The notes beneath the pieces were generated by a model. The model saw only the letters and a list, made by a program, of their open reading frames with translations, searched no databases and was not told where the DNA came from. A DNA stretch of 62,937 bases, counting the filler, from Octopus bimaculoides (taxonomy: Eukaryota): NCBI RefSeq assembly GCF_001194135.2. It is 5 parts of 5 records of this genome, joined end to end, with 100 filler letters (N's around TTAATTAATTAA, not from the genome) between each part and the next. Parts side by side here need not be neighbours in the genome. Positions count along the whole stretch, not along the records: positions 23,882 to 39,184 come from NC_069005.1; 4 more parts are not named here. The stretch is one strand, 5' to 3'. This document shows positions 1 through 62,937 of this stretch, one piece after another. The translations under genes and the position numbers were made by a program. Numbering within the stretch: position 1 is the stretch's first letter; each line of letters opens with the position of its first letter.

Positions 1-141
1 AGAGAGAGTACTTTCATCTCCAGCTAGAATTTCCTGTGCACGTGGGACTTGAAGTAGTCGATGAGGAGTTAACCGAAGAGGAAGGTGTCTTTCCTCAATC
101 CTTTCAGCCTATTTAAGTCCAATTCCTTACCCAGGCACAAT

Positions 142-173
<32 letters not shown>

Positions 174-656
174 CTCCTGTGATACACATACGCAACGCGC
201 GAGCACACACACACACGCACACACACACACACACAAACAAACACACACGCACACAATTCCACACATGTGTATGAAACCCAGTATCAGCCAAAAGAAAAAT
301 AAAATGAATAACAACCACTAAAGAAACATCCATACAAGTTTTCTGTATAAGGAACAGGTGACTTCATTTCACTTCCTTGTTAAATTGATACTAAGTATGT
401 CTGTGTGTAGAAGGAGAGAGAGGGTGGGGAGAGAGAGAGAAAGAGAGAATGAAAGAGAAAATCTACAGTTTTTGTCTACATAATAGACAGTCTATTCCAT
501 GCATATATACAACACACAAACACAGCATAGACAGGAAATTGTCACTATATGCATGCATGCATAAGAAAGAAAAAAAAGGTTAAGCTATGAACTTCATTAG
601 CTTACAACTGTTTCTAAGATGCAGTGGATTCTTAGTTGAGTGCTTGGATAACATCC

Positions 657-688
<32 letters not shown>

Positions 689-2190
689 TGTATGTATGTA
701 TGTATGTGTATATATATATATATATATATATAAACACATGAAACTCTAATTCATCAGAGCTGTTTCAGCACATGTGTAATGTGTATTAGCGTAACCAGGT
801 GGGTTGGGTGACCCCACATCTACGGAATTATGCAGATATTGTCTCAGGGGTTTTCACATTAGAATGTTAATCCACACCCCAACATTAAAGAGTCTCACTT
901 TTCTTACTATTTTTTACGTTGTTCTTTGTGTATATATATGTCTCTCTTTCGTTCAATCTTTCCATCCTGCCCTCCACTTCTCCTGTACTGTCTCTGACAC
1001 CTCTGTCCCCTTTCTCGACATTTCGGTCAGCATCCTCCNNNNNNNNNNNNNNNNNNNNNNNNNNNNNNNNNNNNNNNNNNNNNNNNNNNNNNNNNNNNNN
1101 NNNNNNNNNNNNNNNNNNNNNNNNNNNNNNNNNNNNNNNNNNNNNNNNNNNNNNNNNNNNNNNNNNNNNNNNNNNNNNNNNNNNNNNNNNNNNNNNNNNN
1201 NNNNNNNNNNNNNNNNNNNNNNNNNNNNNNNNNNNNNNNNNNNNNNNNNNNNNNNNNNNNNNNNNNNNNNNNNNNNNNNNNNNNNNNNNNNNNNNNNNNN
1301 NNNNNNNNNNNNNNNNNNNNNNNNNNNNNNNNNNNNNNNNNNNNNNNNNNNNNNNNNNNNNNNNNNNNNNNNNNNNNNNNNNNNNNNNNNNNNNNNNNNN
1401 NNNNNNNNNNNNNNNNNNNNNNNNNNNNNNNNNNNNNNNNNNNNNNNNNNNNNNNNNNNNNNNNNNNNNNNNNNNNNNNNNNNNNNNNNNNNNNNNNNNN
1501 NNNNNNNNNNNNNNNNNNNNNNNNNNNNNNNNNNNNNNNNNNNNNNNNNNNNNNNNNNNNNNNNNNNNNNNNNNNNNNNNNNNNNNNNNNNNNNNNNNNN
1601 NNNNNNNNNNNNNNNNNNNNNNNNNNNNNNNNNNNNNNNNNNNNNNNNNNNNNNNNTATGTATGTATATGTGTATGTATGTATGTATCTATGTGTGGGTG
1701 GGTGTGTTATTGTGTCTGTGTTTGTCCTCCAATCACCGGTTGACAACCGGTGTTGGTGTGTTTATATCCCTGTAAATTAGAAGTGCAGCAAAAGACCGCG
1801 ATAGAATAAGTAACAGGCTTTAAAAAAATGTTTTGGGGTCGATTTGTCCTACTAAAAACCCTTCAGAGCGATACATTAGTTTATAGGGATCCACCAGAGT
1901 AAAATAGAAATCAAAGAGGTCCATAGGCAAAAAAAAAAAAAAAAAGACGGTGATAGGATAATAGCTGAGGAAGATCTGACTGCATGTCTTGCAGTTCAAA
2001 TATTCATCGACAAGCCTCTTCGTTTGCTTATACAGATAGTCTAATGGCAGTCAGCAGTGCTGGTATTTTTGATATTTAGAAGCGATAAAAGGAAATTGTA
2101 GTGGGAGAGCAATAGTGTTGGATCTTGTGTTCTTGATTTCAATGGTTTTATTTGTGTCTGAGTATCACATACACATGTACGCACATACTA

Positions 2191-2570
2191 TCTTTTATCT
2201 TTTACCTGTTTCAGTCATTTGACTGCGACCATGCTGGGGGAATCGCCTTGAAGGGTTTTAGTCGAACAAATTGACCCAAGGACTTTTTTAAAGCCTAGAG
2301 CTTATTCTATTGGTCACTTTTTTGAATCGCAAAGTTACGGTGATATAAACACACCAACACCGGTTAACAAACACAGACACAATGACACACACATACATAT
2401 ATATATATACGACAGGCTTCTTTCAGTTTCCGTCAACCAAATCCACTCACAAGTTTTTGGTAGGTCAGAAGTTATTGTAGAAGACAACTGCCCAAGGTGC
2501 CACGCAGTGGATCTGAACTCGGAACCATGTGATTGGGAAGCAGGCTTCTTACCACACAGCTACGCCTGCG
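2191..2570 (-). mobile_element. tRNA-derived SINE family A (full length)
   Basis: tRNA-like head with A/B boxes, central microsatellite, conserved body (GATAGAATAAG..CCAGCATGG.CGCAGTCAAATGACTGAAAC) and AAAAGA-type tail. Confidence 0.85.
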
Positions 2571-3015
2571 TCTACATATGACAGAAATCATTTGCACAAT
2601 AATTCGCAAAGCCGAAATCACGTGATTATGAAGCAAACAATTTAAACACACAGCCATATCTACTTTGTTTTATTGTATGTTTTCCTTTCCTTCTGTTTTG
2701 GTTTATTTCATTTTATCCAAACATCCTTAGAAATGGTTACACAGAAGTTGCAGATTTTACGAATATATATTTGTTTTAAATTTAATATCCTTTCACGAGG
2801 CTTTTTTAATTGTACAAGTTGTAATTCCTTTTGATTTGGTTCTCAATGCTTTCTGAGATCACGCAGCAACAAATTGGAAGCGAAGAAGAAAATAGGCTCA
2901 AATTTCGGACCGACATCTCTTCAATGAAGGAAATTATGTGGGTCTATAGCCACGCACGTGCTTGCTGTAGATAAGGCTGTCTGCTTGCGTTCTGTTACAA
3001 TCTTTTAGCTTTCAT

Positions 3016-3198
3016 CTCTTACTCGTTTCAGTTATTCGACTGCGACCATGCTAGGGCACCACCTCAAAGGATTTTAGTCGAAAGAATCGAGCCCGGTACT
3101 TTTTTGTTAAAATTCTATCAGCGTCTATGACCGAACCGCTAGATTTCGGGGACGTAAACGAATACCGGTTGTCAAGTGGTGATGGTGGTGGACAAGTT

Positions 3199-3237
<39 letters not shown>

Positions 3238-3411
3238 TGTGTGTAGGTGCAGGCGTGGCTATGCAGTAAGAAGCTTGCTTCCTAACCACGTGGTTCCGGG
3301 TTCAGTTCCACTGCGTGGCGCCTTGGGAAAGTGTCTTCTATCATGGTCTCGGGCCAACCAAAAAGCATTGTGAGTGTATTTGGTTGACAGAAACTGAAAG
3401 AAGCCCGTTGA
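3016..3411. mobile_element. Two family A SINE halves (3016-3195 minus, 3249-3411 plus)
   Basis: Same consensus blocks as the other family A copies. Confidence 0.75.
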
Positions 3412-3446
3412 ATGTGTATGTATGTGTGTGTGTATGTGTGTGTGTA

Positions 3447-3492
<46 letters not shown>

Positions 3493-3795
3493 NNNNNNNN
3501 NNNNNNNNNNNNNNNNNNNNNNNNNNNNNNNNNNNNNNNNNNNNNNNNNNNNNNNNNNNNNNNNNNNNNNNNNNNNNNNNNNNNNNNNNNNNNNNNNNNN
3601 NNNNNNNNNNNNNNNNNNNNNNNNNNNNNNNNNNNNNNNNNNNNNNNNNNNNNNNNNNNNNNNNNNNNNNNNNNNNNNNNNNNNNNNNNNNNNNNNNNNN
3701 NNNNNNNNNNNNNNNNNNNNNNNNNNNNNNNNNNNNNNNNNNNNNNNNNNNNNNNNNNNNNNNNNNNNNNNNNNNNNNNNNNNNNNNNNNNNNNN

Positions 3796-3874
<79 letters not shown>

Positions 3875-4660
3875 ATAGCGTTTACAAGCTGCAAGTTCAA
3901 GTATGATAAACGCACAAGCAGGAAAATTTTAATCTTTGATCCTCTAATGTAGCTCATAAGGTTTTTTTTAGGGGTACTGCGAAGTAATTTATTGTGTATT
4001 AGTTCAAATCGTGATAAACCATATCATAAATATATTTATTCATTCAAAATATCCTTAGCAAACCTATTTTTCCATTTTGAAACTAGTTTCTGTCTTCTAT
4101 GGCAAAAAGTCAGGTTCTTTAGATGAGAAAATATGTTTGGATACCGTTTTGCGGTCGTCTCTGCTTCTGAATGCTTTCCACTGCTAGAGTGTTCAAGTGA
4201 TCTGAATAAGTGGAAATCTCGTGCAATGTCTGGTGGGTAGGGATTATGAAGTAGAGTTTCTCAGCAAAGGATTGTATCTTTTCTTGGAATATCTTCAGTG
4301 AACGTGAACAGGCATTATAATGTTGCTGGATGACTTCATTTCTGTTGTGCACTCTTCCCTTCTCTATACACTTTCCCAATCTGTTTGAAATGATCTTACA
4401 CATCGCTATTGCCATCGTTTTTACGTCCATTCTTTTCAATGCTTACATGGGTCTGACGGAATATGTTAAAGGTTGATTTTCTACAACCGGATGCCCTTAA
4501 TGCCGTCAAACTTGTTTCCAAGCAAGGTAATAATCGTCATGATCAGACATATTTTTACGAATGAATGAAATCAAAGAACACCGTTTGCATGACGTTGACA
4601 TTCATTTACAATCACCATATGAAGTTAAGGTAGTAACACAGACACACAGACACACACACC

Positions 4661-4713
<53 letters not shown>

Positions 4714-6301
4714 AGTCCACTCCAGTATTGAATCCAAGTCGAGTCATAGATGGCCATATATATACCAAAAATTTTTTAAATCACTTGAGCAGTATAAGCG
4801 GACAGCGTCATTCAAGGGAATTGAACTACGCTTCTGCCAAATGCCATGGTACCACCAAATCCAACTTTAATTGTCAAATTCTTAGACTTCAAAATACCAG
4901 TGTAAATTCTCATAAGTCAGTAAAAATATGGACAGTGGCAACCACAGGAGACGAATCAGAATTCAGCAAATCCCTCTGGTGTAGTGGTATCATGGTTGTG
5001 ATTACATATGTATATAGATATTTCGCTTAGGCATTGTGAGACTAATAACCTGGTGCAGGACTCAATATACGTATGTTTTTCAGAACAAAGTGTTAGATGA
5101 CTATTAACGCTGTCTTCAAGAAAAAATTGACAGTAACTTCCAAGATTTCAGCCTTCATAAATAATTCTATTATTTTCAATGCAGAGAAATAAATCACCAA
5201 CAAGAAGGAATATGATATTAATCAGCATGACATTTGTTACAAGAACATGACCAATATTACCTCAAGTTATTTTCTCGTATTTCCTTTCCCGGTTCTCTGC
5301 CATCCACAATTCCAAATATTTCTTTCACCGGTTGAAAGTTGCCTATTCTGGAGAACTTTTATAAGCGCTTGTATGTGGGGAGAGAGGTATGTGTGTGTTT
5401 GGGTATATGTACGGTGTAGTGTGTGTGTGTGTGGTTTATGTGTTTGAACATGTAGTGTGGGCGTTTATGTGTGTGTGCGTGTGTAGTGTGCTTGTATGTT
5501 TGAGCATGTAGCGTCCGCTGTGTGTGTGCGTGTGCGTGACTGCTTGTGTGTGTGTGTGTGTGTGAGTGTGTGTGTGTGTGTGCGCGCGCGCGTGTATGTT
5601 GAGAAATCCACAGTCGTCATTTTCCCACTGACTATACTAGTTGAAGTTCCGTTCAATTTTTTAAGCTTGAAATATATATTCACTGAATTTTATACATTTT
5701 GTACACGCACACACACACGCGCGCGCGCGCGCGCACACACACACACATACACCCAGACGCACACTTAAGTTCACAGATATATAATTATATGTACACAGTG
5801 CATATATATGACTATGCATGTTATGTATATATATGTGTGTATATGTATGTTTATACCCACATATATATCTGTGTATATGTATGCACACTTACACTTATAT
5901 AAATACACATACTCACAAGCTTATATATACTCACACAAACATGCACGCACCCACACAGTCATACACACACATCTGTACACGTCAGTCACTTAGATAAACA
6001 CAGTCAGACATGTTAGTTACAAGACAGCTAACATAACAATCTTGATGATGATCGGCAAAGTATTTTGTTAAAGTTGTCACCTCAACTGATTCTCTGCTAT
6101 TTTTATTCCATTCTTACACCAAAAGAACAATTCTTCCTTCACAGACATCTTGTATCAGGTTCTACACAACTAATGAAATTTACGTGTAATGCACCGATAT
6201 CGCTTTTCACCACAACACTGCATTTAACTCCAACAAAATTTTGTTCACACCTAATGCAGCAAGCAGTATTTGGTTGCAACATACATACATTCATGCAAAC
6301 A

Positions 6302-6398
<97 letters not shown>

Positions 6399-6510
6399 GT
6401 CAGTGCACACGCAGAAAATTAGTTTAACAAATTGCAATTGAAATTAAGATTATATATTCAGTCGAAGCTTCTGATTTCCTCCACCACGAAATCCTATCAC
6501 TTTATATAAC

Positions 6511-6552
<42 letters not shown>

Positions 6553-6976
6553 CAAACAATCACATACACACAAACTCACGCAGACAAGTACACACGCGCG
6601 CGCACACAGACACAAACATATACAGATGTGTCTAGTAATGAAAATGGATCTACGCCACCTTCGACAATGAGTATTCAATTGCCCAATCAAATGCATAACA
6701 CACTCGTCATATTGACATGTAAATGGCTGAATATTCCACAGTCCGGAACACAACGTAATTCTAAAGTAGACAGAACCTGACATGGCATGTGATGATGCTT
6801 CATCTTTGAACTCCTGGTAAATTCCTTCCGACAGCTCCTGCGCTGTTTTCTCCTACCCTATTTCACTCACAAAGCACACGGCAACTGGAAGCTGCTGAAA
6901 AAAAAATTGCCTAAAGTGCCACATTTTAGGATTGAATCTGGATCACGATTGTGCAGGAGATTCCTTACGCTGATGC

Positions 6977-7059
<83 letters not shown>

Positions 7060-7113
7060 GGCTGTCTGTCTATTTCCCTATCTATCTATCTGCCTGCCTG
7101 TCTCTTTCTCTCT

Positions 7114-7167
<54 letters not shown>

Positions 7168-7896
7168 TGCTAACAATTCCATAGATTTCCGATTACAAAA
7201 CCGTTGTTAATAGTTGCTTTCAATAAATTGCTTTGGGTAACAAAACGAGTGGAACATCACACTACATAACTTGTTCTATAGTCTTACAAAAACCAATCCG
7301 ATGCCTTCAGCTGACTACAGTGTCAAGGTTTTCTTTTTTTTTTTTCTTTTTGGTTCTTTGTCTCATAATTCGAAGTCATAATTTTGAATCATGCCGAATG
7401 ACTGTGTTTATGGAACTTGCTCGGACTTAAAATACAAACATTTATAAAAATTATTTTTATAAAAGGTAGCGGTACCACCCACTGGGTCAATTAGAAAGTT
7501 TTATATACATACAGGGGACAAGGATGGTCGTACAGATGATACAGTCCCTTTAGTTTTTTCTCTCGTATTTAGATAATAATGTTAATAAAATTTTAAATGT
7601 ATGATTATGATAAACTGCTTACTAGTCAATAATCGCAACAACGACATCAACAATAATCATTGATTTTGACAAGGAAACAACAAATAAACGAAACCGATTA
7701 CATGACGCCTGTATATGGAAATTAAAAACAATAAACTAAAGTATAATTTGAAAGATGCTGTTAACATTTGTGGGTATTCTCATACAAGCAATGAAGACGG
7801 CCATTGCAAATGTAGCGCTAGACAATGTCCCTGACCTATGGGTGCGCATATATATATATATATATGCACATGTACATGGTTATATATTGTTAATTC

Positions 7897-8027
7897 TACA
7901 GGGTGTCCACAAAGTCTGGGTTCATGGGGATTAACACATACTTTAAGAAATCATTATTTCTTATATTTAATTGTTTATGTTATGATTTTATTTACTCCAG
8001 GTACCTAGACTTTGTGGACACCCTGTA
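7897..8027. mobile_element. Tc1/mariner-type MITE
   Basis: TA-CAGGGTGTCCACAAAGTCTGGG ... CCTAGACTTTGTGGACACCCTG-TA: ~22-bp TIR with TA target duplication. Confidence 0.9.
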
Positions 8028-8574
8028 GTTATCAATGTAATCACACAAACAAGTGTAAACTCAGATGCGGGTAGAAAAATGAAGGACTGTATATGCGTGT
8101 GTATGTGTGTGAAGATATAGAAAATACAACCATAAACGGAAATATAAAGATAAACTTTAACTGGGAAATGTGTGTGTGTGTGTGTGTGAAACACAGTAGA
8201 AGAGCGGTACTGGAATAAGTAGTATTCGCACCAAACTAGTTCAGAAACTGAATTACTTCGTTTTGATATTACGTTTATGTATATGGTGGTGGCGGCAGGG
8301 GGGATGTGTTGAGAAAAGGAGAAGGTGCAGTAGTTAAAAACTTTTGAGAAGCACTCTTTTACAGGAAGATGTTGAATGGGACAATCACGTCAAGTGTCCA
8401 ATGAAAGATCATGCTATCATTAGCTAGTGTTATCATTACTCCTATATCTTTTAAGTTCAAATTAACCTGGAGTCAATTTTGGCTTACGTCTTAAGAGAGA
8501 AAGCCGATCCAAAAATCACGACGCAGGCATTTTGTGTGATTAAGAAAGTCATTGCGCTTCCCAACTATATGTGC

Positions 8575-9015
8575 CTGAATTCAAATCCACTGTGTGGCAC
8601 CTTGAACAAGTGTTGGTAGACGGAAACTGAAAGAAGCCCGTCGTATATATATATATATATACTTTATTTAAAAGCAGCAGAAATATAACAAAAGACTGTT
8701 ACTCTACTTCTGGTATTTGAGTACTCTTTTTTCCACCTTGTTGCACATTTTATGTGCTTACTCTGGTATATATATATATATAATGTATGTATGTATGTAT
8801 GTATGTATGTATTCGTGTGTCTGTGTTTACCGCCCCACCATCGCTTGACAACCGATGTTAGTGTATTTACGTCCCCGTCAACTTGCGGTTCGGCAAAAGG
8901 GACCGATAGAATAAGTACTAGGCTTACAATGAATAAGTCCTAGGATCGATTTGTTCGACTAAAGGCGGTGCTCCAGCATGGCTGCAGTCAAATGACTGAA
9001 ACAAATGAAAGAATA
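8575..9015 (+). mobile_element. SINE family A with an insert in its central microsatellite
   Basis: Head GTGGCACCTTG..GACGGAAACTGAAAGAAGCCC and complete 3' body. Confidence 0.8.
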
Positions 9016-10783
9016 AAAGAATATATACAGGGATAAGGATATATTAAATACCATACAAGATAATTTGAATGGTTGAACAACGACTTTGTGACACAGCAAA
9101 CAAACAAAAAAGTCTCCAAATGAACTGAGGAAAGGGAATAAAGGACTATCTAAAATGAACATGCCATAAAGAAAAAGAACAACACGATTGTCTAGAGATG
9201 AGAAGATGATTTCTGAAAGCCAAAATCCACCTCTTATAATATTTAAAATAAATTTAGTTATCTCTGTTGTTCAATTATATGTCACTGGAAAGCGGTGAAC
9301 TGGCAGAAACGTTAGCACGCCGGGTGAAATGCTTAGCATTTACGTTGAGTTCAAATTCCTCTGAGGTCGATTTTGCCTTTCATCCTTCCGGGTTCGATAA
9401 ATTAAGTACCAGTTGTGTACTAGGATCGATCTAATTGATTGTCCCCCCCAAAAAAAATTTCAGGCCTTGTGCCTTGAGTAAAAAAGAATTATAAGTCAGT
9501 GGATATTCCGAATTGTTTTTTAGACCATTTTTGTTTCTTGTATGCTAATTCACATAAACCTTAAATGTGTCCTTTGTTTTTGTTTTTGATTGGTATACGC
9601 TTAAGTGTTCATTTGCTGGAAATAAGATAAGACAACGGCTGTGTTGATGATGCCTATTAAGTTGGAAATACATGATTAAGAGTTATTATTCTGTTGTCTC
9701 CAATAAGTCCGACTGTATTTATTCTGTAAGGCATTGGGGGAAAGCTACAGCCTTGTGATACAATGTGTCTTGTTGATTGTACTTGAAAATTACGTAAAGG
9801 TTGTTGAATCGGTGTGCAGATTACTCAGTACACTTTCATTTATGAATAGATAGTTCAACAACTGACGATCGAATAAATAATCATCCTTATAAGCAATGAA
9901 GATCCTTTATAGATATGTTTGTGTGTGTGCGTGTGTGTGTATGTGTGTGTGTGTGTGTGCGCGCGCGCGCACGGGTACATATGTCTGTAATATGTATGCG
10001 AACGGGCGTGTGGATACTTTGTGAAAGGAGGTTTAACATTAATATGGAAAATACGAAGAAATGCAATTACCCGAAAAAGTACTCAATACAGTTTAGAAGA
10101 ACGCACACACACACACACAAATATGTACACAAACACACACACACTCACACACCCACGCACACACACACACACACACACATGTATATATTTATATACAAAG
10201 ACAAACGCATACACACGCTGTTAGATCTGCACGCATAACTACGTGAAGGCATCCACATGCGATCATCAATTGATAACTACTTAAATCAATTACCGCCTGG
10301 AAATGAAGATTACGCATTTTTTAATTACAGTGGCCGTTTGAAGTCTCGGGAAGGTAATTACAAGTAGGTAGAGGCTGTTGCTTTTAATGTCGTGTAATTA
10401 AGTTTGAAATCACACCCTGCTTTACACCACCCACTCTACGTAACACACACACATACTTAAAAGCATATGCCTTATATACTCACAGGTTATAAATACTTGA
10501 ATGCGTATGTATACATATATATGCTTATGGGTGTATATATGTTTACAACTGATGATGGAGTGGGAGGAGAAGAAATAAAGACATCCATTTTTTAGTATCA
10601 GCAAGAAATTGATTGACTACTGTTGCTATGACTACATACAGCATCCAGCAGACATTATTACTATAAAATGAGGATTTAAGGATTGAGTAATAGAGTTAAT
10701 GCTGGTGGTAATTATAATTCTCATGTTAACTGCACTATTATATAACTGCATGTGTGTACCTCATTAGCGCGCACTTACACACA

Positions 10784-10839
<56 letters not shown>

Positions 10840-11052
10840 TGAGTGTGCTGGAATCGTGTAGTTTAAATATAGCATTGACTTTTTTACTTCTGTATATATG
10901 TATCTAATATCTTATCCTGTAAACACACTAAGTTTTATAGAATATTATTCAATATACCCATATATAATATACCTCAACTTGCAGGGACTCATCAATACGA
11001 ATATACATATATATATGTATATATATTTGTGTATATATGTATGTATATATGT

Positions 11053-11152
11053 NNNNNNNNNNNNNNNNNNNNNNNNNNNNNNNNNNNNNNNNNNNNTTAA
11101 TTAATTAANNNNNNNNNNNNNNNNNNNNNNNNNNNNNNNNNNNNNNNNNNNN
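11053..11152. other. Artificial scaffold spacer N44-TTAATTAATTAA-N44
   Basis: Identical 100-bp blocks at 11053, 23782, 39185 and 54667; the 12-mer gives stops in all six frames. Confidence 0.95.
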
Positions 11153-11464
11153 AAAAATCGCCACCGATGTCCACGAGGTTACATTTTGGAAGGACCAGAA
11201 GGGGAAGTGGTGGAGGAAAAGTTCTTTCTAAGACAGGAGAGTGCAAGAGGGAGGTAAATATGTATGCGTGCGCGGGGGTCTGTGTGTGTGTGTGTAATAA
11301 CAGAACGTGTGTGTACGTATGTATGTGTGTGTGTGTGTGTGTGTGCGTGCTTTGGCTGTTTATCTGTTAGTGTGTGTGTGTGTGTGTGTTTGTGTGACAT
11401 AGTGGCAGGAATAGTTTGGGAGTAGTTGTGGTCAATGGTCAGTAGAAAGTAGGCAGTCAGTTTT

Positions 11465-12390
11465 TGAGTATGTGTGTGTGTGTATATGCTTAGTATGTGT
11501 GCGTGTATGTGTTACTGTTTGTTGTGTGTATGTGAGTTATGTGTGGGTTCATTTGCGTGTGTCCATGTGTGAGTGTGTGTATAGGAGCTATGTGTGGGTT
11601 CATTTGCATGTGTGTGTAAGTAGTTCGTTTCTACATGTGTGTGTGTCTTGTGTGCGTGCGTGTGTATGTCTTGTGTGTGTGCATGTGTATGTGTGTGTGT
11701 GTGTGTATGTATACTTGGGTGTGTGTGTGTGTGAGTGCGTGTTGTGTAGGAGTTATGTGTGGGTTCATTTGCATGTGTATGTATGTGGGTTCGTTTCTAC
11801 ATGTGTATGTGTCGTGTGTGCATGTGTATGTGTGTGTGTGTGTGTGATGTGTGAGCATGTGTGTATGTATGTATACTTGGGTGTGTGTAGGAGTTATGTT
11901 TGGGTTCATTTGCATGTGTGCGTATATGGGTTCGTTTGTGCTGGTGTGTGTATGTGTCTTTTGTGCATGTGCGTGTGGATGGGGGTGTGTGCGTGCGTGT
12001 GTCTGTGTGGGGTTGTAAGTGTTGGATACATGTGCGTGTGTGTGTATTTTGTGCGTGCGTGTGTTTGTATATGTTGTGTATATGTGCGTTCCTGTGTACG
12101 TGTGTGTGTGCATGCGTTTGCTTCTGTACGCGCGTGCATGTGCGTGTGTTGTATATGCCCATGTGTGTATGATTGTATGCGTGTCTGTGTTGTGTTTGTG
12201 AGGTGTGTGTGCGAGTATGTGTGTGCGCGTGTGTATGTGTATGTGTGTGTGTGGGATTGTGAGTGTTAGGTACGTGTGCGTGTCTATGTGTCTGTGTCTG
12301 TGCGTGTGTATATTTTTTTGTGCGTGCATGTGTATATTGTGTAGGTTTTCATGCGTGCGTGTGTATGTATGTTGTGTATATGTGCGTGTA
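11465..12390. repeat. Cryptic (TG)n region with a higher-order unit
   Basis: GGAG(T/C)TATGT(G/T)TGGGTTCATTTGC recurs about 4 times within degenerate TG/TATG. Confidence 0.8.
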
Positions 12391-13034
12391 GGAAAAGAAG
12401 AAATAAATTGTGAATAATTGTAATAAAAATAGTGAATAATGGAAATAAGGTAAAATGGATAAGGGCGGAGGGGTTAATATTAAAAAAAAAATGAAAAAAA
12501 GTGGAGAAAAAATAAAGAAAAGTGTTGCTTTGTCGTAAAGGAGAAAGTTATAAGGAGGAGGGGGCTGTGTTGAGTCCGATGGGGAAAGTTGTTCTTAGGT
12601 TGAAAATATAGCGCCTTTCCAGGTGGAGTCGTGAGGGAGTGGATCCATGGTGCAGAGCAAGGCCAAAAACAGGAGATGTTAGAGGGGGAGTGGTTGGCCA
12701 AGTGGAAGTGACGGACGATGGGGGAGTCCGAACCTAACCGAACGTCCCTATCATCATCATCATCATCATCGTTTAACGTCCGCTTTCCATGCTAGCATGG
12801 GTTGGACGATTTGACTGAGGACTGGTGAAACCAGATGGCAACACCAGGCTCCAATCTAATTTGGCAGAGTTTCTACAGCTGGATGCCCTTCCTAACGCTA
12901 ACCACTCACAGAGTGTAGTGGGTGCTTTTACATGTCACCCGCACGATGTATCTCTATTATATATATATATTGATTTCTTACATGAAAAGTAAAAAGATTG
13001 GCATTTTTGTATGGCAAGAGGAGGGCGTGTGTAT

Positions 13035-13425
13035 GTGTATGTGATGGGAGGGAGCATTGCTTAGAATGGTTCTGCGTTCAGTCCCACTGCGTGACACCTT
13101 GGGCGAGTGTCTTCTGCTGTAGCCTTGGGTCGACCAAAGCCTTATGAGTGGATTTGGTAGACAGAAACTGAAAGAAGCCCGTCGTATATATGTATATATA
13201 TATATGTGTGTGTATATCTTTGTGTGTCTGTGTTTGTCTCCCCACCCCATCGCTTGACAACCGATGCTGGTGTGTTTACGTCCCTGTAACTTAGCGGTTC
13301 AGCAAAAGTGGCCGATAGAATAAGTACTAGGCTTACAAAGAATAAGTCCTGGGGTCGATTTGCTCGACTAAAGGCGGTGCTCCAGCATGGCCACAGTCAA
13401 ATGACTGAAACAAGTAAAAGAGTAA
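13035..13425 (+). mobile_element. SINE family A
   Basis: Near-consensus copy with (GTAAAAGA)n tail. Confidence 0.85.
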
Positions 13426-14249
13426 ATAGCCAGGTATGTCTTAGACTACAGTATATGATGAAGTAAACAGCATGTCTCAGGCCACAGAATCCTTAGTAGT
13501 AGTAGTAATATGAGAGTTTGCACTGTAACAGTGCATAACTGCACTAACCATTTGTTGAGAGGATTTCTGTCCCCTGGCGATGACACCTTTGTANNNNNNN
13601 NNNNNNNNNNNNNNNNNNNNNNNNNNNNNNNNNNNNNNNNNNNNNNNNNNNNNNNNNNNNNNNNNNNNNNNNNNNNNNNNNNNNNNNNNNNNNNNNNNNN
13701 NNNNNNNNNNNNNNNNNNNNNNNNNNNNNNNNNNNNNNNNNNNNNNNNNNNNNNNNNNNNNNNNNNNNNNNNNNNNNNNNNNNNNNNNNNNNNNNNNNNN
13801 NNNNNNNNNNNNNNNNNNNNNNNNNNNNNNNNNNNNNNNNNNNNNNNNNNNNNNNNNNNNNNNNNNNNNNNNNNNNNNNNNNNNNNNNNNNNNNNNNNNN
13901 NNNNNNNNNNNNNNNNNNNNNNNNNNNNNNNNNNNNNNNNNNNNNNNNNNNNNNNNNNNNNNNNNNNNNNNNNNNNNNNNNNNNNNNNNNNNNNNNNNNN
14001 NNNNNNNNNNNNNNNNNNNNNNNNNNNNNNNNNNNNNNNNNNNNNNNNNNNNNNNNNNNNNNNNNNNNNNNNNNNNNNNNNNNNNNNNNNNNNNNNNNNN
14101 NNNNNNNNNNNNNNNNNNNNNNNNNNNNNNNNNNNNNNNNNNNNNNTATATATATATATGGGAGAATTTACGAAAAAAACAACAGATGAAGACAGGTGGT
14201 GTAAACAACAAATGGATGTATTAGTTTAACACTCAGGAATAGAGAAAGT

Positions 14250-14284
14250 CTTTGACGTTTCGAGCTACGCTCTTCAACTGAAAG
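14250..14284 (-). ncRNA. Degenerate minimal hammerhead relic
   Basis: CUUU-CAGUUGA-A-GAGC GUA GCUC-GAAACGUC^AAAG; stems I, II and III intact, core has two substitutions versus CUGAUGA. Confidence 0.45.
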
Positions 14285-15039
14285 GAACACAGAAAGAAAT
14301 AAGGAGAGAAACAAGGAGAAAAAATATATAAATGTAGTGGTGAGCGATCTATCATGGTGAATGCCAGACAGAAGGTTCACACAGGAGAGTTAAGAAAAAG
14401 GGCAGATAACAAAGGGGAAAGAAGTGGTGAACCCAAAGACGAGAAGCTGTGTGTGTGTGTGTGTGTGTGTGTGTGAGAGAATGCTAGTGATGTATGTGTG
14501 TACGTAGGTGTAAAGTTGTGAAAATGTAGGGATGGGAATTGGTCAGTGCTAGTGTGTGCATGGTGGTGTGTTGTGAAGTGATGAGTTGTGTGATATGGTG
14601 TAGCGTGGTGTGATGTGAGGGTGTTGGGAGGTGGGGGAAGCAAAGGCGGGGGTGGCAAGAGTGGGGAAAGCATGGGTGGAGTGTAGGTTAGGCTGAGGTT
14701 GGGGGTAGAGGTAGGGGTATGTGGGTAGGCAGAGGTTGGAGTGGGTGTAAGGGATGGGAAGGTAGTGTAGGAGTGTGTTGGGGTGGGATGAGCTTGAGGG
14801 AGGGTTGACGATGAAGGGGGAAGGGGAGGGTGGATATAAGAGGGGAAGGTGGGTATGGGAGGAGGGAGAAAGAGGAAGAGAGAGAAAGAGAGGAAGAGAG
14901 AGAAAGAGAGTGAGAGAGAATGAGTAGGGGTGAAGAGAAGTAGGAGTGAAGAGAAGTAGAGAAGTAGGAGTCGGAGCAGGAGAGAAGAGGTGGGATCGAT
15001 GTATATAAGTATATATATATATATATATCAATCAATTTA

Positions 15040-15770
15040 AATAAGAGCTATAATGCGATCTATCATAAAAACTTGTTTAATGACCAATGTACATTTCGAT
15101 GCAATATCCCGACTCACTCTTGGTCTGTGATAAAAAATGGAATATTGTATCTCTTCAGGGTCGGATTTGATTAATTCATAGCAGACAGCATTAATTGTTG
15201 TCCTTAAATTACATGTGTATAAACAGGTTGAAATGACATGAAACATATTGACACTGCATACAATATCGGTTAAGAAAACCGTTATATAGTAAAGTAAGTA
15301 GTGTTGTTAAATTAGGATGTTAAGTAGTGACATAATAATAACAACAAAATAGTAATATCAGAACTAAATCCTAATAGAATGAAATTCCTAAGTGTAAATG
15401 CTAAAACTAAAAATACTGTATACGGTATACTGTATTAACCAAAAATGAAATTAGGATTTATATTGGATCATCTTCGCTCGAAATCTCAAAAAGAATATCG
15501 AATCATTATTCAACATTTAGAGATAGAAAGAAACAAAATAGCACGGCACTTAGTAGATTAATTTAGCAACTTAAAGACCAAAATAAGGAGTATTCTTTAG
15601 ACTGGTCAATTATAGGAAAACGGTTTCCTTACGACAAGGGCAAATATTTTTTGTTCCCTCTGTAATTTAGAATTGTATTTCATACTTTTCTCTAAGAGTG
15701 ACCTAGCTAACAAAATCACATATAGAGCTTTCAGATGTAAACATTTGAGTAAACATACGTTTTTATTTTT
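15040..15770 (+). mobile_element. Penelope-like element relic with GIY-YIG endonuclease pseudogene
   Basis: From 15444 reads NEIRIYIGSSSLEISKRISNHYSTFRDRKKQNSTALSRLI*QLKDQNKEYSLDWSIIGK, then after a frameshift CSLCNLE..FRCKH. This is the typical Penelope endonuclease C-terminus. The 5' boundary is approximate. Confidence 0.8.
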
Positions 15771-17813
15771 TATAAATCTATTTTGGAGAGGTTAGTTAAC
15801 TACATACTAGGATATTATTTTATTTGAACTTGATTTAGCTTTAACTACATACCGGGATATTATATTAAATTAGTTTAGCTTTAATTTCATATAACCTTTT
15901 TCTATATTTACAATGCTAAGTTTGGTTCTTACTTACTTGATGTATCTTTTATAATTCTATGTAATTTTTGTATAGATGACATCGAAATTATGGTTGACTG
16001 CTTGCTTTATCGTTTTAATCCCTTCATTTATTTAATCTTACTACTAAGTTAATGTAATGTATAGTTAAGGTTTCGATGGTTGCTATTTGCATGTAACCTA
16101 ATTTATTTTTACTTTGTAATTCATAATTTATAATTTCTTAATTATCTTGATTACATATCCTTTAGTAGTCTCAAAAATATTTTAATTTAAAAATCAATAT
16201 AATGATTTGATAGGATTAATCACATTGACTAATTTATTTAGATTTTAAAAAAATATATATTATTTTGCTAGATGTACCTCTCTTTGACCATGAAAATTTT
16301 TTTATGTTAAATTTATTTGTTATGGTCTATTACAGATACATTTTTTTAAGTGAGTTGGCTTTTTGTTCTCAAGTATCCAATGAATTATTTGATATAAAAG
16401 CGTCATATTCATCTACTTACTTTACATCATAATAGTTACTTAATTTTACATTTATATTTATATGTGAGATAGTAACGATTATAACCTAATATTTGTTTAC
16501 TTTTTACATTATCGATTAAATCCGTTCCTTCTTTTAATATTGTATTTGAACCCCATTACTAAGTTAATTTATTATAATTTTTCTTAAACTTTGATAGCTG
16601 CAATCTGAATGTAACCTAATTTATTTTACTTATTATTATTTATAATTTATATTCTCTAATTTATCTGGTTTACATAACCTTAAAATAAGTCTCATTACTG
16701 TTCTAAACTTAAAATGAAATATAATTATTTGATATGATTATGTACATTTGAGTCGATTATATATTTCAGAAATATTATTTACTAGATTTACCTATCTTTG
16801 ACCATTAATTTACGGATTTTTTTATTATAATACATAACAGTCGTGTATTGTCCTTGCCTTCGAAATGCAGAGTAGATGGACAGGGACAACTGATTAAGAG
16901 AATATTCTTTATGTTGCATGTCTCGTCTCTGTTTTTTTCGTTGTTCAAAAAAAAAGTTTTCGTTTCTCATTGTGTTTAATGTTTTTTTTGTGATGTCCTG
17001 TACCCATATATGCATATATTGATATTATTATATATATATACATATATATACACACACACACACACATATATATATCTTAAAGCAATAAATTTAAAATCTG
17101 GTCATATTGACCAATGGTTTAACATCCATGAAAGTTGCAGCTTTGTGGACAGCTCATCAGACTTTATACCAAGACAAATTTAGCTCTTCACCTCTTGGAG
17201 GCAGAAAATTTTACTTACATATATCTGTCCTCACCTTATGATGGAGTTGTAGAGGTGCATTTGTGTCATATAATATGTCTTTGGCAATTTCATTATCTTA
17301 TTGAACCTGGCAGAGTCCATTCCTCTGGAGGTCTCACCATAGCTGTTCTTTTTCTTTTTTATTTATTTTTTCCAAGTCCAAAGAATAATAGAAGAAATGA
17401 CTCTGAAGGGATAAAAAAGTGGTTTGTGTTGCCTCGCTGTCAAGGAAAAGAGAGAATCATCAGCAGCACCAGCTGCATACAGTAAACACACATGCACTAG
17501 GTATACCCACCCACACATGCACTCTGGTAACTGGTGTACCTAATAATTCTCTCTTCATCCCTTAGGCAGCGAGGTGCTACTAGCATCCTGTCCAACCACC
17601 ATGGTGCTTGAAATAGGAACTTTTATCTCTATCTGGTGCCGCCACTTTATGAATACTAATATCAACACCATGTGATCTGCCTTAATCCATAGCAGCCCAA
17701 TCTTCAGTAACCATCTTGAACTTTCTCCTTTCAGTTACTTATGCCTGAAGAGCTAGGCTCATTTACAAGATCATGAAGTTTCAAGTTGCACTGAAATAAA
17801 TCAGACTGTTTTT

Positions 17814-20096
17814 AGAAGTTTCAGGTGTGGAAGCAAGGACTAGAATTGAAGGGCCCACGGAGAGGTCATAGCCCAACAAATTAGGGAGAGAGTTAGTTTA
17901 GATGAGATGCAGTTTGGGTTCGTTCCAGAAAAAAGCTTTACTGATACTATATTTCTGGTAAGACAACTGCAGGAGAAATACCTAGCCATAGATAAACCTC
18001 TGTACCTGGCTTTCGTTGACATGGAGAAAGCCTATGACAGGGTTTCCCGATCCCTTATCTGGTGGTCAATGAGGAAACTAGGGATAGATGAGTAGTTAGT
18101 GAGAGCTGTGCAAGCCATGTACAGGGACGTTGTCAGTAAGGTGAGGGTTGGCAACGAGTACAGTGAAGAATTCTGGGTAGAGGTAGGAGTCCACCAAGGT
18201 TCAGTCCTCAGCCCCCTCCTATTTATCATAGTCCTCCAGGCAATAACAGAGGAATTCAAGATGGGATGCCCCTGGGAGCTCCTCTATGCTGATAACCTTG
18301 CACTAATTGCTGAGTCACTATCAGAACTAGAGGAGAAGTTTCAGGTGTGGAAAAAAGGACTAGAATCGAAGGGCCTTAGAGCCAACCTAGCTAAAACCAA
18401 AGTACTAATAAGTAGGAAGGTAGACAAAACACAAACCCCTGCTCGATCTGTAGAAAAGGCATAGGTAGAAACTCCATAAGATGTACCTAGTATAAGCTAT
18501 GGACACATAAGAGGTGCAGCAATATCAAAGGAAGGCTAACTAGCAAGATAGTTTTTGTATGTGGCAGATGCTCAGGAGCAATAAACACTGAAAATGTGCA
18601 AAAAACAACCTTTGCCACACTCCAGGGAGAAAAACTAGAAGTAGTTGATAGCTTCCGCTGCCTAGGTGACCAAGTTTGTAGTGGAGGAGGGTGCACTGAG
18701 ATGGAAGCTGCTAGAATAAGAATAGCCTGGGCAAAGTTTAGAGAGCTCTTACCTCTGCTGGTGACAAAAGGCCTCTCACTCAGAGTAAAAGGCAGACTGT
18801 ATGATGCATGTGTACGAACAGCCATGCTACATGGCAATGAAACATGGGCCGTGACTGCTGAGGACATGCATAAGCTTGCAAGAAACAAAGCCAGTATGCT
18901 CCGATGGATGTGTAATGTAAGTGTGCATACTTGACAGAGTGTAAGTACCTTGAGAGAAAAATTAGACATAATAAGAAGCATCAGTTGTGGTGTGCAAGAG
19001 AGACAATTGCGCTGGTATGGACATGTGGCAAGAATGGATGAGGATAGCTGTGTGAAAAAGTGCCACAGCCTAGCAGTTGAGGGAACCTGTGGAAGAGGTA
19101 GACCCAGGAAGACCTGGGATGAGGTGGTGAAGCACGGCCTCCGAACTTTAGGCCTCACTGAAGCAATGACCAGTGACCGGAACCTTTGGAAATATGCAGT
19201 ATGTGAGAAGACTCGGCAAATCAAGTGAGAGCATAATCTGTGATCTCTGCCAGAAGTGTAGCCAGCTCACTATCTTTACTTCATTGGACACTAAAAACCC
19301 TGCTTGCGAAGACCTGTTGAGGCAGTGAATTTGGAATTTGAAATTTGAATCTGAAATCGAAATCGAACCGAATCCAACAACTGGCACCCATGCCAACCTC
19401 TCCTTCATTGGACACTAAACTCTGTTTCCGAAGACCTGTTGGGGCAAGTGAAATCAAAATTGAACCATACTCGATGACTGGTCACCGCGCCAGTGGAGCA
19501 CTAACAGCACTNNNNNNNNNNNNNNNNNNNNNNNNNNNNNNNNNNNNNNNNNNNNNNNNNNNNNNNNNNNNNNNNNNNNNNNNNNNNNNNNNNNNNNNNN
19601 NNNNNNNNNNNNNNNNNNNNNNNNNNNNNNNNNNNNNNNNNNNNNNNNNNNNNNNNNNNNNNNNNNNNNNNNNNNNNNNNNNNNNNNNNNNNNNNNNNNN
19701 NNNNNNNNNNNNNNNNNNNNNNNNNNNNNNNNNNNNNACCATTAGAGCGTAATCGTTACCAGTGTTGCCTTCTAGCACTTGTGCTGGTGGCACGTTTGAA
19801 AACCATTCGAGCGAGGTCGTTGCCAGTGCCACTGGACTGGCTCCTGTGCAGGTAGCACGTAAAAAACACCTTTTGAGCGTGGCCGATGCCAGTACTTTGT
19901 GATTGGCCCTCGTGCCGGTGGCACGTAAAAGCACTCACTACACTCTCGGAGTGGTTGGCATTAGGAAGGGCATCCAGCTGTAGAAACTCTGCCAGATCAG
20001 ATTGGAGCCTGGTGCAGCCATCTGGTTCACCAGTCCTCAATCAAATCGTCCAACCCATGCTAGCATGGAAAGTGGACGTTAAACGATGATGATGAT
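17814..20096 (+). mobile_element. 5'-truncated RTE-clade LINE (dead RT with PHD-like insert, repeat-rich 3' UTR, (GAT)n tail)
   Basis: QFGF, FVDMEKAYDRV, GVHQGSVLSPLLF, LLYADNL and CGRGRPRKTW motifs with stops and frameshifts; ends GGACGTTAAAC(GAT)n; N gap at 19512-19737. Confidence 0.92.
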
Positions 20097-20409
20097 ATAC
20101 ACATACATTTTAAATATAGGATAAAATCTTTGTAAGAATTTATCAAGTAGTGAGCGTGAAAAACCTACGAGGGAAAAATTTATTAATTATTCCCTATAAA
20201 TATATTTATTTATATTAAAGGCATTACTACACATAAATGCTTCATGCCAGGAGGGACTCTTAAAGTCAAAAATACCATAATAAACAGTAGTTTTGACTTT
20301 AAGAGTCCTTCCTAGTATGAGGCATATATGTATAGTAATGCCCTTAATATAAATATAGATATATACATATAGATGTATGCATAAATATATATATACACAT
20401 AGATATGAA

Positions 20410-20512
20410 AACCTAGCTTCATCCAAATTACTAAAGATGAAATGAGGTTGGATACTTCAACAGGACAACGACCCAAAGCATACAGCTAAGACTACCAAAG
20501 AATAGTTCAGAA
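20410..20512 (+). pseudogene. Tc1 transposase fragment
   Basis: WILQQDNDPKHTAKTTKE*F carries the QQDNDPKHT catalytic motif of Tc1 DD34E transposases. Confidence 0.75.
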
Positions 20513-20840
20513 TCAATCTTTTTGTGACAATATTTCAAATAAAAAACACAGTATTTTAATTAATCTTGAAAATAGTTGAGAAGTTGGTCAAATAACTAAC
20601 TTTTTTAATAATGAGCATAGAGCATATTTGACAGAGTTAGCTTGCTGTGAAGTTAGCAGTTATTGATTAAGTGAAGAAAAGAATGATGGTTAGAGTGTAG
20701 CAGGATTCTAATCTAAGTGACTCCTAATACTATATTAACATGGTATTAATTGAAATACTTCTAAACAAAAAGCAAAAGCAAAGATGTTTTCACAATTTCT
20801 ATAGCATCCTCATAATGGACTGAGTTTGGATTTTTCTTAC

Positions 20841-22246
20841 CGACAATAACAACATCATCATCAACTGAAGCAGAAGTTGTATATGGCTGGGTTAGCTCCA
20901 GAGTACTGGGAAAACTGTCATCAATAACATCCTGTTAAAAGACAAACAAGATACAAAGCCTTTAGGCATAAAAATACTTAGTATACAAAAGTAATACATT
21001 TTACTATGGAATGACAGCTGGAACTACATTGGCAGTACAGTACAAGTATTGAATTAATCATGGTTTCAGAGCCACCCTTGAATAAATAACAACAATACAG
21101 ATAATGGTTTCAAATTTTGTCTGCCCACCAAAAATTAATTTCAAAATGAGTTGTTAGCATACTATATATATCATATATATATAGACTATACAGTCTAAAC
21201 ATCTATGGATGACATACTTTACCCCTAGCAATAGCATCCTGGACTGAACTCTCCACAATAAGAACACGATCTTAAACTGAAAATTTTCTTACATTTCTTT
21301 ATGTTAGATCAATCTCACTTAACCCACCCTGTGACATTCCAACTATCCAACAACCTCCCCATTACTACCTCTGAGTAATGCATCCCCTACCACACCAAAG
21401 GATACTAAAAAAAAAAAAGAGAGAGAGAGAGATAGATAGATAGATAGATAGATAGAGAGAAATGCTAAACAACACTGCACATTTGGAAACAGATATTCAA
21501 ACAGTTTACATGCACCTACCTCGTTTTCGCCACTATCATTATCATCATCGTCATCACCATCATGAATATCAACATCATCATCCTCATCAGGTATGTCCAC
21601 ATCCAGCTCACTAGCTTGCATGGTTTGTCCAGAATCCAAATCCAAAGTTGACTCCTGCAAAAAGGACAGTGAAGTTCCATAGTTATTGTTAGTCAAATAG
21701 AAATAATATAAGCATACCAAAAGTAGGAGGTAAAAACAAAAACATCATTTGTAAAATATTCCTTTGCTCATTTTCCAAATAATTTAAGATTTAAAAACAT
21801 TTTAAGCTAAATGGTTAAGCTTTTGGTTGTAAAGGAAAAAAAATGAAACACATACATGACTAATATCTGTCAAATCTTGAAGGAAAATGACCAAAAGGAT
21901 TCATCACTTCTTTCAAGAAAGTTTTTTTTTTTTTTTCAAACACTGAATCTTAAGAGAGGAAATTAAATGAAAATAAACTTAAAACAAGAGAACTCAGAGA
22001 GCGCAAACCTCTGCCAACGCAACACCAATGTCCTCTCAATGATTAACTGGAGATGATTTTTAAAATGAGAATATCTGAAATAAAATCAACTGCTCTCACA
22101 AATGAGAGTACTACAAATGAACCTGATCGCTCTCAAATGGTAAAATAATCCATATACCTTGTCTGGTACCTGATCAATCCCAATGGGAGTCATGGAATGT
22201 GCAAGTGGGTGTGCAGGCCATGTTTGTAATGCTGTTTGTGTATCAT
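20841..22246 (-). CDS. Three internal exons of an unidentified acidic, low-complexity protein
   Basis: Exons 22158(or 22170)-22246 (DTQTALQTWPAHPLAHSMTPIGIDQVPDK), 21520-21654 (ESTLDLDSGQ...DSGENE) and 20841-20931 (DVIDDSFPSTLELTQPYTTSASVDDDVVIV). All have canonical AG/GT ends with pyrimidine tracts, and phases 1-0, 0-0, 0-1 join in frame. Confidence 0.7.
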
Positions 22247-22939
22247 CTGGGTAATGAAAATGTTTGCATGACTTGAGTGCACACATGTTGATAAGTGTTT
22301 GGGAGTCACTACGTAAAAGTTTTGGAAATACTGGTTGAAATGTAACAGGAACTTTGGTAGAGAAACATACTTGAACATAAAAATCCCTAAAACTCAAGAA
22401 CTACACAAGCGATTTAATTCAAATTTTACACATGCCTTATTTAGGGTACATGCAGTGTCATGGGCCAAAAACACTTTCAACTTCTTGCCTAACGCAAGCC
22501 TGGAGCAATCTCTTATCTCTTACACTATTTCAGTATTACGTGTCAAAAGTGAAACAACATCTCTATCGTAATGTGAAGTACTTTCAGTTTAATAGTTTCA
22601 CTAATAATACTGAAAGTATTAAAGTGAAACTTATTTCATATACATATATACGCATACATACATATATTATGCATATATATCACATGTATGTATGTATGTA
22701 TGTATGTATGTATGTATATATATATGTATGTATATGTGTATATATATATATGTATGAATATGTGTATATATATATATATATGTATGAATATGTGTATATA
22801 TATATATATGTATGAATATGTGTATATATCTATATATATATGAATATGTGCATATATATATATATATATATGCATATATACATGTATGTATGTACATATG
22901 CATATATATATATATATATATATATATCTTTAAGTATTA

Positions 22940-23162
22940 TATATAAAGGGCATCAACAGTGTATTAATGCCTCACGCTTCAAGGGACTAAATAAGTCAAA
23001 AACTACCAAAAATAAGCAACATATTTACTGAAAGCGAGGGAATGCAGCGTGAGGCATTAATACACNNNNNNNNNNAAAAACTACCAAAAATAAGCAACAT
23101 ATTTACTGAAAGCGAGGGAATGCAGCGTGAGGCATTAATACACAGTTGATGCCCTTTATATA
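22940..23162. mobile_element. Foldback MITE with ~40-bp terminal inverted repeats
   Basis: TATATAAAGGGCATCAAC.GTGTATTAATGCCTCACGCT versus AGCGTGAGGCATTAATACACAGTTGATGCCCTTTATATA; the internal duplication across N10 is an assembly overlap. Confidence 0.8.
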
Positions 23163-23781
23163 TAATTAATTATATTTATGAAGAAATGATGAATGATGAA
23201 TTTTTTCGTTATTTTTTCACGCTGACTACTTGATAAATTCTTATAAAGAATTTATCCTATATTATATTATATATATTTAGGTATATATGTATGCACGTAT
23301 GTATATATGTGTACTTATATACATGTGTGTATACATACATACGTGTATATATATATATGTATATGTGTGTGTCTGTAGTTCCACCATCGGTTGACAACCG
23401 ATGTAGCTGTGTTTACGTCCCAATAACCTAGCCATTTAGCAAAATACACTGATAGAATAAGTACTAGGTTTATAAAGAATAAATCCTGGGGTCTATTTTT
23501 GGGACTAAAATCAGTGCTTCAACATGGTTGCAATCACATGACCGAAACAATTAAAACAATAAAAAAACTATGCCATTTTAACCCCGAGCAGAGCCACATA
23601 TCTCTGCTCGTATATATCTTATCTATAAAAGGCAGATTTTCTGTGTGTGTGTGTGTGTATGTTTAAAATTCATACATTTACACAATTCCAAATTTCTTGG
23701 ATTAAAGAATCGCAATTAATATTCGAAATACAATTTGTTAGGTCACTGCGTCATTTTTTCACTCAAAAAAATTCCTAATAA

Positions 23782-23881
23782 NNNNNNNNNNNNNNNNNNN
23801 NNNNNNNNNNNNNNNNNNNNNNNNNTTAATTAATTAANNNNNNNNNNNNNNNNNNNNNNNNNNNNNNNNNNNNNNNNNNNN
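23782..23881. other. Artificial scaffold spacer
   Basis: N44-TTAATTAATTAA-N44. Confidence 0.95.
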
Positions 23882-24544
23882 GTGTGTGTGTGTGCGTGTG
23901 TGTGCGTGTGTGTGTGTGTCCTCCACCACTACTTGACAACCAGTGTTGGTGTGTTTACATCCCTGTAAGTTAGTGCTTCGGCAAAAGTGACCAGGCTTGA
24001 AAAAGAAGAGGAAATAAAAATTATTAAAAAAAAAAAAGGAAAAAACTGGTGTTGATTCCTTCCGCTCCAAATTCTTCGAAGCAGTGGCCCCAGCATGGCC
24101 ACAGTCAGGTGACTGAAACAAGTAACAGATAAAATATCTTAAGCTGTTTTTTGTTTTGTTTTTTATTTACCAACACTAGTTTTCTTTACACAGTTTTACA
24201 TCAAAAAGTTGCATAAAATAAAAACAGCTCAACTTTTGTATCTTTGTCATTTTTTTTGGGGGGACTCATTTGCATAAAATTAATTAGCAAACAAAAATCA
24301 TGCAAAAGAGAGTAAAAAAAAAAAACTATTAAAAACAAAAAAAATTTAGTTTGCAGTTAAAATGAAACTTTGTGTCTCCAACACAAAAACTGAGTTTACA
24401 AAACAACGATATGCAGACATTTACATTCTCTTACATATATACACTTATATAAACACATACATATACATACATACACATATAGATTGAATATCACAGATTT
24501 ATAAATATTGAAATTTTATAATAGTAATAATAACAATAATAATA

Positions 24545-24992
24545 ATCCTTTCTACTAAAGGCACACAAGGCCTGAAATTCGTTGGGAGGGGACTAGTAGT
24601 TTCATTGGTACTTAATTTATTGACCCCTGAAAGAATGAAAAGCAAAGTCGATCTCGGTGGAATTTGAACTCAGAACGTGAAGACAGACGAAATGCCGCTT
24701 AGCATTTTGCCTGGTATGCTAACGATTCTGCCAGCCCACTGCCTATTAATAAATATAATAATAATAATAATAATAATCCTTTCTACTATAGGCACAAGAC
24801 CTGAAATTTCAGGTGGCGGGGTGCTAGGTGATTGCATCGTCCCCAGTACTCAACTGCTACTTATTTTATTGACCCTAAAAGGGATAAAAGGTAAAGTTGA
24901 CATCGGCAGAATTTGAACTCAAAACGTAGCAATGGCCAACTTACTGTTAAGCATTTTTTCCGGTAAGCCAACAACTCTGCCAGCTCGCTGCC

Positions 24993-25028
<36 letters not shown>

Positions 25029-25395
25029 TTAGCAATGGTTTCAAATTTTACGAGGGCAGCAATTTTAGGGGAGGGAAGGAGTCGATTACATCGACCCCAG
25101 TTTTCAACTGGTACTTATTTTATCGACCCCCCCCCCACCTCAGTGGAATTTGAACTCAGAACGTAGCGACAGCCAAAATACTGCTAAGCATTTTCACCTG
25201 GCATGCTAATGATTCGGCTAGCTCGCCACCTTAATTAGTAATAATAATTCTTTCTACTCTGGGTGCAAGGCCTGAAATTTTTTGGTGAAGAGTAAACTTG
25301 ACCTCAGCAGAATTTGAACTCAGAACATAAAGATGGACAACCGGCCACTAAGCATTCTGTCTGGCATGCTAATGATTCTGCTATCTCACAGCCTT
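24545..25395 (-). mobile_element. Head-to-tail array of four family B SINEs (Nin/Deu-domain-like)
   Basis: Repeated GAGCTGGCAGA..TTCTGAGTTCAAATT..GTCGACTTTGCCTTTCATCC..AAGTACCAG units separated by (AAT)n. Confidence 0.85.
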
Positions 25396-26979
25396 AATAA
25401 TAATGGTTTTGTATTTACAAATAACTTAGGATTTGCTACGTCTTTCAAAGCGAAAACTGGGTCTGTCCAAGATAGAGGTGAAGAGACAAGAGAGAAGAAG
25501 TCTTTCATTGGCACTTTCTCTATTACCAGGCTATATGGGAAGCCAGTTAGCTAGTCTTTTGCTCTTTAATTCTTTTACTTGTTTCAATCATTGGACTGAA
25601 GCCATCCTGGGGCCCAGCTTTCAAGGGTTTAGTTGAAACAAATCAAGACAGATACTTATTCTTTGTTCTATAAGTGATGGAGACAAACGAACCAAGACTG
25701 GCAATCAAGTGGTGAAGGAGACTAACTAACACACACAACAGACTTCCATGCAGTTTCTGTCTACTAAATCCACTCACAAGGCATCAGTTGGCCTAGGGTT
25801 ATAGCAGCAGACACTTGCCCAAGATGCCATGCAGAGGAACTGAATTTATGATTACAAAGAGAATTTCTTAACCATACAGTCAAGCCTGCACCTGTGTGTG
25901 TGTGTGTGTGTGTGTATATATAATGTCTTTTACTTGTTGTAGTCACACACGACATATTAACACCTATTTAACACCTGGAGTTGTGTGTGTTTGGTTTCAA
26001 AATTAATTTTGTTGGAGGATTTTTTTTTAAATAGTTACTAAAAGCAAAAGTTCTATTAAAAGTAAACCCTTCAAGGCTGGGCCCCAGCGTGGCTTCAGTT
26101 CAATCACTGGAACAAGTAAAAGAACAAAAGTATAGAAGACTACTAGTTGGCTGGCTTGCCATATACAGCTGGATAACAGAGAACGTGCCAAAGGAAGACT
26201 TCTTCTCATGTCTTTTCACCTCTGTTCTGAACAGACTCAGTTTTGGCTGAGAAAGACGCAGCAAGTGCTCCAGCATGGCCGCAGTCAAATGACAAATAAA
26301 AAAGAATAAAATGTTATTCATTATTGCTCCTACTATTATTTATTATTACTATTATTATTATTATTATTATTATTATTACATTTTTATTATTACTATATAA
26401 TTATTAATTATTACTATAATTATTATAATTATTAATATTACTATTATTATAATTATTATGGTGGTGAGCTGGCAAAATCGTTAAACACGTCGGGCGAAAT
26501 GCTTAGTGTAATGTCATCTGTCTGTATATTCTGAGGCATATTCTGCCAAGGTCAACTTGGTGTTTCATCCTTTCAGGGGTTGATAAATTAAGTACCAGTG
26601 AAACACTGGGGTCAATGTAATTGACTAGCCCCCTCCCTCAAAATTTCAGGCCTTGTGCCTTTAGTAGAAAGGATTATAACTTATTAGTATTATTATTACT
26701 TAATAATTAAAGAAATAATTTATTAAAGGATATCATTATTATAAATACAATGAGGATTATAGATTCTTTGAATTTTCTTTGTTTGCTTGCTTGTTTTTTC
26801 AATGTTTTTTTCTTTTCCTTTCTTGTTATTGCAACAGCAGCAGCTGTTGTTGTTGTTGTTGTTGTTAATACCTTTGTTGTTTAAAGTAGATGAAATAGCT
26901 GCAAGCAACTGGTGCAGTGCAGTTATTAGGGCAGTGTCATTGCAGCAGCAGCAGCAGCAGCAGAAGCAGCAACCATCGC

Positions 26980-27145
26980 TTATCTTCTTGTTGTTGTTGT
27001 TGTAGACATTGACAACGTCCCGACGCCAACCCCAAACAACAGCAAAGTCAGGGATTCGGTGCCCGAAGAGAAAACCATTTGTCTTTGTACGAACCCTTGA
27101 GACGTTGGAGTAAAATAGACAGGCAGCTTCACAAGCTTTTTCGAG
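26980..27145 (-). CDS. CEP192: CEP192-like terminal exon: SKKLVKLPVYFTPTSQGFVQRQMVFSSGTESLTLLLFGVGVGTLSMSTTTTTRR*
   Basis: Acceptor CTATTTTCCAG, phase 2, stop ends at 26980; followed by triplet-repeat-rich 3' sequence. Confidence 0.85.
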
Positions 27146-29527
27146 CTGGAAAATAGTGAAAGAAGAAAAAGAAAATACATAGTCTTTTACTGGATTCAAT
27201 CACTGGACTGTGGCCATACTGGAGTATATCAATACTTGTTCCAGTCTGGCTCTTGTAAACACTAACATTCTTATTATGTTCTGACATACACAAACTCTTA
27301 TATCACTAGCTGACCACGTGCCGTCAATAACGACGGCTAATTGTAGCATGTTATATATAAATAAGATACAAAATAAGGTACATAATAATCACACATACAC
27401 ATATTCACATACTTCCCTTGTACATGCACACACACACACACACATACATACATACATACGCTTACACGGAGTTGAAATGCTGGCTTTTTTTCACTCCCTT
27501 CCTTCCTTATTCATCTATCACCCCCCTTTCTTTCTTTCATTGCTATTACTTTCTCTCACTCTCTCTCAGTCAGGGCTATTACTCTCACTACTTCTCCTTC
27601 ACTGAATTACTATTTTCTCTCCTCCTCCACGTCCAACATGATTCTGGACAAATGATATATATATATATATATGTAAAAAACACCTTTTTGAGCGTGGCCG
27701 TTGCCAGTACCGTGTGACTGGTCCTCGTGTCGGTGGCACGTAAAAAGCACCCACTACACTCTCGGAGTCGTTGGCGTTAGGAAGGGCATCCAGCTGTAGA
27801 AACTCTGCCAGAACAGACTGGAGCCTGGTGCAGCCATCTGGTTCGTCAGTCCTCAATCAAATCGTCCAACCCATGCCAGCATGGAAAGCGGATGTTAAAC
27901 GATGATGATGATGATGATATATATCACACATACAAATATATAAAAACACTACACTCATTCTTATATTAAGAGATTATTATATACACACACACACACACAC
28001 ACACTCAAGAATAAAGGAGGATGACAATGAGGGAAGGAAGGAAGAGTGGCGGCAGCGCAAATTGATCAAAACATGGACATAGTGAATAATTATGATCAGC
28101 TAATGAATTTATTCATATCGCTGCCACCAGCACTACCACCCCTACAGGTACCATCAGCACGGCCACCTCCACCAACACCACCACCACAACTATCACTACA
28201 GCTACTACTACTGCTACAGACAATGAAGATGACCACCAATGCTAATAATGAAAATTTCTAGTTTTGGCCCAGTTTATGACTGGTTTACAATATCACCCCA
28301 GGAGGATAGATACACAACATTTGAACCCAGGAAGATACGGAATACAACAATAAAGATTGAATCTAGAGTCACTTACTTAATGGTAAATGATCTCACATTG
28401 GCAGAGAAAGGAGAATCACCATCTTCATCAGATATGGCAACCTGCAGCAGAATGGGTGAAGAAAGAGAGAGAAAAATATACAATAGACTAATATGGTGTG
28501 TGTGTGTGTGTGTGTAAATATATGTACATGCAAGAAAATTTAGTTTTAAATGATTCAAATACATGGATTACATTTTATAGAAAAAGAAAAATTATAAAGT
28601 AGTTGTATGCTGTCAACTTAATGTGACAGTCCCATGAAGGGAATAATACTACTGCTATTTAGCCCTAGGAAGCTGCACCGCTTCCTGTCGGCCTTGACAC
28701 ATTTCCTGTGTCTATGTTTACAGTGGGGGAGACAAGCACCTCCACGCAACCAAACCTACATCCAGAGACATGTTTCTGAGTCTTTGCTCGTCATCAGTCT
28801 GGAGTAGCAATGACTTGCTAGTCGAAGATGCTTGTCAAGCTCTTGTAAACATATAACAATTCTAGTGAAATACATTCACTGATTTCAAAAATAGATACAA
28901 CTACTTTATCGTATCACTACTGCATAAATCTCAGAGATTTAGAAATGTATTATTTCTATTTTTGAAAAATTATAAATTAATAGAATAACAATTGTGAAAA
29001 CAGGAAACAAAAAATAAATTGAAATTAATTGAATGCCTCTAAAACTAAGAATATTCTTCTTGAAATGACTAGAGTGGTAAACTAATAGTAATGGCAAATC
29101 TACATAAACATTCAATCCAACTGTGACATGTTCTTAGGACTATGTTTCGCTTCACCTACCACATCTGTGGTTATTTTTATGTATCGCTTAACAAAAGCTA
29201 TACTACCACCTGAACTTCAAAAGCAGGTACCAGAATGTTCTAAACCAGATACAAGACCCTGCTCGTAAGTCGGTAAGACCAGGGTTTTAGTGGAAAGTCT
29301 GTTAGTGAATGAGGGATGTTTACCTTTATGGATTGCTGACTGCGGTTCTTGATAATAACTTTTGTTTTTAGCGTTTCACCCAGATGGCATGGATAAAATG
29401 CCATAACATTTGACTTCACCTCCAAACTCAAGTTGGTGTTACTGAAAGATATCAGTGTTAAACAATTAGTAACAAACGTATGACAGAGAACACAACAGGG
29501 TATAACATTGCATCATGTCCCTTCAAT

Positions 29528-29569
<42 letters not shown>

Positions 29570-30760
29570 ATAATGCCNNNNNNNNNNNNNNNNNNNNNNN
29601 NNNNNNNNNNNNNNNNNNNNNNNNNNNNNNNNNNNNNNNNNNNNNNNNNNNNNNNNNNNNNNNNNNNNNNNNNNNNNNNNNNNNNNNNNNNNNNNNNNNN
29701 NNNNNNNNNNNNNNNNNNNNNNNNNNNNNNNNNNNNNNNNNNNNNNNNNNNNNNNNNNNNNNNNNNNNNNNNNNNNNNNNNNNNNNNNNNNNNNNNNNNN
29801 NNNNNNNNNNNNNNNNNNNNNNNNNNNNNNNNNNNNNNNNNNNNNNNNNNNNNNNNNNNNNNNNNNNNNNNNNNNNNNNNNNNNNNNNNNNNNNNNNNNN
29901 NNNNNNNNNNNNNNNNNNNNNNNNNNNNNNNNNNNNNNNNNNNNNNNNNNNNNNNNNNNNNNNNNNNNNNNNNNNNNNNNNNNNNNNNNNNNNNNNNNNN
30001 NNNNNNNNNNNNNNNNNNNNNNNNNNNNNNNNNNNNNNNNNNNNNNNNNNNNNNNNNNNNNNNNNNNNNNNNNNNNNNNNNNNNNNNNNNNNNNNNNNNN
30101 NNNNNNNNNNNNNNNNNNNNNNNNNNNNNNNNNNNNNNNNNNNNNNNNNNNNNNNNNNNNNNNNNNNNNNNNNNNNNNNNNNNNNNNNNNNNNNNNNNNN
30201 NNNNNNNNNNNNNNNNNNNNNNNNNNNNNNNNNNNNNNNNNNNNNNNNNNNNNNNNNNNNNNNNNNNNNNNNNNNNNNNNNNNNNNNNNNNNNNNNNNNN
30301 NNNNNNNNNNNNNNNNNNNNNNNNNNNNNNNNNNNNNNNNNNNNNNNNNNNNNNNNNNNNNNNNNNNNNNNNNNNNNNNNNNNNNNNNNNNNNNNTATAA
30401 TTTTAAAGACTATTGAATTTTACTCATAAGGTATTGGAATCTTATATGTATACCATTCTGCCTAAATAATGGAACTGAAGATACAATATCCCTGCATATC
30501 TCACATCTATTTTCGTTCCTCCAATTCACTCTCTATTTCGTATCTCATCTAAATTAACTATTGCTTAACCATCTTCTCACACCGTCTCCAATGAAGGGAT
30601 ATAATAAATATCCTGGAAACAGGTGTAAGACCTATTTATAAATGTTCTAAAATATACACAGTATTGGTTTTTTATCTCATTACGAAAAGTATATATATAT
30701 ATATATATATCATCATCATCATCATCATCGTTTAACGTCCGCTTTCCATGCTAGCATGGG

Positions 30761-30800
<40 letters not shown>

Positions 30801-32538
30801 TGACACTGGATCAATATACAAAAACACTGGATTAAGTCAAATATACTGTATACAGCGACACTGGATCAAGTAATACAGGATTAAGTCACTTCAAATATAC
30901 ACAATATTGGATTAAGTCAGCTCAAATACAGACACTGGATTAAGTCACTTCAAATATACAGTGATACTGGATTTAGTTTAAATACATAATAACAATAGAT
31001 TAAATCACCTCAGATATACAGACACTAGATTAAGCTCAAAACCAACCATGTACCCAAGTATGTGGCCAATACACAGTTCATGAGCTTCACATACAAAAAC
31101 AATCTTACATTTGAAAAATAAGGAAATTCCATTTGGTTATCGAGGCTCCATTGTACTGTCTGTTAGAAGCAAACTCAAGGCAATAATTCTAAACAATAGA
31201 AATGGTTTGTAGCTGGAGCAAAAAGTAACCAATTTTTTTTAAATAATGAAGAAAAAGAAAAAAAAAGAAAACAAAAAATATAACGTAGGAGTAGGAGTGG
31301 CTGTGTGGTAAGTAGCTTGCTTACCAACCACATGGCGCCGGGTTCAGTCCCACTGTATGGCACATTGGGCAAGTGTCTTTCAACTATAGCCTCGGGCCGA
31401 CCAAAGCCTTGTGAGTGGATTTGGTAGACAGAAACTGAAAGAAACCCATCGTATANNNNNNNNNNGCCTTGTGAGTGGATTTGGTAGACAGAAACTGAAA
31501 GAAACCCATCGTATATATGTATATACATATATGTATGTGTGTGTGCTTGTGTTTGTCCCCCCAACATCGCTTGACAACTGATGTTAGTGTGTTTACGCCA
31601 CCGTAACTTAGCAGTTCGGCAAAAGAGGCAGATAGAATAAGTACTAGGTTTACAAAGAATAAGTCCTGGGGCCAATTTGCTCAGCTAAAGGCAGTACTCC
31701 AGCATGGCCACAGTCAAAATGACTGAAAAGAGTAAAAGAGAGAGTAAGAGTAAACTGCTGTGACTTACTTCAATGACGGCATGAACATTTCTGCAGTTGT
31801 GGAGGCCACCTTTGGATTGAGGACATCGTTGTCGAGAAACTAAAGAGAAGGAATNNNNNNNNNNNNNNNNNNNNNNNNNNNNNNNNNNNNNNNNNNNNNN
31901 NNNNNNNNNNNNNNNNNNNNNNNNNNNNNNNNNNNNNNNNNNNNNNNNNNNNNNNNNNNNNNNNNNNNNNNNNNNNNNNNNNNNNNNNNNNNNNNNNNNN
32001 NNNNNNNNNNNNNNNNNNNNNNNNNNNNNNNNNNNNNNNNNNNNNNNNNNNNNNNNNNNNNNNNNNNNNNNNNNNNNNNNNNNNNNNNNNNNNNNNNNNN
32101 NNNNNNNNNNNNNNNNNNNNNNNNNNNNNNNNNNNNNNNNNNNNNNNNNNNNNNNNNNNNNNNNNNNNNNNNNNNNNNNNNNNNNNNNNNNNNNNNNNNN
32201 NNNNNNNNNNNNNNNNNNNNNNNNNNNNNNNNNNNNNNNNNNNNNNNNNNNNNNNNNNNNNNNNNNNNNNNNNNNNNNNNNNNNNNNNNNNNNNNNNNNN
32301 NNNNNNNNNNNNNNNNNNNNNNNNNNNNNNNNNNNNNNNNNNNNNNNNNNNNNNNNNNNNNNNNNNNNNNNNNNNNNNNNNNNNNNNNNNNNNNNNNNNN
32401 NNNNNNNNNNNNNNNNNNNNNNNNNNNNNNNNNNNNNNNNNNNNNNNNNNNNNNNNNNNNNNNNNNNNNNNNNNNNNNNNNNNNNNNNNNNNNNNNNNNN
32501 NNNNNNNNNNNNNNNNNNNNNNNNNNNNNNNNNNNNNN

Positions 32539-32574
<36 letters not shown>

Positions 32575-34895
32575 TGAGAGTGTGTGAGTTGTTCAACAGT
32601 AATGCAACTAAGGTAAGTTGTAGAAAGAGGAGTGAGAGAGGAATGAGGGGAAAGAAAGCAGTAAAAGATGGGGAGGAAGAGAGAGGAAAAAGAGAAGCAA
32701 AGAAAGGAGAGAGAGAAAGTGTGTGTGTATGTGATAAAGAGAGAGAGAGAGTTGTAGAGGGTACTTACAGCCTGGAGTGTAACTGGGTGAGTTGAGCAAT
32801 TATCATCAGAGGTGGAGGTGAATTCGAGCAGACAATTTTGGTGACAGACAAAAGTACAATCGAGAAACACTTGCGGATAAAATATTATTGGGATCTGAAA
32901 GATGAAGGAGGAGAAATATTTTGACATTGGTGTTGACGTCACCATCATTATAATCAATGGAGTCACAGCAACACTCCACCAGCACTAGCATCACCAACAC
33001 TAACACAATTACTGCTACCACAACACTCACCCAATCTGTACAACTGATAATATCACCATAACTATCACCAGCACCATCATCACCGTCAGCAGTAGCACCG
33101 CCGACAACCATCATCACCACCACTGCCACCACCACCACCAAAGTTCCAACTACAGCTAATGTAGTCTAATATAACCACTGGTAAAAATAAACTTGATGGC
33201 CATGGGTGGAATGTCTTTGACAAGAGGTCTCCCCGATCAAAGCTGACCCAAGGCTAAGCAACAACAATCTCTTATACAGTTATCTTCTGCCTTCGTGAAA
33301 GGCCTGTTTGGAAGCCCCAACCTTCAAGTTCTTTTTACAGGGCTTAGAAAAACTGAAGGACTGCTNNNNNNNNNNNNNNNNNNNNNNNNNNNNNNNNNNN
33401 NNNNNNNNNNNNNNNNNNNNNNNNNNNNNNNNNNNNNNNNNNNNNNNNNNNNNNNNNNNNNNNNNNNNNNNNNNNNNNNNNNNNNNNNNNNNNNNNNNNN
33501 NNNNNNNNNNNNNNNNNNNNNNNNNNNNNNNNNNNNNNNNNNNNNNNNNNNNNNNNNNNNNNNNNNNNNNNNNNNNNNNNNNNNNNNNNNNNNNNNNNNN
33601 NNNNNNNNNNNNNNNNNNNNNNNNNNNNNNNNNNNNNNNNNNNNNNNNNNNNNNNNNNNNNNNNNNNNNNNNNNNNNNNNNNNNNNNNNNNNNNNNNNNN
33701 NNNNNNNNNNNNNNNNNNNNNNNNNNNNNNNNNNNNNNNNNNNNNNNNNNNNNNNNNNNNNNNNNNNNNNNNNNNNNNNNNNNNNNNNNNNNNNNNNNNN
33801 NNNNNNNNNNNNNNNNNNNNNNNNNNNNNNNNNNNNNNNNNNNNNNNNNNNNNNNNNNNNNNNNNNNNNNNNNNNNNNNNNNNNNNNNNNNNNNNNNNNN
33901 NNNNNNNNNNNNNNNNNNNNNNNNNNNNNNNNNNNNNNNNNNNNNNNNNNNNNNNNNNNNNNNNNNNNNNNNNNNNNNNNNNNNNNNNNNNNNNNNNNNN
34001 NNNNNNNNNNNNNNNNNNNNNNNNNNNNNNNNNNNNNNNNNNNNNNNNNNNNNNNNNNNNNNNNNNNNNNNNNNNNNNNNNNNNNNNNNNNNNNNNNNNN
34101 NNNNNNNNNNNNNNNNNNNNNNNNNNNNNNNNNNNNNNNNNNNNNNNNNNNNNNNNNNNNNNNNNNNNNNNNNNNNNNNNNNNNNNNNNNNNNNNNNNNN
34201 NNNNNNNNNNNNNNNNNNNNNNNNNNNNNNNNNNNNNNNNNNNNNNNNNNNNNNNNNNNNNNNNNNNNNNNNNNNNNNNNNNNNNNNNNNNNNNNNNNNN
34301 NNNNNNNNNNNNNNNNNNNNNNNNNNNNNNNNNNNNNNNNNNNNNNNNNNNNNNNNNNNNNNNNNGTGTGTGTATGTTTGTGTGTGTATGTTTGTCCCTC
34401 TAGCATCGCTTGACAACCGATGCTGGTGTGGTCACGTCCCCGTAACTTAGCGGTTCGGCAAAAGAGAGACCGATAGAATAAGTACTAGGCTTACAAAGAA
34501 TAAGTCCTGGGGGTCGATTTGCTCGACTAAAAGCGGTGCTCTAGCATGGCCACAGTCAAATGATTGAAACAAGTAAAAGAGTAAAAAGAGTTATTTTCAA
34601 AATTAACCGAAACAAAGTCAGTGCATGCTGACAGGAACATAACAAAAGCATTAATAAATGCCAACCTAATGTTATACAGCCCCATCTCTACCTCTAACAC
34701 ACACACACACACACATAACCCTTAGTTTAAGGGTTATGGATGGGAGCTACATGCTACCACCGTTTTTGCACACAACAGTCACTTACTTGGTAGGTCTGTC
34801 CACTGAATAATAACCCTGACAATTGAAATATTTTGAACATATCATATGACCTCATCACAGTTGTCTTGCCTTCATTCTGCAGATAAAGCAAAAAT

Positions 34896-34941
<46 letters not shown>

Positions 34942-36138
34942 TATCTTGATATGAGATCACCATGTCATGCACATATGGTTGTGATGCATGTGCCTGGTGT
35001 ACCCTTATCAGACGGGTAGTCATGATGGGTATAATGGGCTTTGTATATTTTACCCCAGTGTCACTTTGATGGCATGCACTGCTCTCTCACTCAATAATAA
35101 TAATAATAATAATAATACTAATGATAATAATAATGATAATAATAATAATAATAATGATGATAATAATAATCAAGAAATTCAAAAAATAGTGCTCATATCC
35201 TAGAAAAAGACTGTCTATGTGATTCTGAAAAACATTTTAATCTGTAAACATTATCAAAACTACTTTTAAATGTACATAATAGCAAAACACCTTTTACTGT
35301 CATCTTATGGTCACGCTACCATCTTACCATCGAATTACTGTTAAAACAAACTTCTGGTTTTCCAGTGTTTTGACAGACATTCCCTAGAACAATACTCTGT
35401 GCAAAAAACCAAAAATATGGTACCCTAGTCATAACATCAACTTGAATGTCTAACTTGTTGTTTCATGAGGTCTCTGGGTGAGACTTGGAGTCAACAAATA
35501 CAAAGCAAAAGCCAAACATTTAATAATAATAATAATAATAATAATCCCTTCTACTAAAGGTACAAGGCCTGAAAATTACATCAACCTCTTTAAATCTCAC
35601 AATGAGAGATATTCAGCAACAGTACTTTGGAGTAAAGATTGTTTGCCAACATAACATGGCAGTCCTGGTTTAGGACGAATGTTGCTGTAATTTAGCCTCA
35701 GGAGAACCATGTACCTAAGTACGTGGCCAATGAGCTTCACATACAAAAACAATCTTACATTTGAAAAATAAGGAAATTCCATTTGGTTATCGAGGCTCCA
35801 TTGTACTGTCCGTTGACTGTTGTTGGTGATTTCCACATAATTACCTGGAAAAAAGAATATATGTTTTAAGAGAGATTTACATACATACACAAGCATGCAC
35901 AGCAACATAAATATACAAACTTATACACACATAGTAGGGTATGTTCACACAGAATGGGGTGCATACTTGTGTATACATAAATACACAACAGGAAATGTAC
36001 ACACTCTGCAGAGGTATGTACACACCAGGGTCTATAACAATATGTACATACACACATTAGAGCACGTGCATACATGTATACACATACAAACACAGAGAGC
36101 AACACATTTGCAAGGTAATCAGCAGAATATATATACAT

Positions 36139-36193
<55 letters not shown>

Positions 36194-38715
36194 NNNNNNN
36201 NNNNNNNNNNNNNNNNNNNNNNNNNNNNNNNNNNNNNNNNNNNNNNNNNNNNNNNNNNNNNNNNNNNNNNNNNNNNNNNNNNNNNNNNNNNNNNNNNNNN
36301 NNNNNNNNNNNNNNNNNNNNNNNNNNNNNNNNNNNNNNNNNNNNNNNNNNNNNNNNNNNNNNNNNNNNNNNNNNNNNNNNNNNNNNNNNNNNNNNNNNNN
36401 NNNNNNNNNNNNNNNNNNNNNNNNNNNNNNNNNNNNNNNNNNNNNNNNNNNNNNNNNNNNNNNNNNAGAGAGAGAGAGAGAGAGGAGGCAATCAGAATTT
36501 TGGATAACTTCTTTATTAGCGCTTTCGTTCATTTAACCAGACTCTTCAAGAAAAATTGAATCAAAATAATATTTTGGTTCAATTTTTCTTGAAGCGTTTG
36601 GTTAAACGAACAAAAGCACTAACAAAGAATTATCCAAAATTCTGACTAAATGAATGATGGAGACCTTTGGCAACATGCTGTGCTTGAGAAGACCCCATCA
36701 AGCCAAGTGAAATCGCAGTCATGACAGATACTGGTGTCACGCAAATGGCACCTGTGCCAGTGACATATAAAAGCATTACTTACAGCCCTGGTCAAACCAT
36801 CCAACCCATACCGGCATGGACAACAGATGTTAAATGATGATCACACACACTCAATGCAATTTACACGTGTATATATCATCATCATCATTTAACATCTGTT
36901 TTCCATGCTGGCATGAGTTGCACAGTTTAACTGGAGCTGGTAAGGCCAGAGTCTGCACCAGGCTCCTTTGTCTGTTCTGGTATGGTTTCTACAGCTGGAT
37001 GCCCTTCCTAACATGCCAACCACTCCACAGTGTATACAGAGTGCTTTTTATGTGGCATCAGTGCTGATATCAATTCTGATTCTGCTGTGTGTATGTATAT
37101 ACACACACACAGACAAACACACACACAAAGAAGGGGTACTTATACACACACATATATATATATATATATATACAAACATTAGGGTACATACAGGCCAGTT
37201 TGGAGCTTTCCTCAAGATGAAATACGATATTGCTCTCAGTGAGAGAAATGCTAAGTTGGGGTGGCATTTTAGCAACATCACAAGAACGGGGTTGTAATTC
37301 TGTTCCCGCTTCAATGTCAGACCGATGCAGAGCCACTTTGTCTTTCTGGAAAGCTGAACTGTGGGAATTGATGGTCTTGGGATATTCGGCACTAAGATTG
37401 GTTGAAGTGACAGAACTGGAGGAAACAGTACTTTCAGCATGCAGCTTGGTTGAAGAACTGCTAGATTTGGAAGTCAACGGACATTCAGCACTCAGCCTGG
37501 TCAAACTAACAGACTTAGAGGTCGCAGAACCAGCAGACAGCTTAGTTGAAGAGACAGATTTGGAGATGACAGAACGTTCAGCACTACGTTTGGTTGTACT
37601 GACAGAATTAGAGGTCGCAGGATGGTCAGCAGACAGTTTGGCTGAAGAGACAGGCTTGGGGGTTACAGGATTCTTAGAAGTCAGACTGGTCGAACTGTAA
37701 GATTTCGAAATCACAGGATGTTTGCTACTCAGCTTGGTTGAAGCTAAACTTGCTCGGTCGTCTGGGACATTCAGTGTTATTGCCTGCAGTGGTGGTCGAC
37801 CAGGACTAGTTTTAGGAGCGGCGGAGCTTGGCAAGACATGCAGTTGCTGAAATAGAGAAAGGTTGAAATAGTTACATACTAATGACAGGAATGAGAGTAA
37901 CATAATGAATTTAAACAATCAATGTAACTGGAACAACAACAACAACAACAACACTAGAACAACACAAGCAAAACAAAAATGCAAGATTGGCTATTTAAAG
38001 TGACTATATATTGACATATTGACTGTACAGTCACTATATGTGAATGTGTGCATATCATCATCATTTAACCCTTTCGTAACTGTATTTATTTTGAGATGCT
38101 CTGTGTTTCTTTCAATTACTTTAAATATAACAGAGAATTTAGTAAAATAAACTTAGTTATCATTCAGCTAGTGTTGGGAACATAAATTGTGACTAAAGTT
38201 TGTAGAAGATTTTAATTCAGAACTTATGAAAACAAGACATTTGTACTACAGAGCCAGAGGCGGTTTCAGCCAGGTTGGTATCGAAAGGGTTAAATGTAAG
38301 AAAGAATTTAGTAAAATAACTTAGTTATCATTAAGCTAGTGTTAAGAACATAAATTGTGATTAAGGTTTGGTGGAAGATTTTAATTCAGAACTTATGAAA
38401 ACAAGACATTTGTACTCAGAGCCAGAGCCAGTTTCAGCCAGGTTGGTAACAAAAGAGTTAACATCCATTTTCCATGCTGGTATGGATTAGGTGGCTTCAC
38501 AAGCGCTTTCCAGACACCAACTGTCTGTTTTGGCATGGTTTCTGTGGCTGGATGCCCTTCTTAATGCCAACCATCATACCCCACTCCCTATTTTGTTATT
38601 TTAACAACAACAATAATGTTATCTTACTAAAACTTCATCTGCTGTTGTCACATAGATGTAGATTCCTTCAACACCTGGGGCTTCAGTACAGGAGACCTGC
38701 ACACTTTCCACTTTA
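26980..38715 (-). CDS. CEP192: CEP192/SPD-2-like centrosomal protein, C-terminal ~487 aa, 9 exons, 5' end not found in window
   Basis: Exons 38628-38715, 37192-37846, 35759-35844, 34787-34876, 32769-32894, 31769-31839, 29324-29441, 28377-28441, 26980-27145. All have GT-AG ends and the phases chain without a break (2-0,0-1,1-0,0-0,0-0,0-2,2-0,0-2,2-stop). Peptides NYVEITNNSQRTVQWSL..PY, IPIIFYP, AFYPCHLGETLKTKVIIKN and VKLPVYFTP match, from recall, the last ASH domains of human CEP192 (NYLELENHGTTDVKWHLS..PY, VSITFLP, RFRPTSVGESRTLKVNLRN, INMPVQFKP). No search was run. Confidence 0.85.
28377..28441 (-). CDS. CEP192: CEP192-like exon: VAISDEDGDSPFSANVRSFTI
   Basis: Acceptor ATTCTGCTGCAG, donor GTAAGT, 65 nt, phase 0-2. 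Confidence 0.8.
28761..28803 (-). ncRNA. Minimal type I hammerhead ribozyme (Penelope-type)
   Basis: Minus strand reads UCCAGA-CUGAUGA-cGAG caaaga CUCa-GAA-ACAUGUC^UCUGGA: 6-bp stem I, both core boxes intact, palindromic stem III (ACAUGU) and a GUC cleavage triplet. Confidence 0.75.
29324..29441 (-). CDS. CEP192: CEP192-like exon: NTNLSLEVKSNVMAFYPCHLGETLKTKVIIKNRSQQSIK
   Basis: Acceptor ATCTTTCAG, donor GTAAAC, 118 nt, phase 2-0; start of the last ASH domain. Confidence 0.85.
30798..31045. repeat. Minisatellite with core ACACTGGATTAAGTCA(CTTC)AAATATAC
   Basis: About 8 imperfect 20-35 bp units. Confidence 0.75.
31287..31740 (+). mobile_element. SINE family A (antisense in a CEP192 intron)
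   Basis: GGAGTGGCTGTGTGGTAAG head through to tail; N10 overlap artefact inside. Confidence 0.85.
31769..31839 (-). CDS. CEP192: CEP192-like linker exon: FLDNDVLNPKVASTTAEMFMPSL
   Basis: Acceptor CCTTCTCTTTAG, donor GTAAGT, 71 nt, phase 0-2, which fits both neighbouring exons. Confidence 0.75.
32769..32894 (-). CDS. CEP192: CEP192-like exon: IPIIFYPQVFLDCTFVCHQNCLLEFTSTSDDNCSTHPVTLQA
   Basis: Acceptor CTTCATCTTTCAG, donor GTAAGT, 126 nt, phase 0-0. Confidence 0.85.
34787..34876 (-). CDS. CEP192: CEP192-like exon: NEGKTTVMRSYDMFKIFQLSGLLFSGQTYQ
   Basis: Acceptor TTTATCTGCAG, donor GTAAGT, 90 nt, phase 0-0. Confidence 0.85.
35759..35844 (-). CDS. CEP192: CEP192-like exon: (C)NYVEITNNSQRTVQWSLDNQMEFPYFSN
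   Basis: Acceptor TTTTTTCCAG, donor GTAAGA, 86 nt, phase 1-0; start of an ASH domain. Confidence 0.85.
37192..37846 (-). CDS. CEP192: CEP192-like large Ser/Thr-rich linker exon (QLHVLP...EESSKLA)
   Basis: Acceptor CTCTATTTCAG, donor GTATGT, 655 nt, phase 0-1; lies inside ORF 37070-37918. Confidence 0.85.
38065..38461. mobile_element. piggyBac-type MITE with a duplicated right arm, inserted in an RTE tail
   Basis: TTAA-CCCTTTCG...CGAAAGGG-TTAA (38065-38293), then a second right arm ending AAAAGAG-TTAA (38461); host sequence CATCATCAT|TTAA|CATCCATTTTCCATGC. Confidence 0.85.
38628..38715 (-). CDS. CEP192: CEP192-like exon: KVESVQVSCTEAPGVEGIYIYVTTADEVL
   Basis: Acceptor TTTTGTTTTCCAG, donor GTAAGA, 88 nt, phase 2-0. 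Confidence 0.75.
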
Positions 38716-39184
38716 CTGGAAAACAAAAATAAATACATAAACATTATACAAGGGTTTCATTTTGCAGCTGGAGAAAAATTTCTGAACAAGTGGATACTAT
38801 TGTTGTTAATAATAATAACAACAACAACAATAAGAAGAATAACAATAATAATAACAATAACAATAATAATAATAATCTTTTCTACTGGACACACAAGGCC
38901 TCAAATTTCTGGAGAGGGGACTAGTCGATTACATCAACCCCAATGTTTCACTGGTACTTAATTTATTGACCCCAAAAGGAAGAAAGGCAAAGTCTGGAGA
39001 TATTTCTACTGAATGCACACCTAGGTAAAATGAGGTAACCCTCCACTTGTTCCTTTCAAACAAAAACACATGAGAACTCAACAGATTTGAGCATACGACC
39101 CACAAGTAGATGGTGGCTCATCAACTTATCCACTGAGCCACTATTATCCCCCCACAACTGTAAATATTAATAGCATATTAACCC

Positions 39185-39284
39185 NNNNNNNNNNNNNNNN
39201 NNNNNNNNNNNNNNNNNNNNNNNNNNNNTTAATTAATTAANNNNNNNNNNNNNNNNNNNNNNNNNNNNNNNNNNNNNNNNNNNN
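39185..39284. other. Artificial scaffold spacer (ends the CEP192 scaffold)
   Basis: N44-TTAATTAATTAA-N44. Confidence 0.95.
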
Positions 39285-40559
39285 TATATATATATATATA
39301 TATATATATGTAAATACACACGTAGACACATAGGCTTGGAACTAATGAGTGTGTGTATACATATGTATAGTAAACATAAGATTGTATATAATGCTGCGTG
39401 CACACACATACACACACACAAACATTTATAATTTTTATTTAAGAGTGTCTTTGTGTATGTGTGATCAGTTTTCTATTGTAAAGGAGTTTGCATAAAGAAA
39501 TATACACCACTCTATACAAGTGTTGAATAAAATATATTTTGTTATCGTCAGTTCATGAGACTAGCGCATCTTCACTAATAGTTTTGTGTCAGAATTCATA
39601 CAGCAGTCAATCGTCGGATGATGCACTATGAATAAATTTTCATGAAGCTATATTTGTTCGTGTGAGTGTGTGTTTATTTGCTTGCGCGTGTGTTTGTGTG
39701 TCAATGTACCCATATGTATGTTTGTCTATATATATATNNNNNNNNNNNNNNNNNNNNNNNNNNNNNNNNNNNNNNNNNNNNNNNNNNNNNNNNNNNNNNN
39801 NNNNNNNNNNNNNNNNNNNNNNNNNNNNNNNNNNNNNNNNNNNNNNNNNNNNNNNNNNNNNNNNNNNNNNNNNNNNNNNNNNNNNNNNNNNNNNNNNNNN
39901 NNNNNNNNNNNNNNNNNNNNNNNNNNNNNNNNNNNNNNNNNNNNNNNNNNNNNNNNNNNNNNNNNNNNNNNNNNNNNNNNNNNNNNNNNNNNNNNNNNNN
40001 NNNNNNNNNNNNNNNNNNNNNNNNNNNNNNNNNNNNNNNNNNNNNNNNNNNNNNNNNNNNNNNNNNNNNNNNNNNNNNNNNNNNNNNNNNNNNNNNNNNN
40101 NNNNNNNNNNNNNNNNNNNNNNNNNNNNNNNNNNNNNNNNNNNNNNNNNNNNGTATATTATTTTGATATTTTTAATAATTTTTCTATCTTTATAAAATAA
40201 GTATTTTATATAAATTCCTTTGGTACTTATTGTTGGTTGATATATATATTTATGTATTATAATTATTGTTCTATTTAAGACCTGACGATTAGCTGTATTT
40301 TTGAATATAATTTATTTTCGATAATTTTTATTGATTTTAATCGATTTAAATTTCCTTTCTATTTGAAAATTAGTTATGAAACACGTGTAGTCCTTTTATT
40401 ATCTTTATCGTATGATATTTACTTTGTTTTATATTATACTCATTTATTGTGCTTTTAATTATTAATTTTTCTATACGTGATAGTGGATTTTCATCGATGA
40501 GTTCATGAAACTTCGTTCTTTTCCCTAAAACTATATATATACATATATATATATCTTCC

Positions 40560-41210
40560 TCAGAGTGAAAGCAGCCTGTGTGATGCATGTGTGCGAACAG
40601 CTATGCTACACAGCAGTGAAACATGGGCTGTGACCGCCGAGGACATGCGTAGGCTTGTGAGAGATGAAGCTAGCATTCTTCGCTGCATATGCAATGTCGC
40701 TGTGCATCTTACCAGAGAGTTTAAGAGTCTTGAGAGAAAAGTTGGGCATTAGAATTATCAGATGTGGTGTGCAACAGGGGCGACTGCGCTAGTATGATCA
40801 CTTGATGCGTATGGATGAGGATAACTGTGTAAAGAAGTGCCTATCTCTAACTGTGGAGAGAACCTGCAGTAGAGGTAGACATAGGAAGTCTTTGGGCCTT
40901 ACGGAGGCAATAACTAGCGGCCGAGAACATTGTCGATATGCCATACTTGAGAAAACCCTTCAAGCCAAGTGAAATTGTAGTTACGTAACAGGCACCCGTG
41001 CCGGTAGCACGTAAAAAGCACCTTTCGAGCGTTGGCCTTCACAAAGGCAGTGACAAATGACCGAGACCTCTTGCAATATGCCGTTCTTGAGTAGAAGAAC
41101 ATTCAACCATAGAAACCATGTCAAATTAAACTGGAGTCTGGTGCAGCTCCTCAGCTTACCATTCCTAGTCAAACCGTCCAGCACATGACAGCCTGGACAA
41201 CGGGCGATAA

Positions 41211-41270
<60 letters not shown>
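40560..41270 (+). mobile_element. Older fragment of the same RTE family (RT C-terminus plus 3' tail)
   Basis: Collinear with 18782-19230 and ends in a long (GAT)n. Confidence 0.8.
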
Positions 41271-41272
<2 letters not shown>

Positions 41273-41284
41273 ATATGTATGCAT

Positions 41285-41530
41285 TCACCTTCTTGGCTTC
41301 GCTTCGCGAACAAAGAGTAAGAAGAGACTGGTCCACATTGTCTGCAGACGCGCTTGTTAACAAGGTCAATATCCGGACAGAAAGGCACGGCTGCAGTGGC
41401 TGCAGTTGAAGGTCTGGTCAGGATTTGATAACGTGGTGTTGTGGTTCTTCCTCCTGCACCTGTTTTTCCTTTGTTCGTCTTTGAGCGTTGCTCTGCGAGT
41501 GTCATCGAAGGAGGAAACAATATGGTTTTA
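41285..41530 (-). mobile_element. 3' end of a second, BovB-like RTE LINE
   Basis: Minus frame VSSFDDTRRATLKDEQRKNR..TFNCSHCSRAFLS (C-terminal zinc knuckle), followed by TTCGCGAAGCGAAGCCA. Confidence 0.7.
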
Positions 41531-41759
41531 TATATATATNNNNNNNNNNNNNNNNNNNNNNNNNNNNNNNNNNNNNNNNNNNNNNNNNNNNNNNNNNNNN
41601 NNNNNNNNNNNNNNNNNNNNNNNNNNNNNNNNNNNNNNNNNNNNNNNNNNNNNNNNNNNNNNNNNNNNNNNNNNNNNNNNNNNNNNNNNNNNNNNNNNNN
41701 NNNNNNNNNNNNNNTATATATTGCCGGTTTTCGTTCTCTCTCCCTGGTCTGCATCATTC

Positions 41760-42600
41760 ATTTATCATTGTTCTGCTTTGTTTTTCATCGTGACTATGAT
41801 AAAAATATTATTAGTTCTTCAAGGTCGTTCAATTTTTCTCAATGGACTGATCGAGGAAAAAAGATGAACGAACGAACCTATAATGACTCACCGGAAACAC
41901 CTGCAAGTCGAGTTCACTACAAGTAGTATGTAATGACCAATATTTATATCTTGTCTCGTACGTACACTTATATTACGATATTCATTTGTAAAATGGTCAA
42001 CATAATGCTGTGCTTTTTTCTGATTTGTAATCTTACCTCGGTCGCATCAATATTTTTGCTGTATCTCATTTCTATTCCCGTTAAGGTAACCTATATTTTT
42101 ATTTGTTGTTGTCTTTTTATTCCTATGTTTCCCGTTTGTTCTAGGAACAGACCCTGCATGTGGAGGCTGTATCAGAAAAACATTCTCAGGTGGTCGTTAC
42201 TGGTCTCATTAATATCTCTTGTATTTGGCTTTTTCATGGGCTACATGTTTTGCCAGTTAGTTTTTCTCAGTTCTTTTGTACAAGGTATACTTAATAAGGA
42301 TTTCTCACCCCTTGAGGTCTGGCGGTAACATTTAAGATTAGGTCTTTATAGATAATATCTATGTTTAAATATTTCTCTTAGGCATTGCAAGACTAATAAC
42401 CTGGTGTAGAACTCAATGTACACTTGCTTCAGAACTAAGCGTTAGTCAAGTACAGAACGGCAATAAGAAGATGCGATGACAAAGAAATAAACGATTATCT
42501 CATGAACTTCATTAGCTGACAGTTGTTTCTGTTATAAGATGCAATTGACTCCTAGTTGAGTGCCCGAGTAACATCTTATAGCTTCATCAGAGCCTCGAAC
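41760..42600 (-). mobile_element. Probable 5' end of a Penelope-like element (hammerhead followed by decayed K/N-rich sequence)
   Basis: Hammerhead at 42514-42594 lies upstream on the minus strand; pieces of the same repeat recur at 590-780 and 5020-5100. Confidence 0.45.
42514..42594 (-). ncRNA. Type I hammerhead-like ribozyme with long stem II
   Basis: GGCU-CUGAUGA-agc UAUAAGAUG...CAUCUUAUA aca-GAAAC AACU GUC^AGCU; a perfect 9-bp helix in stem II, with mismatches at its base. Confidence 0.5.
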
Positions 42601-43424
42601 AATGTCTACTATTAAAAAAGTGTCCACACAATTTATATCTTACGTTGACATTCAGATTGACGTATTTTATATTTTCTGTCAGTCAATTTCACAAAATGTC
42701 AAGACATGCTGCGAAATCTCAATAACAAACCAGTGCGTTGTTCTATCGCATTCCTTCAAACAATAGTTATCTTTCTAGATACAGAGTTGTCGCATATGAC
42801 ATACATGGATAAAACTGTATTAATGACTACAGTTCCATAGCTATAACTCTTATGTTACTTGTAGAATACTACAGAGCAGTTGGTCATTAGTTATATTATT
42901 GGATGGACGTTTGCACACGGAACCAAAAGTTTCTTATTTCTTTACTGCCCAGAAGGAGCTACACGCGGAGGGGACAAACAGGTACAGACAAAAGATTAAG
43001 TCGATTATATCGACCCCAGTGCGTGACCCGGTACTTATTTGATCTACCCCGAAAGGATGAAAGACAAAGTCGACCACGGCGGAATTTGAACTTAGAATGT
43101 AGCGGCAGATGAAATACCGCTAAGCATTTCGCCCGGTGTGCTAACGTTTCTGCCAGCTCGGAGCCAAAAGTTTCTGTTCCGGTTACACACAAGGAAACTC
43201 TACCGAGCCAGCGTGGCCGATCAGTCTTGTAAGAAGTAGTAACTATATCTCATTTAAATTACACAATTAGTCTTAAAAGGACCCTATTGGGTACTATTTC
43301 CAAAAAATATTAAACATGAAAACAATATCGAACCACGGCTGGAATCACATTCATTATATAGACGGGTTCACAGACTGGTTCCACATAGCACTTAGAATTC
43401 TTCTCTTCTTTGTTTCACGACTTG

Positions 43425-43492
<68 letters not shown>

Positions 43493-45036
43493 GTCTGTCT
43501 ATCTGTCTGTCTGTCTGTTTGTCTGTTTGAGAATGTGTGTATATGTGTGTGTATGTGTGCATATGTGTATGTATGTGTGTATGTGGTAACGCATGGTTTA
43601 GCGGTAAAGGTGTTGCATTCATGATCGTATGATCGAGGGTTCGATCCTGGACCTAGCGATGCGTTGAGTTCTTGAGCAAAACACTTCACTTCACTTCACT
43701 TTGCTCCAGTCCACTCAGCTGACACAAATGAGTAATCCTACGATGAGCCGGCATCCTATCCAGCGGTGAGGGAATATATATGCCACAGAATCCGGGAAAC
43801 CAGTCTTATGATTCTATGGCCAGGGAGGGACCTTCGATCGGGATTCTATGGTCGGGAGGGACCTTTTGTATGTATGTATGTATGTATGTATGTATGTATG
43901 TATGTATGTATGTATGTATACAGAAAGAAGAAGAAGAGAGAGAGAAAAGGCAAGGACAGAGAGGGCGATCGAAAGTCAGAAAGTGTATAAAAGTTAGTGT
44001 TTATTTCATGTATCAATAGCATCCTAACTGATAAAAAAGTTCAAATCAACCTGGAGTGCACTCTAGTCTGTATATCCCAAAGTCAAAGCTGGTCGGATAG
44101 ACGTATGTCTAAAAAGTTTCCAGTCGTGACTATCATCCATGTTTTAGAAGGATATCTACTGCATGAACTGTACGCTTTCTATATTTTCGAAATCGGCTTG
44201 AGCGATTTAGCTGCTATTTCTAGACTGTAGAAGACCTCTCGAGCTGGTTCGTTTTATAATAACAGGTATTATTGTTCAGTAGGGCAACTTCCTATCATAA
44301 CTCCCACGCAAATAGATATATACAATTAAGGAACTTGCACACAGATACATTAAACGCCTGCAACAGATGTTAATCCAATAACTTAAACAAGGCAGTGATT
44401 ATATTTTCTTTTCCCTATATATGTGTGTATGTGTGAATAAGACACACACACATACGCGCGCACAATGGCCCATATGTAGTGGCAATTTCTAAAGTTTGGA
44501 AGCAACTAAATAAATGTATAGCGTCTAGTCAATTGCGTTCGGCGATGAGGTAATAGTGATACGCTATGGTTCATATATATATATATANNNNNNNNNNNNN
44601 NNNNNNNNNNNNNNNNNNNNNNNNNNNNNNNNNNNNNNNNNNNNNNNNNNNNNNNNNNNNNNNNNNNNNNNNNNNNNNNNNNNNNNNNNNNNNNNNNNNN
44701 NNNNNNNNNNNNNNNNNNNNNNNNNNNNNNNNNNNNNNNNNNNNNNNNNNNNNNNNNNNNNNNNNNNNNNNNNNNNNNNNNNNNNNNNNNNNNNNNNNNN
44801 NNNNNNNNNNNNNNNNNNNNNNNNNNNNNNNNNNNNNNNNNNNNNNNNNNNNNNNNNNNNNNNNNNNNNNNNNNNNNNNNNNNNNNNNNNNNNNNNNNNN
44901 NNNNNNNNNNNNNNNNNNNNNNNNNNNNNNNNNNNNNNNNNNNACACACACATGCATGTGCGCGCGCACACACACACACATACATGCATACATACGGAGA
45001 GACAGAAAAAGTGGAGAGAGAGAGAGAGAGAGAAAA

Positions 45037-45078
<42 letters not shown>

Positions 45079-46192
45079 CCGGAGTAAGTACATGAACGGG
45101 AACGTGAAACTCAGAGTAACGGTTTTTTTGTTATATTTCTGCTGCTTTTAAATAAAGTATATATATATACAAATTCATAGAACCCATTTCTGTGAAAGAA
45201 GATCCAAATCCAAATAAATATATACAGGGATATGCAGGAGGGATTGAGAGGATAGGAAGTGATAGAGTAGTAAACGGAGTGGGCGTGAGGAGAAATCGAC
45301 AGACAGACTGACTGAGAGACAGAGTAAGAGAGACTGAGAAAGAAGAGATAGTGTGTGTATGTGTGTGTGAGTTTGAGAGAGAGAGAAGGGGGAGGAGAAT
45401 GAGAGAGAATAAATGATATAACAGAAATCTTCTCCAATTTCTTGATTATTTCTTAGTTCAGTCGAAAAACCACAAAACTATTTTCATATCAGATTCCTTA
45501 TGGTTCATTACAAAAACACACACACACACACACACACAAAATGATGCAAAAAATAAAAAGCAATGCAAAATCTAGACAAAGCAAAAGTGAAACGAAATAA
45601 AACGAAACGAAATACAAGTAAATATGTTATCGTTTGGTTAGACTTACTTAAAGAGCACAATTGGAACATTGGATGGCGAAAAGACGGCGGCGAGAGAGAG
45701 AAAAATAAAGAAAAGATGAAATATAACGGGCAGGTGGGAAACAGTTGGACGTTGTTTGGTGTTACCCAATAACATCAACAACAATAGCAATAATCCGTTT
45801 CTTTCCACACCAGAAACAACCCTTATTACCGCCCCGCTACCAACATTACTACCACCACCACTACTACTACTACCACCACGACCAGCAACCACGTCAATAT
45901 AAACCATAGAATTTTATTACCTATTTATGGTGGTTATTTTTAAAGCTGGTTTTATCTGCACCATTTTCTTGTTTCTGTTGATGTTGTTGCCTTCATTTTT
46001 CTTTGCTGATGTACTTCTGTTGTTTGTTTTTTTCCTTATCGTTTATATTTCTTCTTTTTATTATTTTTACCTGTAGAGTGCTGAACAAAATGCCTTGTGA
46101 TATTCAATTACCACCCTTTCTGTTGCGAGTTCAAATCCCTCTATGGTAGATTTTACCGCCAATCATCTCAGAGGAGTAGCTCTGTGCATATA

Positions 46193-46825
46193 GGCGCAGG
46201 AGTGGCTGTGTGGTAAGTAGCCTGCTTACCAACCACATGGTTTCGTGTTCAGTCCCACTGCGTGGCACCTTGGGCAACTGTCTTCTACTATAGCCTCGGG
46301 CCGTCCAGAGCCTTGTGAGTGGATTTGGTAGACGGAAACTCAAAGAATCCCGTCGTATATATGTATATGTATATATGTGTGTTTGTGTGTCTGTGNNNNN
46401 NNNNNTCAGAGGAGTAGCTCTGTGCATATAGGCGCAGGAGTGGCTGTGTGGTAAGTAGCCTGCTTACCAACCACATGGTTTCGTGTTCAGTCCCACTGCG
46501 TGGCACCTTGGGCAACTGTCTTCTACTATAGCCTCGGGCCGTCCAGAGCCTTGTGAGTGGATTTGGTAGACGGAAACTCAAAGAATCCCGTCGTATATAT
46601 GTATATGTATATATGTGTGTTTGTGTGTCTGTGTTTGTCTCCCCCCCCCTCCAACATCGCTTGATGTGCTGATGTGTTTACGTCCCCGTAACTTAGCGGT
46701 TCGGCAAAAGAGACCGATAGAATAAGTACTAGGCTTACAACGAATAAGTCCTGGGGTCGATTTGCTCGACTAAAGGCGGTGCTCCAGCATGGCCACAGTC
46801 AAATAACTGAAACAAGTAAAAGAGA
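46193..46825 (+). mobile_element. SINE family A (young copy)
   Basis: Near-consensus; the apparent head duplication flanks an N10 gap. Confidence 0.85.
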
Positions 46826-48407
46826 ATCATTTATTAAATTAAATATAAACCTCTTCACATCAATAACTGTTGGGTCTGTGTTTCTGTTAGAATTCATTAT
46901 TTTATCAGCAAGTCCAGCAGTATATAATATATCATCTCTATCTTTGTTCTTGAGTTTAAATCACACCAAAGTTAAAGTTGTTTGTATTCCTCTGGAGTCG
47001 ACGTAACACGTTTCATGTCGCCCACTGAATCGATTCTTGTGACTATACCCTAGCCCAGAAAATCTGATCTTCTTATGGTCAAAATAAATCAGTATTTTTC
47101 TGTTGTGAATGACAACTGAAAAAAAAATCATCAATTAAATAAGCATTTACGGCGGCGAGCTGGCAGAATCGTTAGCACGCCGGGAAAGATACTTAGCGGC
47201 ATTTTGTCTATCTTTACGTTCTAGGTTCAGATTCCGCCGAGGTTAACTTTACTTTTCATCCTTTCGATGTTTATAAAATAGGACGAGTTGAACATTGGGG
47301 TTGATGTAATCGACTTATCCCCTCCCCTGAACTTTTTGGCCTTGTGCCAAATTTGAAATCATTTAAGTAGGCATTACCGTGTATATATTTTAAAGAATGT
47401 GTGGATTTATAATGGTTTCAAATTTCGATGCAAGGCCAGCAGTTTTAGAGGAGGCGGGTAAGTGGAATATATCAACCCCAGTACTCGACTGATACTTATT
47501 TTATCGAACCCCAAATTAAAAATAGGAAAGTCAACCTCGGCAGATGAGCACCCAGAACATAAAGAGCCAGAAGAGATGCCGCTTAGCACTTTGACCAACG
47601 CGCTAATGACTGTACCCGCTCGCCGCCTTTAAGAAGAACTACAATGAAAATAGCGATAAAAACCGATATTTTAATTTCTATTAAGAAATGGATGCTGCCT
47701 CACTTTGGTTGTATTCAGTGGTTGAAAATAGTTAAAGTATAATAGAAATATGAAGGTTTAAAAATTGACGGGAAGCGTTAAATTTTCCATCTATTTCGGT
47801 TACCCAGCGTTTTTCTGTATCCAATGTTTATTTTAATTCAAAATGTCTATACAGCAAGATTCTGTTTTGTTTTATATGCGGTTTATTTATCAAACTTCAT
47901 GTCTCTCGATTATCGTAATCTTTCCTTATTCTTAGGTGACTCTTAATCTGCATTTGATTTCTATAAAGAAATAATCCTTTCTACTATAGACACAAGATCT
48001 GAAATTGTTGGGGGGAAGCTAGTTGATTACATCGACCCCAATGTTTTACTGGTACTTAATTTATTGACCTCGAAAGGATAAAAGGCAAAGTCGACCTCGG
48101 CGGAATTTGAACCCAGAACATAGCGACGGGAGAAATACCGCTAAACATTTCGTCTAGCGTGCTAACACTTCTGCCAGCTCGCCGACTTTTTTTCTATAAG
48201 GAAATAATATGACGCAAGGGTACGTTTGGCCTATACCAGACATTTTAAGAATGAAATTATGCTCCACAGTGGGGTATTTTGGTTGCCAGATGTGCCCATA
48301 TTTTTAAGACTGAATCCTCAATAGAAAAAAGTACATTTAAGTATATTAATTAAATTATCAACATGGACAAAATAGTAAACAATTTTTTATGGGACCAGAG
48401 AGAGATG

Positions 48408-48466
<59 letters not shown>

Positions 48467-51059
48467 TTAAGTATTAGTTACTGCAGTACAAGGCTGATAC
48501 TTACTGAAACGATATCGGAAGGATAATATGCAAAATTAACCTCGGTGGGGTTCGAGCCAAGAGCTAAAGAGATGTAATTAATTTTTGTAACACATGGTTT
48601 TCCCGGTGAATCTACCGATTCAGCTAGTCCTCTGCTGTAATCTTAATATATTATATTGCAAATGAGACTGGAATGACAGAAACGGAATTGTCTTCATTCT
48701 TTCAACACCTTCACCCACTTCCGACCCGAATAAATAAGTACTGGGCTCTATCCAATGTACTATACCCATTCCCTACAAATTTTGGCATTGCACCAATGTG
48801 AGAGACCGATAAATTGTCATAAAAGTTAAAGGCGACACGAATAGCTTCAAAACAAAAACGAGACATGTCAGATGTAATAAATTGTATATTTAAAATTTAT
48901 TTTTTATTACCAATACACTCACACCTAGTTTTTGTTTCATCTGAAAACTTATTTATATTTATACATGAAAGAAAAAAGAAAAAAAGAACCACGAATTTCC
49001 TTTTTTTTTTTACTTTAGCAATTCGTAAATAATTTGTAGTGAAGGGGTAAGGTCGCTTGAATCAACGCCAGGGTTACATAATGCATACATACATATACAT
49101 ATCATCATCATCGTCGTCATCATCGTCATTATCATCGTCGTCGTTGAGGTCGTCGTTGTCGTCGTCATCATCATCATCATCATCATCATCCTCATCATCA
49201 TCATCATCATCCTCATCATCATCATCATCATCGTCATCATCATCATCATCATTACCATCATCATCATCTTAATTATGTTGGAAGAATAAAGAGTTAATTT
49301 GAACATGGCATGATCTTTGTGTAAAATGTAGAGCGACAAATCTAAATATTACAAAGCATTCTATCCCTGCATTGTAAATAATCTACACACTTTTCCTCAT
49401 CCTTGGCTATTATATCGTAAATTTCATGATTTTTCAAGACTCAATAGCAGCGTAGAGAGAAATTTCCTTTACTAGAAATTCTAACCATGGACTGTAGGAA
49501 CTTACTGTTTCCCCTACGACTTCCCTTTAAACGAATATATAAATGATAATTGCTTATTTATTTTGATTGAGTTATTGGATCATTGAAGATGACATCGTGT
49601 TTGAGTAGTGTGCATGAAAGACAAACCAGTATATTCTATACCATCAAAGTCGTTCATATTGCTACTCACGTAATTGTACATCGGTAATATATTTGGATGA
49701 AGACCTGCGTTATAAACTGTTAGTCGAAGGTTCAAAAAGTTTATATCACTTTATACAGGTTGTATATCAATGTGCATAATACTTAAACATAAGACAGTTC
49801 AGATTAGGTAGTTGTAAAAGACAACGTGAGCTTGTTAAACTTCATTTCCAAAGCTTAACATGAGGCTTGCAGTGTTGAATTGAAGACCTACGGTTGGTGT
49901 ATCTTGGAGAGGGACGGATTCCACTAAACAACTTTACTAAACAATACCATATCAAGGATAACCGTGGTTAAACATCAAATAAATTAGATACACAACTTGA
50001 GAAATTTGTCTCAAAATGTTTGTCTCAAAGCAACGTAAAAGGTCATTTGAATTCATTATATCGCGCAATCATAATGATCGCTGCCGCCGCCGCTAATACC
50101 GCCACCAAGACCCCCNNNNNNNNNNNNNNNNNNNNNNNNNNNNNNNNNNNNNNNNNNNNNNNNNNNNNNNNNNNNNNNNNNNNNNNNNNNNNNNNNNNNN
50201 NNNNNNNNNNNNNNNNNNNNNNNNNNNNNNNNNNNNNNNNNNNNNNNNNNNNNNNNNNNNNNNNNNNNNNNNNNNNNNNNNNNNNNNNNNNNNNNNNNNN
50301 NNNNNNNNNNNNNNNNNNNNNNNNNNNNNNNNNNNNNNNNNNNNNNNNNNNNNNCTGTCACCACCACCACCACCACCACCACCACCGACAACGACAACGA
50401 AAACAACGACAATACTATCACTAGTATCGCTAGAGATGTGGTGACGTTTGAGGTGGTTTCTGGTAACGAGTCCCTTTTGCCCTGTATTGGGCTGACCATG
50501 GGCTATGCAACAACAATACTCTTTTGATCTAATGAGTTAACCAGTGAAGTCGCTTGATCCGCAATAAGTAGCAGCCAAATCTCTCTTCAACCATACCTTA
50601 CTGCTATAAATAAGGACGAATAACAACATTATTTTCACCATTATTACCGCTATCTACACCTGAATGCTTAATTCGAGAGGCTACGTTGATGCTTTCAGAA
50701 CAAAGACCCTCGCACGATCATAATATTGTTATTCAATTGGTTAATATATTGTTAGTGGTTTCACATAAGATATGGTTAGAAGGGAAAACGGACATTGGAA
50801 CACCTGGCATCTTTTTTCATCCGCGCCATCAGATCACGGATGATGCTTGACTTTCTTTTCAAGTACTATGTACTCGTAAGGGAATTTCTATAGTAGCAAA
50901 AATACTAAAGTAGATTCTTGATAACTCCCTTCAAAAACACTGTTCTTCGTCCAGACAATAAGATGCTATGTTGGTATGCCAAAATCAGAACTAGAACTTA
51001 GGCAATTTAGTATTTCACAATATCTGAGTCACCCATAAGAACAATAGTTGAAGTTATAA

Positions 51060-51290
51060 TTAATCTTTAAGCGTTTTAACTGGCCACATCAGGTCCAAAT
51101 ATTCCACCTGTTTTGTGTTCAAATCAGCCAGATCTGACCTCTCACACCTACCCTACAATATCATTCTAAAAATAAGCAATCACATTATCATTGAAATTTC
51201 AAAGCTACGAGATAATGTTTGATTAATTCAAAACGATGTGAATAAATAAGCATTACATGCAACAGAGTAATCTGAATGCTAAAATGTTAA
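51060..51290. mobile_element. Degenerate TTAA-flanked MITE
   Basis: Ends TTAATCTTTAAGCGTTTTAA and CTGAATGCTAAAATGTTAA resemble CCCTTTAGCA-type TIRs. Confidence 0.55.
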
Positions 51291-52759
51291 GAGTACAATT
51301 GCGTCTCCTTTCGATTTTCCGTTCAAATATTTTTTTGAAATGATAGTCGTCTGCTTTCTACAATTCACCTACAATGCATGACTATGAGTTATATACTGGA
51401 GATAGTTCATTCTCTTATAAAGTGTGTGAGAAATTGTCTTGTGTCCCATGAGAATGAGCTGAAAGATAGCATAGCCAATAAAATAAGAAGTGGGCTCAGA
51501 TCAAGCTGTGCTCACAGTTCAGTTTCGATTTCATATTGAATTCGCTTCATTTTATTTGCACTTCTCTTATGTGTTTGGAAAATCTCTACGAATCCGGAAT
51601 TCTTGTCGAGAGATCGACAAGATATAAGGGGATGGAAAGAAACACTAAATATGGCGGCAGCGTTTGTCAATAAAGGCAAAAGCGAAACCACATCGTAGCG
51701 GGTATACAAAGGCATGATAGCACAAAAACAATAACAAAATAAGTTTCGATGACTAATTAGATCCCTTATATAAGCAATACGAAACTGCAATCGTCAGCAC
51801 CATCTCTATAACAACAACCACTGCTACCACCATGACCATCACCTCTACGACTATCCATTATTAAATACGATACCATACACACCTAACAGCATATAACGCT
51901 CAATCAGCCACATAACCAACCAACCAACCGACCAACCAACCAACCGACCGACAGACCGACCGACCGACCGACAAACCAGCCAACCAGCCAGCCAACACCA
52001 CAACTTTCACATAAGGCACATTAAGAGAAAGATTAAAAATACAATGCGATAGAATAAACCCTCAAAACACACGCATGCGCACACATACAGACACACATAT
52101 ACACACGCGCACGCACACATCCGTGCGCACAAACAGAAGCATACATATATAAGACAGACACACTCACACACACACACATACACAGCCACGCACACGTAAA
52201 TTTACAGGCATACACACACACATTCGAAATGGCAGCGAGCGCTAAATAATTAAAAAAAAAATAAAATAAACAAATAAATGAAACTACGTTGCGGTGTCAT
52301 GCCTAAATGTGAGTTTGACAAATAAATTCTGCCACCCAGGTTGCTAGAAGTGATGAGAGCAATTTTGTGTCACGTCGATTCAAGAATATTATCGTGAACT
52401 TCGTCAACATTCTGTGAAATTCCTGCGAAAAATATTGGAAACCCCCACCAAGTTAAAAAAAAGAAGAAAAAGAATAAGACAAAAATAAGTATGAAAAACA
52501 AGAAAAAATGAAACAGAACTAACAGACGAAATGAAAAAGTAAAAAGACAAAGAGGGAAAAAAAAACATGAAGAAAGGACAAAGAATTATGAATGAAGAAA
52601 TTGGGATAAGTTAAAAAAAAAATAGAAGTTTGAAAAGTTAAATAAATAAATGAATAAATAACAAAAGAAAGAAATAAGAAGCAAAGAAAGAAAGAAACGA
52701 AGAATTTGAATAATGAAAGGTGGGGTGGGGGTGATAGTGCAGCAGTAGTCGTAGAAGCT

Positions 52760-52776
52760 GTGGGCGATGATGATGA

Positions 52777-52812
<36 letters not shown>

Positions 52813-53024
52813 TGATGATGATGATGATGATGAAGATGACGACGATGATGATGATGATGGCGGTGATAATGGTGATGCTGATAGAAATTATGAGACAAAG
52901 CAAAGTAAAAAAAAAAAGGACTACTTCCAAAACGAGTTACAAAACGAGTCGTACGTAATGTCACGTACGGAGTGTTAAACCATGTTGATGATGAAGACGA
53001 CGACGACGATGAGAATGATGATAT

Positions 53025-53056
<32 letters not shown>

Positions 53057-53908
53057 TTGATGATAGGGATGATTTTATTTTCTTTTTTTTAATTTTGTTT
53101 TTGTTTTTGGTGGGATGAGAGGTCAGATTAAATAGATGTTTATAATTATAACATAAAGAAAAAAAAATTAAATAAGTGAAAGTTAATGGTGACAACAACA
53201 ACAGCAGCAGCAACAACAACAACAACAACAGCTGAGAAAACAACAGTAATAACAACAACAACATTGATGACGATATCAACAACAACGAGCATAAAACAGA
53301 TATTCATACACACACNNNNNNNNNNNNNNNNNNNNNNNNNNNNNNNNNNNNNNNNNNNNNNNNNNNNNNNNNNNNNNNNNNNNNNNNNNNNNNNNNNNNN
53401 NNNNNNNNNNNNNNNNNNNNNNNNNNNNNNNNNNNNNNNNNNNNNNNNNNNNNNNNNNNNNNNNNNNNNNNNNNNNNNNNNNNNNNNNNNNNNNNNNNNN
53501 NNNNNNNNNNNNNNNNNNNNNNNNNNNNNNNNNNNNNNNNNNNNNNNNNNNNNNNNNNNNNNNNNNNNNNNNNNNNNNNNNNNNNNNNNNNNNNNNNNNN
53601 NNNNNNNNNNNNNNNNNNNNNNNNNNNNNNNNNNNNNNNNNNNNNNNNNNNNNNNNNNNNNNNNNNNNNNNNNNNNNNNNNNNNNNNNNNNNNNNNNNNN
53701 NNNNNNNNNNNNNNNNNNNNNNNNNNNNNNNNNNNNNNNNNNNNNNNNNNNNNNNNNNNNNNNNNNNNNNNNNNNNNNNNNNNNNNNNNNNNNNNNNNNN
53801 NNNNNNNNNNNNNNNNNNNNNNNNNNNNNNNNNNNNNNNNNNNNNNNTATATATATATATATATATATATGTATATACTATATATATATATATATACTAT
53901 ATATATAC

Positions 53909-53946
<38 letters not shown>

Positions 53947-54250
53947 CATACATACAAACACACTCACACATACATAGATACACACACGAAGAACACCTTT
54001 ATTTCAGAACAACCAATAAATTAAATAATAGCGACATCAAAACCAATAGAAATTACGACATCGACGATGACGATGATGACGGCGAGAAAGGCGATGACGA
54101 AGATCACCATGATGATGATGATGATGATGGCGGCCAAGGTGATGACGACGACGACGACGACGACTATGGCAACGATGTTGATCACTGTGACGATGATGAT
54201 GATGGTGATGATGATTCTCCTGATGGTCTTGATGATGACGATGTTGAAAA
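52760..54250. repeat. (GAT/GAC)n and (AAC)n triplet fields
   Basis: Seen directly in the sequence; no splice-supported exon. Confidence 0.85.
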
Positions 54251-54633
54251 CTTTGGACAAAGAATAAGAGAAAATAATAACAAAATACGAAGAAAAGCGC
54301 TTCCACAGAAATAATGAAAGAATGGAATAAATTATATATGTTTGTCTTTGTGTGTGTGTGTGTGTGAGTGTGTGTGTGTCTGTGTATGTATTCACACTTA
54401 CGCTCATTATATATGTTTTACATGTATATACTCACAGATAAACGTATGTATGTGTATACACACACACACACACACATATATATAAATATAAACATATATA
54501 TATACGTATACATGTATATATGAACATATATATACGTATATAAATACATAAATACGTATATATATGTATATATATACGTATATATATATATATATATATA
54601 TACGTATATATGTGTATATATATATACGTATAC

Positions 54634-54666
<33 letters not shown>

Positions 54667-54766
54667 NNNNNNNNNNNNNNNNNNNNNNNNNNNNNNNNNN
54701 NNNNNNNNNNTTAATTAATTAANNNNNNNNNNNNNNNNNNNNNNNNNNNNNNNNNNNNNNNNNNNN
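54667..54766. other. Artificial scaffold spacer
   Basis: N44-TTAATTAATTAA-N44. Confidence 0.95.
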
Positions 54767-54806
<40 letters not shown>

Positions 54807-54807
54807 C

Positions 54808-54838
<31 letters not shown>

Positions 54839-54918
54839 TATATAAAGATATATATATTCATATGTATACGTACATACGCGCATACGTATATATATATTTA
54901 TATATATATATACATACA

Positions 54919-55000
54919 AAGCTGATGAGCATTCTCCATATCGAATCTATTAGTGGCACAGTGTAGATTTGTAGGACATTCCAAAGATTCTCCATCTGAG
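54919..55000 (+). mobile_element. Third REL-type C-terminal tip
   Basis: [25 protein letters not shown], homologous to the two fragments above. Confidence 0.55.
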
Positions 55001-56879
55001 ATTCTTTTTATGAACAGATGCATACATTTGGTTGTGTGCATCAACAGTTCAACTAACATACAATTTCAACGACATATTTACAAACATCAGGAACCTCCTT
55101 ATCTCCAAATCTCTTGTCGTTTTGCGAGTGTCCTACTTGAACCCTCTTAAAAACTTAAATAAACTTAAAGAGAATCATACATACATACATACATACATAC
55201 AAGCAAACATATGCAGGTGCCCACATGGTGCATGGTTTGCACGGTTTCCCTTTAGCATGGTTTTGGTGATTCCGTTATTTTATCTTAAGCCTTATGTACA
55301 CAGAATCAACGCTGTCGTTTTCGTCTCAATTTTTCTTCATTATATTTTTGCCTTTCTTATGTGTCAGAACAATTAATTATTATTATTTGTTAATATTTTA
55401 ATGCATTAATATATTCAAAATTGAATATATTAATATTAATTTCAAATATCAGCGAAGTCAATTAAACTTAACCACTGCTCGATTCGTTTCATCGTCTTTT
55501 TCGCACTAACCAAAAACCGGATGCGTCTGTTCACCTCCAACGATTCGGGAGCAGTTGCCTATGTCATTCTATAATGGTTACCTCTAAAGAGCGCAGGGTT
55601 ACATAATCGGACTGTTACATAACACTCCTACTGCGAAAGTGATCAGTAAGATCAGCCGTAATGAATATATAATATTGTATTTACACACACACACACACAC
55701 ACATGCGCTTTTATCCCCTTCTGGGAAACGTGGGGTGCAACTGCCTGCTTATATATATANNNNNNNNNNNNNNNNNNNNNNNNNNNNNNNNNNNNNNNNN
55801 NNNNNNNNNNNNNNNNNNNNNNNNNNNNNNNNNNNNNNNNNNNNNNNNNNNNNNNNNNNNNNNNNNNNNNNNNNNNNNNNNNNNNNNNNNNNNNNNNNNN
55901 NNNNNNNNNNNNNNNNNNNNNNNNNNNNNNNNNNNNNNNNNNNNNNNNNNNNNNNNNNNNNNNNNNNNNNNNNNNNNNNNNNNNNNNNNNNNNNNNNNNN
56001 NNNNNNNNNNNNNNNNNNNNNNNNNNNNNNNNNNNNNNNNNNNNNNNNNNNNNNNNNNNNNNNNNNNNNNNNNNNNNNNNNNNNNNNNNNNNNNNNNNNN
56101 NNNNNNNNNNNNNNNNNNNNNNNNNNNNNNNNNNNNNNNNNNNNNNNNNNNNNNNNNNNNNNNNNNNNNNNNNNNNNNNNNNNNNNNNNNNNNNNNNNNN
56201 NNNNNNNNNNTATATATACAGGTATATACATATAGATAGAGAGAGAGAGCGCCAGAGAGACAGACAGACAGAGAAGGAAGGGTGACAGAAAGCCATCTAA
56301 ATTAAATTTCATTCGTAAATGATGAGATAGCACATGATACCACAAAAAATACCGTTAACGTTTCCGATTGTAAACAAATCGTTCGTTCGCTTATCTGCAA
56401 ATCTGTGCACCGCTTTTATTATTCTAACTTGTGTGTGAGAGAGAATGTGTGCAATTCTGTGCATCAGTATCTTTCTCTGTACGTAAATTTAATATGTATG
56501 TATGTTTGTATGTATATTCTTTTCTGTCTCTAATTAAATTCTTCCTCTCAGGAAGGAGCTAGTTTCTAACAAAGGAACAAAGCTCCATCGTTGGAATGTA
56601 GATAACAATAAATAATGTCACATTTTAAACTTCAGAAAGTCTTGCATATTTTTACTGTTCCACTTATAGATTGTATTTGTAATGAACGAGTTGTTTGGTT
56701 TATTTTTCTGAAAATTTTAGCTTAACCAGTTAGACATTTACTCTCGAAACGAAGTGCATTAGTTATCATTGATATGAATGTGAATCTGTGTGTATGTATG
56801 TATGTATGTATGTATGTATGTGTGTGTGTGTGTGCATCCTCGCTGACAGACAGATAGGTAGATAGATAGATAGATGCTG

Positions 56880-57213
56880 AGACCTCTTCGGTCATGACTG
56901 ACCATGGGATTGCACCTAGAAAGTTACCCTCCCAGGCAAAAGTCCGGGCAAGGTTGTTTATGGAAGACCAGCAGTCGCCCATGCATACCAGCCTCCCCCT
57001 CTCCACGCCACCAGTGTTATCCAAGGGAAAGGTAAAAGCTGATACAGCTTGGCACCTGTGACGTTGCAACTCATTTCTACAGCTGAGTGAACTGGAGCAA
57101 CGGGAAATAAAGTGTCTTGCTGAAGAACACAGCACGTAGCCCGGTCCGGGATTCGAACTCACAAACTCACGATCGTAAGCTCGACGCTCTAACAACTGAG
57201 CCATGCGCCTTCA
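56880..57213 (-). mobile_element. tRNA-SINE family C with V/Meta-like central domain
   Basis: GGCGCATGGCTCAGTTGTTAGAGC...GAGTTCGAATCCC head, then AGCAAGACACTTTATTTC.CGTTGCTCCAGTTCACTCAGCTG; relatives at 43580-43860(+) and 60770-60950(+). Confidence 0.8.
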
Positions 57214-57214
57214 C

Positions 57215-57251
<37 letters not shown>

Positions 57252-57639
57252 NNNNNNNNNNNNNNNNNNNNNNNNNNNNNNNNNNNNNNNNNNNNNNNNN
57301 NNNNNNNNNNNNNNNNNNNNNNNNNNNNNNNNNNNNNNNNNNNNNNNNNNNNNNNNNNNNNNNNNNNNNNNNNNNNNNNNNNNNNNNNNNNNNNNNNNNN
57401 NNNNNNNNNNNNNNNNNNNNNNNNNNNNNNNNNNNNNNNNNNNNNNNNNNNNNNNNNNNNNNNNNNNNNNNNNNNNNNNNNNNNNNNNNNNNNNNNNNNN
57501 NNNNNNNNNNNNNNNNNNNNNNNNNNNNNNNNNNNNNNNNNNNNNNNNNNNNNNNNNNNNNNNNNNNNNNNNNNNNNNNNNNNNNNNNNNNNNNNNNNNN
57601 NNNNNNNNNNNNNNNNNNNNNNNNNNNNNNNNNNNNNNN

Positions 57640-57958
57640 GAAATTAACGTGCAAATGGCTGAGCACTCCACAGACACGTGTACCCTTAACGTAGTTCTCA
57701 CGGGGATTCAGCGTGACACAGTGTGACAAGGCTGACCCTTTGAATTACAGGCACAACAACAGAAACAGGAAGTAAGAGTGAGAGAAAGTTGTGTGGGAAG
57801 AGTACAGCAGGGTTCGCCACCATCCCCTGCTGCAGCCTCGTGGAGCTTTTTAGGTGTTTTCGCTCAATAAACACTCACAACGCCCGGTCTGGGAATCGAA
57901 ACAGCGATCCTATGACCGCGAGTCCGCTGCTCTAACCACTGGGCCATTGCGCCTCCAC
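57640..57958 (-). mobile_element. tRNA-derived SINE with a distinct body
   Basis: GGCGCAATGGCCCAGTGGTTAGAGC A box and TTCGATTCCC B box, followed by a non-tRNA body. Confidence 0.8.
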
Positions 57959-60163
57959 ACAGGGAATTAATTAAGAACTTTAAAACATTTTATCAGATGC
58001 TTTGCCGAAACTGTCATCCGCTGTCTCTTAAGCTGCGAATATTTAAGAGCCAGAGAGAGAAACTTAACCTCCTAGAAATAGTAATGAAATCTTTAATTCA
58101 TATCTTGTTTTCTTAAAATAAACGGAGCGAAAAACATTGTCCAAATTATACGAGTAAGTTTTTCAAATATTTTTCTTGGGACCCAGTCAGATTATCATGT
58201 TACTATGCAGTATAAATGACCGGGTTCACAATGATATCCCTGAACGGTACGCCGGTACGTTGCAGAATCCAAGACCGGTAATTTTGTGGGGAAGAAACAA
58301 TTCGACAACGTCGACCCTAGTATTTAAGGGTGAAAAGCAAAGTCGACCTTGCAGGATTTGAACTTAGAACGTAAAGACCCGAAAGAAACGATGCTAAGCA
58401 TTCTTTCTGATACTCTAATGATTCTGCCAGAACGCCGCTGTAGTTGAATAAATTATATCTAAAAAAATAAACATCGGGATGCTCGTGTGAGGAATGCTTT
58501 TGCAGTTAAAGAAAAGCAGTAAAAGCAACAGCTTCAAACACATCGTCTGCTACTGACATATTTCTCTTTTTTTTTCTTTTTGCTTTGTTTTTGCACCGTA
58601 CGTCTGTAAGAGACTATCTACAAACGAATACCGCAGTATATTCGGTTTTCAATGATGTGTCTATTTTAAGTAAGATACACAGAATGCTGCTTTTTAACTA
58701 ATGCTGCTTCTGTCGCATATTACTAACTTTTATTCGGCCTGCTGGCAATTTATGACACCAGTATTTTTTTCAGTCACTCTTTTACCACATCTTTAAGAGC
58801 GGATTTTGTCTTAGTATGTTTTCACTGACGAAACTGAAAGAGCCAGAAATGCGCATTTTTTCGCTTCCTACATATATATTTTTGTGTTTTTCACACTGTA
58901 CGTCTATAAGACCTACTATCTCTGGGACAATACTGAAGATTACTAGGCATTCAACGATGAATTTGTTTTAAGTATGATACACAGATTCCTACTTTAGACG
59001 AATACTCCATCTGTCCCACATAACGAATTTTATCTCAGCATGAAATTACAAGTATTAGGCGTTATTGACGGAGTTCAACGAAGAAGAAATGCACATTTAG
59101 GAATGTTAGCAGCTACTGATATATTTTTGCTTTTAATACCGTACGTCCATGATAACAACTATTTTGTGACGAATGACGCAACTTATTAGGCTTTCAATGA
59201 TATAGCTGCTTTAAGTATAGTAAACACTTTGCTATTATAAACTAATACTATTTCTTTTGTACATAAAGAATACACAGTTATATGTCAATTATAAACAAAG
59301 CCTGAACCTTGATGAAGTTCGCATCAGCGCATAGCACAGTGAATGTCATAATAGTATACTATACGAGTATCATAAAGATCTTGGTTTTGCTTTTAGTTTA
59401 ATGTTCCATTGAAAATCGCTATCAATACTTCATAAGAGCTTTGTTAAAATTAGAATGATTTAAAATGTAAAATTTCCACTTTACTCTTTATTAATTTTAT
59501 CATTTCACAAGTCCTCCGTGTTTGCGTAATACAAGCGATAAGGCCATATGATTGAATAATTTCATTTGATCGATGGTGTGTTGTATAAATTAAATTAAAA
59601 TAAAATATTTCTAGCGTTACTCTAGAAGTAATTTAGTAATTGTAATTTGTATATTGTAAACACGGCAGATTAATTTCAAAAAAAAAAAAGAAAAGAAAAA
59701 AAAACGAAAGATCACCACGATTTCGACCCGACTGAGTTTCATTCAACCTCAATGAGGTTATAAACCGTTCATGCNNNNNNNNNNNNNNNNNNNNNNNNNN
59801 NNNNNNNNNNNNNNNNNNNNNNNNNNNNNNNNNNNNNNNNNNNNNNNNNNNNNNNNNNNNNNNNNNNNNNNNNNNNNNNNNNNNNNNNNNNNNNNNNNNN
59901 NNNNNNNNNNNNNNNNNNNNNNNNNNNNNNNNNNNNNNNNNNNNNNNNNNNNNNNNNNNNNNNNNNNNNNNNNNNNNNNNNNNNNNNNNNNNNNNNNNNN
60001 NNNNNNNNNNNNNNNNNNNNNNNNNNNNNNNNNNNNNNNNNNNATATATATATATATATATATAATATAATGTAATATACATATATACATAAATATCTAT
60101 GTATACACATATATGCATAGATAGTCATACAGATATATATAAACACACACAACTACATATATG

Positions 60164-60195
<32 letters not shown>

Positions 60196-61141
60196 TCCAC
60201 ACGGATGAATGCATACACACACGCGCGCGCGCGCGCGCGTACACACACACACATATATATATCAGTCAATAGCAAAAATAATTTAATTCGTTGATTATAC
60301 TTGGCAATTATTACACGATGGAAATTATGCAACGTACCATGGGGAATTGGAATGAATTAAATCCACATAACGGAGTGTTTCTAGTTTTGTTCTTAAAACA
60401 ATTCTAAAAGTATAATTCATCAGGTGAAAGTTAGAGTGAAACAACCGACTGGTTGCTCTTTCGACCTTGCTCGGTCTGGTCAACTTAAGCGTCAGAGCAG
60501 TTACTTCCGTGTCTATGGATGTTTCTTTGCGTGTGTAAATGTGAATGTGTGTCTGTGAGAGAGAGAGAGAGAGAGAGAGTATGTGTTTGTATGTTATAGA
60601 GGGGAATTCTCTTAATTCTAACTCACTTTCTACTATAGCTTATCGACCGACAACTGCCTTGTGGGTGAATTTGAGAGACGGAAAGAAAAAGAAGTCGTAT
60701 GTACATAAGTGTGTGTGTGCGCGCGTGCATACACACAACACGCATACACGCATGTATGTATGTACACGTGCGTGGTTAGGGTTCACAGCCTCGTGGCTAG
60801 AGCGTTGGTCTCGCGATGGCGAGATCGTGGTCCCGGTTCCTGGACCGGGTGGTGTGTTACGCTCTTCAGTAAAACCCTTCGTCTCACGTTGCTCTGGGAT
60901 CGTTTCGACAACTGATGTGCGGTATACTGTGCACCTGTTCAGGTAACGTCGATTTTGATGTAAGCAGTGAGCTACTACACATTTGATCACCCATTTGCGC
61001 GTGTTATTCATTTGCGCGGGTTATTATGCACGGGAAATTACAGGAACTTGCTTTTCGGACTATGAAAGACTAACATCATCACATGAGCATGTGCGTGAAT
61101 GTGCGTGCTTCTCTCTGTCTCTTTTTCTCTCTTTCTTTCTT

Positions 61142-61178
<37 letters not shown>

Positions 61179-61619
61179 CTCTCTCTCTCTTTCTTTTTCT
61201 CCCTCTCTCTCCCTCTTTTTCTCCCTCTCTTTCTCCCTTCTCACTCTCTCTCTCTCTTTCTCTGTTTCTCACTTTTTCTCGCTCAGTGTTTGCGTGTGAA
61301 GTCAATAATAATTACTTACGTAATTGATCACCAGACCCCACCGGATTGAAGCCGATTCGAATTCTGATATGGACAACATATCTCCACCACAGTTCAGCTG
61401 GAAAAGACCACATAAGAACGCAAGTTATACGCATATGTTCAAACATACATACATACATACATACATACATACATACATACATGCATGCATGCATACAAAC
61501 ATACATACATACATACATGCATTCATACATACATATATACATACATAATGCATTCATATATACATACATACATACATACATACATACATACATACATACA
61601 TACATACATACATACATAC

Positions 61620-61790
61620 ATAGCAACAGGATGCATAGCAATTGGTATGGAGCAAAGTATGGCTGATCTTGGGATCTTGGGGCGAGAACACAAATCTTTT
61701 ATTCATACGCTACAAATGATCGCAATATCCGGGACAATAAAGATCTGCGAAACCTTACGATTCTTAGGATGGTGGTTTCAAAGAAGATGC
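61620..61790 (+). mobile_element. Second REL-type C-terminal fragment
   Basis: IATGCIAIGMEQSMADLGILGREHKSFIHTLQMIAISGTIKICETLRF, homologous to 62095-62265. Confidence 0.55.
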
Positions 61791-62094
61791 TTTCCTTTGT
61801 AACTTTGCTACCAAGTAGGTGGCTGGTCAAAATTTATTCTAAATTAAAAAGAGAGAACGTACATACATACACGCATACATGCATATATACGTACATACAT
61901 AATGCTGTGTCGACGCCCCCAGGCGAAGAAGTAGGATCTTCCAAGATATATAAATAGAGGTAGTCTGGCCGTGGTAGGAGTGTTGAGTAGCAGTCGAGTA
62001 GCTGTGAGTAGCGGTTGAGTAGAGATCATCCGAAGGTGCTAGATGGCAGTAGCGTTGAGATATTACACATACATACATATATACATACATACAT

Positions 62095-62265
62095 GTTTAT
62101 AGTTGTAATTTTTGGGGCACTGCGATATGTGACACACTACCTATGCACCAATATTGAGAAATTAGGCTTCTCAAAATCAGAAAGGAGAAAGCTGATTCGA
62201 AGACTATAGATCGAAGCCATCACTGGAACTGTAAAAGGCTGTCAAACTTCCAAGAAGTTTATCAT
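62095..62265 (+). mobile_element. C-terminus of a REL-endonuclease non-LTR retrotransposon
   Basis: FIVVIFGALRYVTHYLCTNIEKLGFSKSERRKLIRRL*IEAITGTVKGCQTSKKF resembles REL-type C-termini (from recall). Confidence 0.65.
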
Positions 62266-62898
62266 TTAAGTATATATATGCGCATGAATAGACATATATT
62301 ATATGCATGAGAATACATGCATGAAATAAAACATACATATCTGCACATGCACTCACTTCAAATACTGCACATATACATATATACATGTAAAAACATTCTG
62401 TTGGTCTTGTTAAAATTCCAATGAGCTTTAGATCTAAGTTGGATTACCGCTGTTTCTCTATTGGCAAGAAATCTTGAACCAAAAAATAATTAAGCACACA
62501 GGCATGTATTCGAATTCTGATATATGCAATCCCCACATTAATCTTCTAACTATGGTATTACACTCTAAGGTGTTGTAAATCATACCGCTTCTTCCCTTAT
62601 ACTTCACATTCACTCATTCTTACCGCTCGTTATCACCATGTCGTTCTCTCTGACTCATTCTTAATTTCTTATCTTCGCTTCTGCTCCCCCCAATCTGATA
62701 TTCATTCAAAACTTCGAAGTCATTCCTAGTCTTTACTTACTCAAAATTAATAAAAATGTACGCGACTAAGGAGAGTAATTCTACAGTTTAATGTTAAGTC
62801 TACATCTATAAGTTTACATAAGAACAAACATTTGTGTGTGTGTGTGTGTGTTTCTTTCAACTAGTCTTCATATTTTGTTTATTTTGGGCCCACACACA

Positions 62899-62937
<39 letters not shown>

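What the first reader, a model, noticed from the sequence alone, without database searches (positions are those of the whole stretch)
28731..28836. Nearly intact hammerhead ribozyme in sense orientation inside a CEP192 intron
Seen: on the CEP192 (minus) strand, between exons 29324 and 28441, the RNA reads CUAC-UCCAGA-CUGAUGA-C GAG CAAAGA CUC A-GAA ACAUGUC^UCUGGA-U-GUAG. Both core boxes are intact, stem I is 6 bp plus a 4-bp extension, stem III is the palindrome ACAUGU, and the cleavage triplet is GUC (cut between 28767 and 28766). It sits in an outer helix (GACAAGCAUCU/AGGUGCUUGUC) with a side hairpin (UAGCAA-GUCA-UUGCUA). Established: minimal type I hammerheads with a palindromic stem III mark Penelope-like element repeats and are thought to cut mainly as dimers. 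Inference: a C-A mismatch at the base of stem II may weaken it. If active, it would cut CEP192 pre-mRNA co-transcriptionally, a possible splicing-versus-cleavage control point.
Basis: partly seen in the sequence, partly recalled or inferred. Interest (0 to 1): 0.75.

Follow-up and report, generated by a model that had tools for sequence, protein, structure and literature searches.

The report
Crippled solo hammerhead ribozyme in intron
A real relative of the self-cutting "hammerhead" RNA carried by animal jumping genes sits, as a single copy, in an intron of a Cep192-like gene. It lacks two features its relatives use to cut efficiently, so it is most likely a stranded relic, not a gene switch.

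Summary
On the minus (gene-sense) strand, 28803-28761 reads UCCAGA-CUGAUGA-CGAG-CAAAGA-CUCA-GAA-ACAUGU-C|UCUGGA, with the predicted cut between 28767 and 28766. It lies in an 882-nt GT-AG intron of a Cep192-like gene.

It is not chance. A covariance model built from eight Rfam-validated type-I hammerheads scores it 42.0 bits (rough E 6e-12). The next hit in the piece scores 9.7 bits.

It is the canonical metazoan type-I form found in retrozymes and satellites, not the minimal Penelope form. It has a CAAANA hexaloop on helix II, and loop-1 nucleotides CUAC and UG in the family register. It tops a 141-nt rod-like hairpin.

Three things argue against efficient cutting:
- No Rfam hammerhead model reports it, even at E<=10.
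- The most conserved helix pair, G10.1-C11.1, is a C.A mismatch.
- Helix III is a 6-nt palindrome (self-duplex about -4.6 kcal/mol, against -10 to -11 in relatives), and no second copy exists in the readable 12.5 kb.

Best reading: a stranded, catalytically weakened solo copy of a hammerhead-bearing retroelement unit.

The splicing-versus-cleavage switch is unsupported but not excluded. No cephalopod sequence was available, so conservation and copy number are untested.

Interest is low to moderate. Hammerheads of this kind are already known by the hundreds in a cephalopod genome.

The parts
28761..28803 (-). Hammerhead-like three-way junction. Helix I is UCCAGA/UCUGGA. The core is CUGAUGA...GAA. 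Helix II is CGAG/CUCA with hexaloop CAAAGA. Helix III is the palindrome ACAUGU, followed by C17.
   Evidence: Sequence. Custom family CM R1 gives 42.0 bits, E 6e-12, full-length match. The descriptor is unique in the piece.
28766..28767 (-). Predicted scissile bond: GUC(28767)|U(28766).
   Evidence: Position relative to the core. It aligns with the cleavage site of Rfam-validated relatives. Cleavage itself is not tested.
28777..28790 (-). Helix II and loop 2. C10.1 (28790) lies opposite A11.1 (28777), a mismatch where the family has G-C. Three Watson-Crick pairs GAG/CUC follow, then loop CAAAGA.
   Evidence: Flagged as a non-standard pair in the CM alignment. Comparators have G-C in 6 of 7 and G-U in 1 of 7. 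PMC3088659 calls it the most conserved pair after 15.1-16.1.
28768..28773 (-). Helix III, the 6-nt palindrome ACAUGU. As a monomer it can form only 1 bp plus a tetraloop. It is 2 nt shorter than the ACACGUGU/ACAGCUGU of relatives.
   Evidence: CM alignment shows a 2-nt deletion. Self-duplex is -4.6 kcal/mol, against -10.3 and -11.1.
28804..28807 (-). CUAC immediately 5' of helix I. This is the loop-1 position of canonical type-I hammerheads.
   Evidence: The same CUAC occurs in the same register in L119, L122, L009 and L023. It matches exactly in the CM alignment.
28759..28760 (-). UG immediately 3' of helix I, the 3' side of loop 1.
   Evidence: Invariant in all 8 comparators and matched.
28713..28853 (-). 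A 141-nt rod-like hairpin (49 bp) with the hammerhead at its tip. It includes the 11-13 bp helix 28836-28824/28743-28731 and the outer 10-bp helix 28853-28844/28722-28713.
   Evidence: For the 191-nt stretch 28690-28880 that contains the hairpin, MFE is -64.9 kcal/mol and z is -4.5. For the 106-nt core, the minus strand folds at -40.7 (z -3.9) against -31.1 for the plus strand. Relatives L058, L060 and L087 also close helix I with flank pairing.
28442..29323 (-). The 882-nt host intron (GT..AG) between exons 29441-29324 and 28441-~28377 of a Cep192-like gene.
   Evidence: Splice signals and reading frame. Pfam Cep192_D8, Cep192_D4 and ASH give weak hits.

Best explanation
This is one stranded unit, or part of one, of a hammerhead-bearing retroelement. 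The element family is that of non-LTR retrozymes and satellite-like repeats, themselves linked to Penelope-like elements. The unit inserted in sense orientation into an intron of a Cep192-like gene.

Shown here: the RNA would fold into a long rod whose tip is a canonical type-I hammerhead. Also shown: the G10.1-C11.1 pair at the base of helix II is a C.A mismatch. Helix III is cut down to a 6-nt palindrome that cannot close as a monomer. There is no second copy nearby to form the dimeric helix III that weak-helix-III hammerheads rely on.

Inferred: self-cleavage of the pre-mRNA is therefore absent or very slow, the intron is spliced normally, and the element has no host function. It may be tolerated in sense orientation precisely because it is crippled.

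Also inferred: the C.A mismatch is most simply one CpG-to-CpA transition (CUCG to CUCA) from a C10.1-G11.1 ancestor, since the region is strongly CpG-depleted.
For: Homology:
- CM R1, built from eight Rfam-validated Hammerhead_1 sequences, scores 28815-28749 at 42.0 bits (rough E 6e-12). The next hit in the piece is 9.7 bits.
- The 18 bases used to fish out the comparators match by construction. However, most of the 100 comparator loci searched, which were all selected by that pattern, gave no hit at E<=0.01 (about 20 bits). CUAC, UG, GUC and the helix I and II pairing are independent of the pattern.
- The comparators covary strongly in this register: 93.9% of cells paired, against 23-42% when the partners are slid.

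Context:
- The rod-like closure is shared with relatives.
- A giant squid genome survey found 235 Hammerhead_1 loci (PMC6962438).

Weakening features:
- No Rfam hammerhead hit at gathering threshold or at E<=10, although the same model finds the relatives at 36-49 bits.
- C.A at 10.1/11.1. PMC3088659 says this is the most conserved pair after 15.1-16.1 and that U.U is the best-tolerated mismatch.
- The ACAUGU self-duplex is -4.6 kcal/mol, Kd about 0.6 mM.
- Hammerheads with a one-pair helix III cut poorly as monomers and well as dimers (PMC7229834, PMC4209133).
- No second copy by pattern, repeat, tandem, CM or blastn search.
- The active-like secondary structure costs 2.8 kcal/mol over the MFE, which pairs core A6-U7-G8 with CAU of helix III.
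- CpG observed/expected is 0.39.
Against: - The 13 core nucleotides, all six helix I pairs, three helix II pairs, the loop-1 and loop-2 signature and most of the 49-bp rod are intact. That is more than expected for an old, neutrally decaying insert, so it is either young or constrained.
- A mismatch at the base of helix II is not always fatal. Axolotl HHR_Amex2 (U.U) still cleaved 22% in one hour (PMC7229834).
- The C.A mismatch and the short helix III could be family-wide features of an octopus lineage, not damage.
- 2,785 nt of the piece are assembly gaps, the nearest at 29578-30395, and could hide another copy.
- No cephalopod sequence could be compared, so conservation is unknown.
Confidence: 0.7

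Rival explanations
1. An active, domesticated intronic ribozyme. It cuts the Cep192-like pre-mRNA co-transcriptionally in competition with splicing, like the conserved amniote intronic hammerheads in RECK, C10orf118/CTCL and DTNB.
For: Sense orientation in an intron. The core, helix I and loop signature are fully intact. The structure is clearly better on the sense strand, -40.7 against -31.1 kcal/mol. Precedent for domestication of retroelement hammerheads in introns exists (PMC6155905, PMC3088659).
Against: C.A replaces the most conserved helix pair. Helix III cannot close as a monomer, and its dimer is about 6 kcal/mol weaker than in relatives. There is no partner copy. No Rfam HH9, HH10 or Hammerhead_1 hit. 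No conservation evidence is available. In vertebrates, retrozymes are reported as depleted from introns (bioRxiv 10.64898/2026.07.22.740005).
Confidence: 0.12
2. A solo fragment of a Penelope-like element pLTR carrying a minimal PLE hammerhead.
For: The palindromic 15.2-16.2 region and very short helix III resemble PLE min-HHRs. Most PLE hammerheads occur as dispersed single motifs (PMC4209133). Retrozymes are proposed to derive from PLE pLTRs (bioRxiv 10.64898/2026.07.22.740005).
Against: PLE min-HHRs have a 6-8 bp helix II, an unpaired nucleotide after A9 with G10.1-C11.1 retained, a 4-5 bp helix I and no loop-loop signature (PMC4209133, PMC6155905). Here helix II has 4 positions with a CAAANA hexaloop, helix I is 6 bp, and CUAC/UG are present. 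No RT or GIY-YIG domain was found in the nine gap-free ORFs of 70 aa or more that were scanned.
Confidence: 0.1
3. Chance resemblance to a hammerhead in AT-rich intron sequence.
For: None of Rfam's hammerhead models reports it. A loose full descriptor is expected about 0.5 times in a genome of octopus size.
Against: 42.0 bits against a next-best 9.7 with a family model. CUAC and UG match in exact register, and the loop 2 CAAANA and the rod closure are not part of the descriptor. The expectation for this piece is about 2e-6.
Confidence: 0.02
4. A different intronic RNA: a C/D-box snoRNA (UGAUGA as the C box), or a long hairpin processed as a miRNA or ADAR substrate, with the hammerhead likeness incidental.
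For: Weak Rfam hits to C/D snoRNA families over UGAUGA (7.8-13.7 bits, E 2-9). A stable 141-nt hairpin.
Against: No D box (CUGA) lies downstream of the C-box-like motif. All scores are far below gathering thresholds. The hairpin tip is a 43-nt three-way junction, not a pre-miRNA loop.
Confidence: 0.03

Closest known systems
Canonical metazoan type-I hammerhead (Rfam RF00163 Hammerhead_1), as in Schistosoma Sm-alpha, newt/axolotl satellite 2 and invertebrate non-LTR retrozymes
   Same: CUGAUGA and GAA core boxes, A15.1-U16.1, a GUC site, a 6-bp helix I, a 4-position helix II with a CAAANA hexaloop, loop-1 CUAC/UG in the same register, a palindromic helix III, and flank pairing that closes helix I into a rod.
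   Different: C.A in place of G10.1-C11.1. The helix III palindrome is 6 nt, not 8. The loop 2 fifth base is G, not A or U. It is a single copy, not a tandem array. It falls below Rfam's threshold.
Axolotl/newt HHR_Amex1 and HHR_Amex2 (PMC7229834)
   Same: [quoted passage not shown] Amex2 has a mismatch (U.U) at the base of helix II and low monomer activity.
   Different: Those sit in about 330-350-bp tandem repeats with tens of thousands of copies, so dimer partners are on the same transcript. The octopus copy combines both weaknesses and has no partner.
Minimal hammerheads of Penelope-like elements (PMC4209133)
   Same: Type I topology, a vestigial palindromic helix III, mostly dispersed single copies, and low activity in vitro.
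   Different: PLE min-HHRs have a long helix II, an extra nucleotide after A9, a conserved G10.1-C11.1 and no loop-loop signature. None of these fits here.
Conserved amniote intronic hammerheads HH9/HH10 (RECK, C10orf118/CTCL, DTNB; PMC6155905, PMC3088659)
   Same: A type-I hammerhead of retroelement ancestry lying in sense orientation inside an intron of a protein-coding gene.
   Different: Those are active as monomers in vitro and conserved across mammals and birds. Here activity and conservation are untested, the sequence features argue against monomer activity, and there is no Rfam HH9/HH10 hit.

Membership tests
Hammerhead ribozyme, type I (Rfam RF00163) | Core boxes C3-U4-G5-A6-N7-G8-A9 and G12-A13-A14 | tested here: met
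   CUGAUGA at 28797-28791 and GAA at 28776-28774. Aligned to core columns.
Hammerhead ribozyme, type I (Rfam RF00163) | A15.1-U16.1 pair and a non-G nucleotide (H17) 5' of the scissile bond | tested here: met
   A28773...U28768, C17 = 28767.
Hammerhead ribozyme, type I (Rfam RF00163) | Helix I open-ended, about 6 bp, directly abutting the core | tested here: met
   UCCAGA/UCUGGA, six Watson-Crick pairs, present in the MFE fold.
Hammerhead ribozyme, type I (Rfam RF00163) | G10.1-C11.1 pair at the base of helix II | tested here: not met
   C28790 lies opposite A28777, flagged as non-standard. Comparators have G-C in 6 of 7 and G-U in 1 of 7.
Hammerhead ribozyme, type I (Rfam RF00163) | Loop 1 / loop 2 signature of canonical metazoan motifs (UAC...U around helix I; CAAANA hexaloop) | tested here: met
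   CUAC, UG and CAAAGA in the family register. The tertiary contact itself is not testable here.
Hammerhead ribozyme, type I (Rfam RF00163) | Score at or above Rfam's gathering threshold (34 bits) | tested here: not met
   No hammerhead family is listed at gathering or at E<=10, even in a 76-nt search. By my extrapolation that means below about 10 bits, or removed by filters. As a positive control, relatives scored 36.5-48.6 bits.
Hammerhead ribozyme, type I (Rfam RF00163) | Significant match to a covariance model of validated members | tested here: met
   R1 gives 42.0 bits, rough E 6e-12, full length. Part of the score comes by construction from the 18-base fishing pattern.
Hammerhead ribozyme, type I (Rfam RF00163) | Site-specific self-cleavage | not testable with these tools
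   Needs in vitro transcription or RNA end mapping.
Non-LTR retrozyme | Two or more hammerhead-bearing units in head-to-tail tandem (about 170-400 bp) | tested here: not met
   One copy only. Assembly gaps leave a small loophole.
Non-LTR retrozyme | Unit RNA folds into a rod closed on helix I of a canonical type-I hammerhead | tested here: met
   141-nt hairpin with 49 bp; the 191-nt stretch containing it has z -4.5.
Penelope-like element min-HHR | Long (6-8 bp) helix II with an unpaired nucleotide between A9 and G10.1, and no loop-loop signature | tested here: not met
   Helix II has 4 positions with a hexaloop, and the loop signature is present. Criteria are from PMC4209133 and PMC6155905.
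Penelope-like element min-HHR | Lies in a pLTR next to an RT/GIY-YIG ORF | tested here: inconclusive
   No RT or EN Pfam hit in nine ORFs of the piece. However, most PLE hammerheads are solo, and no six-frame search was done.
Domesticated intronic hammerhead (HH9/HH10 type) | Conserved in the orthologous intron across distant species | not testable with these tools
   No cephalopod sequence is present in any collection. The exon peptide found no homologue, and the exact-motif metagenome scan was empty.
C/D-box snoRNA | C box (RUGAUGA) near the 5' end and D box (CUGA) near the 3' end, joined by a terminal stem | tested here: not met
   UGAUGA is present but no CUGA lies downstream in the hairpin. 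Rfam hits are 7.8-13.7 bits against cut-offs of 35-80.

The most novel reading that the evidence does not exclude
The motif is a conditionally active, host-retained intronic ribozyme. The adenosine of the C.A mismatch (28777) sits in a long double-stranded rod, opposite a C, which is the context ADAR enzymes prefer (my own knowledge, not tested here).

In a cephalopod, A-to-I editing there would create a C-I pair, rebuild helix II and switch on cleavage of the Cep192-like pre-mRNA. Helix III would be supplied by a protein or by a second transcript.

Nothing here tests this. It is merely not excluded.
Probability: 0.03. Interest if true: 0.8.

Novelty: new member of a known kind. Interest (0 to 1): 0.25.

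Why it matters
If it is a relic, it is one more dispersed hammerhead copy in an invertebrate genome. That is useful mainly for annotation, and it shows that Rfam thresholds miss diverged copies which a family-specific model recovers.

It would matter more if the motif proved conserved and active. It would then be the first invertebrate counterpart of the amniote intronic hammerheads, in a centrosome gene. It would also give a tractable case for asking whether intronic self-cleavage competes with splicing.

Tried and rejected
1. Rfam at gathering threshold on the whole piece, and at E<=10 on 361 nt and 76 nt: no hammerhead family. Only spurious C/D snoRNA and FIE3 hits driven by UGAUGA. The snoRNA reading was rejected for lack of a D box.
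2. Search for a partner or tandem copy by core pattern, repeat finder, TRF, CM with filters off, and blastn with word size 7: none. The repeat finder's largest families, D1 and I1, are runs of N.
3. Orthologues: the two-exon peptide found nothing in the 5.8-billion protein set. I therefore did not spend look-ups on encoding contigs. The exact-motif scan of metagenome contigs was empty.
4. The viral-contig scan with the relaxed pattern gave seven chance matches without helix II pairing.
5. I could not evaluate the dimeric fold with cofold, because an intermolecular helix III combined with an intramolecular helix I is a crossing structure. I used the self-duplex energy of the palindrome instead.
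6. A 16 x 50 Mb simulation timed out. It was replaced by a 40 Mb Markov simulation plus analytic factors.
7. The supplement of PMC7229834 holds no octopus or CAAAGA entries.
8. Pfam on nine ORFs found no transposon domains.
9. I suspected that loci L091, L081, L057 and L051 were amniote HH9. Rfam did not confirm this at gathering threshold.
Full report
**1. What is there**

Its parts are:
- CUAC (28807-28804)
- UCCAGA (28803-28798)
- CUGAUGA (28797-28791)
- CGAG-CAAAGA-CUCA (28790-28777)
- GAA (28776-28774)
- ACAUGU (28773-28768)
- C (28767), then the predicted cut
- UCUGGA (28766-28761)
- UG (28760-28759), whose G also begins GUAG (28759-28756)

The gene runs on the same strand. Exons 29441-29324 and 28441-~28377 flank a GT..AG intron of 882 nt. 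Their joined peptide gives weak Cep192_D8, Cep192_D4 and ASH hits. 'Sense orientation in a Cep192-like intron' therefore holds.

Two details need correction:
- The side hairpin UAGCAA/UUGCUA shares CUA with the claimed CUAC/GUAG extension, so both cannot form. The hairpin is not in the MFE fold.
- The enclosing hairpin is larger than reported. It spans 28853-28713, 141 nt and 49 bp. The 191-nt stretch 28690-28880 that contains it folds at -64.9 kcal/mol, z = -4.5.

The sense strand folds clearly better than the antisense strand: -40.7 against -31.1 kcal/mol for the 106-nt core.

**2. Chance**

The bare core pattern occurs once in the window, against 0.16 expected. In 40 Mb of Markov sequence with this piece's composition, the core pattern occurred 6.8 times per Mb of strand.

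I multiplied that by the probability of each further requirement:
- a 6-bp helix I: 0.0029
- a helix II of at least 3 bp: about 0.086
- a self-complementary helix III: about 0.05

The result is about 9e-5 per Mb of strand. That is about 2e-6 for this piece and about 0.5 for an octopus-sized genome. The further matches described next make chance untenable.

**3. Relatives from elsewhere**

No tool holds cephalopod DNA. The exon peptide found no homologue, and an exact-motif scan of metagenome contigs was empty.

A relaxed scan (CTGATGA N4 CAAANA N4 GAAAC) of metagenome contigs returned 120 loci. Among them were clear hammerheads, for example L122: GCUAC-GCACUG-CUGAUGA-GCCG-CAAAUA-CGGC-GAAAC-ACGU-GUC-CAGUGC-UG.

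Rfam's Hammerhead_1 model recognised nine of twenty such loci at 36.5-48.6 bits, with a cut-off of 34. This serves as a positive control for Rfam and supplies a validated comparison set.

The validated relatives covary strongly in helices I and II. 93.9% of cells are paired, against 23-42% when the partners are slid, and all six helix I pairs show double changes.

They also carry CUAC (or a near variant) immediately 5' of the six helix I bases, and an invariant UG immediately 3' of the other strand. The octopus sequence has exactly CUAC and UG in that register.

**4. Model test**

I built a covariance model (R1) from eight Rfam-validated sequences with 12-nt flanks. It scores 28815-28749 at 42.0 bits (rough E 6e-12), full length. 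The next best hit in the 15.3-kb piece is 9.7 bits.

There is a caveat. The 18 bases of the fishing pattern match by construction. However, most of the 100 comparator loci searched, which were all selected by that pattern, gave no hit at E<=0.01, about 20 bits. More than 20 bits therefore come from independent features.

The alignment flags two departures:
- a non-standard pair at 10.1/11.1 (C.A in place of G-C)
- a 2-nt deletion in the centre of the helix III palindrome (ACAUGU against ACACGUGU or ACAGCUGU)

**5. Which kind of hammerhead**

Penelope-like element minimal hammerheads have a 7-8 bp helix II and a 4-5 bp helix I. They also have an unpaired nucleotide between A9 and G10.1, keep the G10.1-C11.1 pair, and have no loop-loop interaction (PMC4209133, PMC6155905).

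This motif has the other, canonical architecture: helix I of 6 bp, helix II of 4 positions with a CAAANA hexaloop, and the loop-1 nucleotides. That is the form found in retrozymes and satellite-like repeats (PMC7229834). The rod that closes helix I is also seen in relatives L058, L060 and L087.

A giant squid genome survey reported 235 Hammerhead_1 loci (PMC6962438), so the family lives in cephalopods. No RT or GIY-YIG domain was found in nine ORFs of the piece. No second copy exists in the readable sequence.

**6. Is it likely to cut?**

Arguments against:
- No Rfam hammerhead model lists it even at E<=10 in a 76-nt search. By my extrapolation this means under about 10 bits, or that it was filtered out.
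- 10.1-11.1 is the most conserved helix pair after 15.1-16.1, and U.U is the best-tolerated mismatch (PMC3088659).
- Helix III can form only one pair plus a tetraloop as a monomer. Such hammerheads cut poorly alone and well as tandem dimers (PMC7229834, PMC4209133).
- The palindrome's self-duplex is only -4.6 kcal/mol, Kd about 0.6 mM. Relatives give -10.3 and -11.1. No partner lies on the same transcript.
- The MFE fold pairs core A6-U7-G8 with CAU of helix III. Freeing the core costs 2.8 kcal/mol.

Arguments for some activity:
- Everything else is intact.
- The axolotl HHR_Amex2, with a U.U mismatch at the base of helix II, still cleaved 22% in an hour (PMC7229834).

**7. Origin of the mismatch (inference)**

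Getting C.A from G-C needs two transversions at exactly the two paired positions. Getting it from a flipped C-G pair needs one CpG-to-CpA transition (CUCG to CUCA). The piece has a CpG observed/expected ratio of 0.39, with excess TpG and CpA.

Among the metagenome copies, 10.1/11.1 also shows G-U (L023, L058, L057), A-U (L014), G.A (L087) and even C.A (L061). Such variants are therefore common in genomic copies.

**8. Verdict**

This is a genuine hammerhead relative, most likely a stranded and weakened solo unit of a hammerhead-bearing retroelement (confidence about 0.7). Chance and snoRNA or miRNA readings are unlikely.

The kind is well known, and this copy is a new member of it. Conservation, copy number and activity could not be tested here, and they are the decisive experiments.

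Noticed in passing
window 29578-30395, 31456-31465, 31855-32538, 33366-34365, 36194-36466: Runs of N (assembly gaps, 2,785 nt in all). The repeat finder's top families (D1, and the inverted repeat I1 of 837 nt) and many long 'ORFs' of X are artefacts of these runs.
   Followed up: yes
window 28864-28880 and 28696-28712 (minus strand): Two small 6-bp hairpins (AGUGAA..UUCACU and GACACA..UGUGUC) directly flank the 141-nt hairpin on either side. Whether they belong to the inserted element is unknown. No target-site duplication was seen.
   Followed up: partly
window 24516-24589, 24747-24820, 35515-35588, 38846-38919 (with 24606-24744, 24855-24993, 25256-25394): A dispersed, SINE-like repeat family. 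A (TAA)n tract is followed by CCTTTCTACTA.AGGCACAAGGCCTGAAATTT, and three partial copies are clustered at 24.5-25.4 kb.
   Followed up: no
window 23920-24005, 31558-31643, 34397-34482: An 86-nt repeat (CCTCCACCA..CTTGACAACC..GTAACTTAGCGGTTCGGCAAAAGAG), 64-73% identical between copies. Each copy sits just after a GT-rich microsatellite or an assembly gap.
   Followed up: no
window 27776-27918, 30712-30762, 36783-37012, 38523-38571: Another interspersed repeat found in both orientations (GTTAGGAAGGGCATCCAGCTGTAGAAAC... and ...CATGCCAGCATGGAAAGCGGATGTTAAACGATGATGAT). Up to 96% complementary between 27868-27918 and 30712-30762.
   Followed up: no
window 37070-37918 (minus), repeats at 37364-37716: A large Ser/Thr-rich open frame, presumably a big exon of the same gene. 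It contains about five degenerate 48-nt (16-residue) coding repeats (...SKSVSSTKLSAE...). No Pfam domain was found.
   Followed up: partly
window 38121-38461: A 168-bp unit present as two tandem copies, 90% identical.
   Followed up: no
window 36509-36629: A near-perfect 60-nt inverted repeat (88% complementary) with a 1-nt spacer, just after an assembly gap.
   Followed up: no
L091 5820-5885, L081 5214-5277, L057 5064-5128, L051 12382-12449 (metagenome contigs WLWD01...): A conserved hammerhead-like motif (CUGAUGA-GCUC-CAAAAA-GAGC-GAAAC) with a long, different helix III region. It scores 28-38 bits with my model but is not recognised by any Rfam hammerhead family at gathering threshold.
   Followed up: partly
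L061 4535-4595 (MKWU01013127.1): A hammerhead-like copy that also has C at 10.1 and A at 11.1 (CUGAUGA-CACC-CAAAAA-GGGA-GAAAC-AGCUGUC). This shows the same substitution pattern occurs in another genome's copies.
   Followed up: no
L068 1063-1130 and 1427-1495: Two hammerhead copies lie 364 nt apart on one metagenome contig, which is retrozyme-like spacing. TRF reported no tandem repeat, so the units are diverged.
   Followed up: partly
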